Assembly (NCBI GenBank): GCA_051532055.1
Contig: JAOPTX010000004.1
Location: forward strand, 126,930 to 190,929
Direction of reading: 5' to 3'
Length of the DNA: 64,000 nt
Source: Fibrobacterales bacterium
Lineage (GTDB): Bacteria; Fibrobacterota; Fibrobacteria; Fibrobacterales; JAOPTW01
How positions within the stretch are numbered: the stretch's first letter is position 1; every line of letters starts with the position of its first letter. The translations under genes and the position numbers were made by a program. Under the pieces are notes generated by a model. It saw nothing but the letters and a program-made list of their open reading frames with translations, was not told where the DNA came from and did not search any database. Positions 1 to 64,000 of the stretch are shown here, one piece after another.

Positions 1-1529
1 TCCTTAATGATCTTAAGGTGTTTGTATTCACGCTTGAGAATAGCTTTCCCTAAATTAGTAATCTGGGAGTTTTCAAATTTTCTATGCCACTTGCGAACTG
101 CTGCTTTTGCTTTGTGGGTTTTACAGAGATTAAGCCAATCGAGAGTGGGTTGTTGATGCTCACTCTTAATTATATTTATTCTATTGCCATAGACTAGTAC
201 ATGATCGATATTTACAAATTGCTCATCTATTTTAGCTCCAATACAGTGAGAACCTATGTTGGTATGAATAGCAAATGCAAAGTCCAGAACAGTAGCACCA
301 TCGGGAAGTGAAATAGTGTCACCTTTTGGGGTATATACAATAAGCTCTTTAGGTTTTAGATCGATTCTAAAAAATTCGAGGAACTCACTTGAATCTGATA
401 TTTCTTTTTGAATATTTACCATCTGGTCGAGCCAGTCAATGTGGTGAGATGAATTATTGATCTCTTTATAGGACCAGTGTGCCGCAAAACCACGCTCTGA
501 GACATTGTCCATCTCCCTGGTTCGTAGTTGAATCTCGATCAGTTTCTCTGCAGGGCCTACTACGGTAGTATGTAGAGATTGGTAAAGATTGGACTTGGGG
601 AGAGCAATGAAATCTTTAAAACGTGATTGAAGGGGGCGCCATAAGTTGTGTACATGTCCAAGAACGGAATAACAGGTATTAGGGTCATCAACAATGATTC
701 TAATGGCAAAGAGGTCAAAAATTTCATCAAAGGAACAGCCACGACTCGATATTTTTTTATGGATCGAATAGAGGTTTTTAGGGCGTCCTTGCACTGTGGC
801 AGAAATTGCTTCTGCATTAAGCTTCAGCTTGAGAGTTTCGACAACATGCTTTATGTATTTTTCACGCTCATCTTTATCTTCAAAGAAACACTGTATTAAA
901 AAGTTGTATTGATCAGGGTTAAGGTACTTAAAGGAAAGATCTTCTAGTTCCGATTTGATTTTATTCAGACCAAATCGGTGAGCAAGGGGAGCGTATACTT
1001 CAAGCGTTTCAGTAGCAATTGTCTTTTTTTTGTCAGAAGGTACATAGGTGAGCGTACGCATGTTATGAAGCCTGTCGGCAAACTTAATCATGATCACTCG
1101 TGTGTCTTTGGCCATGGAAAGGAGTAGTTTACGATAGGTCTCTGCTTTTCGGTCGAGACGAGACTTCTCTTGGAGTGCAGATATTTTAGTTACCGCGTCC
1201 ACCATAAAAGCTATTTCATAATCGAACTTTTCTTTAATGTCATTAAAGGTAAAAGCGGTGTCTTCTATAACATCATGGAGAAGCCCTGCAATAATAGTTG
1301 CAGTGTCTACTTGATAATCTGCAAGAATTTTAGCAACTTCAATGGGATGTTCAGCATAGGGCATACCACTTTTGCGGAATTGATTTGCATGGGCTTCTAT
1401 TGAAAATATGATGGCTTTGCCGATCTGGTCGAGATCTACTGCACTATTTTTTTTCTGTATGTAACTCAGAAGGTGTTCACGGGTTATTTCACTATCCTGA
1501 ATTATTGAAGGGCGCGGTACTGAGGTCAT
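1..1529 (-). CDS. relA: Bifunctional (p)ppGpp synthetase/hydrolase (long RSH, Rel/SpoT); C-terminus lies beyond the left window edge
   Basis: Absent from the ORF track because no stop falls inside the window. Manual translation from ATG at 1529 gives MTSVPRP...RKSGMPYAEHPIEVA...LLHDVIEDT (HD hydrolase), GRPKNLYSIHKK, DLFAIR, RFKDFIALPKSNLYQSLHT, EIQLRT and AAHWSYKE (synthetase), then YTPKGD...GATVLDFAFAIHT (TGS). Confidence 0.95.
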   Translation of the reverse strand, partial: MTSVPRPSIIQDSEITREHLLSYIQKKNSAVDLDQIGKAIIFSIEAHANQFRKSGMPYAEHPIEVAKILADYQVDTATIIAGLLHDVIEDTAFTFNDIKEKFDYEIAFMVDAVTKISALQEKSRLDRKAETYRKLLLSMAKDTRVIMIKFADRLHNMRTLTYVPSDKKKTIATETLEVYAPLAHRFGLNKIKSELEDLSFKYLNPDQYNFLIQCFFEDKDEREKYIKHVVETLKLKLNAEAISATVQGRPKNLYSIHKKISSRGCSFDEIFDLFAIRIIVDDPNTCYSVLGHVHNLWRPLQSRFKDFIALPKSNLYQSLHTTVVGPAEKLIEIQLRTREMDNVSERGFAAHWSYKEINNSSHHIDWLDQMVNIQKEISDSSEFLEFFRIDLKPKELIVYTPKGDTISLPDGATVLDFAFAIHTNIGSHCIGAKIDEQFVNIDHVLVYGNRINIIKSEHQQPTLDWLNLCKTHKAKAAVRKWHRKFENSQITNLGKAILKREYKHLKIIK

Positions 1530-1530
1530 A

Positions 1531-3723
1531 TTATCCGTTTTCTAGGTTGTCTATCTTTGCATCTGCTTCACCTAAAAGATACTCAAGTTTTGCTATTTTT
1601 TCAGATATCTCAGTAATACGAATGTTTTCTTCACTCAAAAGTTCAGTTTCGGACTGAATCTCAGTAAAGAGGTTTTGCAAGGTAGACATTTTCTTCTCAG
1701 AGTCTTTGAGCATACTCCGCATAACCGAGACCTCTTTCATCTTCTGCTCTAATTGAACCATAGAGTTTTGGACTTGAACATGAGAATTTTCAATTGCCTT
1801 AAGCTCATCCTGAGTTGATTGTATGAGGGAAATTTTCTCATCAGTTGTTGATATTACTTCACTAAGGTTGTTAATAGACTCTTGTGCTTGTCTAATGCCT
1901 CTATGCTCATTAGATATGTCATCGATACTACTGTGTAGTTTATCGATAGTGAGGTCAAGTTGTTTAATACGGGCATCGGCCTCTTCAATGTGGCTTCTCT
2001 GCTTTTGAAGGGTTTCAATATCAATATTGAGTTTATCGACCATTGATGATGTTTCGTGAAATTTATTTTCAAGTTGGGTAATGACATCTTTCTCAGAATC
2101 GAGGGTTGCTAGTTTTTTACCAATTTTTGTTTCAAGGTCTTCAAAGTTGTCAGTATACTGTCTGAATTGTTTTTCGATTGCCTTAAACTCATCTTTGTTT
2201 TTAGCAAACTGAATAGGTAAACTCTCGGTAAGGGCTTTGAGTTGTTGGGTCTGCTCCATGAGAGTTTCGTTCTTTTTTGAAAGTTCTAAATCTTGTGAAT
2301 TCATACTCATGATTTTGTCTTCGATCTGCTTTTCAAGCTTCTCCATGTACTGAAGACGAGAGTTGAGTGAATGAGCGCGATCTTCTTGTTGTTGGAGGTC
2401 ATGAAATCGAAGTGCAAATTCATCGAGTGTAGAATTGAGAGTTGCAGTACGTTTATCCAAGGTGTCAATGACGTTACCCTGTTTGAGTATATGTGTTTTT
2501 ATCTGTTGGTGCGCTTTTTCAACAAGATTAATTTTTTTGTGAAGCTCTTCAAACTGGATTGTTTTTTCTTCGAGTTTTTCAATTTTATTGAGAGAGTTTT
2601 CGTATGAGTTTTTAACTTTTTCTTGGTTAATGGTAAGGTCTTGAATTTGTCTTTTTACATTTTCAAGAAACTCAATTTGGTGCCCAACCTCTTTACCATG
2701 ATTCATGAGGGCGTTAATTTTTTCCTCAACTTCATGAATATGAGACTTTTCTTCGTGAATAGAAGCGAGTTGACCTTCGAGTTTACTTAAATCCTCAGAT
2801 ACTTCTTGTAAACGTCCGAGTTCAGAATCAATAGTACTCTGTTTCTCGTGAGATGCTTTAATAGTATTTTCGAGTCTTTTAAGGTTCTCTTCTGTATGCT
2901 CACTTTTTTCGGAAAGTGATTCAATTTGAGTTTCAAATTTTTTGAGTTCCACAATACGGTTTTCAATGTCACGCACAGTCAATTCAGATTTGCTCAATGA
3001 GTTCATTACTGAAGAGAAGTGTTTCTTTTGATCTTCTAGTCGTCCGGTGAAATCTTGAACTTCACTAATCTGCGATTGGACTTTGTCGGCTTTTTGTAAG
3101 GTCTCATCAATAACCTGTCGGCTGGTGTTGAAGTTTTCATACTTCTCTTCCATGGTTGCTTCAAGCTCATTGAGATCATTAATAAACTGTTTCGAGTTTC
3201 TGAGGGCTTTTTCTACATCTTTAAGTTCGGGATATTTTGTCTCGATACGGGTGAGAATGGTATCGAGCCGAGTGATATTTTTGTCCGCTTTAGTTATAAG
3301 CTTGTTTTCAGATTCGAGTTCTTTAATTTTTTTCTTGTTTTCCCACAAGAGTCGGTTGAGCATACTGGCATCTTCAAGAGCTCGGTCGACAACGTTTTTT
3401 TGGAGTTCAAGGCTATGAATTTTGTTTTTTATATAGGATGCACGTTTACCATTTTTTTCAATTGCAAGCTTTTGATCATCGAATTCATTAAGAGATTCGG
3501 TAATTTCTTGCATATGCTCTTTAACGATAACAGCTTGTCTTCGATAATCTTCTTCGAGATTACGGAGTTGGAGTGCATTCGTCTCATCAAACTCAGATAT
3601 CTTTTGCGTGGGAATAGGCAAGTTCTTGTTTTGCTCACGTAACTCCGTAACTTCGGATTGCAAAGAGGTTACAATTGTGGTTAAATCGTTGTAACTTTGG
3701 TTGGTATCGTTTGTATCACTCAT
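1531..3723 (-). CDS. Long coiled-coil protein of unknown function (730 aa)
   Basis: Heptad-like E/K/Q/L-rich sequence along almost the whole length. No Walker motifs, TM segment or signal peptide seen. Confidence 0.8.
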   Translation of the reverse strand: MSDTNDTNQSYNDLTTIVTSLQSEVTELREQNKNLPIPTQKISEFDETNALQLRNLEEDYRRQAVIVKEHMQEITESLNEFDDQKLAIEKNGKRASYIKNKIHSLELQKNVVDRALEDASMLNRLLWENKKKIKELESENKLITKADKNITRLDTILTRIETKYPELKDVEKALRNSKQFINDLNELEATMEEKYENFNTSRQVIDETLQKADKVQSQISEVQDFTGRLEDQKKHFSSVMNSLSKSELTVRDIENRIVELKKFETQIESLSEKSEHTEENLKRLENTIKASHEKQSTIDSELGRLQEVSEDLSKLEGQLASIHEEKSHIHEVEEKINALMNHGKEVGHQIEFLENVKRQIQDLTINQEKVKNSYENSLNKIEKLEEKTIQFEELHKKINLVEKAHQQIKTHILKQGNVIDTLDKRTATLNSTLDEFALRFHDLQQQEDRAHSLNSRLQYMEKLEKQIEDKIMSMNSQDLELSKKNETLMEQTQQLKALTESLPIQFAKNKDEFKAIEKQFRQYTDNFEDLETKIGKKLATLDSEKDVITQLENKFHETSSMVDKLNIDIETLQKQRSHIEEADARIKQLDLTIDKLHSSIDDISNEHRGIRQAQESINNLSEVISTTDEKISLIQSTQDELKAIENSHVQVQNSMVQLEQKMKEVSVMRSMLKDSEKKMSTLQNLFTEIQSETELLSEENIRITEISEKIAKLEYLLGEADAKIDNLENG

Positions 3724-3731
3724 GAAGTCTT

Positions 3732-5132
3732 CTACTTTTCGGTATTTATTAACCAGTTATCGTTATGTTTTTTTAAATAGAGATGTTTTGTGCGCTTGCC
3801 CCAATTTTTGGATCGTGTACCCGTGAAAGCTGTGTAATCCTGTAAAAATGATACTTGAATAAGGGTGTCACTTTTGTGGAACACTTGAATTCTTTCAATT
3901 TTTACACTGATAGAATCCTTGCCTCCAAAAATCATTGCTTTTCTCTCTATAAATGCATTTTTACTGCGGCTTCTATTATCAATAAAGTTCGGGTGATAGA
4001 AGGTGCCATACTCTTTTGCATTACGGGACTCCCATGCGGTTTTCCATTTGCTTACAAACTCTCTGAAATAATCGTACGTCTCTTGTGATGTTGATTGAAT
4101 TTTTTCTTTAGTGAGGTAATTAGACTCTTTTTTAGAAAAGGTATTCGCTTGTGAAAAAATTGATGTGAGCTGTTCTTTGCTTTGCCCCACCTTAACATAA
4201 TTGTTGTAAATGTCTGGGTATTCTTTGGAGAGGCGGGCAACTGAAAAAATTTCTTCAAGTTTTTGTTTAGGAGGCTCTGGAAGGATAGTTACGGGAGTGC
4301 CGATCGTCAGGTAAGGGGCAAGTTTTACAACATCTTTATTCGCAAGAGCGACACACCCTTTGGTGTAGACTGGTGTGAGGCCAAATTCGACACCATGAAT
4401 CCATATACCACTGCCTGTTTTTCCCGTTTTAACATCCGTTTCATTGGGATAGTTTAATTTAAAGACAAGTGCTCCATAGAGATAGCCTTGTGATGGGCCT
4501 GTGCGGATATCCTTAATAAAATAGTTTCCTTCAGGAGTTTTCTTATCACCTTCAACCTGTTTATCTCCTTCAAATTCACCCGTTGCGATACTGAGACTTT
4601 GAACAATATCCCATTTTTGATTGGTCTGTTTGACAATGTGCAGGGCTTTTGTTGATTTGATGACGAGTACTGCATATTGAGGGATAGGGATTGCTGGAAT
4701 GGGTTCAGCTTTTTTTTTCACAGTATTTGGTGGTGTCTCTTTAGCTTTTGTAACAATAGATACAGGTGTCGCTATTGTCGTGGGGGTTTCTATATGTTTT
4801 ACTGAAGGACTGGGTGACTCAACTATCGAATCAGAACTAATAAAATCAGGCAGTAACATGATTGATAGATAGGCAATAGTAATAGCAATGAGTGCTATAA
4901 AAAACTTAAAAATATGAGGGCGAAGAAACCGAAAAGGAGCTCGAAAATCGAGCTCTGGAACTTCTATATCTATAGGGGTATAGAACGGAATATTTACTGA
5001 GTCCGGCTTGAATGCCTGGGCTACAGATCTGCGATCCCGTTTGATTTTGGCTAAAAAAGCTCTATTTTCCAAACGGTACTGCAACTGTTCTATGTATGAA
5101 TTACTAAATAATTTCATACCCCTAAAATACAT
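3732..5132 (-). CDS. Membrane-anchored YkuD-family L,D-transpeptidase/carboxypeptidase with C-terminal NTF2-like domain (Csd6/Pgp2-like)
   Basis: TM helix ([18 protein letters not shown]), Pro/Thr linker, [13 protein letters not shown] and catalytic GIWIHG...TKGCVAL. The C-terminal KWKTAWES...YGTFYHPNF segment is NTF2/SnoaL-like. Confidence 0.85.
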
Positions 5133-6456
5133 TAAGATCTTGAATATTTGAAGAGTATTCCATGAGTTGCTTCATCCTACTTGGATGTTTCAATTTAGAA
5201 ATAGCCTTCGATTCAATTTGTCTTACTCGTTCCCGTGAAATGTTAAAGATCTCCCCTGTCTCTTTGAGAGTTTTTATACGTCCATCATCAATACCAAATC
5301 GCATTTTGACAATGTCAGCTTCTTTTTCATCAAGAGAATCAAGAATTTCATGAATTAGGTTTTTTAAAATTTCGTTATTGATCGACTGCGATGGAGCTTC
5401 GGTTGTCGTATCAGCAAGAAAATCCGAAAAAGTTGTGGTATTATCGCCTGAAGTAAAGTTATCCAGTGATACAGGTTCTTGTGAGATTTCGAGTGCTAAC
5501 GTTACTTTTTTGCTCGATAGTCCTGTCATGTTAACGAGTTCTTCAATCGTCGGCTCATATCCATAATCTTGAACGAGCTGTCGTGATGCTTTTAATACTT
5601 TACGTACGACATCTTGCATATTTGATGGTATACGAATGGTTTTTGATTTGTCTGATATCGCACGGGTAATTGCTTGTTTAATCCACCATGTTGAATAGGT
5701 AGAGAACTTATAACCTTTGGTGTAATCAAAGTTTTCGACAGCTTTTATAAGTCCTGTATTGCCCTCTTGTACAAGGTCAATAAGTTCCATTCCTCGGGTA
5801 ATATATTTTTTGGCAACACTAATTACCAAGCGAACATTAGCATTGATGAGACGCTCTTTTGTTTGGTTGCGTATCATCTCCCATTGAGAGAGCTGCTTCA
5901 TGTTGTCATGATGAATATTATGTTTAGTGCAGTGTGTTTTATACTGATTAATCAGTTTATCAGTCTGCTTGTGATTGAGCTTTAGTGAAACGGTCAGCTC
6001 TTTAATTTTATAAAAGGTCTTTTGGGCCTTGGCCTCTTTTTTATCGATACTCTCTTGGTCTTCTTGTCGTTCAACCGAAAGAGTATAGGTTCTGTGGTTT
6101 TTTTGCCACGTTTTATACCGTTTCTCGAGTTCTTTAAATGTTTCAAAAACCTGAGCTTCAACTGCTTCGTACTTTACAGTGTTACTCCATGCTTCGGAAG
6201 GAAGTTGAAAGATATCCTCAATTTTAAACTCTTGGTTATGCAATTGTTCTGAAAGCTCAGAGATTGTTTGAATAACGCTCGGGGAGTCAAATATTATGAG
6301 ACAAATTTTAGCTTGGATCTGATTAATAGTTTTGGCGAGTGTAATCTCCTCTTCTTTTGTTAAAAGAGGAACTTTGCCAATAGAACTCAAATAGAGCCAG
6401 GTAGGATCTGAAAATTTTCCAGGTAGTGCTTTTTTCATATTTTTTGTGACAGCCAT
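5122..6456 (-). CDS. Sigma-70 family RNA polymerase sigma factor, RpoD-like, lacking region 1.1
   Basis: Region 1.2 [21 protein letters not shown]; region 2 [54 protein letters not shown]; region 4 [23 protein letters not shown]. Confidence 0.93.
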
Positions 6457-6626
6457 TAAACCCTCATATAAAAGGTATTCGAATTTGATTTGTTTGAGTG
6501 TTTATTTTATCATAAAAGAACGTTTAATGCAAAATTATTGTTAACAATTCAGGTGTAATCTCAATAATTAATCTAAAAGTTGAACTAAAACCTGAAAAAT
6601 GTATCTGATAGATATGCTTTAGTGCG

Positions 6627-6654
6627 CTTTTTTAACTTAATGAGTTAAAAAAAG
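6627..6654 (-). terminator. Possible weak AT-rich hairpin terminator downstream of the HAD gene
   Basis: Inverted repeat CTTTTTTAACT-TAATG-AGTTAAAAAAAG, 11 nt past the HAD stop. The stem is almost entirely A/T. Confidence 0.3.
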
Positions 6655-6665
6655 TAAAATTTGAT

Positions 6666-7562
6666 TTACTTGGCTTTTAAATTATTGAGGTAGTATGTGG
6701 GTCTAATTGTGAGCTCATACTCTTCATCTCGCAGAGAACTTTCCGCACCATTTCCGGTAAGAACGAGAGCAGTGTCGATCCCTTGTAAATTTGCTCCTGC
6801 AATATCAGTACCTAAAGTATCTCCAATCATTATGACCGATCCCGTTGAGGGAATGAGTGATTGTAGCGCTCGAGTGTAGATGAGGGGATAGGGTTTACCA
6901 AGATGGAGAATATTACAGCCAGACCGTTTGTGGAGGTCCCAACCGTAGTATCCTACCGTTGGATAAGGACTTTCGCCTTTGAGTGGTGCAAATGCATCTG
7001 GGTTGAGTACGATAAGAAGGGAACCTTCTTTTTGCAAAATGTATTCTGCATGTTCAAAATCACTCTCAGTGAACTCTTGTGAGTTAAGAATGACAATTGG
7101 TTGGTTTGGGGTAGTGGTTATTGAAACGCCCCCATCTTCAACGAGTGCTTTGGCGGTATCTGCCCCTAAATGAAATGCTTCACTAATATTAAGGGTACTA
7201 TTAAGTGTTTTAAAGAGGGACCCTGAACTAATAATTTCAGTTGGATGAAAATAGAGACCATCTTCACTTAGTTTTTTTTGAATTTCTTTAATAGTGAGAG
7301 AACCGGAATTCGTGACGAGTCGAATCTGCTTAAAATGTTGTCTGAGAAGCATAAGAGATTCTTCTGCGTAGTCGTACAGTCCACTTTTGTCATAAAATGT
7401 ACCAAACCCATCAAAGAGGAAATTGTCGTAGTATTTGGCCAGTAGTGGAATGGAAACGACTTTGGGCTCATTTTTTAGGTCGCAATCAAATGACTTACCT
7501 ATAGTCTTAAAGTAGGCTTTGTAGATCTCAGTACTACTATATTGGTATTGGGTTTGCTCCAT
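6666..7562 (-). CDS. HAD-superfamily subfamily IIA hydrolase
   Basis: Motif I FLFDGFGT, motif II LVTNS, cap NPD, motif III GKPYP, motif IV MIGDTLGTDIAGA, and LVLTG. Confidence 0.9.
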   Translation of the reverse strand: MEQTQYQYSSTEIYKAYFKTIGKSFDCDLKNEPKVVSIPLLAKYYDNFLFDGFGTFYDKSGLYDYAEESLMLLRQHFKQIRLVTNSGSLTIKEIQKKLSEDGLYFHPTEIISSGSLFKTLNSTLNISEAFHLGADTAKALVEDGGVSITTTPNQPIVILNSQEFTESDFEHAEYILQKEGSLLIVLNPDAFAPLKGESPYPTVGYYGWDLHKRSGCNILHLGKPYPLIYTRALQSLIPSTGSVIMIGDTLGTDIAGANLQGIDTALVLTGNGAESSLRDEEYELTIRPTYYLNNLKAK

Positions 7563-7670
7563 GTGAGAAATATAGTTAGAAGCGGAAACAAGAAGGCACT
7601 TTTTTATAGTTGGGCAGAATGGGAGAACAGTATTGATTTTATGATTGTTAGACCATGATACTGTAAAAAC

Positions 7671-7702
7671 AAAAGCAGAGAGTGGGTATCACCTCTGCTT
7701 TT
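7671..7702 (-). terminator. Rho-independent terminator of the FAD/Fe-S oxidoreductase gene
   Basis: AAAAGCAGAG-AGTGGGTATCAC-CTCTGCTTTT hairpin, followed on the minus strand by a U-rich tail, just past the stop at 7725. Confidence 0.75.
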
Positions 7703-7724
7703 TGTTAACTACTGCTATTCTCTT

Positions 7725-10700
7725 TTATAAAAGACTTTTTTCTAAACCTTTTTTACCATGTTTAAAGAAGTCATTCATCCAGTTTTTTCCAAGTTTTTTC
7801 TCAGCGAGGTAGACGATCATATGTTTACCTTCAACAGTAATGTCATCATGGATTTTTGAAAGGCCTTGTGTACAGGCAGGACAAGTAGTAAGAACTTCAA
7901 CTTTTTTGTTATCAGTGAGGTCCTGAATCTGAGTCTGTTTTCTCTCACGAATTGTGTTAGATATATAGGGGTTTGAAATTGCCAATGTTCCGACCTCACC
8001 ACAACAGTTCGGTGCTACCAATGGCTTGCTGCCAGTAAGTGCCTCAACAACCCCAGCAGTGTTTGTATCTTTCAGAGGCGAGTGACACGGCTCATGATAA
8101 ATAATTTGTTCATTCCCGACATTTCCCATGAGATTATTTTTAACCAAGAAGTCATTGACATCGAGCATGTTTGACTCTGGGAATATGTTCTCTAACCCAT
8201 AAGTACTGAGCATTTCATAACAGGTGCCACACGTTACTACGGTACTTTCAATATTCATGTAGTCTACAATTTTTGCAATCTTATGAAAGAGTACTTTATT
8301 TGATCCTACTATTTGCTCGACCTTTTCTGTTTTACCCGCAGACTTGAGTGGGTATCCACAACAGACATATTGAGGAGGTATGACCACTCGAACTCCTGCA
8401 TCATAGAGTATTGCTATAGTCGCAAGACTGATTTGGGGGAACATACGTTCTGATCCACAGCCTGGGAAATAGAATACCGTTTTCACTAACTCTTTTTCGG
8501 GATTGTGAAAGGTGTAAACGGTGTTCCTGTCGGAGAGGCTAAATTTTTCACGAAGTGTAGGGGCGGTTGTCATCGGGTAGCGCCCTTTGACCATATCATA
8601 AAGACCAGGAATCGTTTTGGTAACTATTTTTTCAAATGGTCGTAGGAGTGCATGTCCAAGTCTCTGAAGGCGATAGCCTACTTTGAACATGCCAAATCTA
8701 AAGATTTGGTTTATCCAGACCCCTTTTAAGCTGAGGAAAAAATAGGCAAATGCAACACCAGGGTGAAACACTGCTTTCTTACGAGCGTTTAAAAGTTTCT
8801 TTATATTGAGGGTTACATTACCAAAGTCAATATTAACTGGACACGGGGCTTCACATCTATGACACATGGTACAGTTTTGTGCGATCTCTGTCAATTTTTT
8901 GAAATTACGGAATGAGATACTATTACTGGTTAATGTGTCGTAGAGTACCGCCTCCATAATGAGGCCTACACCTAAAATTTTGTTACGAGGACTATAGAAC
9001 ATTGTCCCTTCAGGGTAGTGAGTATTACAGACTGGTTTACATTTTCCACAGCGAACACAGTTTGCTATAGATTCTGAAAGACTCTGAAGGTCAGTAGCTT
9101 CTAAAACAAATGCTTCGAGCTCTAGGAGGTTAAATGAAGGAGTGTACACTTTCTCAAAGGGGAATCCTTTGGCAAGTTTACCAGGGTTAAACAGATCACT
9201 TGGATCGATTTTTTTCTTATGCTCAGCGTATTCTTCCATGATTGACTCATCGAGATACTTCAGCTTCGCAATGCCGATACCGTGTTCACCAGAGACCACA
9301 CCATCGATACGGATGGTTTCTTTAAATATGATATCAACAACCTCTTCGGTCTCGTGCATCATAATATGGTCACTTGAGTGAACGGGGATATTTACGTGAA
9401 TATTTCCATCACCCGCATGCATGTGCGTTGCAATAATAATTTTTCTACGGCGAACACTGTCGGCAGTTTTGTCAAAGAGTTCAAGAATTGTAGGGAATAC
9501 TTTGAAAGTATTATGGAAGGGTTGAATTACTTTGCCATCAAAGTCAGGTTTGATTTCACCATCTTGAATCATTTTAAAGATGGTACGCTCTTCGCTTGGA
9601 TATGAGGCATCAACATTTTTAGTTGGATTCTCAATGTTGTCCCACATGAGTTTACACCAAGTGGCATAGGCTGTAATCTCTTCTACATAGAGGTCGACCT
9701 TGTCACTGCTGATACCATCAATATTCTTACTTTTGAGGCTTTCGCAAAAACGTTCAATCTCTTCGATTGCTTGTATACTGTTATCAAGTTCTTTTTCGGC
9801 GTTGAGTTTGTCAAAAAAGTCGATGATACCCGGCATTTTTTTAATAGGTACTACAATATCTTCATTGGTTTTAAAACCGTTGGTGTGTTTTGCAATAGCG
9901 CCAAGGTTTTTACGATCTTTCCAGTATCGTTCACTTTCATCGGCGTCACTTGCAATAAAACCTTCGGTGTTATACTCTTGTACTAGCTCGGTAATGTCTT
10001 TACAGGCACTATCAACAGCATTTTCATCATTACTTTCAATATCAATGAGGAGGACTGCTTTCGGTGACTCATTTCTATTTGACTTAACGTTATAGTCAAT
10101 TTTGTCCATGTAGACATCATCAAAATGTTCGAGTGCCGTAAGGAATACATAGTCACTAGAACCAAAGCTTTCGCGGATTTCCACAATAGCTTTTGATGCA
10201 TTTACCATGTTGGTACCATAGAATTCTAGACAAATTGTGCGGGCATGGTTGAAAGGAGTGTAGAGTACAAAACGAGTATCATAAATGATACCATCGCCAC
10301 CCTCTTTTTGAATGCCAGGAACACCACCGAGTGCTTTGTTGGTAATGTCTTTGCCGAGGCCTTTTTTACGGACTTCAGTTGCTTTAAGTGTAAAAGTGTC
10401 AAGGAGAGTGCGGTTCCCTTTTTTGTCATACTCATAGGTTTCGTATTCGACAATATCGGTTTCTTCTATTTTGCGGTGTGGGTGATTTTTACGCTCAACT
10501 TCGATGAGGCGTCCACCGGCAAGTACCATTTTAAATGAGTAGAGATTATCAATACAACAACCCCACATTACTGCCTTTTTACCGCCTGCATTTTCGGCGA
10601 TATTACCACCAATACTTGAGGCCCATGCAGATGTTGGATCTGTAGCGAATACATATCCTTTGTTTTTACAATGTGAGGTTGCGTCGTTAGTAATTACCCC

Positions 10701-11423
10701 TGTTTCAAGATTAATAATAGGGAGTTCTTTACCCTCTTTTGTCGTTACCATTTCGATAGCGCCGACTTTATTAAGCTTTTCAGTATTAATTATCAGAGTA
10801 TTAGGAACTACAGGAACTGCACCACCCGTAAGGCCAGTACCACCGCCACGAGCAATAATCTTTAATCCGAGCTTTTGAGCAATTTTTACAAGTTGTGGAA
10901 GCTCTCTAGCAGAGTCTGGATAGATAATAACTTCTGGATATTCAATTCTCCAGTCAGTTGCATCAGTACAGTGCGCTACTTTGTGAAACGCTGAAAATTT
11001 AATATTTTGTTTGTTTGTAGCACTACTGAAAGCAGAGAGAATTTTTTTCTCTTGTTTTGCCTTCCCTTCTAAATTTTTGAAAAAGTCGCGAACCAATTTA
11101 CGAGTTTTTTTGATCAGAATACTTTCTTTGTGTTCGTTACTCGCGCCAGCTTCTATCATTTCAAGACGACGCTTATGCTGGGCTTTTATTTTGCGAAGTT
11201 TTTGCGGAGTTTCGCTGAAATCGTTTGAGATATACGGGTTTCGATCAATAATGAAAATATCACCAATAATCTCAAAGAGCATTTTTGCACTTTTCCCAGT
11301 TACGCGATGAGAGCGGAGCTCCTCTAGGATATCCCAGGCTTCGGAGTCGAGGTATTTGAGAATGATCTCTTTATCAGTGAGTGAAGTGTAGTTATAAGGT
11401 ATTTCTCTATAATTTATACTCAT
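7725..11423 (-). CDS. FAD-linked oxidase / Fe-S cluster fusion oxidoreductase (DUF3683/DUF3400-type; GlcD+GlcF-like)
   Basis: N-terminal REIPYNYTS; ARGGGTGLTGGAVP; DPTSAWASSIGGNIAENAGG; HMHAGDGNIH; SGEHGIG; two 4Fe-4S motifs (CVRCGKCKPVC, CTMCHRCEAPCP); CCG domains (CCGYP, CCGEVG). Confidence 0.9.
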   Translation of the reverse strand: MSINYREIPYNYTSLTDKEIILKYLDSEAWDILEELRSHRVTGKSAKMLFEIIGDIFIIDRNPYISNDFSETPQKLRKIKAQHKRRLEMIEAGASNEHKESILIKKTRKLVRDFFKNLEGKAKQEKKILSAFSSATNKQNIKFSAFHKVAHCTDATDWRIEYPEVIIYPDSARELPQLVKIAQKLGLKIIARGGGTGLTGGAVPVVPNTLIINTEKLNKVGAIEMVTTKEGKELPIINLETGVITNDATSHCKNKGYVFATDPTSAWASSIGGNIAENAGGKKAVMWGCCIDNLYSFKMVLAGGRLIEVERKNHPHRKIEETDIVEYETYEYDKKGNRTLLDTFTLKATEVRKKGLGKDITNKALGGVPGIQKEGGDGIIYDTRFVLYTPFNHARTICLEFYGTNMVNASKAIVEIRESFGSSDYVFLTALEHFDDVYMDKIDYNVKSNRNESPKAVLLIDIESNDENAVDSACKDITELVQEYNTEGFIASDADESERYWKDRKNLGAIAKHTNGFKTNEDIVVPIKKMPGIIDFFDKLNAEKELDNSIQAIEEIERFCESLKSKNIDGISSDKVDLYVEEITAYATWCKLMWDNIENPTKNVDASYPSEERTIFKMIQDGEIKPDFDGKVIQPFHNTFKVFPTILELFDKTADSVRRRKIIIATHMHAGDGNIHVNIPVHSSDHIMMHETEEVVDIIFKETIRIDGVVSGEHGIGIAKLKYLDESIMEEYAEHKKKIDPSDLFNPGKLAKGFPFEKVYTPSFNLLELEAFVLEATDLQSLSESIANCVRCGKCKPVCNTHYPEGTMFYSPRNKILGVGLIMEAVLYDTLTSNSISFRNFKKLTEIAQNCTMCHRCEAPCPVNIDFGNVTLNIKKLLNARKKAVFHPGVAFAYFFLSLKGVWINQIFRFGMFKVGYRLQRLGHALLRPFEKIVTKTIPGLYDMVKGRYPMTTAPTLREKFSLSDRNTVYTFHNPEKELVKTVFYFPGCGSERMFPQISLATIAILYDAGVRVVIPPQYVCCGYPLKSAGKTEKVEQIVGSNKVLFHKIAKIVDYMNIESTVVTCGTCYEMLSTYGLENIFPESNMLDVNDFLVKNNLMGNVGNEQIIYHEPCHSPLKDTNTAGVVEALTGSKPLVAPNCCGEVGTLAISNPYISNTIRERKQTQIQDLTDNKKVEVLTTCPACTQGLSKIHDDITVEGKHMIVYLAEKKLGKNWMNDFFKHGKKGLEKSLL

Positions 11424-11554
11424 GATGTACCTCGCTTTCGCGTGCTTAGGCAGTTTTAGCCGTTTTTAATTGAATCAAAAAATTCAAATAAGTGTAAGAT
11501 TCGATTCAAAATTAGGAAAATAACTGTTGAAAATCATGAAAATCAGGCGTTTAG

Positions 11555-11569
11555 TTGTAACAGTTACAA
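11555..11569. promoter_or_regulatory. Perfect palindrome TTGTAAC-A-GTTACAA, candidate operator
   Basis: 7-1-7 inverted repeat about 130 nt upstream of the oxidoreductase start codon. Confidence 0.45.
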
Positions 11570-11644
11570 ATTATTATCAGGGTTGGAAAAGTATCGTACA
11601 CAGTTGTGTCGATTCAATGATTTATACGAAGAAAGTTTATAAGG

Positions 11645-11676
11645 TAAGAGCCCTTTCAGGTGTAAAAAGGCTCTTA
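11645..11676 (-). terminator. Probable terminator hairpin of the heme-MCP gene
   Basis: TAAGAGCC...GGCTCTTA inverted repeat about 40 nt past the MCP stop. Confidence 0.5.
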
Positions 11677-11716
11677 TGAATTTAATTTTACCAAAAAAAT
11701 CTTAAAAAGTGGAATG

Positions 11717-13351
11717 CTAAAAATCCATTAAGTCATTTTTTGTTTCTCGGCTGAGAGGGGGGGGAGCTAATACTTGTTGATTCTGCACAGGAGGAATTGA
11801 TTGTGAGGGACGTTCTTGCTGTGCGCCTCGAACGATTGATTTAAGATGGTGTACAATTGAATCAAGTGAATGGGCCTGTGCAGCGAGTTCCTCGGATGAT
11901 GATGAGGCCTCTTCTGCACTGGCGGCATTGGTCTGAATCACTTGATTAAGTTGATTAATTGAACTATTAATATTATCTATTCCATGAGCTTGTTCTGTAC
12001 TGGCGGCAGCTATTTCATGCACTATTGTAGATGCTTTATTTGAACTTTCAGCAATTTTATTTATTGAGGCTACGGTATTTTCAGAGAGTCCTACCCCGTT
12101 TTCTGCATTGTTTTGAGATTCTTCAATAAGCTCAGTTGTATCTTTGGCGGCCTCTGCGCTTCGCTGTGCTAAATTACGTACTTCTTCGGCTACGACAGCA
12201 AACCCTTTGCCGGCTTCACCAGCTCGAGCTGCTTCAACAGCTGCATTGAGAGCTAAAAGGTTTGTTTGGAAGGCTATTTCGTCGATAGTTTTAACAATTT
12301 TTGCAGTTTTGTCTGAAGAGAGTTTTATTTGATTGATTGCATCTCCGAGCCGTTGTATTGAATCTTGCCCATCTTTTGTGAGAGTTTCGGATTCTTTCAT
12401 AATATTATTCGCTAGATTTGCGTTTTCTGCATTTTGCTTTGTAGAATGGGACATTGTGGTCAGGTGCTCAGAAATATCAGTTACTGTAGCTGCTTGTTCT
12501 GTGGCTCCAGCAGCTAATGCTTGTGCATATGAGGCAATCTGGTTTGAAGCTGATTTCACCTGGTCTGAACCTTCAAAGAGCTCTTCAGTGACGCCATTTA
12601 TTGGTCTTTCAACAGTGATATCTATAACATACGTGAATATTGCAATAAGAATGGTGAGTCCTATAAAACAAACGATTGCAGCCCAAAGAAGATTTGAACT
12701 CATCTGGGCGTCAGCAGTATCAAGGGATTGTACCACTTCAAAGGCTCCATGAATTGAACCAACGGTCCAGTTTTCCATTTTGGTTCCGGTAGGATCGAGC
12801 CCTTGATCGTTACCCCATAGCTCTTGTGATGTTGCGGGGTCGCCATGACACAACATACAGGTTTGAGTAAGTCGAATTGGTCTAAAGTAGCGTATGGCGT
12901 TGAGTTCTTTATCAATAATATGGTACTCTGAAAGGTTTTCACTTTTCATTTTGTTTATTGCTTTTGCTTCGAGCGCATCGGGCTGGTTTTTAGGGTTACG
13001 CGGTTGAAACTTAGGTACTTTAAATTCGTAACCACCTTCTTTTGCTTTTCGCATTGCAGATTTCCATGCAGAGACAACAGGGACAGCATCAACAACTTTA
13101 TCACGCTCTCCAGCAGCAGCCCATTTTCTAAGGTCGGCTACAGAAAATACTCCTTTGTCCCACTTGTCCTCCATTTCTTGTCGTGCCGATTCTACGGTTA
13201 GGTTTATAGCCCGAGCCTTTTCAATGTATCCATTTATAGTAAGCGACTTTGTAGTATTATAATAGAGGGCAAATAAAATAACTAGTAGGATGGAGGGTAA
13301 TGTTACACCAATTAGAATGATTTTAAATTTGAGGGAACGTTGATTTTGCAT
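11717..13351 (-). CDS. Methyl-accepting chemotaxis protein with periplasmic heme-c (DUF3365/Tll0287-like) sensor domain
   Basis: Two TM helices flanking a domain with [14 protein letters not shown] and CMLCHG (CxxCH); MCP core [34 protein letters not shown]. Start moved to the ATG at 13351 (GGTGG upstream); the track gives 13387. Confidence 0.92.
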
Positions 13352-13687
13352 GATACCACCCGTTGAGTATTTAATGCATAGTATCATTATTTAAAATAAA
13401 TGCAACAAATAAATTTGTTACTGAATATAGGTTTGTATCTTGAGCAACTATAGGTTGATTACACTTTGGGTGGCCTTAGGGTGTAAATTTGTTAAATTTG
13501 TTTTTTAATTTATGATTCTGTAACCTTATGTATTTCCAAAGGTTATAGCGTTTTTAATTATTGTATCACAAAATATGTGCTTTTTGTTACCTTAGAATCT
13601 TATATTTGTGACCGCAATTTACAGATCTGATTGAAATTTTTATATTTGCTCAAATGAGCAGTGATTTAAAAGGTGATATATCCCAAT

Positions 13688-15532
13688 ATGGCAAAATATA
13701 CCGAAGATAGTATTAAATCCCTTGAGTGGCACGAGCATATAAGACGGCGTCCTGGAATGTATATTGGTAAACTAGGTGATGGTTCTACCCCTGATGATGG
13801 CATTTATGTTCTTGTAAAAGAGGTTATTGATAACTCTATTGATGAATTCAATATGGGTGTTGGTAAAAATCTAGATATTTCTATTGAGGATGGTGTAGTT
13901 ACGATTCGTGACTATGGACGTGGTATTCCTCTTGGTAAAATGGTTGATTGCGTATCCAAAATAAACACTGGTGGTAAATACGATAATGAGGCGTTTCAAA
14001 AATCTGTTGGTATGAATGGAGTTGGCACTAAAGCGGTTAATGCACTTTCGAGCTATTTTTGGGTTCAATCAATTCGAGAAGGTAAGACGCGCATTGCAGA
14101 ATTTAGTAGAGGTCTTTTAGAAAGTGAGTCTAAAGACAAATCTTGTAAAGAAAAACAGGGAACCATCATTAAGTTTATCCCTGATACTGATATATTTCCA
14201 AAATACAAATTTATTTATGACTATATAGAAGAGAAAATTTGGAACTACTCCTATTTGAACCCTGGATTGGTTATCACCTTTAATGGGAGAAAGTTTGAGT
14301 CTAAAAATGGTCTCCATGATCTTTTAAATCGTCATGTAGACGATACTATTCGATATCCAATTCTTCATATTGCAGAGAAAAATCGAGACATTGAGATTGC
14401 CCTCTCACATGCCAATCACTACGGTGAACAATATTTTACTTTTGTTAATGGACAATATACTACGCAGGGAGGGACTCATCTCAATGCATTTAAAGAGGCG
14501 TTTGTAAAAACAATTCGCGACTTCTTTAAAAAAGATTATGATGCTGCAGATATTAGAAGCGCAATTATTGCGGCGGTGTCAGTTAGAATCCAAGAACCAG
14601 TATTTGAATCTCAGACGAAAACTAAATTGGGTTCTACCCATGTAAGTGAAGGGGGGGAGACCCTCAGGAAATGGATGGCTGACTTTATTCGTCGTGAGCT
14701 TGATAATTTCCTTCATAAAAACAGTGCAGTGGCAACAGCAATACTCAAACGTATTCAGCAGTCTGAAAAAGAACGTAAAGAGATTGCTGGTATTAAAAAG
14801 CTTGCAAATGAACGGGCCAAAAAAGCAAATATTCATAATCGAAAGCTCCGTGATTGTAAATTCCATTTTGGTGGAAAACAAGATGAATGTAATGACACAA
14901 TGATCTTTATTACAGAAGGTGATTCTGCTTCAGGTTCTATTACTACGGCGAGAAGTGTTAAAACTCAGGCGGTATTTAGCCTTAAAGGGAAGCCACTCAA
15001 TTGCTTTGGTCTGAGTAAAAAAGTGGTCTATGAGAATGAAGAGTTTAACCTGTTACAACATGCACTCGATATCGAAAATGGTATTGATAGTTTGCGGTAC
15101 AATAAAGTGGTGATTGCAACTGATGCTGATGTTGATGGTATGCATATTCGATTGCTTCTCTTGACCTTTTTTATTCAGTTTTTTCCTGAGCTTATTGAGA
15201 ATGGTCATGTGTTTATCCTTGAAACACCACTCTTTAGGGTTCGGAATAAAAATGAGACTGTCTACTGTTATGATGCACTTGAAAAAGATGTAGCTCTTGG
15301 ACGATTGGGTAAAAAGTCAGAGATCACTCGTTTTAAAGGGCTTGGAGAGATATCTCCTAATGAGTTTGGGAAGTTTTTACGTGAAGACTTACGGTTAGAG
15401 CCAGTTTTGCTTCACCCAGAGATGTCTAAGACTCAATTATTAACTCGTTTTATGGGTAAAAATACTCCTGAGCGTCAGAAATTTATTATTGAAAATTTAC
15501 GTAATGTCGTTATTGACGATGTAGTTGCATAA
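13688..15532 (+). CDS. parE: DNA topoisomerase IV subunit B
   Basis: [64 protein letters not shown]. Short length with no GyrB-type insert. Start taken at ATG 13688. Confidence 0.9.
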
Positions 15533-15615
15533 TTAACTCGGCAGACAGATAGAAATAGTGATTTGTATGCAGTACTATAGAAATGTGCTGCACTCTTTAA
15601 GTACAAAAGAAAGAT

Positions 15616-18213
15616 ATGACAGATAAAAACCAAGAAGAACTCGATTTAAAAGAGATTGCTGCAGATGAGATTAATCATGAACTCTCTGTTACTGATAATA
15701 AGCATGTTGAACAACTCTACGAAGAGTGGTTTCTCGACTATGCATCCTATGTGATACTTGATAGGGCGGTACCTTATTTCGAAGATGGGCTAAAGCCTGT
15801 TCAACGTCGTATTCTCCACTCATTTTGGGAGAAAAGCGATGGTCGTTATCACAAAATAGCTAATATCATTGGGCATACAATGCAGTATCATCCTCATGGA
15901 GATGCCTCAATTGGTGATGCTATTGTTACTCTTGGTCAAAAAGACCTCTTGATTGATCCACAGGGTAACTGGGGTAATATCATGACCGGCGACCGCTCGG
16001 CAGCTGCTCGATACATAGAAGGACGACTGACCCCATTTGCCTTAGAAATTGCTTTTAATCCTGATACGACACATTGGTTGCCTTCTTATGACGGCCGCTC
16101 CAAAGAACCTTCTAAACTCCCAATGAAATTCCCAATGATTCTTGCTCAAGGGGTTAAAGGGATTGCAGTTGGGCTATCAACTGAGATATTGCCTCATAAT
16201 TTTTGTGAATTGATTCAGTCATCTATTGCTCATTTGAGAAAACGCTCATTTACTTTATATCCAGATTTTCAGCAGGGTGGTATTGTCGATATCACTAACT
16301 ACAAGAGTGGTGAGCGCGGTGGTAAAGTTAAGGTACGTGCTAAAATTGAACAGTATGATAAAAAAACACTTTCAATCACTGAAGTACCCTTTGGGACAAC
16401 GACAACATCACTGATAGATTCTATTGTATCTGCGAATGATAAAAGTAAAATTAAGATTAAGAAGGTCGAGGATAACACGGCGAGTGAAGTTGAAATACTT
16501 ATCCATCTTGCCCCAGGTATTGATCCTGTTATAACAATAGAAGCACTCTATGCCTTTACTGACTGTGAAGTTTCTATCAGTACAAATTGTTGTATTATTC
16601 GTGATGATAAGCCGGTTTTTACCGATGTTCAGACAATTTTAAAACAGTCAACAGAGCACACTGTGTCTCTTCTTGAGTGGGAACTTAAAAATAGACGTGA
16701 TGAGCTTAATCGTAAATGGCATTTGGCATCTCTTGAAAAAATATTTATTGAGAAAAAGGTCTACCTCACGATTGAAGAGGCTAAATCTCGTGAAGAGATG
16801 ATAACATTTGTTGATGATGGGTTGAAACCACATACTAAAAAACTCCGAATACCAGTGACTCAAGAAGATGTTTTGCGTCTTTGTGAGATTCCTATCAGAA
16901 AAATTTCCCGATTTGATACGAAGAAGAATCAAGAACTCTTAAAAGAGCTTGATGACAAAATTGAAGAAGTTGAAAATTTTCTCGCCAATCTCATAGATTA
17001 TTCAATTAACTATTTTAAGGGCCTTCTGACAAAATATGGGAAAGGACGTGAGAGAAAAACCGAGATTGAAGAGTTTCAAACACTCTCTGCTAAACAAGTC
17101 GCGGTTGCGAATCAACGTCTTTATGTGAGTAAAAAAGAGGGTTTTGTAGGGACGTCTCTTAAAAAAGATGAATATGTTTTTGATTGCTCTCCGTATGATG
17201 AATTGATTGTTTTTAAGAAAGACGCTACGTTTATGGTTACTAAGGTCGATAAAAAGGTCTATGTTGGTAAAGATATCATTCACATTGAAATTTTTCATAA
17301 AGAGGATGATCGAACAACCTACAACTATATCTATGAAGATGGGACAGATAAACGGTCGTATATTAAACGCTTTAATGTGACGGGTATTACTCGAAATAAA
17401 GATTATCCTTTAGCAAAAAGTGCAAAATCTAAAGTGCTCTACTTCTCGTCAAACCCTAATGGTGAAGCGGAAGTAGTTGAGGTGACTCTGAAACCACAAC
17501 CACGTATTAAACTTGCTTTTAAGGTTGACTTCAGTGAGACAGAGGTGAAAGCGCGGGGGGCTAAAGGGAACACTGTTACCAAACACCCTGTGAAAAAAAT
17601 TAAACTTCTTAAAGCAGGGACATCTACATTAGAAGATCAAACTCTCTTTTACGATTCAATCACAAATGTGGTGAGTAACGTTAAGAGGGGTGAAGAGATA
17701 GGGGCTTTTTCTGGGGATGACTTAATAATGGTTGTCCGTGTAAATGGACGAGTTAACTTTTTTGCCGTTGAAGCTTCAGTAGCTATTGGTGGTGAAGTAC
17801 TGTGTGTTAAAAGGTATGACCCAGAAGCATATCATTCGGCAATTTACTATGAAGGTAATTCCCTCTCATTTTATGTGAAACGTTTTGATTTCGGTGAAGT
17901 TACTGCCGGTAAAGATATGGCTTGTATTTCTGATAATAAAGACTCAGTTCTCCTTTATTTTAGCAATGATCATGAACCAAAATGCCTTGTTGAATTTGCC
18001 GGTACAAAAAAACGTGGTGCATCTGCTGCAATTGAAATATTTGAATTCGCAGATGAGGAACTCTATCCTATTAGAGGTATTCGTGCCCTAGGGACGCGAA
18101 TTACGGCTAAAAAGATTAAGAAAGTTCTCGATGTTACAACTGTTACACCTAAAAAGAACGATTTTGAAGAGGTATTAAAGAAGGTGCCCGTAATTCAATT
18201 AAAGAAATTTTAG
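15616..18213 (+). CDS. parC: DNA topoisomerase IV subunit A
   Basis: DYASYVILDRAVP, DGLKPVQRRIL, YHPHGDASI, catalytic AAARYIE; follows parE. No GyrA box seen. Confidence 0.88.
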   Translation: MTDKNQEELDLKEIAADEINHELSVTDNKHVEQLYEEWFLDYASYVILDRAVPYFEDGLKPVQRRILHSFWEKSDGRYHKIANIIGHTMQYHPHGDASIGDAIVTLGQKDLLIDPQGNWGNIMTGDRSAAARYIEGRLTPFALEIAFNPDTTHWLPSYDGRSKEPSKLPMKFPMILAQGVKGIAVGLSTEILPHNFCELIQSSIAHLRKRSFTLYPDFQQGGIVDITNYKSGERGGKVKVRAKIEQYDKKTLSITEVPFGTTTTSLIDSIVSANDKSKIKIKKVEDNTASEVEILIHLAPGIDPVITIEALYAFTDCEVSISTNCCIIRDDKPVFTDVQTILKQSTEHTVSLLEWELKNRRDELNRKWHLASLEKIFIEKKVYLTIEEAKSREEMITFVDDGLKPHTKKLRIPVTQEDVLRLCEIPIRKISRFDTKKNQELLKELDDKIEEVENFLANLIDYSINYFKGLLTKYGKGRERKTEIEEFQTLSAKQVAVANQRLYVSKKEGFVGTSLKKDEYVFDCSPYDELIVFKKDATFMVTKVDKKVYVGKDIIHIEIFHKEDDRTTYNYIYEDGTDKRSYIKRFNVTGITRNKDYPLAKSAKSKVLYFSSNPNGEAEVVEVTLKPQPRIKLAFKVDFSETEVKARGAKGNTVTKHPVKKIKLLKAGTSTLEDQTLFYDSITNVVSNVKRGEEIGAFSGDDLIMVVRVNGRVNFFAVEASVAIGGEVLCVKRYDPEAYHSAIYYEGNSLSFYVKRFDFGEVTAGKDMACISDNKDSVLLYFSNDHEPKCLVEFAGTKKRGASAAIEIFEFADEELYPIRGIRALGTRITAKKIKKVLDVTTVTPKKNDFEEVLKKVPVIQLKKF

Positions 18214-18228
18214 GCTTTAATTATAACT

Positions 18229-18260
18229 AAAATGCACTTTTAGAGAAAGTGCATTTTTTT
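18229..18260 (+). terminator. Rho-independent terminator after parC
   Basis: AAAATGCACTTT-TAGAG-AAAGTGCATTTT followed by a T run. Confidence 0.8.
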
Positions 18261-18323
18261 ATTGATTATATATTAGAAAATGCTTATATTCTTATTAACA
18301 ATTTATCCATAAAGGAGTATCCT

Positions 18324-18647
18324 ATGATATTCGATGCAATAAAAAAAGTATTAGGTGGAAACGGTGAGGAAATTGCTGAGGCCGTTAAGAGTGGAGCTAC
18401 GTTAATAGATGTACGAAGTGCAGGTGAATTTAGAGGTGGTTCGGTACCAGGAGCCATTAATATTCCTCATGATGAGATGAGAAAGCACAAAGCTAAATTT
18501 GAAAAAATGAAGCAACCACTCATTCTGTTTTGTGCATCAGGTATGCGATCTGCAACTGCAACTATGGCGCTGAAAGGAATGGGGATTGAAAATGTACTCA
18601 ATGGAAAGACTTGGGGATCGGTAAATGCAATAGTTCAAGGTAAATAA
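18324..18647 (+). CDS. Single-domain rhodanese (sulfurtransferase)
   Basis: LIDVRSAGEF, GAINIP and active-site loop FCASGMRS. An AAGGAG RBS supports the start at 18324; the track start at 18249 lies inside the terminator. Confidence 0.9.
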   Translation: MIFDAIKKVLGGNGEEIAEAVKSGATLIDVRSAGEFRGGSVPGAINIPHDEMRKHKAKFEKMKQPLILFCASGMRSATATMALKGMGIENVLNGKTWGSVNAIVQGK

Positions 18648-18692
18648 CCGAGCATTATTACTTATCAATGCTTCTTCAAAAGGGAAGAGATT

Positions 18693-20309
18693 ATGGCACA
18701 AAGAATTGTAATTATTGGTGGGCTCTCAGCAGGACCCGCAGCTGCAGCAAAAGCTCGAAGAATGAGTGAGTCGGCGGAGATACTATTATTTGAGAAAGAT
18801 ACTGCAATTAGTTATGCAACCTGCGGGATGCCGTATGCATTATCCAAAAAAATAGCACAACGTGAAAACTTAATTGTGGTAAAGCCTGAACTGCTTGAAC
18901 AGCGTTTTAATATAAAAATGCATTTAGGAGAAGAGGTCATCAAGGTTGATCCGGTGGGGAAGTTTATTACAACTCCTCAAGGGCAGTATTCCTATGATAC
19001 ATTGATCTTTGCTACGGGGGCTCGTCCTGTCCTTCCACCAATTGAAGGAATTAAAGAGGCTGCTAATAAATCATTTTTAAGAACTCTTGACGATTTTGAT
19101 CGACTCATGGGTAAGGATGGTCTTGTCAGTGCACAGAAAGTAACAATATTGGGTGCGGGTCTAATTGGTGTAGAGATTGCAGAAAATTTACGTCATATTG
19201 GTAAAGAAGTCGTTATTGTTGAAGGTACACAACAGATACTTCCTATGTATTCTGAAGAATTTGCATTGCTTGCTGAAGAGGTGTTGGTGAAAGAAGGAAT
19301 ACGTGTAGAGACCGGACAATTTGCAACAACTTTTAATGGTAAAATATTGACTCTTCAAGATGGAACTGAAATTGAGACTGACTATCTCATGCTTTCTACA
19401 GGAATAAAACCGGTGACCGAACTGCTAACAGAGCATGGTGCAGAGGTATTGGGCAATGGCGCTCTTATTGTAAATGACCAAATGCAGACATCACTCCCAG
19501 ATATATATGCTGCAGGAGATTGTGTTGCTATACCAAATCCTCTTACGAAAAAGCCCGGATACTTTCCATTGGGGACTCACTCAAATAAAGGGGGACGCAC
19601 AGCAGCGATTAATGCTACAGGTGGTTCAGCTCACTATAAAGGTGGGTATGGTACAGCAATAGTACAAGTATTTGATTATACCCTTGCCCGCACAGGTTTG
19701 TCTTCGAAGGAGATCTATGATAGTAGTTACAATCCAGAGTCGAGCTTTATTTATGCAGGGGCAACACCTGGGTATTATCCTGGTAAGGAGGAGATAGCTC
19801 TCGAAATAATTTTTGATAAAAAATCAGGAAAGCTACTTTCTGCAGAAGCATGGGGTAAAAAAGGTGTTGATAAACGGATAGATGTATTGTCTACCGCACT
19901 GTATGCAGGTCTAACCATAGATGATCTTCATGATTTAGATTTAGCCTATGCACCACCATTTTCGCCGGCAAAAGATCCCATTGTTGTTGCAGGCTATGTT
20001 GCTTCAAATCAAAATACTTTTGGCTACCGATCACTCACGCCAAATGAATTTATGTTCGAAAGCACATTAGATGAGGCATTTGTCGTTGATGTCCGCACGG
20101 CTCATGAGTTTGAAAGGGGGGCAATTGAAGGAGCTAAAAACATACCGCTTGATAATTTAAGAGACCATCTCATTGAACTTCCGAAAGACTTAGATATACT
20201 TGTTTATTGTCAAAAAGGAATGCGTGGCTATATTGCATCTCAAATATTAGCAAACGAGGGTTTTAATGTTAAAAATCTTGCAGGGGGGTACGGAAGACTC
20301 AAGTTATAA
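18693..20309 (+). CDS. cdr: CoA-disulfide/persulfide reductase with C-terminal rhodanese domain
   Basis: FAD GGLSAG, redox SYATCGMPY, NADH GAGLIGVE, IYAAGDC, DKRIDV, LAYAPPFS; rhodanese VDVR...YCQKGMRG. Confidence 0.88.
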   Translation: MAQRIVIIGGLSAGPAAAAKARRMSESAEILLFEKDTAISYATCGMPYALSKKIAQRENLIVVKPELLEQRFNIKMHLGEEVIKVDPVGKFITTPQGQYSYDTLIFATGARPVLPPIEGIKEAANKSFLRTLDDFDRLMGKDGLVSAQKVTILGAGLIGVEIAENLRHIGKEVVIVEGTQQILPMYSEEFALLAEEVLVKEGIRVETGQFATTFNGKILTLQDGTEIETDYLMLSTGIKPVTELLTEHGAEVLGNGALIVNDQMQTSLPDIYAAGDCVAIPNPLTKKPGYFPLGTHSNKGGRTAAINATGGSAHYKGGYGTAIVQVFDYTLARTGLSSKEIYDSSYNPESSFIYAGATPGYYPGKEEIALEIIFDKKSGKLLSAEAWGKKGVDKRIDVLSTALYAGLTIDDLHDLDLAYAPPFSPAKDPIVVAGYVASNQNTFGYRSLTPNEFMFESTLDEAFVVDVRTAHEFERGAIEGAKNIPLDNLRDHLIELPKDLDILVYCQKGMRGYIASQILANEGFNVKNLAGGYGRLKL

Positions 20310-20359
20310 AAATTAAGAGTACCGGTAAAATTCACCCATGGTGCAGAGTGGTAGTTTTG

Positions 20360-20393
20360 AGTCTGAAATCAATCATTTGGTTTCAGACTTTTT
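20360..20393 (+). terminator. Rho-independent terminator after cdr
   Basis: AGTCTGAAATCA-ATCATT-TGGTTTCAGACT followed by TTTT. Confidence 0.75.
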
Positions 20394-20427
20394 ATATATT
20401 TAACCTATACACCTCATTTGGACCACT

Positions 20428-20613
20428 ATGTCTCAGTTACCTTGGATTCTTAAGTTGATCGGTATTATTATTCTTGCCGGATCGTTTCTCTATACAGATT
20501 TGATAGCCATGTTTAATCTACCTGCAGGAGGGCGTATGCCTTTGTTTGGATTTGGGGTCGTTCTTTATTTAGCCGGTGCAATCATGCATGCAGTGAGACG
20601 GTATAAAAAATGA
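20428..20613 (+). CDS. Small two-TM membrane protein
   Basis: Two hydrophobic segments and a basic C-terminus; its stop overlaps the ABC ATPase start (ATGA). Confidence 0.65.
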   Translation: MSQLPWILKLIGIIILAGSFLYTDLIAMFNLPAGGRMPLFGFGVVLYLAGAIMHAVRRYKK

Positions 20614-21353
20614 TCGAAATAAAGGATCTTCGAAAAACTTGGAAGCAGGACCTTTTTAAGAAACCACATGAGGTTCTTAAAGGGGTAACGTTTTCGGTTC
20701 ATAAAGGAGATCTTTTTGGGTTTATTGGTCCAAATGGAGCAGGTAAATCTACAACAATAAAATCTCTGCTTGGGTTAATACGATACGATTCGGGTATTGC
20801 AACCTTGTTTGGAGAAAAAACTTTTTCAAAATCAGTTGCACAGCAAGTAGGATATCTTCCTGAGCATCCCTATTTTTATAGCTATCTAACTGGACGAGAA
20901 TTACTCGCATTTTATGCCGAGTTACATGGAATAGGTCTGAATGATCGAAATGACCGAATTACAGAGGTTGCAGCCGAGTTACATATTGGTGATCATTGGA
21001 TTGATACTCCTTTAAAAACCTACTCTAAAGGGATGGTTCAAAAAATAGGTATAGCTCAGGCAATACTTCATAAACCATCTCTTTTAATTCTAGATGAGCC
21101 GATGAGTGGTCTTGATCCTGTGGCCCGTCGATTGGTGCGTGACCTTCTGGTTACGCTAAATCAACAAGGTACTACTATCTTTTATTCCAGTCACATTTTA
21201 CATGATGTTGAATCTGTTTCAAATCGTATTGCCCTATTAGTTGATGGGACAGTACGAGCAGCAGGGACTATCAGTGATTTGATTGATAAGACGACATCGA
21301 GAAATTCTCTCGAAGAATTGTTACTTCAGGAGGTCAGTTCCATTGGTTATTAA
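20610..21353 (+). CDS. ABC-2 type transporter ATP-binding protein
   Basis: Walker A GPNGAGKST, signature YSKGM, Walker B LILDEP, H-loop SSH. Confidence 0.93.
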   Translation: MIEIKDLRKTWKQDLFKKPHEVLKGVTFSVHKGDLFGFIGPNGAGKSTTIKSLLGLIRYDSGIATLFGEKTFSKSVAQQVGYLPEHPYFYSYLTGRELLAFYAELHGIGLNDRNDRITEVAAELHIGDHWIDTPLKTYSKGMVQKIGIAQAILHKPSLLILDEPMSGLDPVARRLVRDLLVTLNQQGTTIFYSSHILHDVESVSNRIALLVDGTVRAAGTISDLIDKTTSRNSLEELLLQEVSSIGY

Positions 21354-22128
21354 TACAATTGCAAAGAACACATTTCGTGAACACATTAGAAATAGAGTGT
21401 TGTATGTCATTGGCGCTATCGCACTATTTCTCATAGGCTTTGCACATGTCCTTGGAGATTGGGCTATTTTTAATCGCGTCTATGTCGTTACCTCGTTTAC
21501 GCTTAGTGTGATGTCACTCAGTGGGTTACTGATCTCGATATTTATAGGCGTTGGCCTTGTACATACAGAATTAGAAAAGCATACCCTTTATACGATTGTA
21601 ACGAAACCTGTTTCGAGAACACAGTTTCTTTTGGGCAAATATATTGGCTTACTGTATATTATTGCATGCCATCTAACAGTGCTCTCAATGGCTTTTATAA
21701 TTGCAGTGTTACTTTCAGGAGGTGCAATAACGGTAGAGCATCTTTGGGTTCTTGTATTGAAAGGGTCGGAGATGGCTTTAGTCATAGCGATTGCTTTGTT
21801 TTTCTCTACTTTTTCGAGCACGGCTCTGAGTGCATTTTTCACCTTCAGCTTATACGTCGCAGGACAAACACTTCCATCAGTATTGGAACAGATAGCCTTT
21901 ACCAAAAAAATAGGTTCAGCTCATTATTCTGAGGTACAAGATTCTATCGCTCATTTGCTTCACGCTATTGTGCCTGACTTTACATTATTTAATCGGTCTC
22001 ATGAATTGATACATGCCATACCACTGAGTTTTTGCGATGTGAGTACTGCGTTCTGTTATGGGCTGTTGTATAGTATTCTGCTCCTAGCTGGAGCGGCATT
22101 CTGGTTTCACAGAAAAGAGTTTATTTGA
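21343..22128 (+). CDS. ABC-2 family permease
   Basis: IAKNTFREHIRNR N-terminus, ELEKHTLYTIVTKPVSRTQFLLGKY, about six TMs, ends FHRKEF. TTG start at 21343 follows AGGAGG; the track start is 21283. Confidence 0.88.
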   Translation: MVINTIAKNTFREHIRNRVLYVIGAIALFLIGFAHVLGDWAIFNRVYVVTSFTLSVMSLSGLLISIFIGVGLVHTELEKHTLYTIVTKPVSRTQFLLGKYIGLLYIIACHLTVLSMAFIIAVLLSGGAITVEHLWVLVLKGSEMALVIAIALFFSTFSSTALSAFFTFSLYVAGQTLPSVLEQIAFTKKIGSAHYSEVQDSIAHLLHAIVPDFTLFNRSHELIHAIPLSFCDVSTAFCYGLLYSILLLAGAAFWFHRKEFI

Positions 22129-24563
22129 GGATTACTATGTTGAATAGATCAGATAGGAGTTTTATTAGCCTTCAAAAAACCCTACTAACAATTTTTTTAT
22201 TCTGTTCTATAGGGAATAGTAAGGTAGTTCTCAATACCACAGATGCCTCTCGAGGCAAACTGTACGAAACTGTTGAAGAGAGTGCCGTCACTCATAATAC
22301 TTCTAATAAAAATAGTGCGAATGAGAGTGATTTCAGTGAAGTTGAGGAGTTAAGCGATGGAGTGCCGATTCGTCCAGGCCTTTTTTTAAGTGGTGGATAT
22401 GAAGAGTGCGCGCTTCATATTGGGATACTTAAGACTATTGAGACGTATAAAATCCCCATTGATTATGTGTATGGATCATCATGGGGGGGGCTTATTGCTG
22501 CATTATGGGCGTCAGGGCATAGTGCTGATTCAATAGCAGTATTTCTGGATAGACCAGAGATTATAGAGATTATGAAGGGTGATAGTGATGAGGGATTTCT
22601 ACAATATAGCGCTCCTTTTGGTGTTATGGGTATTCAACAACGGTATAGCTTCATTAGTGATGGCGCCACAAAAAAAACTCTTGTAAAAACTAATAGAACG
22701 AGTGGTAGAGATGCGATACTCGCAGAATTAATAGCAGAAAAAATAGTTCCTTTCTTTTATGAGAAGGGTAGTTCCTATGATTCACTTAGAGTTCCATTAA
22801 GAATTATTACTTCAGATGTACAGACAAAGAAGCCTCATATTCATAAAAGTGGAAATATTTCAAAAGCTATTTTAGCCACACTTTCAAATATTGACCACGG
22901 TGAATTGTACTCTTTTAATAAAAATGAGGTTACCAATGGTCTTGTTTATGCTCGTTTTGTTCCCGATTTTATTTTGGAAGAACATGAAGTTAATTGGCTT
23001 ATAGCTGTAGATGCAAGTCCGGCAAAAATAACGGGTATTAATAGCCAATCTGGGAAAGAACGCTATTTCAGAACTATACATGGATCGCAAGTAACAGGGG
23101 ACCTTTACTATAGTGATAATGTTTTAAAGGTTCAGCCTTCTGCTTATTCTGGCCATGAATCTTTTAAAGCTATTATAGATAAAGGTGCAGCACTCATGAA
23201 GAGTAAAATGGATGCTCTATTTTTGGTGTATGGTGGGGAGTTCACACATAAAGAGTATACACCTTTGAGTCTCTCAGCTGTATCAAAGACGTTTAAATTT
23301 AATCAACTGCATCTCAATACACTAGAGCCTCAATTTCATAGTTATGTGCATTATCTTTTGAGTTTTTATCCTCTTACTATTACCGGGAGTCACTTGAAAG
23401 GAATGGTAGGGGATCTTCACCGGTCTTCCTACTATTCATATCCACACCTCAGTTTATTTGAAAGTATCGATTCAGGTACCGTTGATATAGAAGTAGCCGC
23501 CAAAGTCCAAGACGAACTTACCCTTACGGGCGGGTTATTTGGTGGGTCATTTTTATATCCCCATGCGTATGGCGCGGTGAGTTATGGAAGTGTAAATCAT
23601 TTTCAATACACTGTAGCTCTTCAGGGGTGGATTGGGAATTTTGTTCAAGGCATGAGGGGAGCTGCTTCTTTTTATGCATTAGGAGGAGCGCCGTTCTTTT
23701 TTAAATTGTCGCAGTTTTATCAAAATATTGAGTATCAATCTCTAATGGGGGCCCTCGCAATTGAGAGAAATATATTGAAAGAAGAACGGGATTCTTTACA
23801 TGTGTTGGTAGGGTATGAATCCTCTCATAAAGGTTTCTTATATGCAGATATGTTTTTTGATAATTCATTGTTTACCATTACTGACTCTGATACTTTGAAA
23901 GAGGTGAAAGTAACAGCATTTGAGTTTGGGCTTGGAGGATTATTCAATACACTGAATGATGGAGAATTCTCTACTGGTGGTATATACATAGACCTTTCTG
24001 GGCATTTTAAAGCTGAGGGTTTTCCTGAGGTTATTGGTTCTTCAGCTCCTTTACATGTTGAGGGTGCTGGTCGGTTTCGCAGATATTGCTCCCCGCGATC
24101 GTGGCTACATCTTGGCTTTGGAGGGAGTGGTGCTGTGGACGTTGACTATAAACAATTTGGTAAAATTCCGGAACCATTTACTGCAACCTTTTCAGAGTCT
24201 GACACCTTTTCAAAAATAGTCGAAAAAGATACCGTTATGAGTCGGCGATTTAAACCTACTATGAATACAACACTCCGAGCGCAGTATGGGTATGATCCCC
24301 GTTTTGCAAGCTGGGGATTTGTGAATAGTTTTTTTACAACAGGGGTATCGTGGAACTATCTGAGCAGTTGGATTCGTTTACATACTATGCACTCCTTTGA
24401 TAATGGAGGAGAGTATCTTGATGGATTTCACTCTCTCTTTATTTTTGAAACAGTACTACGATTTAAAGTGCGTTCAATTGAATTGACACTCTTTAGCGAA
24501 AGTCAGTTTGATACAGAAATTGAACATTTAATTGGATTTCAAGTCGGGACATTCCCGTTTTAG
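22125..24563 (+). CDS. Patatin-like domain protein with probable C-terminal beta-barrel (PlpD-like); catalytic motifs degenerate
   Basis: Signal-peptide-like N-terminus; GLFLSGGYEECALHIGILK; IPIDYVYGSSWGGLIAALWASG (GxSxG); amphipathic beta-strand-like C-terminal half ending in Phe. The real start may be ATG 22137. Confidence 0.72.
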   Translation: MRITMLNRSDRSFISLQKTLLTIFLFCSIGNSKVVLNTTDASRGKLYETVEESAVTHNTSNKNSANESDFSEVEELSDGVPIRPGLFLSGGYEECALHIGILKTIETYKIPIDYVYGSSWGGLIAALWASGHSADSIAVFLDRPEIIEIMKGDSDEGFLQYSAPFGVMGIQQRYSFISDGATKKTLVKTNRTSGRDAILAELIAEKIVPFFYEKGSSYDSLRVPLRIITSDVQTKKPHIHKSGNISKAILATLSNIDHGELYSFNKNEVTNGLVYARFVPDFILEEHEVNWLIAVDASPAKITGINSQSGKERYFRTIHGSQVTGDLYYSDNVLKVQPSAYSGHESFKAIIDKGAALMKSKMDALFLVYGGEFTHKEYTPLSLSAVSKTFKFNQLHLNTLEPQFHSYVHYLLSFYPLTITGSHLKGMVGDLHRSSYYSYPHLSLFESIDSGTVDIEVAAKVQDELTLTGGLFGGSFLYPHAYGAVSYGSVNHFQYTVALQGWIGNFVQGMRGAASFYALGGAPFFFKLSQFYQNIEYQSLMGALAIERNILKEERDSLHVLVGYESSHKGFLYADMFFDNSLFTITDSDTLKEVKVTAFEFGLGGLFNTLNDGEFSTGGIYIDLSGHFKAEGFPEVIGSSAPLHVEGAGRFRRYCSPRSWLHLGFGGSGAVDVDYKQFGKIPEPFTATFSESDTFSKIVEKDTVMSRRFKPTMNTTLRAQYGYDPRFASWGFVNSFFTTGVSWNYLSSWIRLHTMHSFDNGGEYLDGFHSLFIFETVLRFKVRSIELTLFSESQFDTEIEHLIGFQVGTFPF

Positions 24564-24644
24564 ATTTTTTTTAGGCAAAAAAATGACAAAAAAACCTTTT
24601 TGATGGTTTATAATCATAGTGGCATGGTATACTGATAGTATAGT

Positions 24645-26591
24645 ATGAGACATATTGATTTAGTTATAAACAGCGAAGGGACAAAAGTTGTCTGTAAAAG
24701 TGTTGCGCCAGGAACCAGTGTTGCTGATTTTCTTGATCGATTACAAGACCTTCAAATTCGAGAAGGATTTTCTAATGATTCATTACAGGATATAATTGAA
24801 CGGATAGATGCTGGGGGAGTAATTGAGCAGGATGTTCTTGTTGCTGAAGTTCCCTCTATTCAGGTAACATTGGCTATTACGGACACTCTACTTTCTTCTG
24901 ATGAAGTGAACCAGCTTGGAACGGAATTGAGACGAGTCTATAAGTCACTTATGAGTGATGATGGCAAAAAGAAAGCTGATTTTGTCTACTATCTTACTGG
25001 TCAAACGCCCTTTATTACCATTGGTAAAAGTCGGAAAAATGTGTATGGAATGGAAGTCATGGTTGATCTCGATAGTGATTTCTTACAGATAGACCCCGAT
25101 GCATTTTCTGTTGATGAGCTGAGTGCTGTATACCAGCTTGTATCAAAAAAAGAGGGTTACGGGGTGCTGAATGATAGGTTGCATCTCAATATCATTGAAC
25201 CGACGCTCATTAATGATGCTGAGACCGAAATGCATTATTATTTTCATCCGGCAGATTTTGGTCAGCAGAAACTCATACAGAGTTTTTTTAATAAAGCTGA
25301 AGAGGGTGTGTCGACTCTTGACCAAGGTGAAATTACTGCATTGCTTAAAGAAAACCTGTCTAAAAAAGTACTCTGTCGAAAAAGACGAGAATCGGTTCCA
25401 GGTCAAAATGGTAGAGTAGTGGTTCACTATATTCCTCCACGAGAACGAGATGTAGAGAATGATACAAAAGTAGATCATAAGGCATGGTCTCAATTCGACA
25501 TGGTGTTTAAGGGCGAGATACTCTGTGAAAAACTGCCAGTTATAGAGGGAGTGGCTGGGGTTGATGTTATGGGGAATGTAATTCCTGTTGAACCGGTTGT
25601 GGATTGTGAGTTTACAGCGGGTGAAAATGTATTGATTGAAGAGCGCGAAAAATCGACTCTTTATAGAGCTGAAAAAGATGGGATTGTTACGATACAGGAA
25701 CATGGATGTAGTATCAATACTAACTTACAAGTAGATGAGGTATCTCAAGAAACCGGAAATATAACCTTTGATCACTCGGTTGTTATAAAAAAAGATGTTA
25801 AAGAAGGCTTTTCAATTACGACAAAAGAAGATTGCATTATCGGCGGGAATGTCGAGAATGGTGCAATAATAGAATGTGGCGGGAATTTAATTGTAAAGCG
25901 TGGTATTTTTGGTGATCAAACAATTGTTAAGGTGAAAGGCAATGCTGAAATAGGCTTTATACAAGAGAGCACCATTTCGGTAGATAAAAATATAATGGTG
26001 GATGGTTTTGTTTATCATGCAAAAATTTTTGCCGGTGAAAATATTGAGGTGAGTGGCAAAAAAATTGTGGGTGATAATAAAGGGAGTGTTATAGGGGGAG
26101 TATTAAATGCTTTTCATTCAATTACCATTCATTCGGTAGGTTCTCATTCAACAAAAACGGAGCTCTTTGCTGGGGTCAACATTGAAAATCTTAGGAACAT
26201 GTATAATCTTCGTGAAAGCGTAACGTTTTGTGATACGCAGGTAGATAAATTTAAAATGTTCCAAGGGGTGGACCTGATGTCCAAAGAGGCTGCTGTGAAA
26301 GTGGCGCAGATGAATACATCTGCAAAACAATTTGTAAAAACAGCATTAGAAAATATAAAAAAAATTCTTGCGAAAAAAAAAGAGCTCCAAAATGCTATGT
26401 CTATAATTGAAGGTCAGGTGTTTCATCCGCAATCTGATTCGTGTGAAATAGAAATTATAAATCAAATTATACCTGATGTACATCTCCGTATTAGTACAGG
26501 ACAATCAGTAATAAAAGGGAAAGATAAGGGAAGAAGTTATGCCTATGTGAATGGGCAGATCATTGCTCGAACAGTTATTAATAAAAAGTAA
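24645..26591 (+). CDS. FapA (DUF342) family flagellar assembly protein A-like, paralogue 1
   Basis: PGQNGR, VDHK...VFKGEILCEKLP, GVDVMG, beta-helix DEVSQETGNITFDHSVVIKKDVKEGF, GSVIGG, GSHSTKTELFAGVN, C-terminal coiled coil. Confidence 0.85.
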   Translation: MRHIDLVINSEGTKVVCKSVAPGTSVADFLDRLQDLQIREGFSNDSLQDIIERIDAGGVIEQDVLVAEVPSIQVTLAITDTLLSSDEVNQLGTELRRVYKSLMSDDGKKKADFVYYLTGQTPFITIGKSRKNVYGMEVMVDLDSDFLQIDPDAFSVDELSAVYQLVSKKEGYGVLNDRLHLNIIEPTLINDAETEMHYYFHPADFGQQKLIQSFFNKAEEGVSTLDQGEITALLKENLSKKVLCRKRRESVPGQNGRVVVHYIPPRERDVENDTKVDHKAWSQFDMVFKGEILCEKLPVIEGVAGVDVMGNVIPVEPVVDCEFTAGENVLIEEREKSTLYRAEKDGIVTIQEHGCSINTNLQVDEVSQETGNITFDHSVVIKKDVKEGFSITTKEDCIIGGNVENGAIIECGGNLIVKRGIFGDQTIVKVKGNAEIGFIQESTISVDKNIMVDGFVYHAKIFAGENIEVSGKKIVGDNKGSVIGGVLNAFHSITIHSVGSHSTKTELFAGVNIENLRNMYNLRESVTFCDTQVDKFKMFQGVDLMSKEAAVKVAQMNTSAKQFVKTALENIKKILAKKKELQNAMSIIEGQVFHPQSDSCEIEIINQIIPDVHLRISTGQSVIKGKDKGRSYAYVNGQIIARTVINKK

Positions 26592-26606
26592 TGTTTTATA
26601 ATTAAG

Positions 26607-27512
26607 TTGGGTGCCATGAATACGAATGATCTTCTTGAAACGAATAGACTGCTTACAGAAAAGGTAAGAGCGCTTGAAGAAGGGACTCAATATATGCAAC
26701 AAATGCAGATGCAGATGGTGCAAAATGAGAGACTGATTGCTATTGGTCAATTAGCAGCTGGAGTTGCGCACGAAATTAATAACCCCTTAAGTTTTGTTAC
26801 TCTCAATATTGATCATCTATCTGAATATGTACTGCAGATTCAAAACCTTGCAAAGGTATGGAGTACGAATGAAAGAGAGCCTTCTCTGAAAGATGTATCT
26901 CAATATGCTCCATTAGTTGGCTCTGCGGGTGATTTACAAACATTACTGAGTGAAACACAAGAGGGGATTGAACGAATAAGGGAGATTGTACAAAGCCTAC
27001 GAGGCTTTTCACGAGTGGATACTGGCGATGGTGTTGTAGAAAATAATATTAATGAGGGTATGCAGTCAACACTCGTTGTGGTACAACATCAAATTAAGCA
27101 TGCAGCGGACGTCGAAGTGTACCTTGGTGATATTCCCCTTGTACCCTGTAATCTTGGTGAAATTAATCAGGTTTTTCTCAATGTTTTAGTTAATGCGGTA
27201 GCTGCTATTCAGAGTAGTCCTCATGAGCGGGGGCGTATTGGAGTAAGAACTTTTGTACGAAATGAGAGTGTGGTGTGTGAAATAGAAAATAATGGCGACT
27301 CCATAGAAGAAAATATAGTTAAAAAAATATTCGACCCTTTTTTTACTACCAAGCGAGTAGGTGAGGGGACTGGATTGGGACTGAGTATTTCACATGATAT
27401 TATTGTAAATAAGCATAACGGATCGCTCTATGTTGATCGTTCTTTTAGCGAGGGAGTTCGTTTCGTAATTGAGCTTCCTATTGGAAAAATTCACCTGTTA
27501 GAAAGGGAATGA
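26607..27512 (+). CDS. Cytoplasmic NtrB-type histidine kinase with no input domain
   Basis: H-box LAAGVAHEINNPL, N-box QVFLNVLVNA, F-box IFDPFFTTK, G2 GTGLGLSIS. Only about 35 aa of coiled coil precede the H-box. The start may be ATG 26616. Confidence 0.9.
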   Translation: MGAMNTNDLLETNRLLTEKVRALEEGTQYMQQMQMQMVQNERLIAIGQLAAGVAHEINNPLSFVTLNIDHLSEYVLQIQNLAKVWSTNEREPSLKDVSQYAPLVGSAGDLQTLLSETQEGIERIREIVQSLRGFSRVDTGDGVVENNINEGMQSTLVVVQHQIKHAADVEVYLGDIPLVPCNLGEINQVFLNVLVNAVAAIQSSPHERGRIGVRTFVRNESVVCEIENNGDSIEENIVKKIFDPFFTTKRVGEGTGLGLSISHDIIVNKHNGSLYVDRSFSEGVRFVIELPIGKIHLLERE

Positions 27513-27513
27513 A

Positions 27514-28422
27514 ATGAGAAGAGTATTGTTTGTTGATGATGAACAGAGTGTTTTGAATGCCCTGGAGAGGACCCTGGAACTTACTAACTATGTAGGTACT
27601 TTCTGTACAAGTACAGCAGAAGCACTGCAGTATCTTAAAAATGAACCATTTGGTTTGGTGATTTCGGATATGCGCATGCCCGAAATGGATGGGGTAACAT
27701 TTATTGTAGAGGCGCATACGATAAATCCACTGGCGATTAAGTTAGTACTTTCTGGGTATTCTGATGTAGAGTCAATTACTCAAGCGATAAACGAAGGTCA
27801 TGTGTGGCGTTATCTCTCAAAAGATTTAAAAAAAGAGGAACTCCTTCTGAATTTGAATAATGCATGGGAGTTGTATGAAGAGCGGAGTGGACGTGCACAG
27901 CTTCTTGAAGAGTTAAATAGAAAAAATCAAGAACTCGAAAATATGAATAATGTTTTAGAAGCAAAGGTTGCAGAGCGTACTTGGGAACTGAATGAGCGAT
28001 CCGAGATATTGAGCGAATTACTCGAAGGTGGAGCTGTAGAAGAATTACTTCAGAGAATTACCACTCTCGCAACTAAAATGTTTCATATTGATGAAATTTA
28101 TGTGTCGGTTCCATTCTTAAATAAGACATTTTCTAGCATCAATACTGAGAGTAGCGTGATTTTGGATACGCTGGCTAAAAATGCTTTTGTTAATCAAAAG
28201 GTGTCAGTAGATGGAGCGGTCGCAGCAATTCCACTAGAAAAATCGGGTAAACAATTGGGGGTATTGGTTGTAAATAATAAAGACCATATACCGGTGACTA
28301 ATATTCAAGAAAAGTTTGCGAGAATCGCAACGCTTATCAGTTTAGTATTATACCAACAGAAAGTAATAGTAGACACGCCTGAAACCCTTAAAAATATAGA
28401 TACCATACTGAGCGAGATGTAA
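27514..28422 (+). CDS. Response regulator: receiver, coiled coil and GAF-like C-terminal domain
   Basis: LFVDDE, ISDMRMPEMDG, LSGY, YLSK; S-helix LEAKVAERT; C-terminal AAIPLEKSGKQLGVLVV resembles GAF. Confidence 0.85.
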   Translation: MRRVLFVDDEQSVLNALERTLELTNYVGTFCTSTAEALQYLKNEPFGLVISDMRMPEMDGVTFIVEAHTINPLAIKLVLSGYSDVESITQAINEGHVWRYLSKDLKKEELLLNLNNAWELYEERSGRAQLLEELNRKNQELENMNNVLEAKVAERTWELNERSEILSELLEGGAVEELLQRITTLATKMFHIDEIYVSVPFLNKTFSSINTESSVILDTLAKNAFVNQKVSVDGAVAAIPLEKSGKQLGVLVVNNKDHIPVTNIQEKFARIATLISLVLYQQKVIVDTPETLKNIDTILSEM

Positions 28423-30437
28423 TGGCTGACGAAATCCTACAGTTTAAAATAAGTGAAGATGAGTATTCGGTTATGCTCGCCTCACTCTACCCAGAGGTAA
28501 CACTTTCGTTAATTCGTGAAGAGCTTGCCCTCCTTGGAGTAACTGAAGGTATACAGATCGCAGCTATTGAAGAAGCAATCAAATCATGTTCAGGAGGGGG
28601 GACTGTACAAAATTTGATTGTTGCACGGGCAGGAGTATTTGGTTTAGAAATCGGCTATATACCTAAAGGGGAAAAAATTGGGTATACAGAACTCCAAGAT
28701 TATGCGAAAACATTTAAATCGCTCTTTTCTTCTCTGAATAATCGAGAGGTTGTTAAACCATCGGCAAGCAAGTTGTATGATAATCTCCTGTTTTTGGCTC
28801 AAGGCCAAGCTGTTTTTCGGGTCGCCAAGACTATGAAAAATGTTCGGGGTGTTGAGATTGATGTTGATCCAGATAGTGATATTATCTCTTTGGATGAATC
28901 TATTGTTGTTGAAGATAAAGGGACTTTTTATGAGTGGTCGGCAGGTGAAGCAGGGTATCTCGTTTGTAATCTTCATAATGAATTGGCGTTATTTTCACCA
29001 TATAACCCGAATAGTGATAAGACTCAACTCTTCTTTTTAGTTGAACCAGTAAGTGTAGGGGCCAAAGAGCAGCAGTTAGCGCTTTCTGAGTATTTAGATG
29101 AAAAGCTCATTAAGAAGCGGGGCCTTACTCTTCAAGAAGTATTAAATAATCCAAAGGGTGACCTCTTGATTCGGAAACAGATAGATGTGATTCCAGGAAG
29201 AAACGCTGAGCTTGAGATTCTTGTTGAGAAAAAAAGAGTTGAGGTTAAAGAGAATGAGCAAGTTGATCATAAAGCGGTGAGTAGTTTTTTACATGTTAAA
29301 GAAGGGATTGCAATTGCCAAGAAAATTCAACCTAAGGAGGGGAAGGCTGGCATTGATATTTGGATGGAGAGTATTCCTGTTGAGCCTATTAAGGATGATG
29401 ATTTTATTGTGGGCGATTTTATAGAGAGTACAGAGAAAGAAGGAGAAATCGAGTATTGCACAACAGTTGAGGGAGTGCTCTATGTAAATGGTAAGACACT
29501 TATGGTCTCCGAGGGTCTTATTATCGAAGGAGACGTCAATGCAGAGACGGGTAATGTTCGTTATGATAAAGATATTGTTGTAGAGGGGTCTGTTTTAGAG
29601 GGTTTTTCTGTTGAATCCGGGGGTAATATTTCCATACAAGGAAGTGTTGCCAATAATGCTCGTATTGATGCGCGTAAAAACCTTGAAGTATTGAAAGGAG
29701 TGTTTGGAGAGGCGACTTCGATCTACGTTAAAGGAAATGCAGAGATAGGGTTTGTGCAAGAAAGTATGGTGCGCATAGAAGGAGATTGCCTTATTGATAG
29801 GTTTCTCTACCAAGCTCGAGTCTTTGTTGGGCGTGAGATTACTGTTTTGGGGAATAAGGTCAAGGTCCAGAAGAAGGGGGCGGTTATCGGAGGAGTGACC
29901 AATGCGGTACATGGGATGACATTGCATTCTGCTGGGTCTATTGCAACCAAGACGGAACTTATTGCGGGAATTGACATTCGGCTTCTTGAACAAATAAAAG
30001 AGCTTGAAGGGGCTCAAGAGGTTCTTGCGCAAAGCATTGTACAGCTAGAGGCGCGTGTTGGGATGGATCTCGCACGAAATGATTCAGTTGAACATCTCAG
30101 AACACTCGGAGAGGCTGATAAAGCTAAAATGAAAGAGAAGCTTGTTGCGCTGAAAGAATCAATGGATAAGCGAGAAAAAGTAGGCAAAGCTTTGGAGCAG
30201 CTTAAAGAGCGTTCTAAAGGAATGATCGCGGAAAGTCCGTTTATAGAGGTGAAAACTAAAGTAATACCAGACCTGCTTATTCGCCTTGGGAGCAGCTTTA
30301 AAGAGATAAAGGAGGAATTGAACGGGATTAAATTCCGTGGACTCCATAAAGAAATTCTAGAAGAGAAAGACGGGGCCCTTATTCGAGAAGATGGTACGAT
30401 TGTCTCGACGGAAAAACATAAAAAAACTGAGGAATAG
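28422..30437 (+). CDS. FapA (DUF342) family protein, paralogue 2
   Basis: FapA_N-like start (FKISEDEYSV...LGVTEGI), PGRNA, VDHK...VKEGIAIAKKI, GDVNAETGNVRYDKDIVVEGSVLEGF, GAVIGG, GSIATKTELIAGID. Start overlaps the RR stop (TAATG). Confidence 0.87.
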   Translation: MADEILQFKISEDEYSVMLASLYPEVTLSLIREELALLGVTEGIQIAAIEEAIKSCSGGGTVQNLIVARAGVFGLEIGYIPKGEKIGYTELQDYAKTFKSLFSSLNNREVVKPSASKLYDNLLFLAQGQAVFRVAKTMKNVRGVEIDVDPDSDIISLDESIVVEDKGTFYEWSAGEAGYLVCNLHNELALFSPYNPNSDKTQLFFLVEPVSVGAKEQQLALSEYLDEKLIKKRGLTLQEVLNNPKGDLLIRKQIDVIPGRNAELEILVEKKRVEVKENEQVDHKAVSSFLHVKEGIAIAKKIQPKEGKAGIDIWMESIPVEPIKDDDFIVGDFIESTEKEGEIEYCTTVEGVLYVNGKTLMVSEGLIIEGDVNAETGNVRYDKDIVVEGSVLEGFSVESGGNISIQGSVANNARIDARKNLEVLKGVFGEATSIYVKGNAEIGFVQESMVRIEGDCLIDRFLYQARVFVGREITVLGNKVKVQKKGAVIGGVTNAVHGMTLHSAGSIATKTELIAGIDIRLLEQIKELEGAQEVLAQSIVQLEARVGMDLARNDSVEHLRTLGEADKAKMKEKLVALKESMDKREKVGKALEQLKERSKGMIAESPFIEVKTKVIPDLLIRLGSSFKEIKEELNGIKFRGLHKEILEEKDGALIREDGTIVSTEKHKKTEE

Positions 30438-30574
30438 CCCTAATTCCCTATTAGAAGGCGTTTTGGGTAATAGGCTGTGTTAAAAAGCTTTTCAAAACCT
30501 TACAATTTTATAGATGATCACTCCTTTCAACTTCTAATAATATAGTTTTTGGGTAAAATAGATCATGGAATACT

Positions 30575-30823
30575 ATGAAGCCAAATAGAAATGACCTTAT
30601 CGATGAGTTATGTCAGGAGTCCACTGGAGGGATTTCCTTGAGCGTAGTGATAGTGGTATTAGGAGTGTGTATATTGCTTATTGTGACGCTTTCCCTATTT
30701 TCAAATATTCCTACTTATGGATTGCTTGGCGTAGGTGTTGTGGTATTAGGGGGCCTTTATGGCTATGCACGATCTTTTTCTAAAAAAACATCTCAAGTAA
30801 AACGGGATATATTAGACTTATGA
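30575..30823 (+). CDS. Small two-TM hypothetical protein
   Basis: Two hydrophobic helices; ATGA overlap with the next gene. Confidence 0.55.
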   Translation: MKPNRNDLIDELCQESTGGISLSVVIVVLGVCILLIVTLSLFSNIPTYGLLGVGVVVLGGLYGYARSFSKKTSQVKRDILDL

Positions 30824-32019
30824 AACAAATATTTCTCGTGGTGATTGTGCTGTTTTTAATTGGCTGTAGTAATGATTTTTATGGGGTTAATTCTGATGAT
30901 GGCCCTAGTTCAAATAATAGCGAATTGGTCAACAGTCAATCTTCGGGAGTAGAACTGAGTAATACTACAGAACCGTTTTGGGTACAAGTAGAGGATAATG
31001 ACTCGTTGTTGTTTGCACTTGCCAAAATAGAGGACAGGACGAGTGACTCGGTGAGAATGGTTGTGCATTCTTCTGGTAAAGGGGTCGCTATGATTGTTGA
31101 CTCAGCTCGCTTTGCTCGATTTGAAAATTGTGATATGTATCTTTATAATAGCTCTACGATGGACCGGAGCTTTATGAAAGAGATAATGGAGCCATTGCAT
31201 CAACTTTTTCTTGATAGCTTTGATTTTGCGGTATTTGTAAATAACATAGAACGAAGAGGTGATTGTAGATATCGGGCAGCATTTAAAAATTTACAAAATA
31301 CAACAGAGGGGATAGGAAAACAGCCATGGAATTTTGTACAAGAAGATTTTGTCAATAAGCGGTATCAAGGGTATATCCATATTCCCCAGCGAAACTATCT
31401 GTTGAGAGGGCCGATTTTACATGAGATAATCCATAATTGGGCGGATTATGTTATTGATTCGTCTAAAACAAGTCATTGGGGGACATTAGGTGTTGGAGGG
31501 TATCTTGGTGGCTGGGACCCGCAAACTCTTGTAGAAGTGGATTCTGGGACGTACTGTGCTGGGGGTCAACCTGGCTTTAAAAAATTTGCTACTGGTGGCG
31601 TCGCCAATAATATGGTCAAATATGCTCCTTTAGAGCTCTATTTGATGGGAATGTTACCAGCTGATTCGGTGCCTGAAATAGTGATACCACATCATTTTCG
31701 CTATAGTGCCATTGATACGAATCGAAGTTGTTTTACGGCGGACTCATTGGTTAATATGAGTATCGATGATATTATTGCTAAACATGGATCACGGGTCCCT
31801 GACTTTGAGAGTGCATCAAAACAGCTTTCAATGATATTTATTTTGGTCTCGTTAGAGGCGCCCACTGAGTTGGAATGGGATTATGTATTATCGACATCAG
31901 ACTCACTTATCTCAAAAGATCCTCTCCCAAAGTATCGACAAAATTTCTATTCGGCTACGGAAGGTCGAGGAGAACTTATTAGGCATAATCTTGTAGATAT
32001 GATTCGAGAACTTCCCTAG
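30820..32019 (+). CDS. Lipoprotein, putative zinc metallopeptidase (HExxH)
   Basis: Lipobox LIGC, Ser-rich linker, ILHEIIHNW, downstream SHWG and LELYLMG. Confidence 0.7.
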   Translation: MKQIFLVVIVLFLIGCSNDFYGVNSDDGPSSNNSELVNSQSSGVELSNTTEPFWVQVEDNDSLLFALAKIEDRTSDSVRMVVHSSGKGVAMIVDSARFARFENCDMYLYNSSTMDRSFMKEIMEPLHQLFLDSFDFAVFVNNIERRGDCRYRAAFKNLQNTTEGIGKQPWNFVQEDFVNKRYQGYIHIPQRNYLLRGPILHEIIHNWADYVIDSSKTSHWGTLGVGGYLGGWDPQTLVEVDSGTYCAGGQPGFKKFATGGVANNMVKYAPLELYLMGMLPADSVPEIVIPHHFRYSAIDTNRSCFTADSLVNMSIDDIIAKHGSRVPDFESASKQLSMIFILVSLEAPTELEWDYVLSTSDSLISKDPLPKYRQNFYSATEGRGELIRHNLVDMIRELP

Positions 32020-32123
32020 AAAGAGTTTAAATGTTGAGGGGTGTTTTCATAGGATTCCCATGCTGATAGTTGACTCTCTTTGTAATGTGTGGTACTATAA
32101 ATGAGAATCTATGAGGTCATCTA

Positions 32124-32915
32124 ATGGAAGAGTCACGTATTCTCATTGTCGAAGATGTTGCACAAAATCGTGCGTTACTGAGGTCTACAGTATTAAAAGG
32201 TTTTGAACATGTATTCGAAGCAGCTAATGGTAAAGAGGCCCTTCAAATATTAGAAACTGAACGTTCGATTGATATAATTTTACTCGACCTTATTATGCCT
32301 GAAATGGATGGTATTGAGTTTTTGAGAAATGTAAATAATCGAGATAAAGATATTCCGGTGCTGGTGCTGTCATCAACATCAGAAGTGAAAATGGCTATTG
32401 ATAGTTTGCGATTAGGAGCACGGGATTTTCTTGAAAAACCATATAACAAAGAGCTGATATTAAAGCGTGTAGAAGAGTTACTGAGTGATCGAGAAGATGT
32501 TCAACAATCTGATATTCTCTTTGTGGGAGAAGAATTTTCTTATGGAGAACTTCAAAATGTTTTTGATGATAAAAAAGAAAATGTCTTTGTTGTATCTACA
32601 TTTGAAGAGGCTGTAGAATTGTTAGAAAACGCCTTTTATGGCGTGATGATTACCGATCTTTCTAATAACAAGGATGCTATTCGGCCATTTTTATCTGAGG
32701 TTCTGAATTGTCATCCCGATATCATTTCATTAGTTACTGCAAAAGAAGAAGATAAGCTCATGGTATTTGATCTTGTTGATGAAGGATTGGTACGTGATAT
32801 GGTTCTTGATCCAGTTGATCTGAATGAGATGAGTATGACAGTAATGAATGCTTTAGTATACCATCATGAATCACATCAACTTCAATTGCTCCGTATTAAA
32901 AATCTTGACTCATAA
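32124..32915 (+). CDS. Response regulator with one canonical and one degenerate receiver domain
   Basis: IVED, LLDLIMPEMDG, LSS, FLEKP; second receiver ILFVGEE...MITDL...MVLDP. Confidence 0.85.
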   Translation: MEESRILIVEDVAQNRALLRSTVLKGFEHVFEAANGKEALQILETERSIDIILLDLIMPEMDGIEFLRNVNNRDKDIPVLVLSSTSEVKMAIDSLRLGARDFLEKPYNKELILKRVEELLSDREDVQQSDILFVGEEFSYGELQNVFDDKKENVFVVSTFEEAVELLENAFYGVMITDLSNNKDAIRPFLSEVLNCHPDIISLVTAKEEDKLMVFDLVDEGLVRDMVLDPVDLNEMSMTVMNALVYHHESHQLQLLRIKNLDS

Positions 32916-33073
32916 CTCTCATGGTAGGTGTGTAAGCTACAATTAGCAGGGCGTAGGGGAATATTAAAAAGTAATTATATCTATTTGCCTGCTTTTTATA
33001 GGTTGGCTATTTGGTGAAACTTTGATATACTTCTTATTAAATATTTGAAACATTCAGTTCTATCCAGGAGAAT

Positions 33074-33670
33074 ATGATGGCCACTAAGAAAGCTGCCAAA
33101 AAAGCAATTAAAAAAACTGTTAAAAAAGCAGTAAAAAAAGCAGTTAAGAAAGCTGCCAAAAAAGAAGTAAAAACGACTGTTAAAAAAGCGGTCAAGAAAG
33201 CGGTCAAGAAAGCTGCCAAGAAAGCTGCCAAAAAAGCAGTTAAAAAAGCAGTGAAAAAAGTTGAGAAAAAAGTAGTTAAAAAGGTTGTCAAAAAGGTCGC
33301 AGCAAAAACTGTTAAAGCTGTTGAAAAAAAAGTGGTGAAGAAAACGGTTAAAAAAGTTGTCGCTAAAAAAAGTGTTACTAAGAAGGCTGTTACTAAAAAA
33401 CCTGCATCGTCAAATGCAGTATCAAAACCAACTCAATTTGAAATTTATTCTCCTGACTCAAAAGATGTCTATCTTGCCGGGTCATTCAATGGTTGGGAAA
33501 TGCTCAAAATGAAACAAACTAAAAGCGGTGTTTGGGCAACTAAAGTATCTCTTCGAATTGGTGAGCATCAGTATAAATATGTATTCGAAGGTGTTTCATG
33601 GGAAATAGATCCTGCTGCACCAGCAATATCATCTGAACAAGGTTTGAACAACCTTGTAATAGTAAAATAA
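33074..33670 (+). CDS. Histone H1-like Lys/Ala/Val repeat region fused to a CBM48/AMPK-beta-type glycogen-binding domain
   Basis: Residues 1-109 are KKxx repeats (49 Lys). C-terminal VYLAGSFNGW...SGVW...LRIGEHQYKY...WEIDP...NNLV. AGGAG RBS and its own terminator hairpin. Confidence 0.88.
   Translation: MMATKKAAKKAIKKTVKKAVKKAVKKAAKKEVKTTVKKAVKKAVKKAAKKAAKKAVKKAVKKVEKKVVKKVVKKVAAKTVKAVEKKVVKKTVKKVVAKKSVTKKAVTKKPASSNAVSKPTQFEIYSPDSKDVYLAGSFNGWEMLKMKQTKSGVWATKVSLRIGEHQYKYVFEGVSWEIDPAAPAISSEQGLNNLVIVK
33086..33400 (+). repeat. Degenerate 12-bp tandem coding repeat (KKAV/KKAA/KKVV)
   Basis: For example AAAGCGGTCAAG x2, then AAAGCTGCCAAG and AAAGCTGCCAAA, at 33185-33232. Confidence 0.85.
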
Positions 33671-33683
33671 TCAAGAGGTTTAT

Positions 33684-33701
33684 AGGTGCCTGAGGGCACC
33701 T
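33684..33701 (+). terminator. GC-rich hairpin, probable terminator of the histone-like/CBM48 gene
   Basis: AGGTGCC-TGAG-GGCACCT, 13 nt after the stop, with a weak U tail. Confidence 0.6.
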
Positions 33702-33819
33702 GTTATCTCGGTATCGTATTTCTCCTTGTAACTTTCTTTAGAAGGAGCTCTCTCTCCTTCGCAATCTATTGCCATCATCTATAAAACTAGCTACAATTGG
33801 ATAAGTTTAATATGAGGGA

Positions 33820-34812
33820 TTGCATGTGGTTGCTTTTCGGGCACTGATACTCACAATTATCACCCTATTATTTTCGCTGGTAGTACTCCAGTGTAGTGAT
33901 ACTCAATCAAATAAAAATTCTCGTCTTCATATTACGGTATCGACTTATTCAGTATATGAATTAGTAAATGAACTCGTGCAAGGTGTACCTGGCGTTTCGC
34001 TGGAATTACTGGCACCTGGGAACAAGGGGTGCTCCCATAATTATGTACTCACTCCTCAAAATATGATGACATTGAATAATAGTCGATTGTTAGTCCTTAA
34101 TGGTTTGGGCATGGAGGCGTTTATCACTGAAAAAATATTGTCTCAATATCCAAAACTATTTGTAATTGTAGGGGCCGCTGGAGTTCCTGACTCTTTGGTG
34201 CTCTATAGTGATTCTGAAAATACTGAATTGTCTGGTCTTCATGAAAACCATGATCATCATGAGCATGAAGAAGGCGTTCACCAAGCAAATCCTCACTATT
34301 TGCTTTCGCCACTCGAACGACTCTATGGTGCGCAGTCCGTTGGGGAGGCATTGATGCATATTGATACGAACTACACAAAGCATTATCAAACGAATCTCGA
34401 TAGTATTCGCCAAAGGCATAAAGCCCTGAGTACAATTGAAAGAGTGAGTCGGACAGAGTCTTTTAGGGTGATAACCCAAGATGCCCTTTTTGCCTATCTA
34501 TTGCCGCAACTCAATATAGCGAGTGTCGGTACCCTTCATGCCCATGATGGTGCGCGCCCAACTCTTGCAGAACTTAAGGTGTTGGTTGAACAGCTAAAGG
34601 GGCAAGTGGTCGATGCGCTTTTTGTTGAGAATGAAATGTCCCCAGAGGTATTGGAAACACTCTCACGTGAAGTGTCGGTGCCAGTTGTGTTATGGGAATC
34701 TACGCCTAATGCTCTTGCCCAAACCGATGTGCTTGGCTACTACAAACGGCATGCGCGCAATATGAAACGTTTGAATGAAGTAGTTATATCAACTGAAAAG
34801 GGTCGTGAATGA
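33820..34812 (+). CDS. znuA: Metal (Zn/Mn) ABC transporter substrate-binding lipoprotein, cluster A-I
   Basis: CSHNYVLTP, VLNGLGME, His-rich loop HENHDHHEHEEGVH, NPHYLLSP, RPTLAEL. Confidence 0.85.
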   Translation: MHVVAFRALILTIITLLFSLVVLQCSDTQSNKNSRLHITVSTYSVYELVNELVQGVPGVSLELLAPGNKGCSHNYVLTPQNMMTLNNSRLLVLNGLGMEAFITEKILSQYPKLFVIVGAAGVPDSLVLYSDSENTELSGLHENHDHHEHEEGVHQANPHYLLSPLERLYGAQSVGEALMHIDTNYTKHYQTNLDSIRQRHKALSTIERVSRTESFRVITQDALFAYLLPQLNIASVGTLHAHDGARPTLAELKVLVEQLKGQVVDALFVENEMSPEVLETLSREVSVPVVLWESTPNALAQTDVLGYYKRHARNMKRLNEVVISTEKGRE

Positions 34813-35591
34813 GTACTGCGGTAAGTCTTAAAAATGTGTCCATTAACTTGCATGGGGTTTCGATACTTAAGAACGTCTCGGCGACAATTCCTGTAGGTGG
34901 TTCGACTGCTATAATTGGGCCAAATGGCGCGGGAAAGACGACGCTCTTAAAGGCTATATTAGGTGAGGTGCCTTATGAAGGGGTGATACAATACTCTCAT
35001 GATGAGCCTGGTCAGAGGCCAAGGATTGGGTATGTGCCTCAACGACTCCATTTTGATAGAGGTATACCGTTGCAGGTAATAGAGTGCTTGGCTATGGGGC
35101 AACAGCGAAGGCCATTATGGTTAGGTATTAAAAAAAATGTGCGCAGTAATGCATTGGGGCTTCTTCGGTCAGTGAAGGCTGAGCACCTTGCAGAGAGGCG
35201 TCTTGGAGAATTATCAGGAGGGGAACTCCAGCGGGTACTTCTCGCTTTAGCCCTTCAGCAAGAGCCTCAATTACTGATTCTTGATGAGCCGGCGGCTGGG
35301 GTAGACCCTCATGGCGAGCTGCTCTTTTGTGAAATCCTTGAAGCACAGCGAAAAGAACGGGGATATACACAGCTCATGGTTAGTCATGATTTGGGGACGG
35401 TGAGTAATCATGCGACCCATGTTATCTGTTTGAACAAAGAGGTGGCGGCTGAGGGTGCGCCACATGACGTTCTCACTCAAGAGGTGCTGACCACAATTTT
35501 TGGTGCGCATATGGGGTTAGTGAGTCCTGCAATAGCTTCGGATGGGATGGTGCATAGTCATAATTGCCAGCATCATAAGGAGGATGTATGA
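34809..35591 (+). CDS. znuC: Metal ABC transporter ATP-binding protein
   Basis: GPNGAGKTT, IGYVPQ, LSGGELQR, LILDEP, VSHD, His/Cys-rich tail. Confidence 0.9.
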   Translation: MSTAVSLKNVSINLHGVSILKNVSATIPVGGSTAIIGPNGAGKTTLLKAILGEVPYEGVIQYSHDEPGQRPRIGYVPQRLHFDRGIPLQVIECLAMGQQRRPLWLGIKKNVRSNALGLLRSVKAEHLAERRLGELSGGELQRVLLALALQQEPQLLILDEPAAGVDPHGELLFCEILEAQRKERGYTQLMVSHDLGTVSNHATHVICLNKEVAAEGAPHDVLTQEVLTTIFGAHMGLVSPAIASDGMVHSHNCQHHKEDV

Positions 35592-36433
35592 TTGAGTGGA
35601 TATGTTCAGGTTTAGCGTGTCTTCCTATTGCGGGCATGGAAATGCAGTTTATGCAGCTTGCACTTTTAGGTGTGTTGATCTTGGCGCCCTTGACGGCGAT
35701 GATGGGAGTGCAAGTAGTTAATTTTAGAATGGCTTTTTATGCTGATGCGATAAGTCATACGGCTTTTACGGGAGTCGCTTTAGGATTGCTTTTTGGTTTT
35801 AATCCCTATTGGACTATGCCTCTCTTTGGGGTAGTTGTGGGGGTGGGGATTGTTGCGCTTCAACGAAAAAGCATGTTGGAATCCGATACCATTATTGGGG
35901 TTCTTTTCTCTGGCGTACTAGCTTTTGGTCTGGCGATTGTAAGCAGGGATCGTTCGATTGGTACTGATATAACGCGATTTCTCTATGGTGATATTCTTAC
36001 GATTAGTCACTCAGATTTGACGTGGCTTTCAATTTTGGCAATAATAGTGGTTCTTTATCAGGTGCTTGGCTTTAATCGTCTTATCTATGTAGGGCTCAAT
36101 CCGGTTCTTGCTGAAACACATCGGGTAACCGTTTCCTTTTATCAATACAGTTATGCGGTGCTCCTTGCGTTAGTTGTTATCTTTGCTGTTTGGTGGGTAG
36201 GGGTGTTGTTAGTTACAGGAATGTTGATATTGCCTGCGGCAGCTGCACGTAACTTGTCTCGATCGGCGGGGGTGATGTATTGGTGGGCGTTAATTATTAG
36301 CCTTACTTCTGCGGTAGTGGGGCTCTATATCTCTGCTCAGTCCTGGGCTCAAACAGCAACAGGAGCAACTATTGTGTTGGCTGGTTTTTGTTGGTTTGTG
36401 GTGAGTGTTGGTGTCCGTGCTATAAAAAAATAG
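35588..36433 (+). CDS. znuB: Metal ABC transporter permease (ABC-3)
   Basis: MAFYADAISHTAFTGVALG, DTIIG, FLYGDIL, VGVLLVTGMLILPAAAAR. Confidence 0.9.
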   Translation: MIEWICSGLACLPIAGMEMQFMQLALLGVLILAPLTAMMGVQVVNFRMAFYADAISHTAFTGVALGLLFGFNPYWTMPLFGVVVGVGIVALQRKSMLESDTIIGVLFSGVLAFGLAIVSRDRSIGTDITRFLYGDILTISHSDLTWLSILAIIVVLYQVLGFNRLIYVGLNPVLAETHRVTVSFYQYSYAVLLALVVIFAVWWVGVLLVTGMLILPAAAARNLSRSAGVMYWWALIISLTSAVVGLYISAQSWAQTATGATIVLAGFCWFVVSVGVRAIKK

Positions 36434-36600
36434 GATTTCTTCCTGTTGTATATATACTTGTGTAATTTGATTTGGCTGCGTCAATAATTTATACCGCAGT
36501 CTATAAATTTGACTAAAAAAAGTAAAATTTTATTTTTAGTTGTGGTATAATAAAAAGTAAGCGTGATACAATTGGGCAAATCCATTAATACGGTGGCACT

Positions 36601-38475
36601 ATGCACTTTTCTAATCTATCTCTCAAAAAGAAATTGATGATCTCTTCAGTACTTTTTGCAATCCTACCACTACTCGCCCTTGGAATAATCAGTTATGTAA
36701 GCTCTAAAGATGCTCTGTTTAAGCAGGTCGAAGATAAATTATTGAGCCAGGTAGAGTATTATTCTGAGATGCTTGATAAAGATATTTTGGCTGTGACAGG
36801 TCAGGTGAGTGAATCAAGAAATCAAGCACAGCTTATTGTGCACCAACAGGCTGTGCTTGTTAGTCAAATAGTAGGGCAAACGTTGGACTCTCCTGACGAA
36901 ATTAAAGATCGGTTAGCTTCAATAGTAGTAGGGACAACTGGATATGTGTTTGCAATCGATTATTCAGGTAGATATGTGGTGAGTAAAGGACGCGTTGCTG
37001 ATGGTAAGGACATTAGCTCTGTAAAAGATGCTGATGGAGCGTATGTTATTCAAGAGATGGTCGCTCTTGGTAAGGGGTTAAAACAAAATGAAGTAGTACT
37101 TAAGCCTTATAATTGGAAAAATAGTGATGATATACTGGCTCGTGAAAAGGTTGCCGCTCTCATTCACGTTCCTGAGCACGGTTGGATAATAGGGGTAAGT
37201 GCCTATTACGATGATCTTGTTGATATGCAGGGGATTCAAAGTGTGAAAAAGTCTTTTCGTGAGAAGGTGCTCTCTCAAAAGGTGGGGGAAACAGGGTATA
37301 TGTATGTGATGGACTCAAAAGGGAGTTTGGCAATACATCCTTCAAAAGAGGGTGAAAATTTAAGCAAGTATCCATTTATTCAAGAAATGTGTGATAAAAA
37401 AAGTGGGATTACGTCATATGAATGGGGTGGAAGAGAGAAAATTGTTGCCTACACCTATTATGAGCCACTTGATTGGGTTATAGCCTCTGGTAGTTATTTA
37501 AGTGACTTTAGTGGGTCACTAAAAAGCCTTACCAATGCCTTGGTACTTTCAATGATTATCGCGGGAGCTATAGCAATCGGTTTGGCCTTACTTATGAGTC
37601 GTTCAATTGTATCCCAACTTTTGAGCAGTTCAGTGAGGCTTGGTGAAATATCGGGGTGTGTTACATCTATGAGTGAAGAGATATCAAGTTCGAGTCAAAA
37701 TATTGCAAAAGGAGTTGTTGAGCAGTCAGCGAATGTTGAAGAGTTTACTCAGAGTATTAATCATCTTTCTGATAATGTGTTGGAGTCCTCAAAAGAAGTA
37801 CAGGAAGTAACAGGAATAATAGAGCACAATAATATCCGAACACGAGAGGGGAAAGAGGCTGTTGAGAGTTTAAGTCAGGCTGTAAAAGATATGTATGACT
37901 CTTCTGTTAAAACGGGGGGGATTGTAAGTACAATAAATGAAATAGCATTTCAGACAAATTTACTTGCACTGAACGCGGCAGTGGAAGCGGCACGAGCAGG
38001 GGAGGCAGGCAAAGGATTTGCTGTAGTTGCTGAAGAGGTTCGTAGTCTTGCACAAAAAGCTGCGGAGTCAGTGAAACAAACAACGGAGCTTCTCAATCAA
38101 TCAAAAGGTTATGCGGAGCGAGGGGCAACACTTTCAGCTCAAGCTTCAGAAATAATTGAAGAGATAGAGCTGAGTTCACGTTCTGTTACGGAGCGCTTCG
38201 GGACGGTTTCAAGAAATTCGGAATCTCAAGTGGGTACAATAGAGGAGATACGGAAAAATATTGGCGAAATAGAAGATGTTGCTCAAAGTAATGCATCGAC
38301 ATCTGAGGAGTCGGCTGCTGCCTCAGAAGAACTCTACGCTCAAGTTGGGTTACTTGATCAAGCGGTTCACGATATAGAAATTGTCATACATGGTGAAAAA
38401 AAGAGGCCTCAGAGGGGTGAATATGTGGCTGCGTTACTACCGCAGTTTACCGAACCAGCATGGTCAGACGGGTAG
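36601..38475 (+). CDS. Methyl-accepting chemotaxis protein with Cache sensor domains
   Basis: Two TMs; two Cache signatures (VGTTGYVFAID, VGETGYMYVMDSKG...IHP); MCP core [21 protein letters not shown]. Confidence 0.92.
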   Translation: MHFSNLSLKKKLMISSVLFAILPLLALGIISYVSSKDALFKQVEDKLLSQVEYYSEMLDKDILAVTGQVSESRNQAQLIVHQQAVLVSQIVGQTLDSPDEIKDRLASIVVGTTGYVFAIDYSGRYVVSKGRVADGKDISSVKDADGAYVIQEMVALGKGLKQNEVVLKPYNWKNSDDILAREKVAALIHVPEHGWIIGVSAYYDDLVDMQGIQSVKKSFREKVLSQKVGETGYMYVMDSKGSLAIHPSKEGENLSKYPFIQEMCDKKSGITSYEWGGREKIVAYTYYEPLDWVIASGSYLSDFSGSLKSLTNALVLSMIIAGAIAIGLALLMSRSIVSQLLSSSVRLGEISGCVTSMSEEISSSSQNIAKGVVEQSANVEEFTQSINHLSDNVLESSKEVQEVTGIIEHNNIRTREGKEAVESLSQAVKDMYDSSVKTGGIVSTINEIAFQTNLLALNAAVEAARAGEAGKGFAVVAEEVRSLAQKAAESVKQTTELLNQSKGYAERGATLSAQASEIIEEIELSSRSVTERFGTVSRNSESQVGTIEEIRKNIGEIEDVAQSNASTSEESAAASEELYAQVGLLDQAVHDIEIVIHGEKKRPQRGEYVAALLPQFTEPAWSDG

Positions 38476-38623
38476 TACAGTGATGGAGGATTAAAAAATA
38501 GACTCAAACGAGCTTGTGTTGGTTATTAAGCTGTAATTATTAGTTATTAGTGATCCAAATGTATGGTTTGTATTGATGTTTGATGATATAATAAAGAGTG
38601 AAATAGAAAGGAAAGGGTGGTTC

Positions 38624-40642
38624 ATGCTTAATGATATTTCTCTAAAATTTAAGATTTTAATAATTGTAGCAAGTTTTGTATTAGCAACTATTTTCTCAAT
38701 GGCGATAGGGCGATACTATGCGCAAAAGGTAAATTACTTTACTCATAAAATTGGGCAAGAGAGTCTTAAGCTTACACCTTTGATTGTGAGTTTAAAACTT
38801 GATATTATTCAGGTGCAACAGTGGCTTACGGACATTTCTGCAACTCGAGGAAAGCCTGGGTTTGATGATGGTTTTGATGAAGCTGAAACGTATGCAAAAG
38901 ATTTTAAGCTAAAGATAAAAGATGTACAGCGGCTTTTGTCGACGATGCATAGACCTTCGGCTCTTATGGCGGTGGACTCGTTGAGTGCAGCTTTTGGTGG
39001 CTTTTATGACGTGGGGAAAAAAATGGCGAAAACTTACATTAGTGAAGGCACTGATGCAGGTAATGTGCACATGGAAAAGTTTGACCCCTATGCTGCAAAC
39101 TTAGTACAACGATTAGAAGTGGTGGAGGCAATGCAAGAAGCTTTGCTTAAAGAGCAGTTTGGAAAGGTAATCGAGGTAGAAAAATCTGCAATAATAGTGC
39201 CCTTGGTGGTTGTGTCTCTTGTTCTTTTAGTGGCTTTTATAATTACATTCTTAATGTTTAGGGCCATATCAAGACCGGTTGAACGTGTATCGGATTTCAA
39301 TAAACAAGTGAGTGAAGGGGACTTTTCTCAAACATTGATGTTTAATGGGACAGATGAGCTACAGACAATGGGGAGGCAACTTAATGATATGATTCTTAAT
39401 TTTAGAACAGTCCTTCGCAATACATTTGCAACATCTTCCTCGGTTATAGCTGGTTCAGCTGAAATGAAGAATATAACCAGATTGTTAAAGACAGAGACGC
39501 TCAATGTTGCTGAGCAAATGGATCGCTTACTGAATCGTAATATGGTGATTACTGATAAAGTAACGAGTGTGTCGGCTGGTGTAGAAGAACTGTCTACGTC
39601 AATTGGTACCATCGCAAGTGCTGTAGAAGAATTCAATAGTTCAATAACTGAGGTGAGAGAGGTTACGCGTAAGGAATCAGACCTTTCTAAGAGCGCAACT
39701 GAGAAGGTTGACATTTCTCATTCTAAAATGGTGGGCCTGAGTGCGACTTCACAGGAAATTGGGAAAATTATAGCAGTAATTAATAGTATTGCAGATCAGA
39801 CAAATTTACTCGCGCTTAACGCCACGATTGAGGCGGCCTCTGCTGGAGATGCGGGCAAAGGGTTTGCAGTGGTGGCAAGTGAAGTAAAAGAACTTGCTAA
39901 ACAAACTGCTCAGGCTACTGAGCAAATACAGATTCAGATATCCTCAATGCAAAATGAAATTACTGGAACTCTTTCATCATTTACTGAAGTCAAGGAAATT
40001 ATAGAAGGAGTGAGTGAGAGTTCACAAATGGTGTATGTGACAATCGAGCAACAACAACTTGTCCTTAGTGAAATATCTGAAAATGTAGGTCAAACTACTA
40101 TCGCTTCAAATGAAATTGCTGAGAATTTATTGCACTCATCGCAAGAGGTTCAGAATGCAAATAGCGAAATAGCAGATACAAAAAAAGCGATGGATTCGGT
40201 CGATAATATGACGAAGGTTTTGGCGACCTATAGTGAGTATATTGCGTCACTCAGTGGTGGGATTTATGAGCGTCTCAATGTGTATACGTTAAGTGAAAAA
40301 GAAATGGATATTAATGGTATTAAGTCTTCTCATATGCAATGGGCGGGTAAATTATTGGATATGATTGCCGGTAAAGTGAGCTTGAAAGTAGATGAAATTA
40401 CTGGTCCTCATGAGTGTCAATTTGGAAAAGTAATTGATGCCATGGAAGGTGAGGTACGTGAAAGTGCAGAGTTTAAACAGCTATATCAGCAACATGTTAC
40501 AATTCATGAATCCATCCTTGCTGTGGTAGAGGCGTACCATACTCAAGATGTACTCGTTGCATTTCGTGCATTAGAAGAGTTTGAAAACAAGAGGGTTGCA
40601 CTGTTTGAATCTCTCGATCAATTCTATCTTAATAAAAGTTAA
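38624..40642 (+). CDS. Methyl-accepting chemotaxis protein with HAMP and C-terminal CZB (zinc-binding) domain
   Basis: Periplasmic [13 protein letters not shown] four-helix-type domain, HAMP (GDFSQ...DEL), [23 protein letters not shown] ligands HMQW...HECQFGK...HVTIH. Start moved to ATG 38624; the track gives 38573. Confidence 0.9.
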
Positions 40643-40659
40643 TTTTAATTGAGTACGTT

Positions 40660-41109
40660 TTGGATTTTTCTATTGATCAACTATTAATTGGTGGGTTATT
40701 TGGTCTCGCAGCACTCAGCGCAGTGGCTTATAATGTAATGCCCTTTAGGAAAATGCCTGCCCAACGACCTTCAATTGCATGGCTTCCAAAGTATCGTTCG
40801 GTTATTCCGTTCCCTGAGTATCTTTTAGATGCTGATGATAAAAAGGCTGCACTCGAGCAGATGCTCCTTATATATGGTTTTGAAGAGCATGGTGGTAAAG
40901 AAGGCAATTGGTGTTTTATACGGTATGCACCAAATGATAAGCTCTACTATTCAATTCCTAAGGCTCGGGTACGAATACTTTTTAACGCAGACAATAGTAT
41001 GGAGCTGCGGCTTGCTGCTCCAGTTATGCTCACTTATGATAGAGGTGAGTATTATGCGTTCTTTAATGAGTTATCAAATCAGTTAAGGGATTTCAAAGGA
41101 TTCAATTAA
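40660..41109 (+). CDS. Hypothetical protein with N-terminal membrane anchor
   Basis: 149-aa ORF directly after the MCP, TTG start, hydrophobic N-terminus; no recognised motif. Confidence 0.55.
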   Translation: MDFSIDQLLIGGLFGLAALSAVAYNVMPFRKMPAQRPSIAWLPKYRSVIPFPEYLLDADDKKAALEQMLLIYGFEEHGGKEGNWCFIRYAPNDKLYYSIPKARVRILFNADNSMELRLAAPVMLTYDRGEYYAFFNELSNQLRDFKGFN

Positions 41110-41393
41110 ATAATTATTCTCTAATTGTTGTCCTATAGGCATTAAGGAAAGTGGTACACTAACAAATATTTTAAAATTATCATGATTCATTTATCTCGGG
41201 TGTCCTCAAATATTTAAAGACTCCAACAGTTGATCAGGTTTATCTATTTGAGAGATTAGAGGGGTGTTTTATCTATTTTACCCTTCGTCACATTACAATG
41301 TAGCATTAATGAGGAGTGACTCATATTGTCCTTGTCACCTCTTCGGAATCATTGATACAATAAGTCTGAAATCAATTTTACCTGTGGTTACCG

Positions 41394-42131
41394 ATGAGAG
41401 CTCAGAATTTATCAATCCTAGAATATTCAGAAGAGATCGCGTTTCTCATGGCTGAAAAAATAGTGCTTTATTCGAGAGACCCACGTGATGCATTTCATAT
41501 TGCCCTCACTTCAAATCCTATTGTTCTTCGTATTTTAGAGATTATTTCAAGTGATGATTTTAAGCATTCAATCGTTTGGGAACGACTTCATTTCTGGTGG
41601 GTTGATGAAACATGTTTTGCTGCAGATGGACGAGATAACTTCTTCTACTTTAATGATCGATTATTCTCCCGTGTGGCCCTTCCCAAAAAAAATATTCATA
41701 GAATTTACGGAGATGCAGATCCTAAGATGGAAATTCTTCGGTATAAACATGAACTCGTTGAATTCGTTCCTATAAGGGATAACTATCCTTGCTTTGATCT
41801 ATTGCTTCTTGACTTAGGGGAGGATGGTCATGTGGCTTCACTCTATCCAGAAATTATTCCAGTACCTAATGCATCAACTCAGTTTACCTGCGTTGTGCAA
41901 GATCCTCATTCTGGACAACTCAAGGTGTCCCTGCTTCTTGATGTGTTGAATAATGCACAACGAGTTTTCTTTTTGATTAGTGGAGAAGAGCGAGCTGACA
42001 CCCTGTATCATATTTTTAAGATGGACGCGATATCAATGAGCTATCCCGCGTCGTATATTGATCCAGCAGAAGGAATTATGATGTGGTTGGTTGATCGAGC
42101 TGCAGCATCCAAGATTCAACGTTCTGACTAA
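41394..42131 (+). CDS. pgl: 6-phosphogluconolactonase-like protein (DevB/Pgl fold), divergent
   Basis: WERLHFWWVDE, NIHRIYG, FDLLLLDLGEDGHVASLYP, YPASYI, WLVDRAAA. Confidence 0.78.
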   Translation: MRAQNLSILEYSEEIAFLMAEKIVLYSRDPRDAFHIALTSNPIVLRILEIISSDDFKHSIVWERLHFWWVDETCFAADGRDNFFYFNDRLFSRVALPKKNIHRIYGDADPKMEILRYKHELVEFVPIRDNYPCFDLLLLDLGEDGHVASLYPEIIPVPNASTQFTCVVQDPHSGQLKVSLLLDVLNNAQRVFFLISGEERADTLYHIFKMDAISMSYPASYIDPAEGIMMWLVDRAAASKIQRSD

Positions 42132-42152
42132 CATTTAGCTGATGGTATATAC

Positions 42153-42189
42153 AGAAGAGGCCCATTGATAAATCAAATGGGCCTCTTCT
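42153..42189. terminator. Bidirectional terminator between convergent pgl-like and M3 peptidase genes
   Basis: AGAAGAGGCCCATT...AATGGGCCTCTTCT, a 14-bp perfect stem. Confidence 0.85.
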
Positions 42190-42211
42190 ATTAAGAATAT
42201 ATACTTTATTT

Positions 42212-43948
42212 TTAGCTCTTTAGTGCACTGATTTCTTCTACTACAAGTTGCATAAGAGGTTCAATGGTCTCTTTAGAAAAATCAAACTTAATATTCATTG
42301 CCTCAAAAAGTTCAGGAAGGGGCTTGGTACTTCCAAGGGATAGACCATTTTTGTAGGCTGTGAGAGCTTGAGTTGGATTTTCTTTGAAGTTTTTATAGAC
42401 TTGGAGTGCGCCAATTTGTGCAATACCATATTCAATGTAATAGAATGGAACTTCAAATATATGGAGTTGTTTATGCCAAAAGTAGGCCTCTTCATTGGTA
42501 AGGTCACTCCAATCAACTTCAGGTTTGAAGTCTCGGAGAATTGATACCCACTTTTGATTACGCTCTTCATTTGTGTGGTTAGGAGTTGTGTAGATCCAGT
42601 GTTGGAAACTATCAACGATAGCAACCCAGGCAAGTACTTCAACAACACCTTCAAAGTGGTTGATACGCGCTCGTTTGAGTTCATCACTATTGTAGAATTC
42701 GCTAAGGTATTCACCACCAATAAGTTCCATGCTCATGGAGGCTACTTCAGCTATTTCAGAACCGATTTCTCTAAATGAAAGAAGATCAAGCTGTTTCATA
42801 AAAAATTGGTGGAAGCTGTGCCCTCCCTCGTGAAGGAGAGTATTTACATCTGAGCTCGTACCTACGGCATTCATAAAAATAAAGGGGAGTCTCTGTTCAT
42901 CAAGGCCGCACTGGTAGCCACCAGGTGCTTTGCCGAGTCTACTGTCGAGGTCAAGGAGTTTACGGTCACGCATTAACCCAAAAATGGCACCCAGTTCACT
43001 ATCGATTGTGTTAAAAATAGTGTAGGTTTTGTTGATGAGTTCTTGCGGGGTTGTAAAAGGTTTAAGAGCAGGGCGTCCAAGGGGGTCGCAGGACGTGTCC
43101 CATGGGCGTAGGGTGTCGAGCTTAAGAAGCTTTTTCCGCTCCTCGGCACTGTTAGATTTAATAGGTACAACGACTTCTTTAATGGATTGATGAAATTGTT
43201 CACAGTCGTGTGGGGTGTAGTCGTACCGTTCTTTTGCTTTAAAAATATATTCTAAATAATCACTACAGCCACAATTGTGTGCAACCTTAAGCCGGCGCTC
43301 AAGCATGTAGTTAAAATGAGTATTAAGTACTTCTTTATCTTGGAGTCTTCTTGCTGCAACGAGTCGCCATGCTTTTTCTCGAATTGATCGATTTGGTTCA
43401 TTTAAAAGGGCAAGTACCTGTTGCAGTGTTTTTTCTTCTCCATCATAAATGACAGACATACCACCGGTCACTTTTTGATATTTCTGTACTTCAAGTCCAA
43501 TTTCTGTTTCAATAGCAATGTTTTCTTCTTTGAATAGCTCATTTTGAGTAGTTACTGATCGTACCCAGTTTTGGTATTCAGTGAGATCAGAGTGATTGAT
43601 TACTGGAGAGTTGAGCATTTTTTTGTCGAGTTTGTTTGAATAGAGAACAAACTCAGGATCGAGCTCTTCAATTAATGTTGTATAAAGAGCAGCATTATCA
43701 GGGTCTTCCGTGTAGCAGGTCATATTGATATACCGACGAGTGCCCTCTTCGAGGTAGCACGATTCCAACTCTGAACGGTTTTGTGCCCATGTTTTGAAGG
43801 TTGCTACTGTGTCAACGGACTGGGCTAGAAGCTTTTCATAATAGGGGAGGATGTCACTCCATTCTGAAAGTGAAAATGATGCATCAACGAAAGTTCGAGG
43901 AAATTCTTTTGCGGGGCGCGCAATGTGCGCCAGATTGTCTTTTGCCAT
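42212..43948 (-). CDS. M3 family oligoendopeptidase (PepF-like)
   Basis: LRPWD, GKAPGGY, PFIFMN, LLHEGGHSFH, EIAEVASMSME, HIFEVPFYYIEY. Confidence 0.93.
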   Translation of the reverse strand: MAKDNLAHIARPAKEFPRTFVDASFSLSEWSDILPYYEKLLAQSVDTVATFKTWAQNRSELESCYLEEGTRRYINMTCYTEDPDNAALYTTLIEELDPEFVLYSNKLDKKMLNSPVINHSDLTEYQNWVRSVTTQNELFKEENIAIETEIGLEVQKYQKVTGGMSVIYDGEEKTLQQVLALLNEPNRSIREKAWRLVAARRLQDKEVLNTHFNYMLERRLKVAHNCGCSDYLEYIFKAKERYDYTPHDCEQFHQSIKEVVVPIKSNSAEERKKLLKLDTLRPWDTSCDPLGRPALKPFTTPQELINKTYTIFNTIDSELGAIFGLMRDRKLLDLDSRLGKAPGGYQCGLDEQRLPFIFMNAVGTSSDVNTLLHEGGHSFHQFFMKQLDLLSFREIGSEIAEVASMSMELIGGEYLSEFYNSDELKRARINHFEGVVEVLAWVAIVDSFQHWIYTTPNHTNEERNQKWVSILRDFKPEVDWSDLTNEEAYFWHKQLHIFEVPFYYIEYGIAQIGALQVYKNFKENPTQALTAYKNGLSLGSTKPLPELFEAMNIKFDFSKETIEPLMQLVVEEISALKS

Positions 43949-44060
43949 AATTATAGTTGCCTTAAGGTGCCTTCTCTCAATGTAACAAAATAAGCTTATT
44001 CATAAGAATTAGTCACTAATTGTAACAAGAATGTACTCTTTTATGTTCACGTTGTGTGAA

Positions 44061-45440
44061 CTAAATCTTTGAAAAACGTTCAAGAAAAAGTATTTGGCTT
44101 TTTATTGCTTTCCTAAAATCATCAAGATGCAGGCTCTCATTTTCACTGTGGGCATTGGTGTAGGGATCTTCGATCCCCATGAGTAGGGTAGGGATACCAC
44201 CGAGTGCGGTTGAAAGCTCATCGGCAAGGGGGATTGAAGCACCGCAACCTGCAAATACCGCATCTGTTTGGTAACCATCTGTGAGTGCTTGTTTTGCTTG
44301 AGCAAATATAGGGTCATTTGTATTTGTAGCCCAACCATCAACAGCTGCCTCTGTTTCTATTTTGAGGTTTAGCCCCCAGGGGCATTCACCTTTAATTTTT
44401 GAAATGAGGGCAGACTCTGCTTTGGTACTGTCAATTCCTGCGGGGAGTCTTACACCCACACGCGCCCAGGCGCCATTCATAATAACGTTGCCCGCGCTTT
44501 TTCTGCTTCCCGACTCCATGCTGTTTATAATTAAAGAGGGCTCTTTCCAGAGTTTTAATAAGATTTCGTGACCATCTCCAAAGAGTTCAACCCCCTCGAG
44601 TAAGCCTGCTTGTTCTCTAAAAAGCTGGTTGTGCATCAGTAGAGATTTGTAAGAGCTAATTTCTTCTTTTGTTGGCTCTATGAGGCCCTCATAGAGTTCC
44701 GGAAGAGCGATTGTGCCGTCACTCTGTGTAAGAGAGGCTAGGACCTTACTGAGCCCCATAGCAGGATCGGGGATAGGTCCGCCCCAAAGGCCGGAATGTA
44801 AGGGGCTCTTTAATGCACTTACTTCAATATCGAGACATACCATACCACGTAAGCAGGTGGTGAGAGTGGGTTTTCCAGTGTCATAATTAGTTGCATCTGT
44901 AATAACAATATAGTCGGCAGCTAACTTGTTGCGATAGTGCTCTATAAACGAATTTAAATGAGGTGACCCAATCTCCTCTTCACCTTCGATAAGAACTTTT
45001 ATATTTACATGTAGTTTTGTGTGGGTCTCAAGTAGGGCCTTGATAGAGGCGGTGTGTACAACTATTCCCGCTTTGTCATCGGCGGTACCTCTTCCAAAAA
45101 GTCTCCCTTCTTTTTCTGTTGCAACAAATGGGTCAGAATTCCAGAGTTCTGTACGCATGGGAGGCTGTACATCGTGATGAGCGTAAAGTAGTACTGTCGG
45201 GTAAGCGGGATCAATAATGTGCTCACCATAGACATAAGGGTGAACGCCCGGAAGTGTGATGACTTCAACATTTGAAAGCCCTGAGCTGGTCATGAGTGTT
45301 GCTACTGCCTGGGCTGAGTCTGTAACTGCTTGGGCAGGGTAACCATCAAAACTGATCGAGGGAATAGCTACAAGTGCTGAAAGTGCATTAATGGTTTCTG
45401 AAAAGTGTGTCTCGTGGAACTGTATCGCTGTCTTTTGCAT
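44061..45440 (-). CDS. M20 family dipeptidase
   Basis: LYAHHDVQP, GRGTADDKAG, IEGEEEIGS, LHSGLWGG, AHSENE. Confidence 0.92.
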   Translation of the reverse strand: MQKTAIQFHETHFSETINALSALVAIPSISFDGYPAQAVTDSAQAVATLMTSSGLSNVEVITLPGVHPYVYGEHIIDPAYPTVLLYAHHDVQPPMRTELWNSDPFVATEKEGRLFGRGTADDKAGIVVHTASIKALLETHTKLHVNIKVLIEGEEEIGSPHLNSFIEHYRNKLAADYIVITDATNYDTGKPTLTTCLRGMVCLDIEVSALKSPLHSGLWGGPIPDPAMGLSKVLASLTQSDGTIALPELYEGLIEPTKEEISSYKSLLMHNQLFREQAGLLEGVELFGDGHEILLKLWKEPSLIINSMESGSRKSAGNVIMNGAWARVGVRLPAGIDSTKAESALISKIKGECPWGLNLKIETEAAVDGWATNTNDPIFAQAKQALTDGYQTDAVFAGCGASIPLADELSTALGGIPTLLMGIEDPYTNAHSENESLHLDDFRKAIKSQILFLERFSKI

Positions 45441-45514
45441 AGAGGTCTCACCGTGAGAATGAAAAGCTCATTCAAATGTACTTTAGTGGGGGCGGTTCTC
45501 ACAAGTGAGGAAAT

Positions 45515-45547
45515 AAAAAAGGCGTTTTTCTCATTGAAAAACGCCTT
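45515..45547 (-). terminator. Rho-independent terminator of the DAHP synthase gene
   Basis: AAGGCGTTTTTC-TCATT-GAAAAACGCCTT, with a U run on the minus strand. Confidence 0.8.
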
Positions 45548-45569
45548 AAAAAAAATGGAGCTGTAATGC

Positions 45570-46616
45570 TTAGTGTGAGTTTCTTAGCTCACGAGCATTT
45601 GCTGCAATCTCTCTGAGTTGAGGGATTAGTTTTAGGAGGGTCTCTGGAGTGATCGCCTGTTTTGGGTCATCACCGACACCTTGAACAGGATTACAATGAG
45701 TCTCAATAATTACACCATCAGCGCCATATGCTGCAGCTGCCATAGCGGCATTAGGAACATATTTTGCTTTACCAACACTGTGTGATGGGTCAACAATAAC
45801 AGGAGCCCATGTTTTGTCTTTAAGAAGTGGAGTAATGCACTCATCGGGATAGTTACGATACCCATCAACTGCAGGAAGTGTTCCCCGTGGGCAAAGCATA
45901 ACATTAGCATTGCCATTGCCAGCAATGTATTCTGCTGCGAGGATAAACTCGTCAATTTTACCCATATGGATAGAGCGCTTTAAGAGGACTTTTGTATCAG
46001 TATTGTGAGTGTGTTGTCCAATTTGTTGAAGCAGTTTATAGTTAAGTGCGTTACGGGCACCTACCTGAAAACAGTCAACATTTGCTGCAACACAAAGTTT
46101 TACTTGTTCGATTTCCATTACTTCAGTAACTACACCAAGACCAGTCTCTTCTTTTGCTTTCAGCAGAATTTCGAGACCTTTTTCAGATCCTTGAAATGAG
46201 TAAGGAGAGGTACGAGGTTTCCACACGCCACCACGAATAAGGTCAGCACCTGCTTCTTTAACAGCATGAGCTGTCTCGATGAAAAAATTAGGATTATTGA
46301 TATCAACAGTACATTGGCCTGCAAATACAACAAATTCTTTTCCCAGTTCTTTTCCATTGATAAGATGTTTGTGAGATGCCATCTCACTATCTTTAGCCAA
46401 TATTTTGTAAGGTGCTTGTATCGAGTCAATTTTATCGATGTAGTCAAGACCTTCAATTCTGTTTCTGAGGAGTGATGATGTCTCATCACCAATTATTGCA
46501 TAAATTGTTTTTTGAGAACCGGCAATAGGCTGAATAGTTACATCAAATTCAGCAGCGATAGCGCGTACTTCTTTGAGTTGCCCTTCGGTTAATTCTTTCT
46601 CATATGGTAAAATCAT
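45570..46616 (-). CDS. aroF: 3-deoxy-7-phosphoheptulonate (DAHP) synthase, type I-beta with N-terminal ACT-like domain
   Basis: IIGD...PYK linker, AGQC, RGGVWKPRTSPYSFQG, QVGARN, LLKR, VDPSH, IETH. Confidence 0.88.
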   Translation of the reverse strand: MILPYEKELTEGQLKEVRAIAAEFDVTIQPIAGSQKTIYAIIGDETSSLLRNRIEGLDYIDKIDSIQAPYKILAKDSEMASHKHLINGKELGKEFVVFAGQCTVDINNPNFFIETAHAVKEAGADLIRGGVWKPRTSPYSFQGSEKGLEILLKAKEETGLGVVTEVMEIEQVKLCVAANVDCFQVGARNALNYKLLQQIGQHTHNTDTKVLLKRSIHMGKIDEFILAAEYIAGNGNANVMLCPRGTLPAVDGYRNYPDECITPLLKDKTWAPVIVDPSHSVGKAKYVPNAAMAAAAYGADGVIIETHCNPVQGVGDDPKQAITPETLLKLIPQLREIAANARELRNSH

Positions 46617-46762
46617 AAGTAATAGCTTTTTTTGTTATATGGGCCTAAATGTAGATTAATCGGGACTGTTCTGCAATAAGCAGGGAGATGAATCTGTGGG
46701 GAGGGCACTTTGATACAGGTTTGATAACCGTATTGGGAACTAATTAGAGTAAATGCGAGGCG

Positions 46763-49114
46763 CTAGGGTGAAAACCACTGGTTTAACATAGAAAAGAATG
46801 ATTCTAGTTTAATTGGTTTTGCGATATAGTCATCCATGCCAGAGTCAATACAGCGCTCACGGTCCCCCTGCATAGCATTTGCAGTCATTGCAATGATTGG
46901 AGTTTTTGATGATTCTATGGTACTTTCACCCTCTCTTATGAGTTGGGTTGCTTCGAGGCCATCCATTTCGGGCATTTGAACATCCATAAAAACGAGATCA
47001 TATTTCTTCTCTTTGAGGGCATCAACTGCTTTTTTACCAGTGTCAACAATGTCAAGATCAATTTCTGAATTTGAGAGCAGTCCAATAATCAATTGTTGAT
47101 TAATCATATTGTCTTCGGCTAATAGTATTGATTTTCCAGGGAATACTTTTCTCAGTTCTACCTCGGGGGTTTCACTATTCAACGTGTTGTGTGTTTGAAT
47201 GAGTTGTTCTTTGAAGGTTCCAAGAGGTATGGTAAACCAAAAGGTTGACCCAAAATCCAGTGTTGATTTTACTCCAATAGTTCCACCCATAAGTTCAACG
47301 AGTTGTTTTGAAATTGAGAGACCAAGGCCGGTTCCGCCAAATTTGCGTGTAGTAGAGCCATCTGCTTGAGTGAATTTATCAAAGAGATTTTGAGCTGCCT
47401 CATCAGGAATTCCGATACCGGTATCTTTAACAACGACGGTGAGTTCATGTTGATGGTCGACCATTGATGTTTGAGAAAGTTCAATAGTAATGGTGCCTTT
47501 TTTAGTGAATTTGATGGCATTACTGACAAGGTTTATCACAATCTGTTGTATTCGACCGGGGTCACCGATGGAGTGAATGGGGAGTGTAGGGTCCACCACA
47601 AAAATGAGATCATTTTTTTGTTCTTTGGCTTTGAGCTTTAATAACTCTTTAACATGTGTAATGATAGTTTCAATTTTAAAAGGGATACTCTCAAGTGTGA
47701 GTTTGCCTGCTTCAATTTTTGAGAAATCGAGAATATCGTTAATAATTGTAAGAAGTGATTGTGCGCTGGTATCCACTGCTTTTGCAAATTGTACCTGTTC
47801 ATCAGAGAGTTGACTTTGTAACAATAGTCCGGTCATACCAATGATGCCATTCATAGGTGTTCTAATTTCGTGTGACATATTAGCAAGAAATTCTGATTTT
47901 GCCCTGTTGGCGGCTTCGGCGCCCTTCTTAAGTTCTTCAGTAACTCTAAGGGAGTCCTTAAGCTCCCCAGTGTGATTCGCTTCAATAGATCGTAAATTTT
48001 GAATTTCATCATGAACAATTTCGAGAGTGACTGCGATTTCTTTCAGGGGATTGTCAGGAGAAATATAGGTAGAGCCAAATGAGCCTTCCCACATTAATGT
48101 GCTACTCATTGCACTGATTTCTTCAATGTCTTGGGGGCTCACAGAAGTAGTTCGTTTATGGGCATTGGAGTCTGTAGTAATGTTGTTGATCTTATTAAAT
48201 GCGTCTTCTATACTCTCAACAAAATCCAGTTTTTGATGTACAAATGCAGTGTAGATTTTAAGAGCTGTTTTAGCGATAATACTTGCGTTGCATATGTAGG
48301 CAATGTCAGGGAAGCAGTTATATTTTTCATTCAGAGATTTAATGGTCTTGGCATAGAGAGCTCTACCGGCTGCACTTGACTTGGTCATTCCGGTGTAATC
48401 GGCTATTCGAATATATGATGCATTGCTCATAAGGCCTGTAGCAAATATTTTTTCAAGGTGGGGGACGAGCTTTTTAACGTTCTCAAAATTATATTCACCA
48501 ATAAGAGATGAGTAGAGGATTTTTCCTGGTGCCATACCAGTGATATATTCAAACCCGTTTTCACGATCGATGTAGGCCCAATCATTATGAAAAGTGATAT
48601 CAGAAAAAGAGTAATGTGACACTTCGCTCTGCCTTTCATCTACCATAGATTGAGCAGCAGTGATCGCGTGTTCGTACTTTTTCTTTAGTACGAGTGAAAT
48701 GCCAATATTAAAGGTTGCAATACCAATTTGAGCTAGTTTCCCTGCCCAAAATGGGGCATGAAGATAGACAACGCCTGCTAAGTTAGGGCTATTTTGAATA
48801 ATATGTTTTTTATTTAATCCAACCTGTTCTGATGAGAGCCTCCCGGTGATGTTGGTAAAATCATGGACTTCTACATAAGGTTTCTCGACAGTAGTTAATT
48901 GTATAAATTGCTCGACAAGCTCATAAAATCGGTCGGCATTGGCATTCTTTAAGTTTCCCGAACTACTAATGTAGAGGATAGACTTGCCTACTTTTCGAAT
49001 GTTAAATATGTAGTTTCCCCCAAGGGGTACGTTTAGAAACTGGTCGAGGGAAGTAACCGGAAGTTGGGTGATAGGGCACAGCGTTGCTGAATAGAGGAGA
49101 GGGGACTCTTCCAA
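46763..49114 (-). CDS. Cytoplasmic hybrid sensor histidine kinase/response regulator
   Basis: [41 protein letters not shown]; receiver [21 protein letters not shown]-terminal region appears to hold two similar alpha/beta domains. Confidence 0.92.
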
Positions 49115-49220
49115 AATATCTCGTTAAAAGAACCTTATTTGTAGAGTATATCATTTTGTAATGAAGAGTGCAATAGTGTGCCGATTATAAACGGTGAATT
49201 ATCGGTTGAGCGCGTTCAAA

Positions 49221-52202
49221 TTATTTTTCAGTAGCAGTATAGACGCCATCCCAAACGTCACCTTTAGGTACTGGAGGATGAGTAGCATACTCCTGGCAGC
49301 GCTCAATAAATAGGTGGGATGGGGTTGTTTTGCATCCTGGGGCTCTATCGGGATGATGAGGTTCAAGAGCTAAGCACTCGGTAAAGAGGGCTTCAGCTTC
49401 ACTCCATTTTGTTGCAGTATAGAGTGCTCGTGCCTCAGTAAATTTTTCAACAAGCTCAAAGAGAATATCTGTTATATTCTCTTTGAGTGCAAGAAGCTCG
49501 TAGGTGATTACGGGTTCTGATTTGCCCATTACCTTTATCTCATCGATTACCCGTGAGAGGATCGTTCCATCAGTTGCATCAATGGTCTCTTGAGAACACA
49601 TGGTATAGACGCCGTATTGTTTTGCGCCTGACTCTAATCGTGCAGCAAGGTTTACGGCATCTCCCATCATAGTATAGTTCATCCGCACCGATGAGCCCAT
49701 ATTACCGGTTACAATTTGACCAGAATTAATGCCAATTCGCATGCGCATCCCATGAACAATTACGGGCCATTTCTCGCCTTGTGATGCCCAAAGGTCTCTG
49801 AGCTCTCCGAGCTTGTCTTGCATGAGCAGAGCGGCCTTACAGGCTGCTTGTGCGTGATAATCAATTTTAACTGGCGCCCCAAAAAAGGCTATGATCGCGT
49901 CTCCTTCGTACTTATCAAGTGTTCCTTGATACTCAAGAAGTATAGTGGTCATGGCGGTTAAATACTCATTGAGTAACTCAACCAATTTTGAGGGAGATCC
50001 TATTTTTTCTGAAAAGGTAGAGAAGCTTGCTATGTCGGTGAAGTACGCGGTTATAAAGTTTTCTTCTCCACCAAGTGAAGGTTTTTGATCGTTTGCAAGC
50101 ATTTCGTCAATGAGTTCTGGAGAGATGTAATTTTTAAATGCGTCAACGGCTTGTTTCTTTTCACGCTCTTCAAATATATAGCGGAATATTATTGTGGTAA
50201 AAAGCGATAGTATGAGTACAAGATAAGGCTTCGCCAGTGCCATATACGTACCATTGATCATGGTCTCTAGATTATAGATGAAGAGACCAAGGCCAATAAT
50301 GGCAATTAAAATTACGGTAATATAGGGACGGATGTATGAGGCTAAAAATGCGGTAACGATACTGCAGAGCAGCATAAGTAAAAGCAAGAGGTTATCGTCA
50401 ATGAATCTAATGTAATTACTGTTTAAAATGTTTTCGAGCATGTTGAGGTGAATGAGAACACCAGGGAAGTCACTTGAAGGTGCGGCAGAGACAATATCCA
50501 TAAGTGCCGCCGCAGACGAGCCAAGGATAAAAATTTTGCCCTGATAATATCCGGGGTCAATACGTCCAGAGACTACATCGTAATAGGAGATTGTTGCAAA
50601 TCCTTTGTTAGATCGTCCAGCATAGGTGTTACGTGAATGATGACTGAAATTTATCCGCATTCGCCCTTCTGCGGTGATTGGAATGAGGAGAGAATCACCT
50701 AATGAAAGTCTGCTTCCGTTGGGGAGTGCATTAATAGTTTCAATTCCATTATTGAGCAGTGCATTAATTGATGATTCGTTGAGGAGAATAAAGTTTGACT
50801 GATAGGTACCTGTGTATCTATGTCGATAGAGTGTCAGGTTACTTGCGAGATGGGCAATGTGTCCTACGGGAAGTGCGGACAGTTGCTGCGCTTCTTCTTG
50901 TAATGTCTGAATAACATAGGAGTTGATGTACGTCTCATCATCGTCATTGTCGGTGAGCATAAAAAAACCTTCATCTTCATCATAACTCAGAGTCACTCCA
51001 TGAGAGAGCGTATGTGCTACATCTTGGGGGCCTTGTATAAGTGAGTCGAGAGTCGGAGTATTGAGTATTGCCTGGGTCATTGGATGAGAAAGAGTTTGGG
51101 CGTCAAAAATATCGGTATGCATCTCACCATTTTTCTCTTTGGTAACAATGACTTGTGTTGCAACAGTGAGGTGGCGAAAGTTTGTGTCGTTCTCTTGTTG
51201 TGCGCGAACCATTTTTCTCTTTTTCAATAGTTCTCGAAGCATAGTCCAGGTGAGATTGGGATAACTGGTCGAAAGTGAGCCGAATGAATCTTTTATGAGG
51301 GTCACCGGGGGACCAATTTTGAGAGAATTACCTGGGTCAATAGTTATGTCTTGGGGAGAGGTACCCGTTGCCAGAAGCGCTGTTTGTAGTGCAATTACCG
51401 GGTAGAGCCCTGGAGTGTAGCTGAAATTAATACTTGGATTGGGAAAGCCTTGAAGGAGGTATTCAGAGCGGTGTACACCATCTTCATCGGGAATTACATT
51501 GACGAGGCCGATGGTGTGGGCTGCTTGGCCAAGTTCAGGAAATACATTGTCGAGTATATCCCAGTTATTGATGTCGAATGTTTGTGCGGTGACATATGCT
51601 GAGTGTGGGCTGATAGTGTCGTTCCATTGGGGGGTAGACAGAGGGCGCCATTGAGATTCGTGCAAATACATGACTGAACGACCTACCGTTGCTGCAATAA
51701 CCACATTGCCCGCTTCGGCAACTTCTGAAACAAATATTGAGTCGTGATTATAATAGGGCCGAATGTCATTGTAATAGGTATCCCAGTTTATGTCGGGAAG
51801 CACATTTTTAAGCATGTGTACTGCTTGATCTGTTTTGGAAGTACCAAAAAATGCTTTCTTAAAGAGGATATCAAAGGTGATTGCTGCAGCGCCACCTCTA
51901 CTGAGTTGTCGGACTACTTCGGCATGGTGGGTACGGGGCCACTGCCAATAAGGACCAAGTTTGGAGAGTGACGTTTCGTCAATATCAACAAAAACGATTC
52001 GTGATTCCACTTCTTCGAAATTGGGTTCTTCAAAGGAGTCATCCATAAACCATCGAAAAGAGGTATCGTAGAGTGCGTTTTCGAGTGAGGTGATGTATTG
52101 TTGATTTAAGCTAAATGAGCCAAGGAAATTAAGGGCAAATGGAATGACAAACGCAATAATAGTAGTGATTAAGAGTTTGCGGGTCTGTTTGGTTAATTTC
52201 AT
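49221..52202 (-). CDS. CHASE2-domain class III adenylate cyclase
   Basis: CHASE2 IVFVDIDETSL...WPRTHHA, DILF, DEDGVHR, PGVLIH; three TMs; FTDIASFS, LDKYEGDAI (Lys, pointing to ATP), YTMMGDAVNLAARLE, VMGK, WDGVY tail. Confidence 0.92.
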   Translation of the reverse strand: MKLTKQTRKLLITTIIAFVIPFALNFLGSFSLNQQYITSLENALYDTSFRWFMDDSFEEPNFEEVESRIVFVDIDETSLSKLGPYWQWPRTHHAEVVRQLSRGGAAAITFDILFKKAFFGTSKTDQAVHMLKNVLPDINWDTYYNDIRPYYNHDSIFVSEVAEAGNVVIAATVGRSVMYLHESQWRPLSTPQWNDTISPHSAYVTAQTFDINNWDILDNVFPELGQAAHTIGLVNVIPDEDGVHRSEYLLQGFPNPSINFSYTPGLYPVIALQTALLATGTSPQDITIDPGNSLKIGPPVTLIKDSFGSLSTSYPNLTWTMLRELLKKRKMVRAQQENDTNFRHLTVATQVIVTKEKNGEMHTDIFDAQTLSHPMTQAILNTPTLDSLIQGPQDVAHTLSHGVTLSYDEDEGFFMLTDNDDDETYINSYVIQTLQEEAQQLSALPVGHIAHLASNLTLYRHRYTGTYQSNFILLNESSINALLNNGIETINALPNGSRLSLGDSLLIPITAEGRMRINFSHHSRNTYAGRSNKGFATISYYDVVSGRIDPGYYQGKIFILGSSAAALMDIVSAAPSSDFPGVLIHLNMLENILNSNYIRFIDDNLLLLLMLLCSIVTAFLASYIRPYITVILIAIIGLGLFIYNLETMINGTYMALAKPYLVLILSLFTTIIFRYIFEEREKKQAVDAFKNYISPELIDEMLANDQKPSLGGEENFITAYFTDIASFSTFSEKIGSPSKLVELLNEYLTAMTTILLEYQGTLDKYEGDAIIAFFGAPVKIDYHAQAACKAALLMQDKLGELRDLWASQGEKWPVIVHGMRMRIGINSGQIVTGNMGSSVRMNYTMMGDAVNLAARLESGAKQYGVYTMCSQETIDATDGTILSRVIDEIKVMGKSEPVITYELLALKENITDILFELVEKFTEARALYTATKWSEAEALFTECLALEPHHPDRAPGCKTTPSHLFIERCQEYATHPPVPKGDVWDGVYTATEK

Positions 52203-52425
52203 GCTGGTTCAACTTATAAATATACCCTCTAATTTAACTATGATTTTGAGATAATTACCACAATTTACTCAAAAATAAGGAAAATTCTGCATATTTGCAT
52301 ACGCTGATTGCAAGGGTGATCTCCTTCAGTGATTTAAAAGTCAGGGCACATTTGTTCCCATAAAAAGGGCCTATTTTAAGTATATTTTCGAACACATTGT
52401 AATTGTTTTCACCCACGAGATCTTC

Positions 52426-53511
52426 ATGAGTACCCTGAAACGCACCCCGCTTTTTAATGAATATGCTAAGTATAATGGAAAAATAGTCCCTTTTGCAGGA
52501 TATGAGATGCCTGTCTCTTTTGCTGGAATTAAAGCAGAACACGAGGCAGTGCGAGAACGAGCTGGTATTTTTGATGTTTCTCATATGGGCCTTTTTTACG
52601 TGAATGGTGAAGGGTCAGAGCTCTTTTTAAATAGTATTACAACCAATAATGTGAGCAAATTGGTCACATTACAAGTCCAGTATTCTGCCTTTTGTAATGA
52701 GTCAGGCGGGGTTATTGATGATATTCTCGTCTATAAATTGGGTACAGAATCGTATCAAATTATAGTGAATGCGGCAAATATCGATAAAGATTATGAATGG
52801 GTAACATCTCATATTCCAGATGGGGTTTCTGTGGATAATGCAAGTCCAGAAATGTGTATTTTAGCATTACAAGGACCTTTTGCTGCAAAAATAGCAGAAA
52901 AGGTGTGCGGACAAAGCTTGGGTGTAATCGATTATTATAATGCTTTTAAAACGACCATTGCAGGCGAAGAATTTTTAGTGTCTCGTACAGGATATACTGG
53001 TGAAGATGGATTTGAGTTTTTTCCTACAAATAAATCAGCAGTTTCTGTTTGGAATGCTTTGATTGAGGCGGGTCAAGAGCATGGTTTAGAGCCTATCGGT
53101 CTAGGTGCTCGTGACACCCTTAGGCTTGAAGCAGGGTTCTCTCTCTATGGGCAAGAGCTCAATGACGAACGTAACGTACTTGAATCGGGGCTTGGCTGGA
53201 TAACAGATCTAAATAAAAAGAATTTTATTGGTAAAGAGGCATTGACAAATTCTAAGGCCGCTGGTTTCAATAACAAAATAGTTGGTATAGAGCTTATCGA
53301 TAAAGGTATCCCTCGGATAGGCTGTAGCGTTGCAGTAAATGGAACTGTTATTGGTGAGATAACCTCAGGGTCGGTCATACCTACTACAGCAAAAGCGATC
53401 TCGATGGCGTTTATCAGCGCAGAGTATGCTAAGGTAGGAAGCGAAGTCGATGTGTTGATTAGAGATAAAGCTAAAAAAGCAAGAGTGGTTTCTCGTCGTT
53501 TTAAAAAATAG
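52426..53511 (+). CDS. gcvT: Glycine cleavage system aminomethyltransferase T
   Basis: [56 protein letters not shown]. Confidence 0.96.
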
Positions 53512-53524
53512 ATATTGAGGTAGT

Positions 53525-56218
53525 GTGGCAGTTACGAAAGCAAAGAAAAAAGCAGTGAAGAAACCTGCAACAAAATCGGCGCGTAAAACAAGTGTTGATG
53601 AAGAAGAGAGCGACTTGAATTCAACGGGCCGTGAGATAGGAGGGTGGTTTTTTATTGCCCTTGCTACACTCTTTCTTATATCACTACTTTCTGAGTTTGC
53701 CTCTGCTGGTAGTGCTAATCTTATGGGAGCCTATCTTGGAGAATGGCTCGCAACAACACTTATTCGAATTGCTGGGAAACTTCCCTCATTACTCTTCATT
53801 GTTATGCTCTTTTCACTCGGTATTCATGTGTTACAGCTTTCAGTGATTAAAGTGTCGAGTCGATTTACCGGGTTTATGTTACTCCTTTTTATAGAGATAT
53901 CTATTCTGTTGAGTTTAAAAAATCTTGAAGTCGCGCAGTTTGCTTTGGAAGATTTTGAAAATACTGGTGGGGTTGTGGGCAATTTTTTGGTTGACTTCCT
54001 CTACGCGTCCCTTTTTGGAGAGTCTACCTTTCTTGCCTACGCATTTACTCTCACTGCCCTGTTCTTTAGTGTGATTTGGGCCACTGAATTTAGACCATCT
54101 ACCATTATCGATAAGGTATTAATTACCGTATCTGATTATCGTGAAGAGGCTCGCCTCAGAAAGGTAGCCAAACGTCAAGAGCTTGAGAATCGAGTGAAAG
54201 AGTATGAAGCAGCCGAAATAGAGGTGGTAAAGAAGGCTAAGAAGAAAAAGAAAAGTGAACCGAAAGTTGCTGATACAACACAGGAAACACCATTTTTTGA
54301 GCCTATTGAAGATGATGCTGATATTAGTAATGACTATGTGAATGAACTCAAAGAGATGGCAAAAGATCCAACCCTTGACCCCCGTGAGAAAAGACGAGTA
54401 CGAGATGAACTTGCACGGGTACAACGGATGTCAGAGCTGAATGATTGGGAAGACCGCGATACACAAAAGGTGAAAATTGGTGGACTCATCGGAAAGCAGG
54501 GGGCAAAAGGCTCCAAGGCCGAAGAGGGTGCAGAGTCGACTAAAAAATTGACTAAAAAAGAGAGTAAGGCGCTACAGAATAAAAAAAGCGATTCTGAATC
54601 TATTGCGGGTGATCTTAAGCAAGAGGCAGAAAATAACAGTGGCACTGAAATATCAGAGGATGAGAAAGAGACTAAAGCGATCTCGGTGATTAAACAACGA
54701 GAGATAACCGCGGCTAAAAAGAGAGAAGTGAAGTACGACACGTATGTGATACCTGAAGTAACCACTCTTCTCCCATCACCCCCTTTTCAGGAAGTGAGTT
54801 ATACTGAAGCTGAATTGATGGATTTGAGTAAACATCTCGAAGTACAGCTCGCTAATTTTAGGGTAAAGGGGAAGGTGACAGGGATATGTACCGGTCCGAT
54901 TATTACACGTTTTGAAATTGACCTTGCTCCTGGAGTAAAGGTTTCAAAAATTTCTGGGTTATCCGATGATCTTGCTCTGGCACTTAGGGCAAAGTCGGTA
55001 AGAATTCTTGCGCCCATACCAGGCAAAGCTGCAGTGGGAATTGAAATTCCCAACTTAAAGCCTCATATTGTTTTTGGACGCGATGTATTTGAGTCAGATG
55101 CTTTTCAGACAGGTCCCGATAATATAATGCTTGCTCTTGGTAAAGATATTGCAGGGGATGCCTTTACACTCGACCTTGCAGCTGCCCCTCATTTATTGAT
55201 TGCGGGTCAAACAGGGTCGGGTAAGTCAGTTTGTATTAATACTATTATGGCTTCAATTATTGCAACAAAAACCCCTGATGAACTAAGAATGATTCTTGTG
55301 GATCCTAAAGTGGTTGAACTAAAGCCGTATGAAAAAATTCCTCATCTACTCCATCCGGTAATTACCAGTCCCGATATTGCAATTCAAGCACTTAAGTGGG
55401 CATGTATCGAAATGGATAGACGCTATGAGGTTTTAGCGAAGGGTGGTGTGAGAAACCTCTTTGGCTTTAACCAAAAATTCAAAGATGGAGCCCTTGAAGG
55501 GCGCGTTGATACAGAAGATAATATGCTCATGCCTTACTTGGTTATTGTTATTGATGAGCTTGCCGACCTTATGATGGTGGCCGGTAAAGAGGTTGAAACA
55601 TCTATTGCTCGTATTGCCCAAAAGGCTCGGGCAGTGGGTATTCATTTAATACTTGCGACTCAGCGTCCATCGGTGCAAGTAATTACCGGTACAATTAAGG
55701 CAAATCTCCCCTCACGTATTTCATTTAAAGTGGCATCTCAGATTGATGCACGAACTGTACTTGATAAAATGGGAGCTGAGAAGTTACTTGGTCGTGGTGA
55801 TATGCTTGTACGGACGGTGAGAGATCCTGAAGCGGTCCGGGCTCATGGTGCATTTCTTTCGGATCAAGATATTGAAGCGATTGTAGAGCAGTCGGCAAAT
55901 CAGTTTGTGAACTATCCGCAACTCGAAGCTTTTGATACTGGAGAAGGTGATGGGGCTACCGAAGCAGATTTTGGACCACGGGACTCTAAATTCAATGAAG
56001 CAGCTGAGTTGGTAGTACATGCAGGGTCGGCCTCAACCTCAATGCTTCAACGTAGACTTGGAGTGGGGTATGCTCGTGCAGGTAAAATTATAGACCAGAT
56101 GGAGGGCAATGGGATTATCGGCCCTCCTAAAGGTTCTAAGCCCCGTGAAGTATTACTTAATGACACAGAGCTTATGAGTTTTTTATCGGGTGATGTTGAT
56201 CAAATAATATTGGATTAA
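53525..56218 (+). CDS. ftsK: DNA translocase FtsK
   Basis: N-terminal TM domain, PHLLIAGQTGSGKSV, IDELADLMM, RAVGIHLILATQRPS, GAEKLLGRGDML, gamma domain SMLQRRLGVGYARAG. Confidence 0.96.
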   Translation: MAVTKAKKKAVKKPATKSARKTSVDEEESDLNSTGREIGGWFFIALATLFLISLLSEFASAGSANLMGAYLGEWLATTLIRIAGKLPSLLFIVMLFSLGIHVLQLSVIKVSSRFTGFMLLLFIEISILLSLKNLEVAQFALEDFENTGGVVGNFLVDFLYASLFGESTFLAYAFTLTALFFSVIWATEFRPSTIIDKVLITVSDYREEARLRKVAKRQELENRVKEYEAAEIEVVKKAKKKKKSEPKVADTTQETPFFEPIEDDADISNDYVNELKEMAKDPTLDPREKRRVRDELARVQRMSELNDWEDRDTQKVKIGGLIGKQGAKGSKAEEGAESTKKLTKKESKALQNKKSDSESIAGDLKQEAENNSGTEISEDEKETKAISVIKQREITAAKKREVKYDTYVIPEVTTLLPSPPFQEVSYTEAELMDLSKHLEVQLANFRVKGKVTGICTGPIITRFEIDLAPGVKVSKISGLSDDLALALRAKSVRILAPIPGKAAVGIEIPNLKPHIVFGRDVFESDAFQTGPDNIMLALGKDIAGDAFTLDLAAAPHLLIAGQTGSGKSVCINTIMASIIATKTPDELRMILVDPKVVELKPYEKIPHLLHPVITSPDIAIQALKWACIEMDRRYEVLAKGGVRNLFGFNQKFKDGALEGRVDTEDNMLMPYLVIVIDELADLMMVAGKEVETSIARIAQKARAVGIHLILATQRPSVQVITGTIKANLPSRISFKVASQIDARTVLDKMGAEKLLGRGDMLVRTVRDPEAVRAHGAFLSDQDIEAIVEQSANQFVNYPQLEAFDTGEGDGATEADFGPRDSKFNEAAELVVHAGSASTSMLQRRLGVGYARAGKIIDQMEGNGIIGPPKGSKPREVLLNDTELMSFLSGDVDQIILD

Positions 56219-56226
56219 GGTTTTCC

Positions 56227-57438
56227 TTAGTCTAAGCGTTTTTCTAAAACAGCTCTATTCTTTATTATTGTTTCACGGTGATCATTGCTCGGGAATGTTT
56301 CTATGCATTGATTCAGGTGGCTTAGTGCGCGCTCAAGTAGTTTTCGTTCAGTTGATGTACCTCGGTGACTAAATGACTCTTTGAGGGCTTGTGAGGCTAA
56401 TACGCGTCTCTCCTTGCAGTAGCTGTTGCCGATTTCTTTCATCAGTTGCTGTACTTCAGCCCGGTGTTTAGTGTGTTCAATGGATTGAAGGAGCTCAAGT
56501 GCCATGAGGTACTGTCCTTGGTTAATGCTCGATTTTGCTTCTGCCAATAGGGCGTCGCTATTTTTAACTGAGGCGGTAGTATTAAACTCCTGCTCTTTTT
56601 GATCAATAGCAATTGCTAATTTACTGTAGAGGTACTCTTTCTCAATATGGCGATACTTTTTATTGAGTTCACCAAGTCTTGTGCGCGCCAAGGCAAAGTC
56701 ACCTTTCATATTCATTGCTTTTTTTAATTGTTCGAGAATCACTTGGGCATTTTGGAGGTCTCGGGTTATAACTTTTTTAAGGAGGGTATCAATTTGTTGG
56801 GCGATATCTGAAGTGGGTGGGGTCCCTCCCATTGCATCGACCATATATGTGATTTCATGATAGTCGGCTTTCATGAATATCTTACGATTGATTTTTTGAA
56901 TTAACTTTTTCCATTTGGTTATTACTTCTGAAGAGTCCATAATCTGGATTTCAGTCTGGTTTTTCGCAATGTCACTCATAATGCGATAGTGCTCCTGGTC
57001 TGCTGTAAGCTCATCTGAAAATAATTTCCCCTCATTTATATGTTGGTCGCTTTTTTGAAGCAGTGCATTGAGCGTTGCTTTTTGTTGGAGTAATCGTTTG
57101 TCTTGATCACGGCTGGGGAGGAGCTTAAAAAGATCTAAGGTTTGAGTATACTTACCTGCGCGCATAGATTGGGCAATGCAATCGCTCAGTTGATCGAAAT
57201 TAAATGCAGGTACCTGTTCACTGTCACAGTGAGGCTTCTCTTCATTCCAATCCGTAAGTGGAGTAAACTCAATAGCGGTGTCGTGGGTGGTTTCTGAGGT
57301 GTCAACAATAAAAAGTGTGTCGGTAATAATGCGTTTGGTCGGGTCGGGTCGACGCGTTTCATTTTTGACGGAGGTAGTGCTACATCCAAGGACAATGAGT
57401 GATAGACAACAATGAGCTATAAGAGATACCGGTTTCAT
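56227..57438 (-). CDS. Alpha-helical (TPR-like) lipoprotein of unknown function
   Basis: Lipobox VLGC, Thr-rich linker, helical-repeat-like segments (LLAEAKSSINQGQYLMALELLQSI; ALSHLNQCIETFPSN). Starts 2 nt after the PBP stop. Confidence 0.7.
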   Translation of the reverse strand: MKPVSLIAHCCLSLIVLGCSTTSVKNETRRPDPTKRIITDTLFIVDTSETTHDTAIEFTPLTDWNEEKPHCDSEQVPAFNFDQLSDCIAQSMRAGKYTQTLDLFKLLPSRDQDKRLLQQKATLNALLQKSDQHINEGKLFSDELTADQEHYRIMSDIAKNQTEIQIMDSSEVITKWKKLIQKINRKIFMKADYHEITYMVDAMGGTPPTSDIAQQIDTLLKKVITRDLQNAQVILEQLKKAMNMKGDFALARTRLGELNKKYRHIEKEYLYSKLAIAIDQKEQEFNTTASVKNSDALLAEAKSSINQGQYLMALELLQSIEHTKHRAEVQQLMKEIGNSYCKERRVLASQALKESFSHRGTSTERKLLERALSHLNQCIETFPSNDHRETIIKNRAVLEKRLD

Positions 57439-57440
57439 TA

Positions 57441-60400
57441 CTAATCCTTGATGGTGTAAATGTAGGGGAGTGTGTTTGAGCCTTTGTCTGTAGTATTAAA
57501 TATCCCTGTCAGTGGGTCAACGGCTTTCTGGATTCCCCAGAGAGAATTTATGGGAGTTATTTTGTTAGAGATAAGAAGTTCAAAGTCGAGAAAATCAACA
57601 TTTTTATGAACCGAGTCTGCAGTAATAATGACGTTAGCCATGTCGGCCCATTGAGGGAGGGGCCCTGAGGCTCCAGAAACTTTTAAGGCTCTCGATATCA
57701 TAGGTTTATTATTGTCGAAGCCCACATAGCTCCCTAATGTGTAGCCGGCATAAGGTGTAAAACCATCTGCCGAATCATCCCAGCCAGCAAGCCCACCAAG
57801 GAAGGCGGCGTTTCGGAAGCTGTTGGTAGTGCCAGTTTTACCATAGAGGGGGTATTGAAATTTTTCATCGGACTCAGGGTTTTTTAATGAGACCGTTCTG
57901 TTTGCAAAGCGTCCTGTGCCGTTCTCAATAACTGACCTGAGCATGATTGTCATTTGAGAAACAAGAGTGTCGTTGAGTACGTGTCGTTCTTGTATGTCAT
58001 TTTCAAAAATAATTTCACCAGCATTATTATATATCTTTTCAATAAGTACTCCTTCACCCCATTCATTGAGAAGGCCCTTGTATTGTTTTCCCGAAAGGAT
58101 TGTTTCATAGGCGTGTGTTATTTCTGAAAGATGAATGTCATTTGCGCCCAAGGGGAGAGAGAGAACTTTTTCGAGGGATTGGGTGATGCCTACTCGTTTG
58201 CAAAAATCTATGTAGACCTCCATTGAAAGACTCGTGTTGAAGTCAGGGAAGTACCGCAAGTTTTCAGGTTGAATCATCTCATTTTTCTTCAATGGAGAAC
58301 CAATGAGGCGTACGAGTGAGTCGAGATAGGTTTTTTGGATGCCACCATTGATATAAAGTGAATCGAGGGTAGGATATATTGTTTCTTTAGGAAGGGCCTT
58401 CCAAGGGGCGTCTGGCTTTCGTAAAAAACTTCCATAGCGATTGAGTGAGTCATTGTAGTAAATGGGGCGCTTGTCAATACCATTCAATGCAGCGGTATGG
58501 TAAAGGAAGTTGTTCAGAAGGAATTTTTTGGTGGTGGGGTTCTTTTGTTTTGCGTATTGTTTTTTAAAGCCGTGACCGCACTGCATTTGTTTTACAAATT
58601 GAATTTGGTCCATGTCCTCAAGAAAGGCAAGCTCGGTCATAAGCTGCTCTTTGGCTTTAGCAAACCTCATTTCAAGGTTGGCTTTTTTATTGAGATGGAG
58701 GCCCAGTGAATCTCTCAGGCGTTCATAGTATGCATTGTCGGATTCATCAGAGGCAGGGGTAAAGCGAAAACGCTTAGCTTGATTCCAGAATTTGCCACTG
58801 GGCAGTTTATCTAAGAGGTGGGTCAGTAGATAAATAGAAGCAATATTTTCTGATCGAGTAGCGGCCCAAGTGAGGCTGACTTGATTGCCCCTTTTTTTGT
58901 GATCGGGATTGGGAAAATAAAAACTGGTTGAGTATTGAAACACATTATTTTCATTTTCGAGGAGGTCCATATATCCCCAACCATTTTCTAACGCTGTAGC
59001 ATAAAGAAGCGGCTTCCATGATGAACCGAATTGGCGATTTGCTCTTGAGATTCGGTCATATCCTCGATTGCGAAAACCGTTACTCACCCCTTGTATTTTA
59101 CCTTGATGCAGGAGATAACTCGCTCCCTCAATAGTTGGTTCTTGTTCAATGCTGTATTGAGCATCATCGAGACCTTGAGGTGTATTGATTGTTCTGAGGT
59201 AGAGTATGGCTCCAGATTTAATAAGAGGATTAATGAGGGTGTTGTACCGCTTAGATGAGAGAGACCACGTACGCCCATATTTATGGGATGCTTGTTTGAG
59301 GGCCCATTTTTTGAGCTCCTTCTTCTCAATGGTTCCTTGTACCTGCCCCATTGATATGTGTACTTTAGTGATAGAACCTTTTGTAGACCTTTCTATTTGT
59401 TCCACCTTTCCGTAGCCAAATTCACCTGGTGTAGTGTATGAATATTTTGAAGGCTTTTCTCGTGAAGGTTTTTTATATCCATTGATGAGGGTTTCAAGAC
59501 GTGATAAGTTTTTCTTATTACTATGGACGAGGCCGTCTTGAAGGTCTTTCCGAAGTGTGGTAATAATGGTTAATTGAGACTCTTCCCAGGGAACGAGCCC
59601 TTCATCAATAAGTATTTTTTGCATCTCTTCGGATTGAAGCTGTTGATAGACCCAGCTCATAGGGGTAGAGAGGGCGCTTTTGAAGTTGCCTTTATCGAAG
59701 GCGAGGGTGTCATTTACCGCTTGTAGTCGTTCGGTCTCAGAGATGTACCCTTCAGTGCTCATTCGGTTGAGGATATAGTTAGTACGATGTACCCCTCGTG
59801 TAAGGGCGGTGTTTTTGCGCTCTTGGGTGCGTTTAATAAAAGGGTCGTAGTTAGAGGGGCCTTTTACTGATCCAGCAATAAAGGCGCATTCCCGAAGGGT
59901 GAGTTGATCGAGCGTTTTATTGAAGAAGTATTTAGCGGCAATGGCTACACCGCGTCCAGTGCCAGATACATAAAACTGATTGAGATAAAATTCTAAAATT
60001 TGCTCTTTAGTGAAATAGTATTCAAGGCGCTTCGCATAGATGAGCTCTTTCACTTTTCGAGTAAGAGTTCGGTCGTACAGAGAGAAGAGATTTTTCGCTG
60101 CCTGTTGAGTGAGGGTAGAGCCCCCCTGTTTTTTTCCCGTAGTTATGGTTTTAAAGAGTGCGCGACCAAAACCTTTGGGATCAAAGCCTTCATGTGAAAA
60201 GTAATTTTGGTCTTCACCGGCAATAAGTCCCTGAACAATATGCTGAGGAATAGTCGCGTAGTCTGCATAGCGTCGATGTTCTTTACTGAAAAATGCCCCC
60301 AGCTGATTATCTTCATCCTCATAGAGTACTACGGTTTCGCTTTTGAGGGTATTGAGGATGGCATCTTTAGTCATCTCGTTATGAGGATCTTGTGATGGCA

Positions 60401-60482
60401 GATAGATGAAAATCGCGCCATAGGCAAGAAGCCCAGTGAAAACGCCAATAATTATAGACCAGATAATCAGTTTTTTTAACAT
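57441..60482 (-). CDS. Class A penicillin-binding protein (PBP1A-like transglycosylase/transpeptidase)
   Basis: N-terminal TM; GT motifs EDQNYFSHEG, GGSTLTQQAAKN, RKVKE, KEQILEFYLN; TP motifs SSWK, SEN, KTGT. Confidence 0.92.
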   Translation of the reverse strand: MLKKLIIWSIIIGVFTGLLAYGAIFIYLPSQDPHNEMTKDAILNTLKSETVVLYEDEDNQLGAFFSKEHRRYADYATIPQHIVQGLIAGEDQNYFSHEGFDPKGFGRALFKTITTGKKQGGSTLTQQAAKNLFSLYDRTLTRKVKELIYAKRLEYYFTKEQILEFYLNQFYVSGTGRGVAIAAKYFFNKTLDQLTLRECAFIAGSVKGPSNYDPFIKRTQERKNTALTRGVHRTNYILNRMSTEGYISETERLQAVNDTLAFDKGNFKSALSTPMSWVYQQLQSEEMQKILIDEGLVPWEESQLTIITTLRKDLQDGLVHSNKKNLSRLETLINGYKKPSREKPSKYSYTTPGEFGYGKVEQIERSTKGSITKVHISMGQVQGTIEKKELKKWALKQASHKYGRTWSLSSKRYNTLINPLIKSGAILYLRTINTPQGLDDAQYSIEQEPTIEGASYLLHQGKIQGVSNGFRNRGYDRISRANRQFGSSWKPLLYATALENGWGYMDLLENENNVFQYSTSFYFPNPDHKKRGNQVSLTWAATRSENIASIYLLTHLLDKLPSGKFWNQAKRFRFTPASDESDNAYYERLRDSLGLHLNKKANLEMRFAKAKEQLMTELAFLEDMDQIQFVKQMQCGHGFKKQYAKQKNPTTKKFLLNNFLYHTAALNGIDKRPIYYNDSLNRYGSFLRKPDAPWKALPKETIYPTLDSLYINGGIQKTYLDSLVRLIGSPLKKNEMIQPENLRYFPDFNTSLSMEVYIDFCKRVGITQSLEKVLSLPLGANDIHLSEITHAYETILSGKQYKGLLNEWGEGVLIEKIYNNAGEIIFENDIQERHVLNDTLVSQMTIMLRSVIENGTGRFANRTVSLKNPESDEKFQYPLYGKTGTTNSFRNAAFLGGLAGWDDSADGFTPYAGYTLGSYVGFDNNKPMISRALKVSGASGPLPQWADMANVIITADSVHKNVDFLDFELLISNKITPINSLWGIQKAVDPLTGIFNTTDKGSNTLPYIYTIKD

Positions 60483-60542
60483 AGCAACCAGGAATGATGG
60501 ATTGCTAAAAGATACAAAAAAAGAGTATTGAGCGTGTTCTCG

Positions 60543-61538
60543 CTACTCAAATATTCGACCTTCTCGGTACCGGTCAATTATAGCTTCACTCTGTTGTCTG
60601 AGGCGCTCAAGGTAGGTTGTTTCAGCTTGTTCATTGTCGACTTCGGATACTTCTTCACGACTCTCTTCTTGCTGAATAACTTTATTTTCTACTACTTGCT
60701 CCTCTTCAGGAGTGTCGCGGTTGGTAGGAGGGGCAAAACGCTCTTCTCGCTCTTGTCGCTGTCGCCGTACTCCGGTTTCATCACCTGCAGCTTGCTGAAT
60801 CAGAGTGTTATCATTTTCATTTCGTTCAGTGTTCTCGATTCGAGCAGATAGGTTGGTAGCGTTTTCAGGAACTTGTGAGTCGGGAGCTCCACCTGTTTCA
60901 GGAGTTCCTCCAGCGAGGGTCGTTTCATCAGTGCCACTTTTATACGTATCCTGAGCATTGGCAAAGTTGAGTTGATTAAAAGGGGTACCCTCTGGGTTTG
61001 CATTGGACTCTAATCGAGAGTTGAGTTGATAGGATTCAGCTATACGAGAAGCCTGGTTTCGGCGGCTTTCTAACACTGATTGTTGATAGGTAATTTCATC
61101 TTGTTGCCCTGGGGCGTTAAAGGCGCTCTCATTTTGAAGATCAATATCACGTTGAGTTGCACTTTGATTCTCGGCTTGTAGGCTATTGACTCTATCAATA
61201 TACTCTTGAGCTGAATCAGCTTGATTGATAAATGATTGATTTCGTTCACCAGAGAGCTCGCTATTGCGGCTGATCTTTTGAACCACTTCGTAACTTTCCT
61301 CTTTACCTACTGAATTTTGAACTGCGAGTTCCTGTGCCCGGAGACTAATGGTCACATTGAAGTCTGGTTGAGAGCTTTTTGCTTGCTCAGCCTCTTCAGA
61401 GTAGCCTTTCTCCTCAACTTCACCTTTATGCTCAACTTTTTTAGCAAGTTGGGTGCGCTCGACATCTATGTCGAATTTAAATTCTTGACGATTTATTGCA
61501 GCGTCTAATCCTTGACTATTGATATTTTCATCAGCCAT
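60543..61538 (-). CDS. Acidic, low-complexity hypothetical protein, probably sigma-28 dependent
   Basis: 331-aa E/Q/N/S-rich ORF with no TM or signal peptide and no Cys or Trp seen; sigma-28-like promoter upstream. Confidence 0.75.
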   Translation of the reverse strand: MADENINSQGLDAAINRQEFKFDIDVERTQLAKKVEHKGEVEEKGYSEEAEQAKSSQPDFNVTISLRAQELAVQNSVGKEESYEVVQKISRNSELSGERNQSFINQADSAQEYIDRVNSLQAENQSATQRDIDLQNESAFNAPGQQDEITYQQSVLESRRNQASRIAESYQLNSRLESNANPEGTPFNQLNFANAQDTYKSGTDETTLAGGTPETGGAPDSQVPENATNLSARIENTERNENDNTLIQQAAGDETGVRRQRQEREERFAPPTNRDTPEEEQVVENKVIQQEESREEVSEVDNEQAETTYLERLRQQSEAIIDRYREGRIFE

Positions 61539-61644
61539 AACGATACCTACTCTTCCGATCTACGCTCAAGTATTAATGTCTATGTTCCGTCTTCCCTACG
61601 ATTACAATAGACTCTCGGGCGCAAATAGTGTCTTCCCATTATTA

Positions 61645-61671
61645 TTATCGGTAAATTAATGGAAAACTTGA
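61645..61671 (-). promoter_or_regulatory. Sigma-28 (FliA/SigD)-type promoter
   Basis: The minus strand reads TCAAGTTT-N11-ACCGATAA, versus consensus TAAAGTTT-N11-GCCGATAA. It lies about 105 nt upstream of the 61538 start. Confidence 0.72.
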
Positions 61672-62027
61672 GGTAAAACTTACTTTCGGGTTAAGAAATG
61701 TGTTAATTGTTGAGCTTTTTGTTTAATTGGCGTGTTTTTACCTATGCTGAATTACAGCAATTGTTAACGAATGGCAATGGCGGTATTAAAAATCGAAGAT
61801 GTGGCTTCAGAAGCAATTGTCTTAGGGTTATTAAAGTTATTTTGTCAAACTCAGTGCTTATTTTAAAGAGATAACACTAAAAAAGACTATAAGTGATTGT
61901 TTTGTGTGTCAGCAAATGTCAACAAATATTGAGGGAAGAGCGTGAGGCTTGAGTTTATTATTTGCAATGGGGAGTATTTTTTAAGGAAGGGATAATACAG
62001 ACACGACACTGGGACACAACGAGGGAT

Positions 62028-64000
62028 ATGAGAATGATACATAACATACATAGAGTGGTATTGATTGGATTAACGGGAGTTCTTTTTCACTGTTCAGAAC
62101 AGCCTGATGGAGTGGCTTTTGAGGATGGTGATTCATCAGAAGTAATTGATGAATCTTCAAGTAGTGAGAATGAAACGGAATCACCTGAAACTGTTTTTTC
62201 TTCATCAATGAGTATTGAAAATTCTTCAGCATGGAGCTCAGTTGATGAAGAGTCGAGTGATGCAGAAAGGAGCAGTCTTGTTGAATTGTCGTCAAGTGAG
62301 GTATCATCTGCTGTATCATCTATCGTGTCGTCTTCAGAAGAAATTTCATCTTCTGAGCCTCAATCGTCTTCAGAAGAGTCATCTGATGATGGCATCGTAT
62401 TTAGTAAGTCAGATAAAGAGTTCCCTGGCGGGAATCAGAGTAATCCTTTTTACCATAACCGTCCAGTACACCGGATTCCAGGTATTGTAATGACCAGTTC
62501 TGGTAGGCTGATAGCAGTAACGGAAGAACGTGAAGACTGGTCAGACCATGCTAATAAAGAAGCGGTTATTTCCCTTTCTGATGATGGTGGAAGAACCTGG
62601 CATAGTCAGACAATCCTTGGCGATGAAGGCGTTCATCCTACCGGAAATATTGCACCAGTGTGGGACGCTGTTATCAATCGCCTCGTTGTTTTATATAGTA
62701 AATATGAGGGAAGTGAAGGATCGCCATCAAATCCACGTCTCTATAGAAGATATTCAGATGATGAGGGGACAACCTGGACAGATCAGGAAGATATTACCCA
62801 TATTCTTAGTGGCCTTCCTTTTACTTTGATCATGCCTGGACCTGGTCATGGCATTCAATTGAAAAAATCAAATCGTGGACGTCTTATAGTACCTCTTTGG
62901 GGGTATGTAACAGGATATAATAAAGGAACGGTGCATTGCCTCTACTCTGATGATCACGGTATCACCTGGGTAAAAGGGTTTACCACTCATAAGGATGATG
63001 GGGTGTATAATCCAAATGAATCAGAATTTGTTGAACTTGACAACGGTGATATACTTGTTATTTCGCGGACCGGTATACAGGATGTCGAATATGGGCCTGG
63101 GATGGTACGGGCTGAATCAATCAGTAAAGACGGCGGAGAAACCGTTTCACGTATGTGGAATTCTTCTATGTATTCTGGTCCTGTGGTAATGGGGTCTGTT
63201 TTGGATGCTGGTGATAGACTCCTCTACTCGTCGCCATTAAAAAGGGATGGCCGAGATAATGTGGGGGTGCGTGAAAGTTATGATGGAGGGCAGACGTGGA
63301 GTTTTCCTAAACAGTTTATATCAGGTGGATCCGCCTATTCTGATTTGGTGATGATGGATGATAACACTGTAGGTATGCTTGTTGAACATAATGGCATTCT
63401 CTTTAAATCCTTCGATGTTGGTGATCTCGCGGCCAAAGTGATACCACTTGAAGATGCTTCTTCAAGTAACAGTGTTGCCCATATCTATACCCAGAAATCT
63501 GGAGGGACCGGTGAAATCGTAGCTGAGGGTAAGTTCGGTAAGGGTGGGTACCTTGATGGGGGAAGTTATCTCCATATTGCAAAAAATGAAAAAAATCTTA
63601 TTACGGGGGAATTTACAATGAACTTTTGGTATAAAGCTCATTCGCTCAATAGTGATAACCAGTCGCTCTTCTGGTTTTTTACACTGGGTCCAGCACGTGA
63701 TGCTCTTTGGACGCGGATAACTAAAACGGGGGTTAAAACATTGGTGAATGATGCTGGAGAAGGGGTGAGTGACTTGAGCTTTAGTAGTGGTGATGATTGG
63801 AGAATGTTTACCATGGTGCGCAGTGGCGATGACCTGGACGTATATATTGATACCGATTTAAAAAAGACAATCAGTGGCGCGTTCAAAGACAACTCCTTTG
63901 CTGAGCTCACCGACTTTGGGTATCTTTTTGGAGCGCGCCCTAACAACGGTGCATCAACAGGGTACAGTGAATACTTTAAAGGTGTTCTTGATGAGATTAA
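62028..64000 (+). CDS. GH33 sialidase-family lipoprotein with Ser-rich linker and C-terminal LamG/ConA-like domain; runs off the right edge
   Basis: Absent from the ORF track. Manual translation from ATG 62028 is open to the window end: VLFHC lipobox-like, Ser/Glu linker, HRIP, Asp-boxes SDDGGRTW, SDDEGTTW, SDDHGITW, SKDGGET and SYDGGQTW, GPGHG, PNES, SAYSD, then FTMNFW...FKGVLDEI (LamG). Confidence 0.9.
   Translation, partial: MRMIHNIHRVVLIGLTGVLFHCSEQPDGVAFEDGDSSEVIDESSSSENETESPETVFSSSMSIENSSAWSSVDEESSDAERSSLVELSSSEVSSAVSSIVSSSEEISSSEPQSSSEESSDDGIVFSKSDKEFPGGNQSNPFYHNRPVHRIPGIVMTSSGRLIAVTEEREDWSDHANKEAVISLSDDGGRTWHSQTILGDEGVHPTGNIAPVWDAVINRLVVLYSKYEGSEGSPSNPRLYRRYSDDEGTTWTDQEDITHILSGLPFTLIMPGPGHGIQLKKSNRGRLIVPLWGYVTGYNKGTVHCLYSDDHGITWVKGFTTHKDDGVYNPNESEFVELDNGDILVISRTGIQDVEYGPGMVRAESISKDGGETVSRMWNSSMYSGPVVMGSVLDAGDRLLYSSPLKRDGRDNVGVRESYDGGQTWSFPKQFISGGSAYSDLVMMDDNTVGMLVEHNGILFKSFDVGDLAAKVIPLEDASSSNSVAHIYTQKSGGTGEIVAEGKFGKGGYLDGGSYLHIAKNEKNLITGEFTMNFWYKAHSLNSDNQSLFWFFTLGPARDALWTRITKTGVKTLVNDAGEGVSDLSFSSGDDWRMFTMVRSGDDLDVYIDTDLKKTISGAFKDNSFAELTDFGYLFGARPNNGASTGYSEYFKGVLDEI

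Follow-up and report, generated by a model that had tools for sequence, protein, structure and literature searches.

The window, meaning the whole stretch of 64,000 nucleotides that was analysed, carries a gene for a small protein in which a lysine-rich tail precedes a CBM48 domain. The gene and its candidate signals are as follows:

33003..33031, + strand: sigma-70-like promoter with an extended -10 (TTGGCT-17 nt-TATACT, TG ahead of the -10; 9/12 match)
33066..33070, + strand: Shine-Dalgarno motif AGGAG, 6 nt 5' of the ATG at 33077, kept in the congeneric orthologue L104
33074..33670, + strand: CDS of the K/A/V tail plus CBM48 protein, 198 aa from 33074 and 197 aa from the probable start at 33077
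33074..33406, + strand: polycationic KKxx tail, residues 1-111, with 49 Lys and a net charge of about +46
33425..33667, + strand: AMPK-beta-type CBM48, residues 118-198, identified by Pfam profiles, the 1z0n match, AF2/Foldseek and alignment of the binding residues
33675..33709, + strand: stem-loop 3' of the stop codon, -20 kcal/mol, with no U-tract and with its inner stem kept in L104

The true start is probably the second ATG, at 33077, because AGGAG sits 6 nt upstream of it and L104 reads ATA at the position of the first ATG; the strong ribosome-binding site reported in the preliminary description is borne out by this conserved motif. The promoter candidate is weak when taken alone (21 promoter-type sites were found vs 12.6 expected), and both of its hexamers and the TG are identical in L104. 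The hairpin that had been attributed to the gene is real and partly conserved, but it has no U-tract and is missing from the terminator-scan list. It stands between the gene and an ABC transporter set for zinc/manganese uptake directly downstream (33820-36433 of the window), which comprises a znuA-like gene, an ABC ATPase gene and an ABC-3 permease gene; this linkage is seen in congeneric loci only. The region 24645-30437 contains a histidine kinase-like ORF and a response-regulator-like ORF between a pair of long ORFs that look paralogous, of which the second is FapA by Pfam. In RNA run X1, one contig spans 33078-33565 and another fits a paralogue of the gene; since 23/30 bins are covered and DNA may be present, the run neither demonstrates nor ranks expression.

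Residues 1-109 consist of 49 K, 24 V, 21 A, 8 T, 3 E, 2 M, 1 I and 1 S, with no Arg and no aromatic residues, and the KK pairs recur with a four-residue period, a signal reached by 0/10,000 shuffles, which confirms the near-pure KKxx character first described for this region. In the full-length AF2 model, the tail is drawn as helices with pLDDT of about 55-77, model residues 91-112 fall below 50, and the domain reaches about 90-95. Comparison of the tail with that of L104 revealed an intact frame, an in-frame 8-codon indel and 24 synonymous codon changes, with 45/49 lysines and 33/61 non-lysine positions kept. These features together rule out an assembly or tandem-repeat artefact, and the preferential retention of lysines indicates that selection on the tail is on its charge pattern. 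The window protein reaches no cut-off of the HC2 or H1-like families (NF038053, 12.5 vs 80 bits; PF07382, unlisted at E 0.1). No catalytic domain was found and the N-terminus, as read from the sequence, contains no hydrophobic stretch, in agreement with the earlier statement that the protein has neither a catalytic domain nor a signal peptide.

Profile search placed residues 118-197 above the cut-offs of both PF16561 AMPK1_CBM (46.9 bits, cut-off 26.8) and PF02922 CBM_48 (36.7 bits, cut-off 22.4), as expected from the compact CBM48/AMPK-beta-type domain noted earlier. Among solved structures, the glycogen-binding domain of AMPK beta1 (1z0n) is the best match by sequence, at E 6e-13, and the domain on its own, modelled with AF2 (pLDDT 87), is a beta-sandwich like that of the AMPK beta CBM, with a Foldseek TM of 0.85 to 1z0m. 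Residues W141, K168, W176 and N192 align with W100, K126, W133 and N150 of AMPK beta1; within the family, W141, K168 and N192 are invariant (76/76), and W176 is aromatic in 76/76 (69 W, 6 Y and 1 F). We take AMPK N150, the equivalent of N192, to have a sugar-binding role. In AMPK beta1, glycogen binding is lost with either W100G or K126Q, and W133 also binds sugar (PMC6274970). The position of AMPK L146 is occupied by Gln189 in the window protein and T148 is without a counterpart, while the paralogue reads ELGLNN in the L146 region and retains the Leu. In many Fibrobacteraceae members the loop bearing L146 and T148 is absent (gap in 49/76 at that column, an alignment-dependent count), and because of this loss, together with the Gln of the window protein, the affinity for glycogen may be lower. 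Judged from the aligned residues, the CBM48 very probably binds glycogen.

A small stand-alone homologue of the CBM domain was found in 61/61 Fibrobacterales genomes. Tail length was surveyed across homologues, as suggested in the preliminary description, with a tail defined as at least 25 aa containing at least 20% Lys and at least 75% K/A/T/V/P/S. Among the best 80 of 107 GTDB loci, 74 carry such a K/A tail; the six misses are L107, with a 22-aa tail, L130, in which the tail is present and the start miscalled, and four tail-less loci from other phyla. In the same best 80 of 107 loci, the family tails have a median of 61 aa (range 32-125) and a net charge of +7 to +49 (median about +16), with most members between +10 and +25. 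The tail length, once regarded as exceptional, is matched by family members of 112-125 aa, and the picture of a long-tailed oddity survives in the unusually high charge of the protein but not in its supposed isolation, since it belongs to an order-wide family. Among the loci compared, what is extreme in the window tail is its charge, not its length.

Two copies of the gene are present in each of the host genome (G000) and G001. The paralogue in G000 (C7:232963-233349) encodes 129 aa with a shorter K/A/T tail, and the tail charge of the window copy is about four times that of the paralogue. A divergent rpe gene lies upstream in 56/81 loci, and likewise at the C7 paralogue, and a lysA-like gene is nearby in 55/81. 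Because the paralogue has this rpe context of the family, whereas the neighbours of the window gene (response regulator, znuA) recur only in congeneric loci, the window gene is most simply read as a second copy that sits at a new site and whose tail has expanded, the paralogue keeping the family's usual place by rpe. The family tree was built from 45 rows, without L163 and the bulk of the near-identical rows from Fibrobacter, and the order of duplication is taken from synteny only. Two loci with unexpected titles, L110 (archaeon) and L114 (Eggerthellaceae), contain Fibrobacteraceae-type genes; as they nest among Fibrobacteraceae with the same neighbours, they are probably mis-binned contigs.

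In databases, the close homologues are named Fibrobacterales or Fibrobacter, with merely the label 'glycogen-binding domain-containing protein'. The ESM Atlas yielded Fibrobacterota clusters plus unaligned look-alikes from Bacteroidota and Planctomycetota. Searches with the domain-only alignment A1 (best 120 of 775 and best 150 of 18,259 matches, dominated by multi-CBM proteins) gave 264 proteins, 6 of which pass the tail filter, a count that gives no tail frequency outside Fibrobacterota. A further 120/120 tailed matches came from a profile that included the tail; this result is circular and was not counted as evidence.

The domain also occurs in other architectures. Stand-alone CBM48s that are tail-less or short-tailed exist in other classes of the phylum, as do CBM48s behind a putative membrane segment. 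In L202:934-1722, L216:1984-2619 and L217:2005-2658, a Cys-containing N-terminus, which presumably resembles an anti-sigma zinc finger, is followed by a hydrophobic segment and a C-terminal CBM48. In G066, G070 and G121, a divergent PF16561 domain has a K/A/P tail at the opposite end:

L213:2300-2731, L214:2233-2637 and L219:2978-3406, strand -: divergent PF16561 domain with a C-terminal K/A/P tail, the mirror image of the window protein

A C-terminal tail also occurs in 5/7 metagenome loci related to this divergent form (L220-L223 and L225), and the C-terminal tails are consistent with more than one tail-CBM fusion event. In Acidobacteriota, a ParA-family ATPase (AAA_31/CbiA) ends in a PF16561 domain (L173:661-1803 and L174:173-1468). 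G000 has two PF16561 matches, and as both are accounted for by the window gene and its paralogue, no ParA-CBM48 fusion was found in this genome.

The host is a Fibrobacterales MAG of 5.17 Mb that is 94% complete. The preliminary description had reported no glycogen genes near the locus and made its reading depend on glycogen synthesis elsewhere in the genome; seven glycogen genes are present in G000 (glgC, glgA/glgM, glgE, glgB, glgP, malQ and a glgX-like gene), all on contigs other than that of the window. GlgC, a glgA_Coryne-type synthase, GlgB, GlgP and MalQ score above NCBIfam cut-offs, GlgE is identified by Pfam, and the GlgX-like enzyme lies just below its NCBIfam cut-off (623 vs 641 bits). 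In L036:3151-6172 (G000 C16:32650-35671), the gene for the glgA_Coryne/GlgM-type synthase overlaps glgE, an actinobacterial-style maltose-1-phosphate route, and GlgE homologues occur in 41/41 Fibrobacterales genomes. In the 94%-complete G000, ppk1, ppk2 and phaC (PhaC_N) were not found; ppk1 was also not found in G001 and is present in 8/31 genomes, all 31 of which have the tail-CBM protein. Phylum-wide, PF16561 was detected in 62/121 genomes and glgC in 109/121. The 58/62 PF16561 genomes with glgC are at about the base rate, so that co-occurrence is uninformative, and no synteny with glycogen genes was found across the 81 loci. In family f5 of the same class, glgC is present in 9/9 genomes and the CBM in 0/9; such glgC-positive genomes without the CBM indicate that the tail-CBM protein is not needed to make glycogen.

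The tail is rare in G000, where 10 ORFs pass the tail filter: topoisomerase III, a stand-alone H1-like protein, both CBM48 proteins, GlgE, FtsK, a 411-aa protein and three weaker carriers, one of which reads like IF-2. The strongest tails are on the DNA-associated topoisomerase III and the stand-alone H1-like protein. Topoisomerase III (L043:2014-4689(-); G000 C7:148013-150688) ends in about 50 residues of KKVA repeats, and the stand-alone protein of 120 aa (G000 C32:163944-164303(+)) consists of nearly all KKKVA repeats; the counterpart of the latter in G029 (L233:1402-1734) scores under the HC2 cut-off. The 411-aa protein (L041:3229-4461(-); G000 C12:53228-54460) begins with a long KKxx tail, continues through a K/E-rich middle and has a CxxC...CxxC region at its C-terminus, with no Pfam or NCBIfam match. 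BLASTP of the window tail against its N-terminal part gave no alignment, an uninformative outcome given the low complexity. An orthologue is present in G039 (L228:1366-2433), and the protein is a candidate unstudied nucleoid protein. In G029, the ribosome-silencing factor RsfS (L231:1294-1926) begins with a K/A/T tail of about 70 aa.

A partial DNA-pattern census, in which loci were obtained for 30/40 matches, found the tail in two complete relatives on CBM48, the stand-alone H1-like protein, an orthologue of the 411-aa protein and RsfS, along with an FKBP-like protein with an acidic-interrupted repeat; a tail-only search in three relatives found the family gene alone. The tail is an uncommon feature that, among the carriers listed, accompanies the handling of nucleic acid, whether of DNA or at the ribosome. 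As it is also borne by RsfS, DNA is not the sole plausible partner of the tail. We considered whether the tail is common to all glycogen enzymes and rejected this, the K/A-rich N-terminal extension of GlgE being genus-limited in the readable loci and GlgP having a short basic start only. Starts of GlgE and GlgP were read by a longest-ORF script that left out about a third of the GlgE loci and half of the GlgP loci (wrong strand). Hypergeometric figures were set aside because they were post hoc and assumed a gene count of 4300.

By analogy with PhaF and PhaM, we tentatively propose that the tail-CBM48 protein is a tether joining glycogen to the nucleoid. It would be a non-catalytic two-part adaptor, in which the C-terminal CBM48 would grip cytoplasmic glycogen through the AMPK-type W/K/W/N clamp, and the flexible N-terminal lysine tail would bind nucleic acid by charge, without sequence specificity, as suggested by AlgP, PhaF and H1-type tails. 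Going by these same tails, it is highly likely that the tail binds nucleic acid in vitro. Given its roughly fourfold tail charge, the window copy is probably a tighter DNA binder than the paralogue. Many copies per branched glycogen particle would create a multivalent DNA-binding coat, which would keep the glycogen fixed to the nucleoid or spread out along it, and shared at division. Such tethering would prevent the build-up of glycogen at the pole and the displacement of the nucleoid that are known from E. coli. In that species, glycogen is described as collecting in nucleoid-free space, pushing the nucleoid by mutual exclusion and skewing division (accessible part of PMC11042326), and F. succinogenes is described as synthesising glycogen in any growth phase (accessible part of PMC10395257); together these suggest a reason to manage glycogen.

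The tether reading is favoured by the intact CBM residues, the glycogen genes of the host, the presence of a homologue in 61/61 Fibrobacterales genomes, the retention of the tail in 74 of the best 80 loci while its length and sequence drift, the K/A/P tails at the opposite end of the divergent CBM, the ParA-PF16561 fusions as a second nucleoid-associated module on this domain, and the presence of topoisomerase III, an H1-like protein and FtsK among the tail carriers of G000. Against it stand the 9/9 glgC-positive f5 genomes without the CBM, the missing linkage to glycogen genes, the absence from many Fibrobacteraceae members of the loop with L146 and T148, the tail-less or short-tailed stand-alone CBM48s of other classes, and the tails on RsfS in G029 and on the IF-2-like protein of G000, which offer ribosomes or RNA as alternative ligands. 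No PhaF-like oligomerisation element is evident in the window protein. The cellular role in nucleoid tethering, which we infer by analogy, is the weak step of the explanation.

If the tail faced RNA instead, with the CBM on glycogen and the tail on rRNA, polysomes or other polyanions, the protein would form a ribosome- or RNA-facing coat, a surfactant limiting phase separation, and glycogen would stay mixed into the cytoplasm without being tied to DNA. Polylysine does not discriminate between DNA and RNA, and a similar tail is fused to RsfS. The accessible account of E. coli also has glycogen condensates excluding ribosomes and proteins (PMC11042326). However, the strongest tails in G000 are on DNA-associated proteins, and where granule proteins with tails of this kind have been characterised, their described role is to tether granules to DNA (PMC13052382, PMC9239181); we regard an RNA-facing coat as unlikely.

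A role as a granule scaffold or enzyme-targeting factor is also improbable. Here the protein would set initiation, size or turnover, on the model of plant PTST proteins, the tail would recruit acidic glycogen enzymes or space the particles through charge repulsion, and DNA binding would be incidental. A non-catalytic stand-alone CBM48 fits such a role, GlgE in the same genus also has a K/A-rich N-terminal extension, and PhaM has further roles in activating the synthase and determining how many granules form (PMC13052382). However, the tail conserves charge alone and not sequence, as would suit a polyanion ligand better than a protein partner; the extension of GlgE is found only in the two genus-g1 loci and is absent from every other locus with a readable start (about 20 of the other 28); and the gene shows no linkage to those of glycogen enzymes.

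The protein could also be an H1/Hc2-like nucleoid protein under carbon control, which glycogen or maltodextrin would sequester or release, coupling compaction to storage with no positioning of granules. In length the tail comes to two-thirds of the chain of known H1-like repeats, and its charge of about +46 lies between those given for PhaF (+35) and AlgP (+55) in the accessible part of PMC9239181. The yeast PF16561 protein Crp1 is further described, in excerpts, as co-localising with glycogen synthase (PMC11145338) and binding four-way DNA junctions (PMC9180970). Nevertheless, this role is quite improbable: stand-alone H1-like proteins already exist in G000 (C32:163944-164303) and G029, most family tails carry just +10 to +25 (best 80 of 107 loci), and no HC2 or H1-like cut-off is reached. 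An AlgP-like linker between glycogen and polyphosphate, to which the localisation of AlgP, with its similar tail, to polyP granules would point (available text of PMC9239181), is very improbable, and the polyphosphate link proposed in the preliminary description is weakened, as neither ppk1 nor ppk2 was found in the 94%-complete G000 and ppk1 is present in just 8/31 tail-CBM genomes.

Returning to the tether, a broader version of the proposal is possible, if slightly more doubtful: a single-protein glycogen-nucleoid tether would be order-wide, bacteria would position glycogen actively by means that evolved more than once, and a pair of weak and strong tails would tune the coupling in this genus. 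The separate origins would be the N-terminal tail in Fibrobacterales, the C-terminal tail on a divergent CBM elsewhere, and ParA-CBM48 in other phyla. The tail-CBM48 gene itself is real, conserved throughout the Fibrobacterales examined, and uncharacterised. We found no published account of a tail-CBM48 protein or a glycogen-nucleoid tether in a search that mostly excluded subscription papers, and proteome tables of Fibrobacter may list an orthologue. Tethers of PHB and polyP are treated in a 2025 review of how bacterial organelles are positioned, in which glycogen has 0 occurrences (PMC13052382). If the proposal is true, a glycogen-DNA linker of 130-200 aa would add glycogen to the positioned compartments, alongside PHA, polyP and carboxysomes. 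The tether idea is directly testable in cultured Fibrobacter, a rumen cellulose degrader making glycogen throughout growth, and in E. coli glycogen-sensor strains.

Among known systems, the AMPK beta CBM (1z0m/1z0n) has the same fold (TM 0.85) and the equivalents of the W100/K126/W133/N150 set, whereas the window protein is stand-alone and bacterial, has no kinase complex, carries Gln at L146 and lacks T148. The DNA-binding part of yeast Crp1 is a lysine cluster. Crp1, like Mdg1 and Atg45, is a non-catalytic PF16561 protein, and it both co-localises with glycogen synthase and binds four-way DNA junctions; it differs in being eukaryotic and much longer, the likeness is known from the CBM only, and no tethering role is described in the accessible portions of the sources. 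The chlamydial Hc2 and bacterial H1-like proteins (PF07382, NF038053) share the K/A/V/T low-complexity composition, a likeness of composition only, and the window protein meets no cut-off of these families. CipG was considered as a precedent and rejected as a different type of protein, judging by the accessible part of PMC13506006. AlgP of Pseudomonas aeruginosa has a four-residue lysine repeat and a net charge of +55 vs about +46 in the window tail, but its repeat is KPAA rather than KKxx, its helical N-terminal domain stands in place of a CBM48, and it belongs to polyP granules, for which ppk1 and ppk2 were not found in G000.

Among the closest parallels are PhaF of Pseudomonas putida and PhaM of Cupriavidus necator, in which, according to the accessible text, a non-catalytic, granule-binding end is joined to a Lys/Ala-rich H1-like end (PMC13052382, PMC11894788, PMC9239181). 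The window tail is likewise a Lys/Ala-rich, poorly ordered terminal repeat, and the PhaF analogy drawn at the outset is apt in this anatomy of a granule-binding end plus a histone-like end (available text of PMC13052382 and PMC9239181). The folded parts, by contrast, are not homologous, and the order is reversed in the window protein, with the tail first. The window protein has no phasin helix, tetramerisation region or phasin family match, and phaC was not found in G000; the cargo of PhaF and PhaM is hydrophobic PHA, whereas that of the window protein would be soluble, branched glycogen. By its profile matches, the window protein is a member of CBM48/PF16561, outside the phasin, AlgP and Hc2 families, and it may work like PhaF and PhaM.
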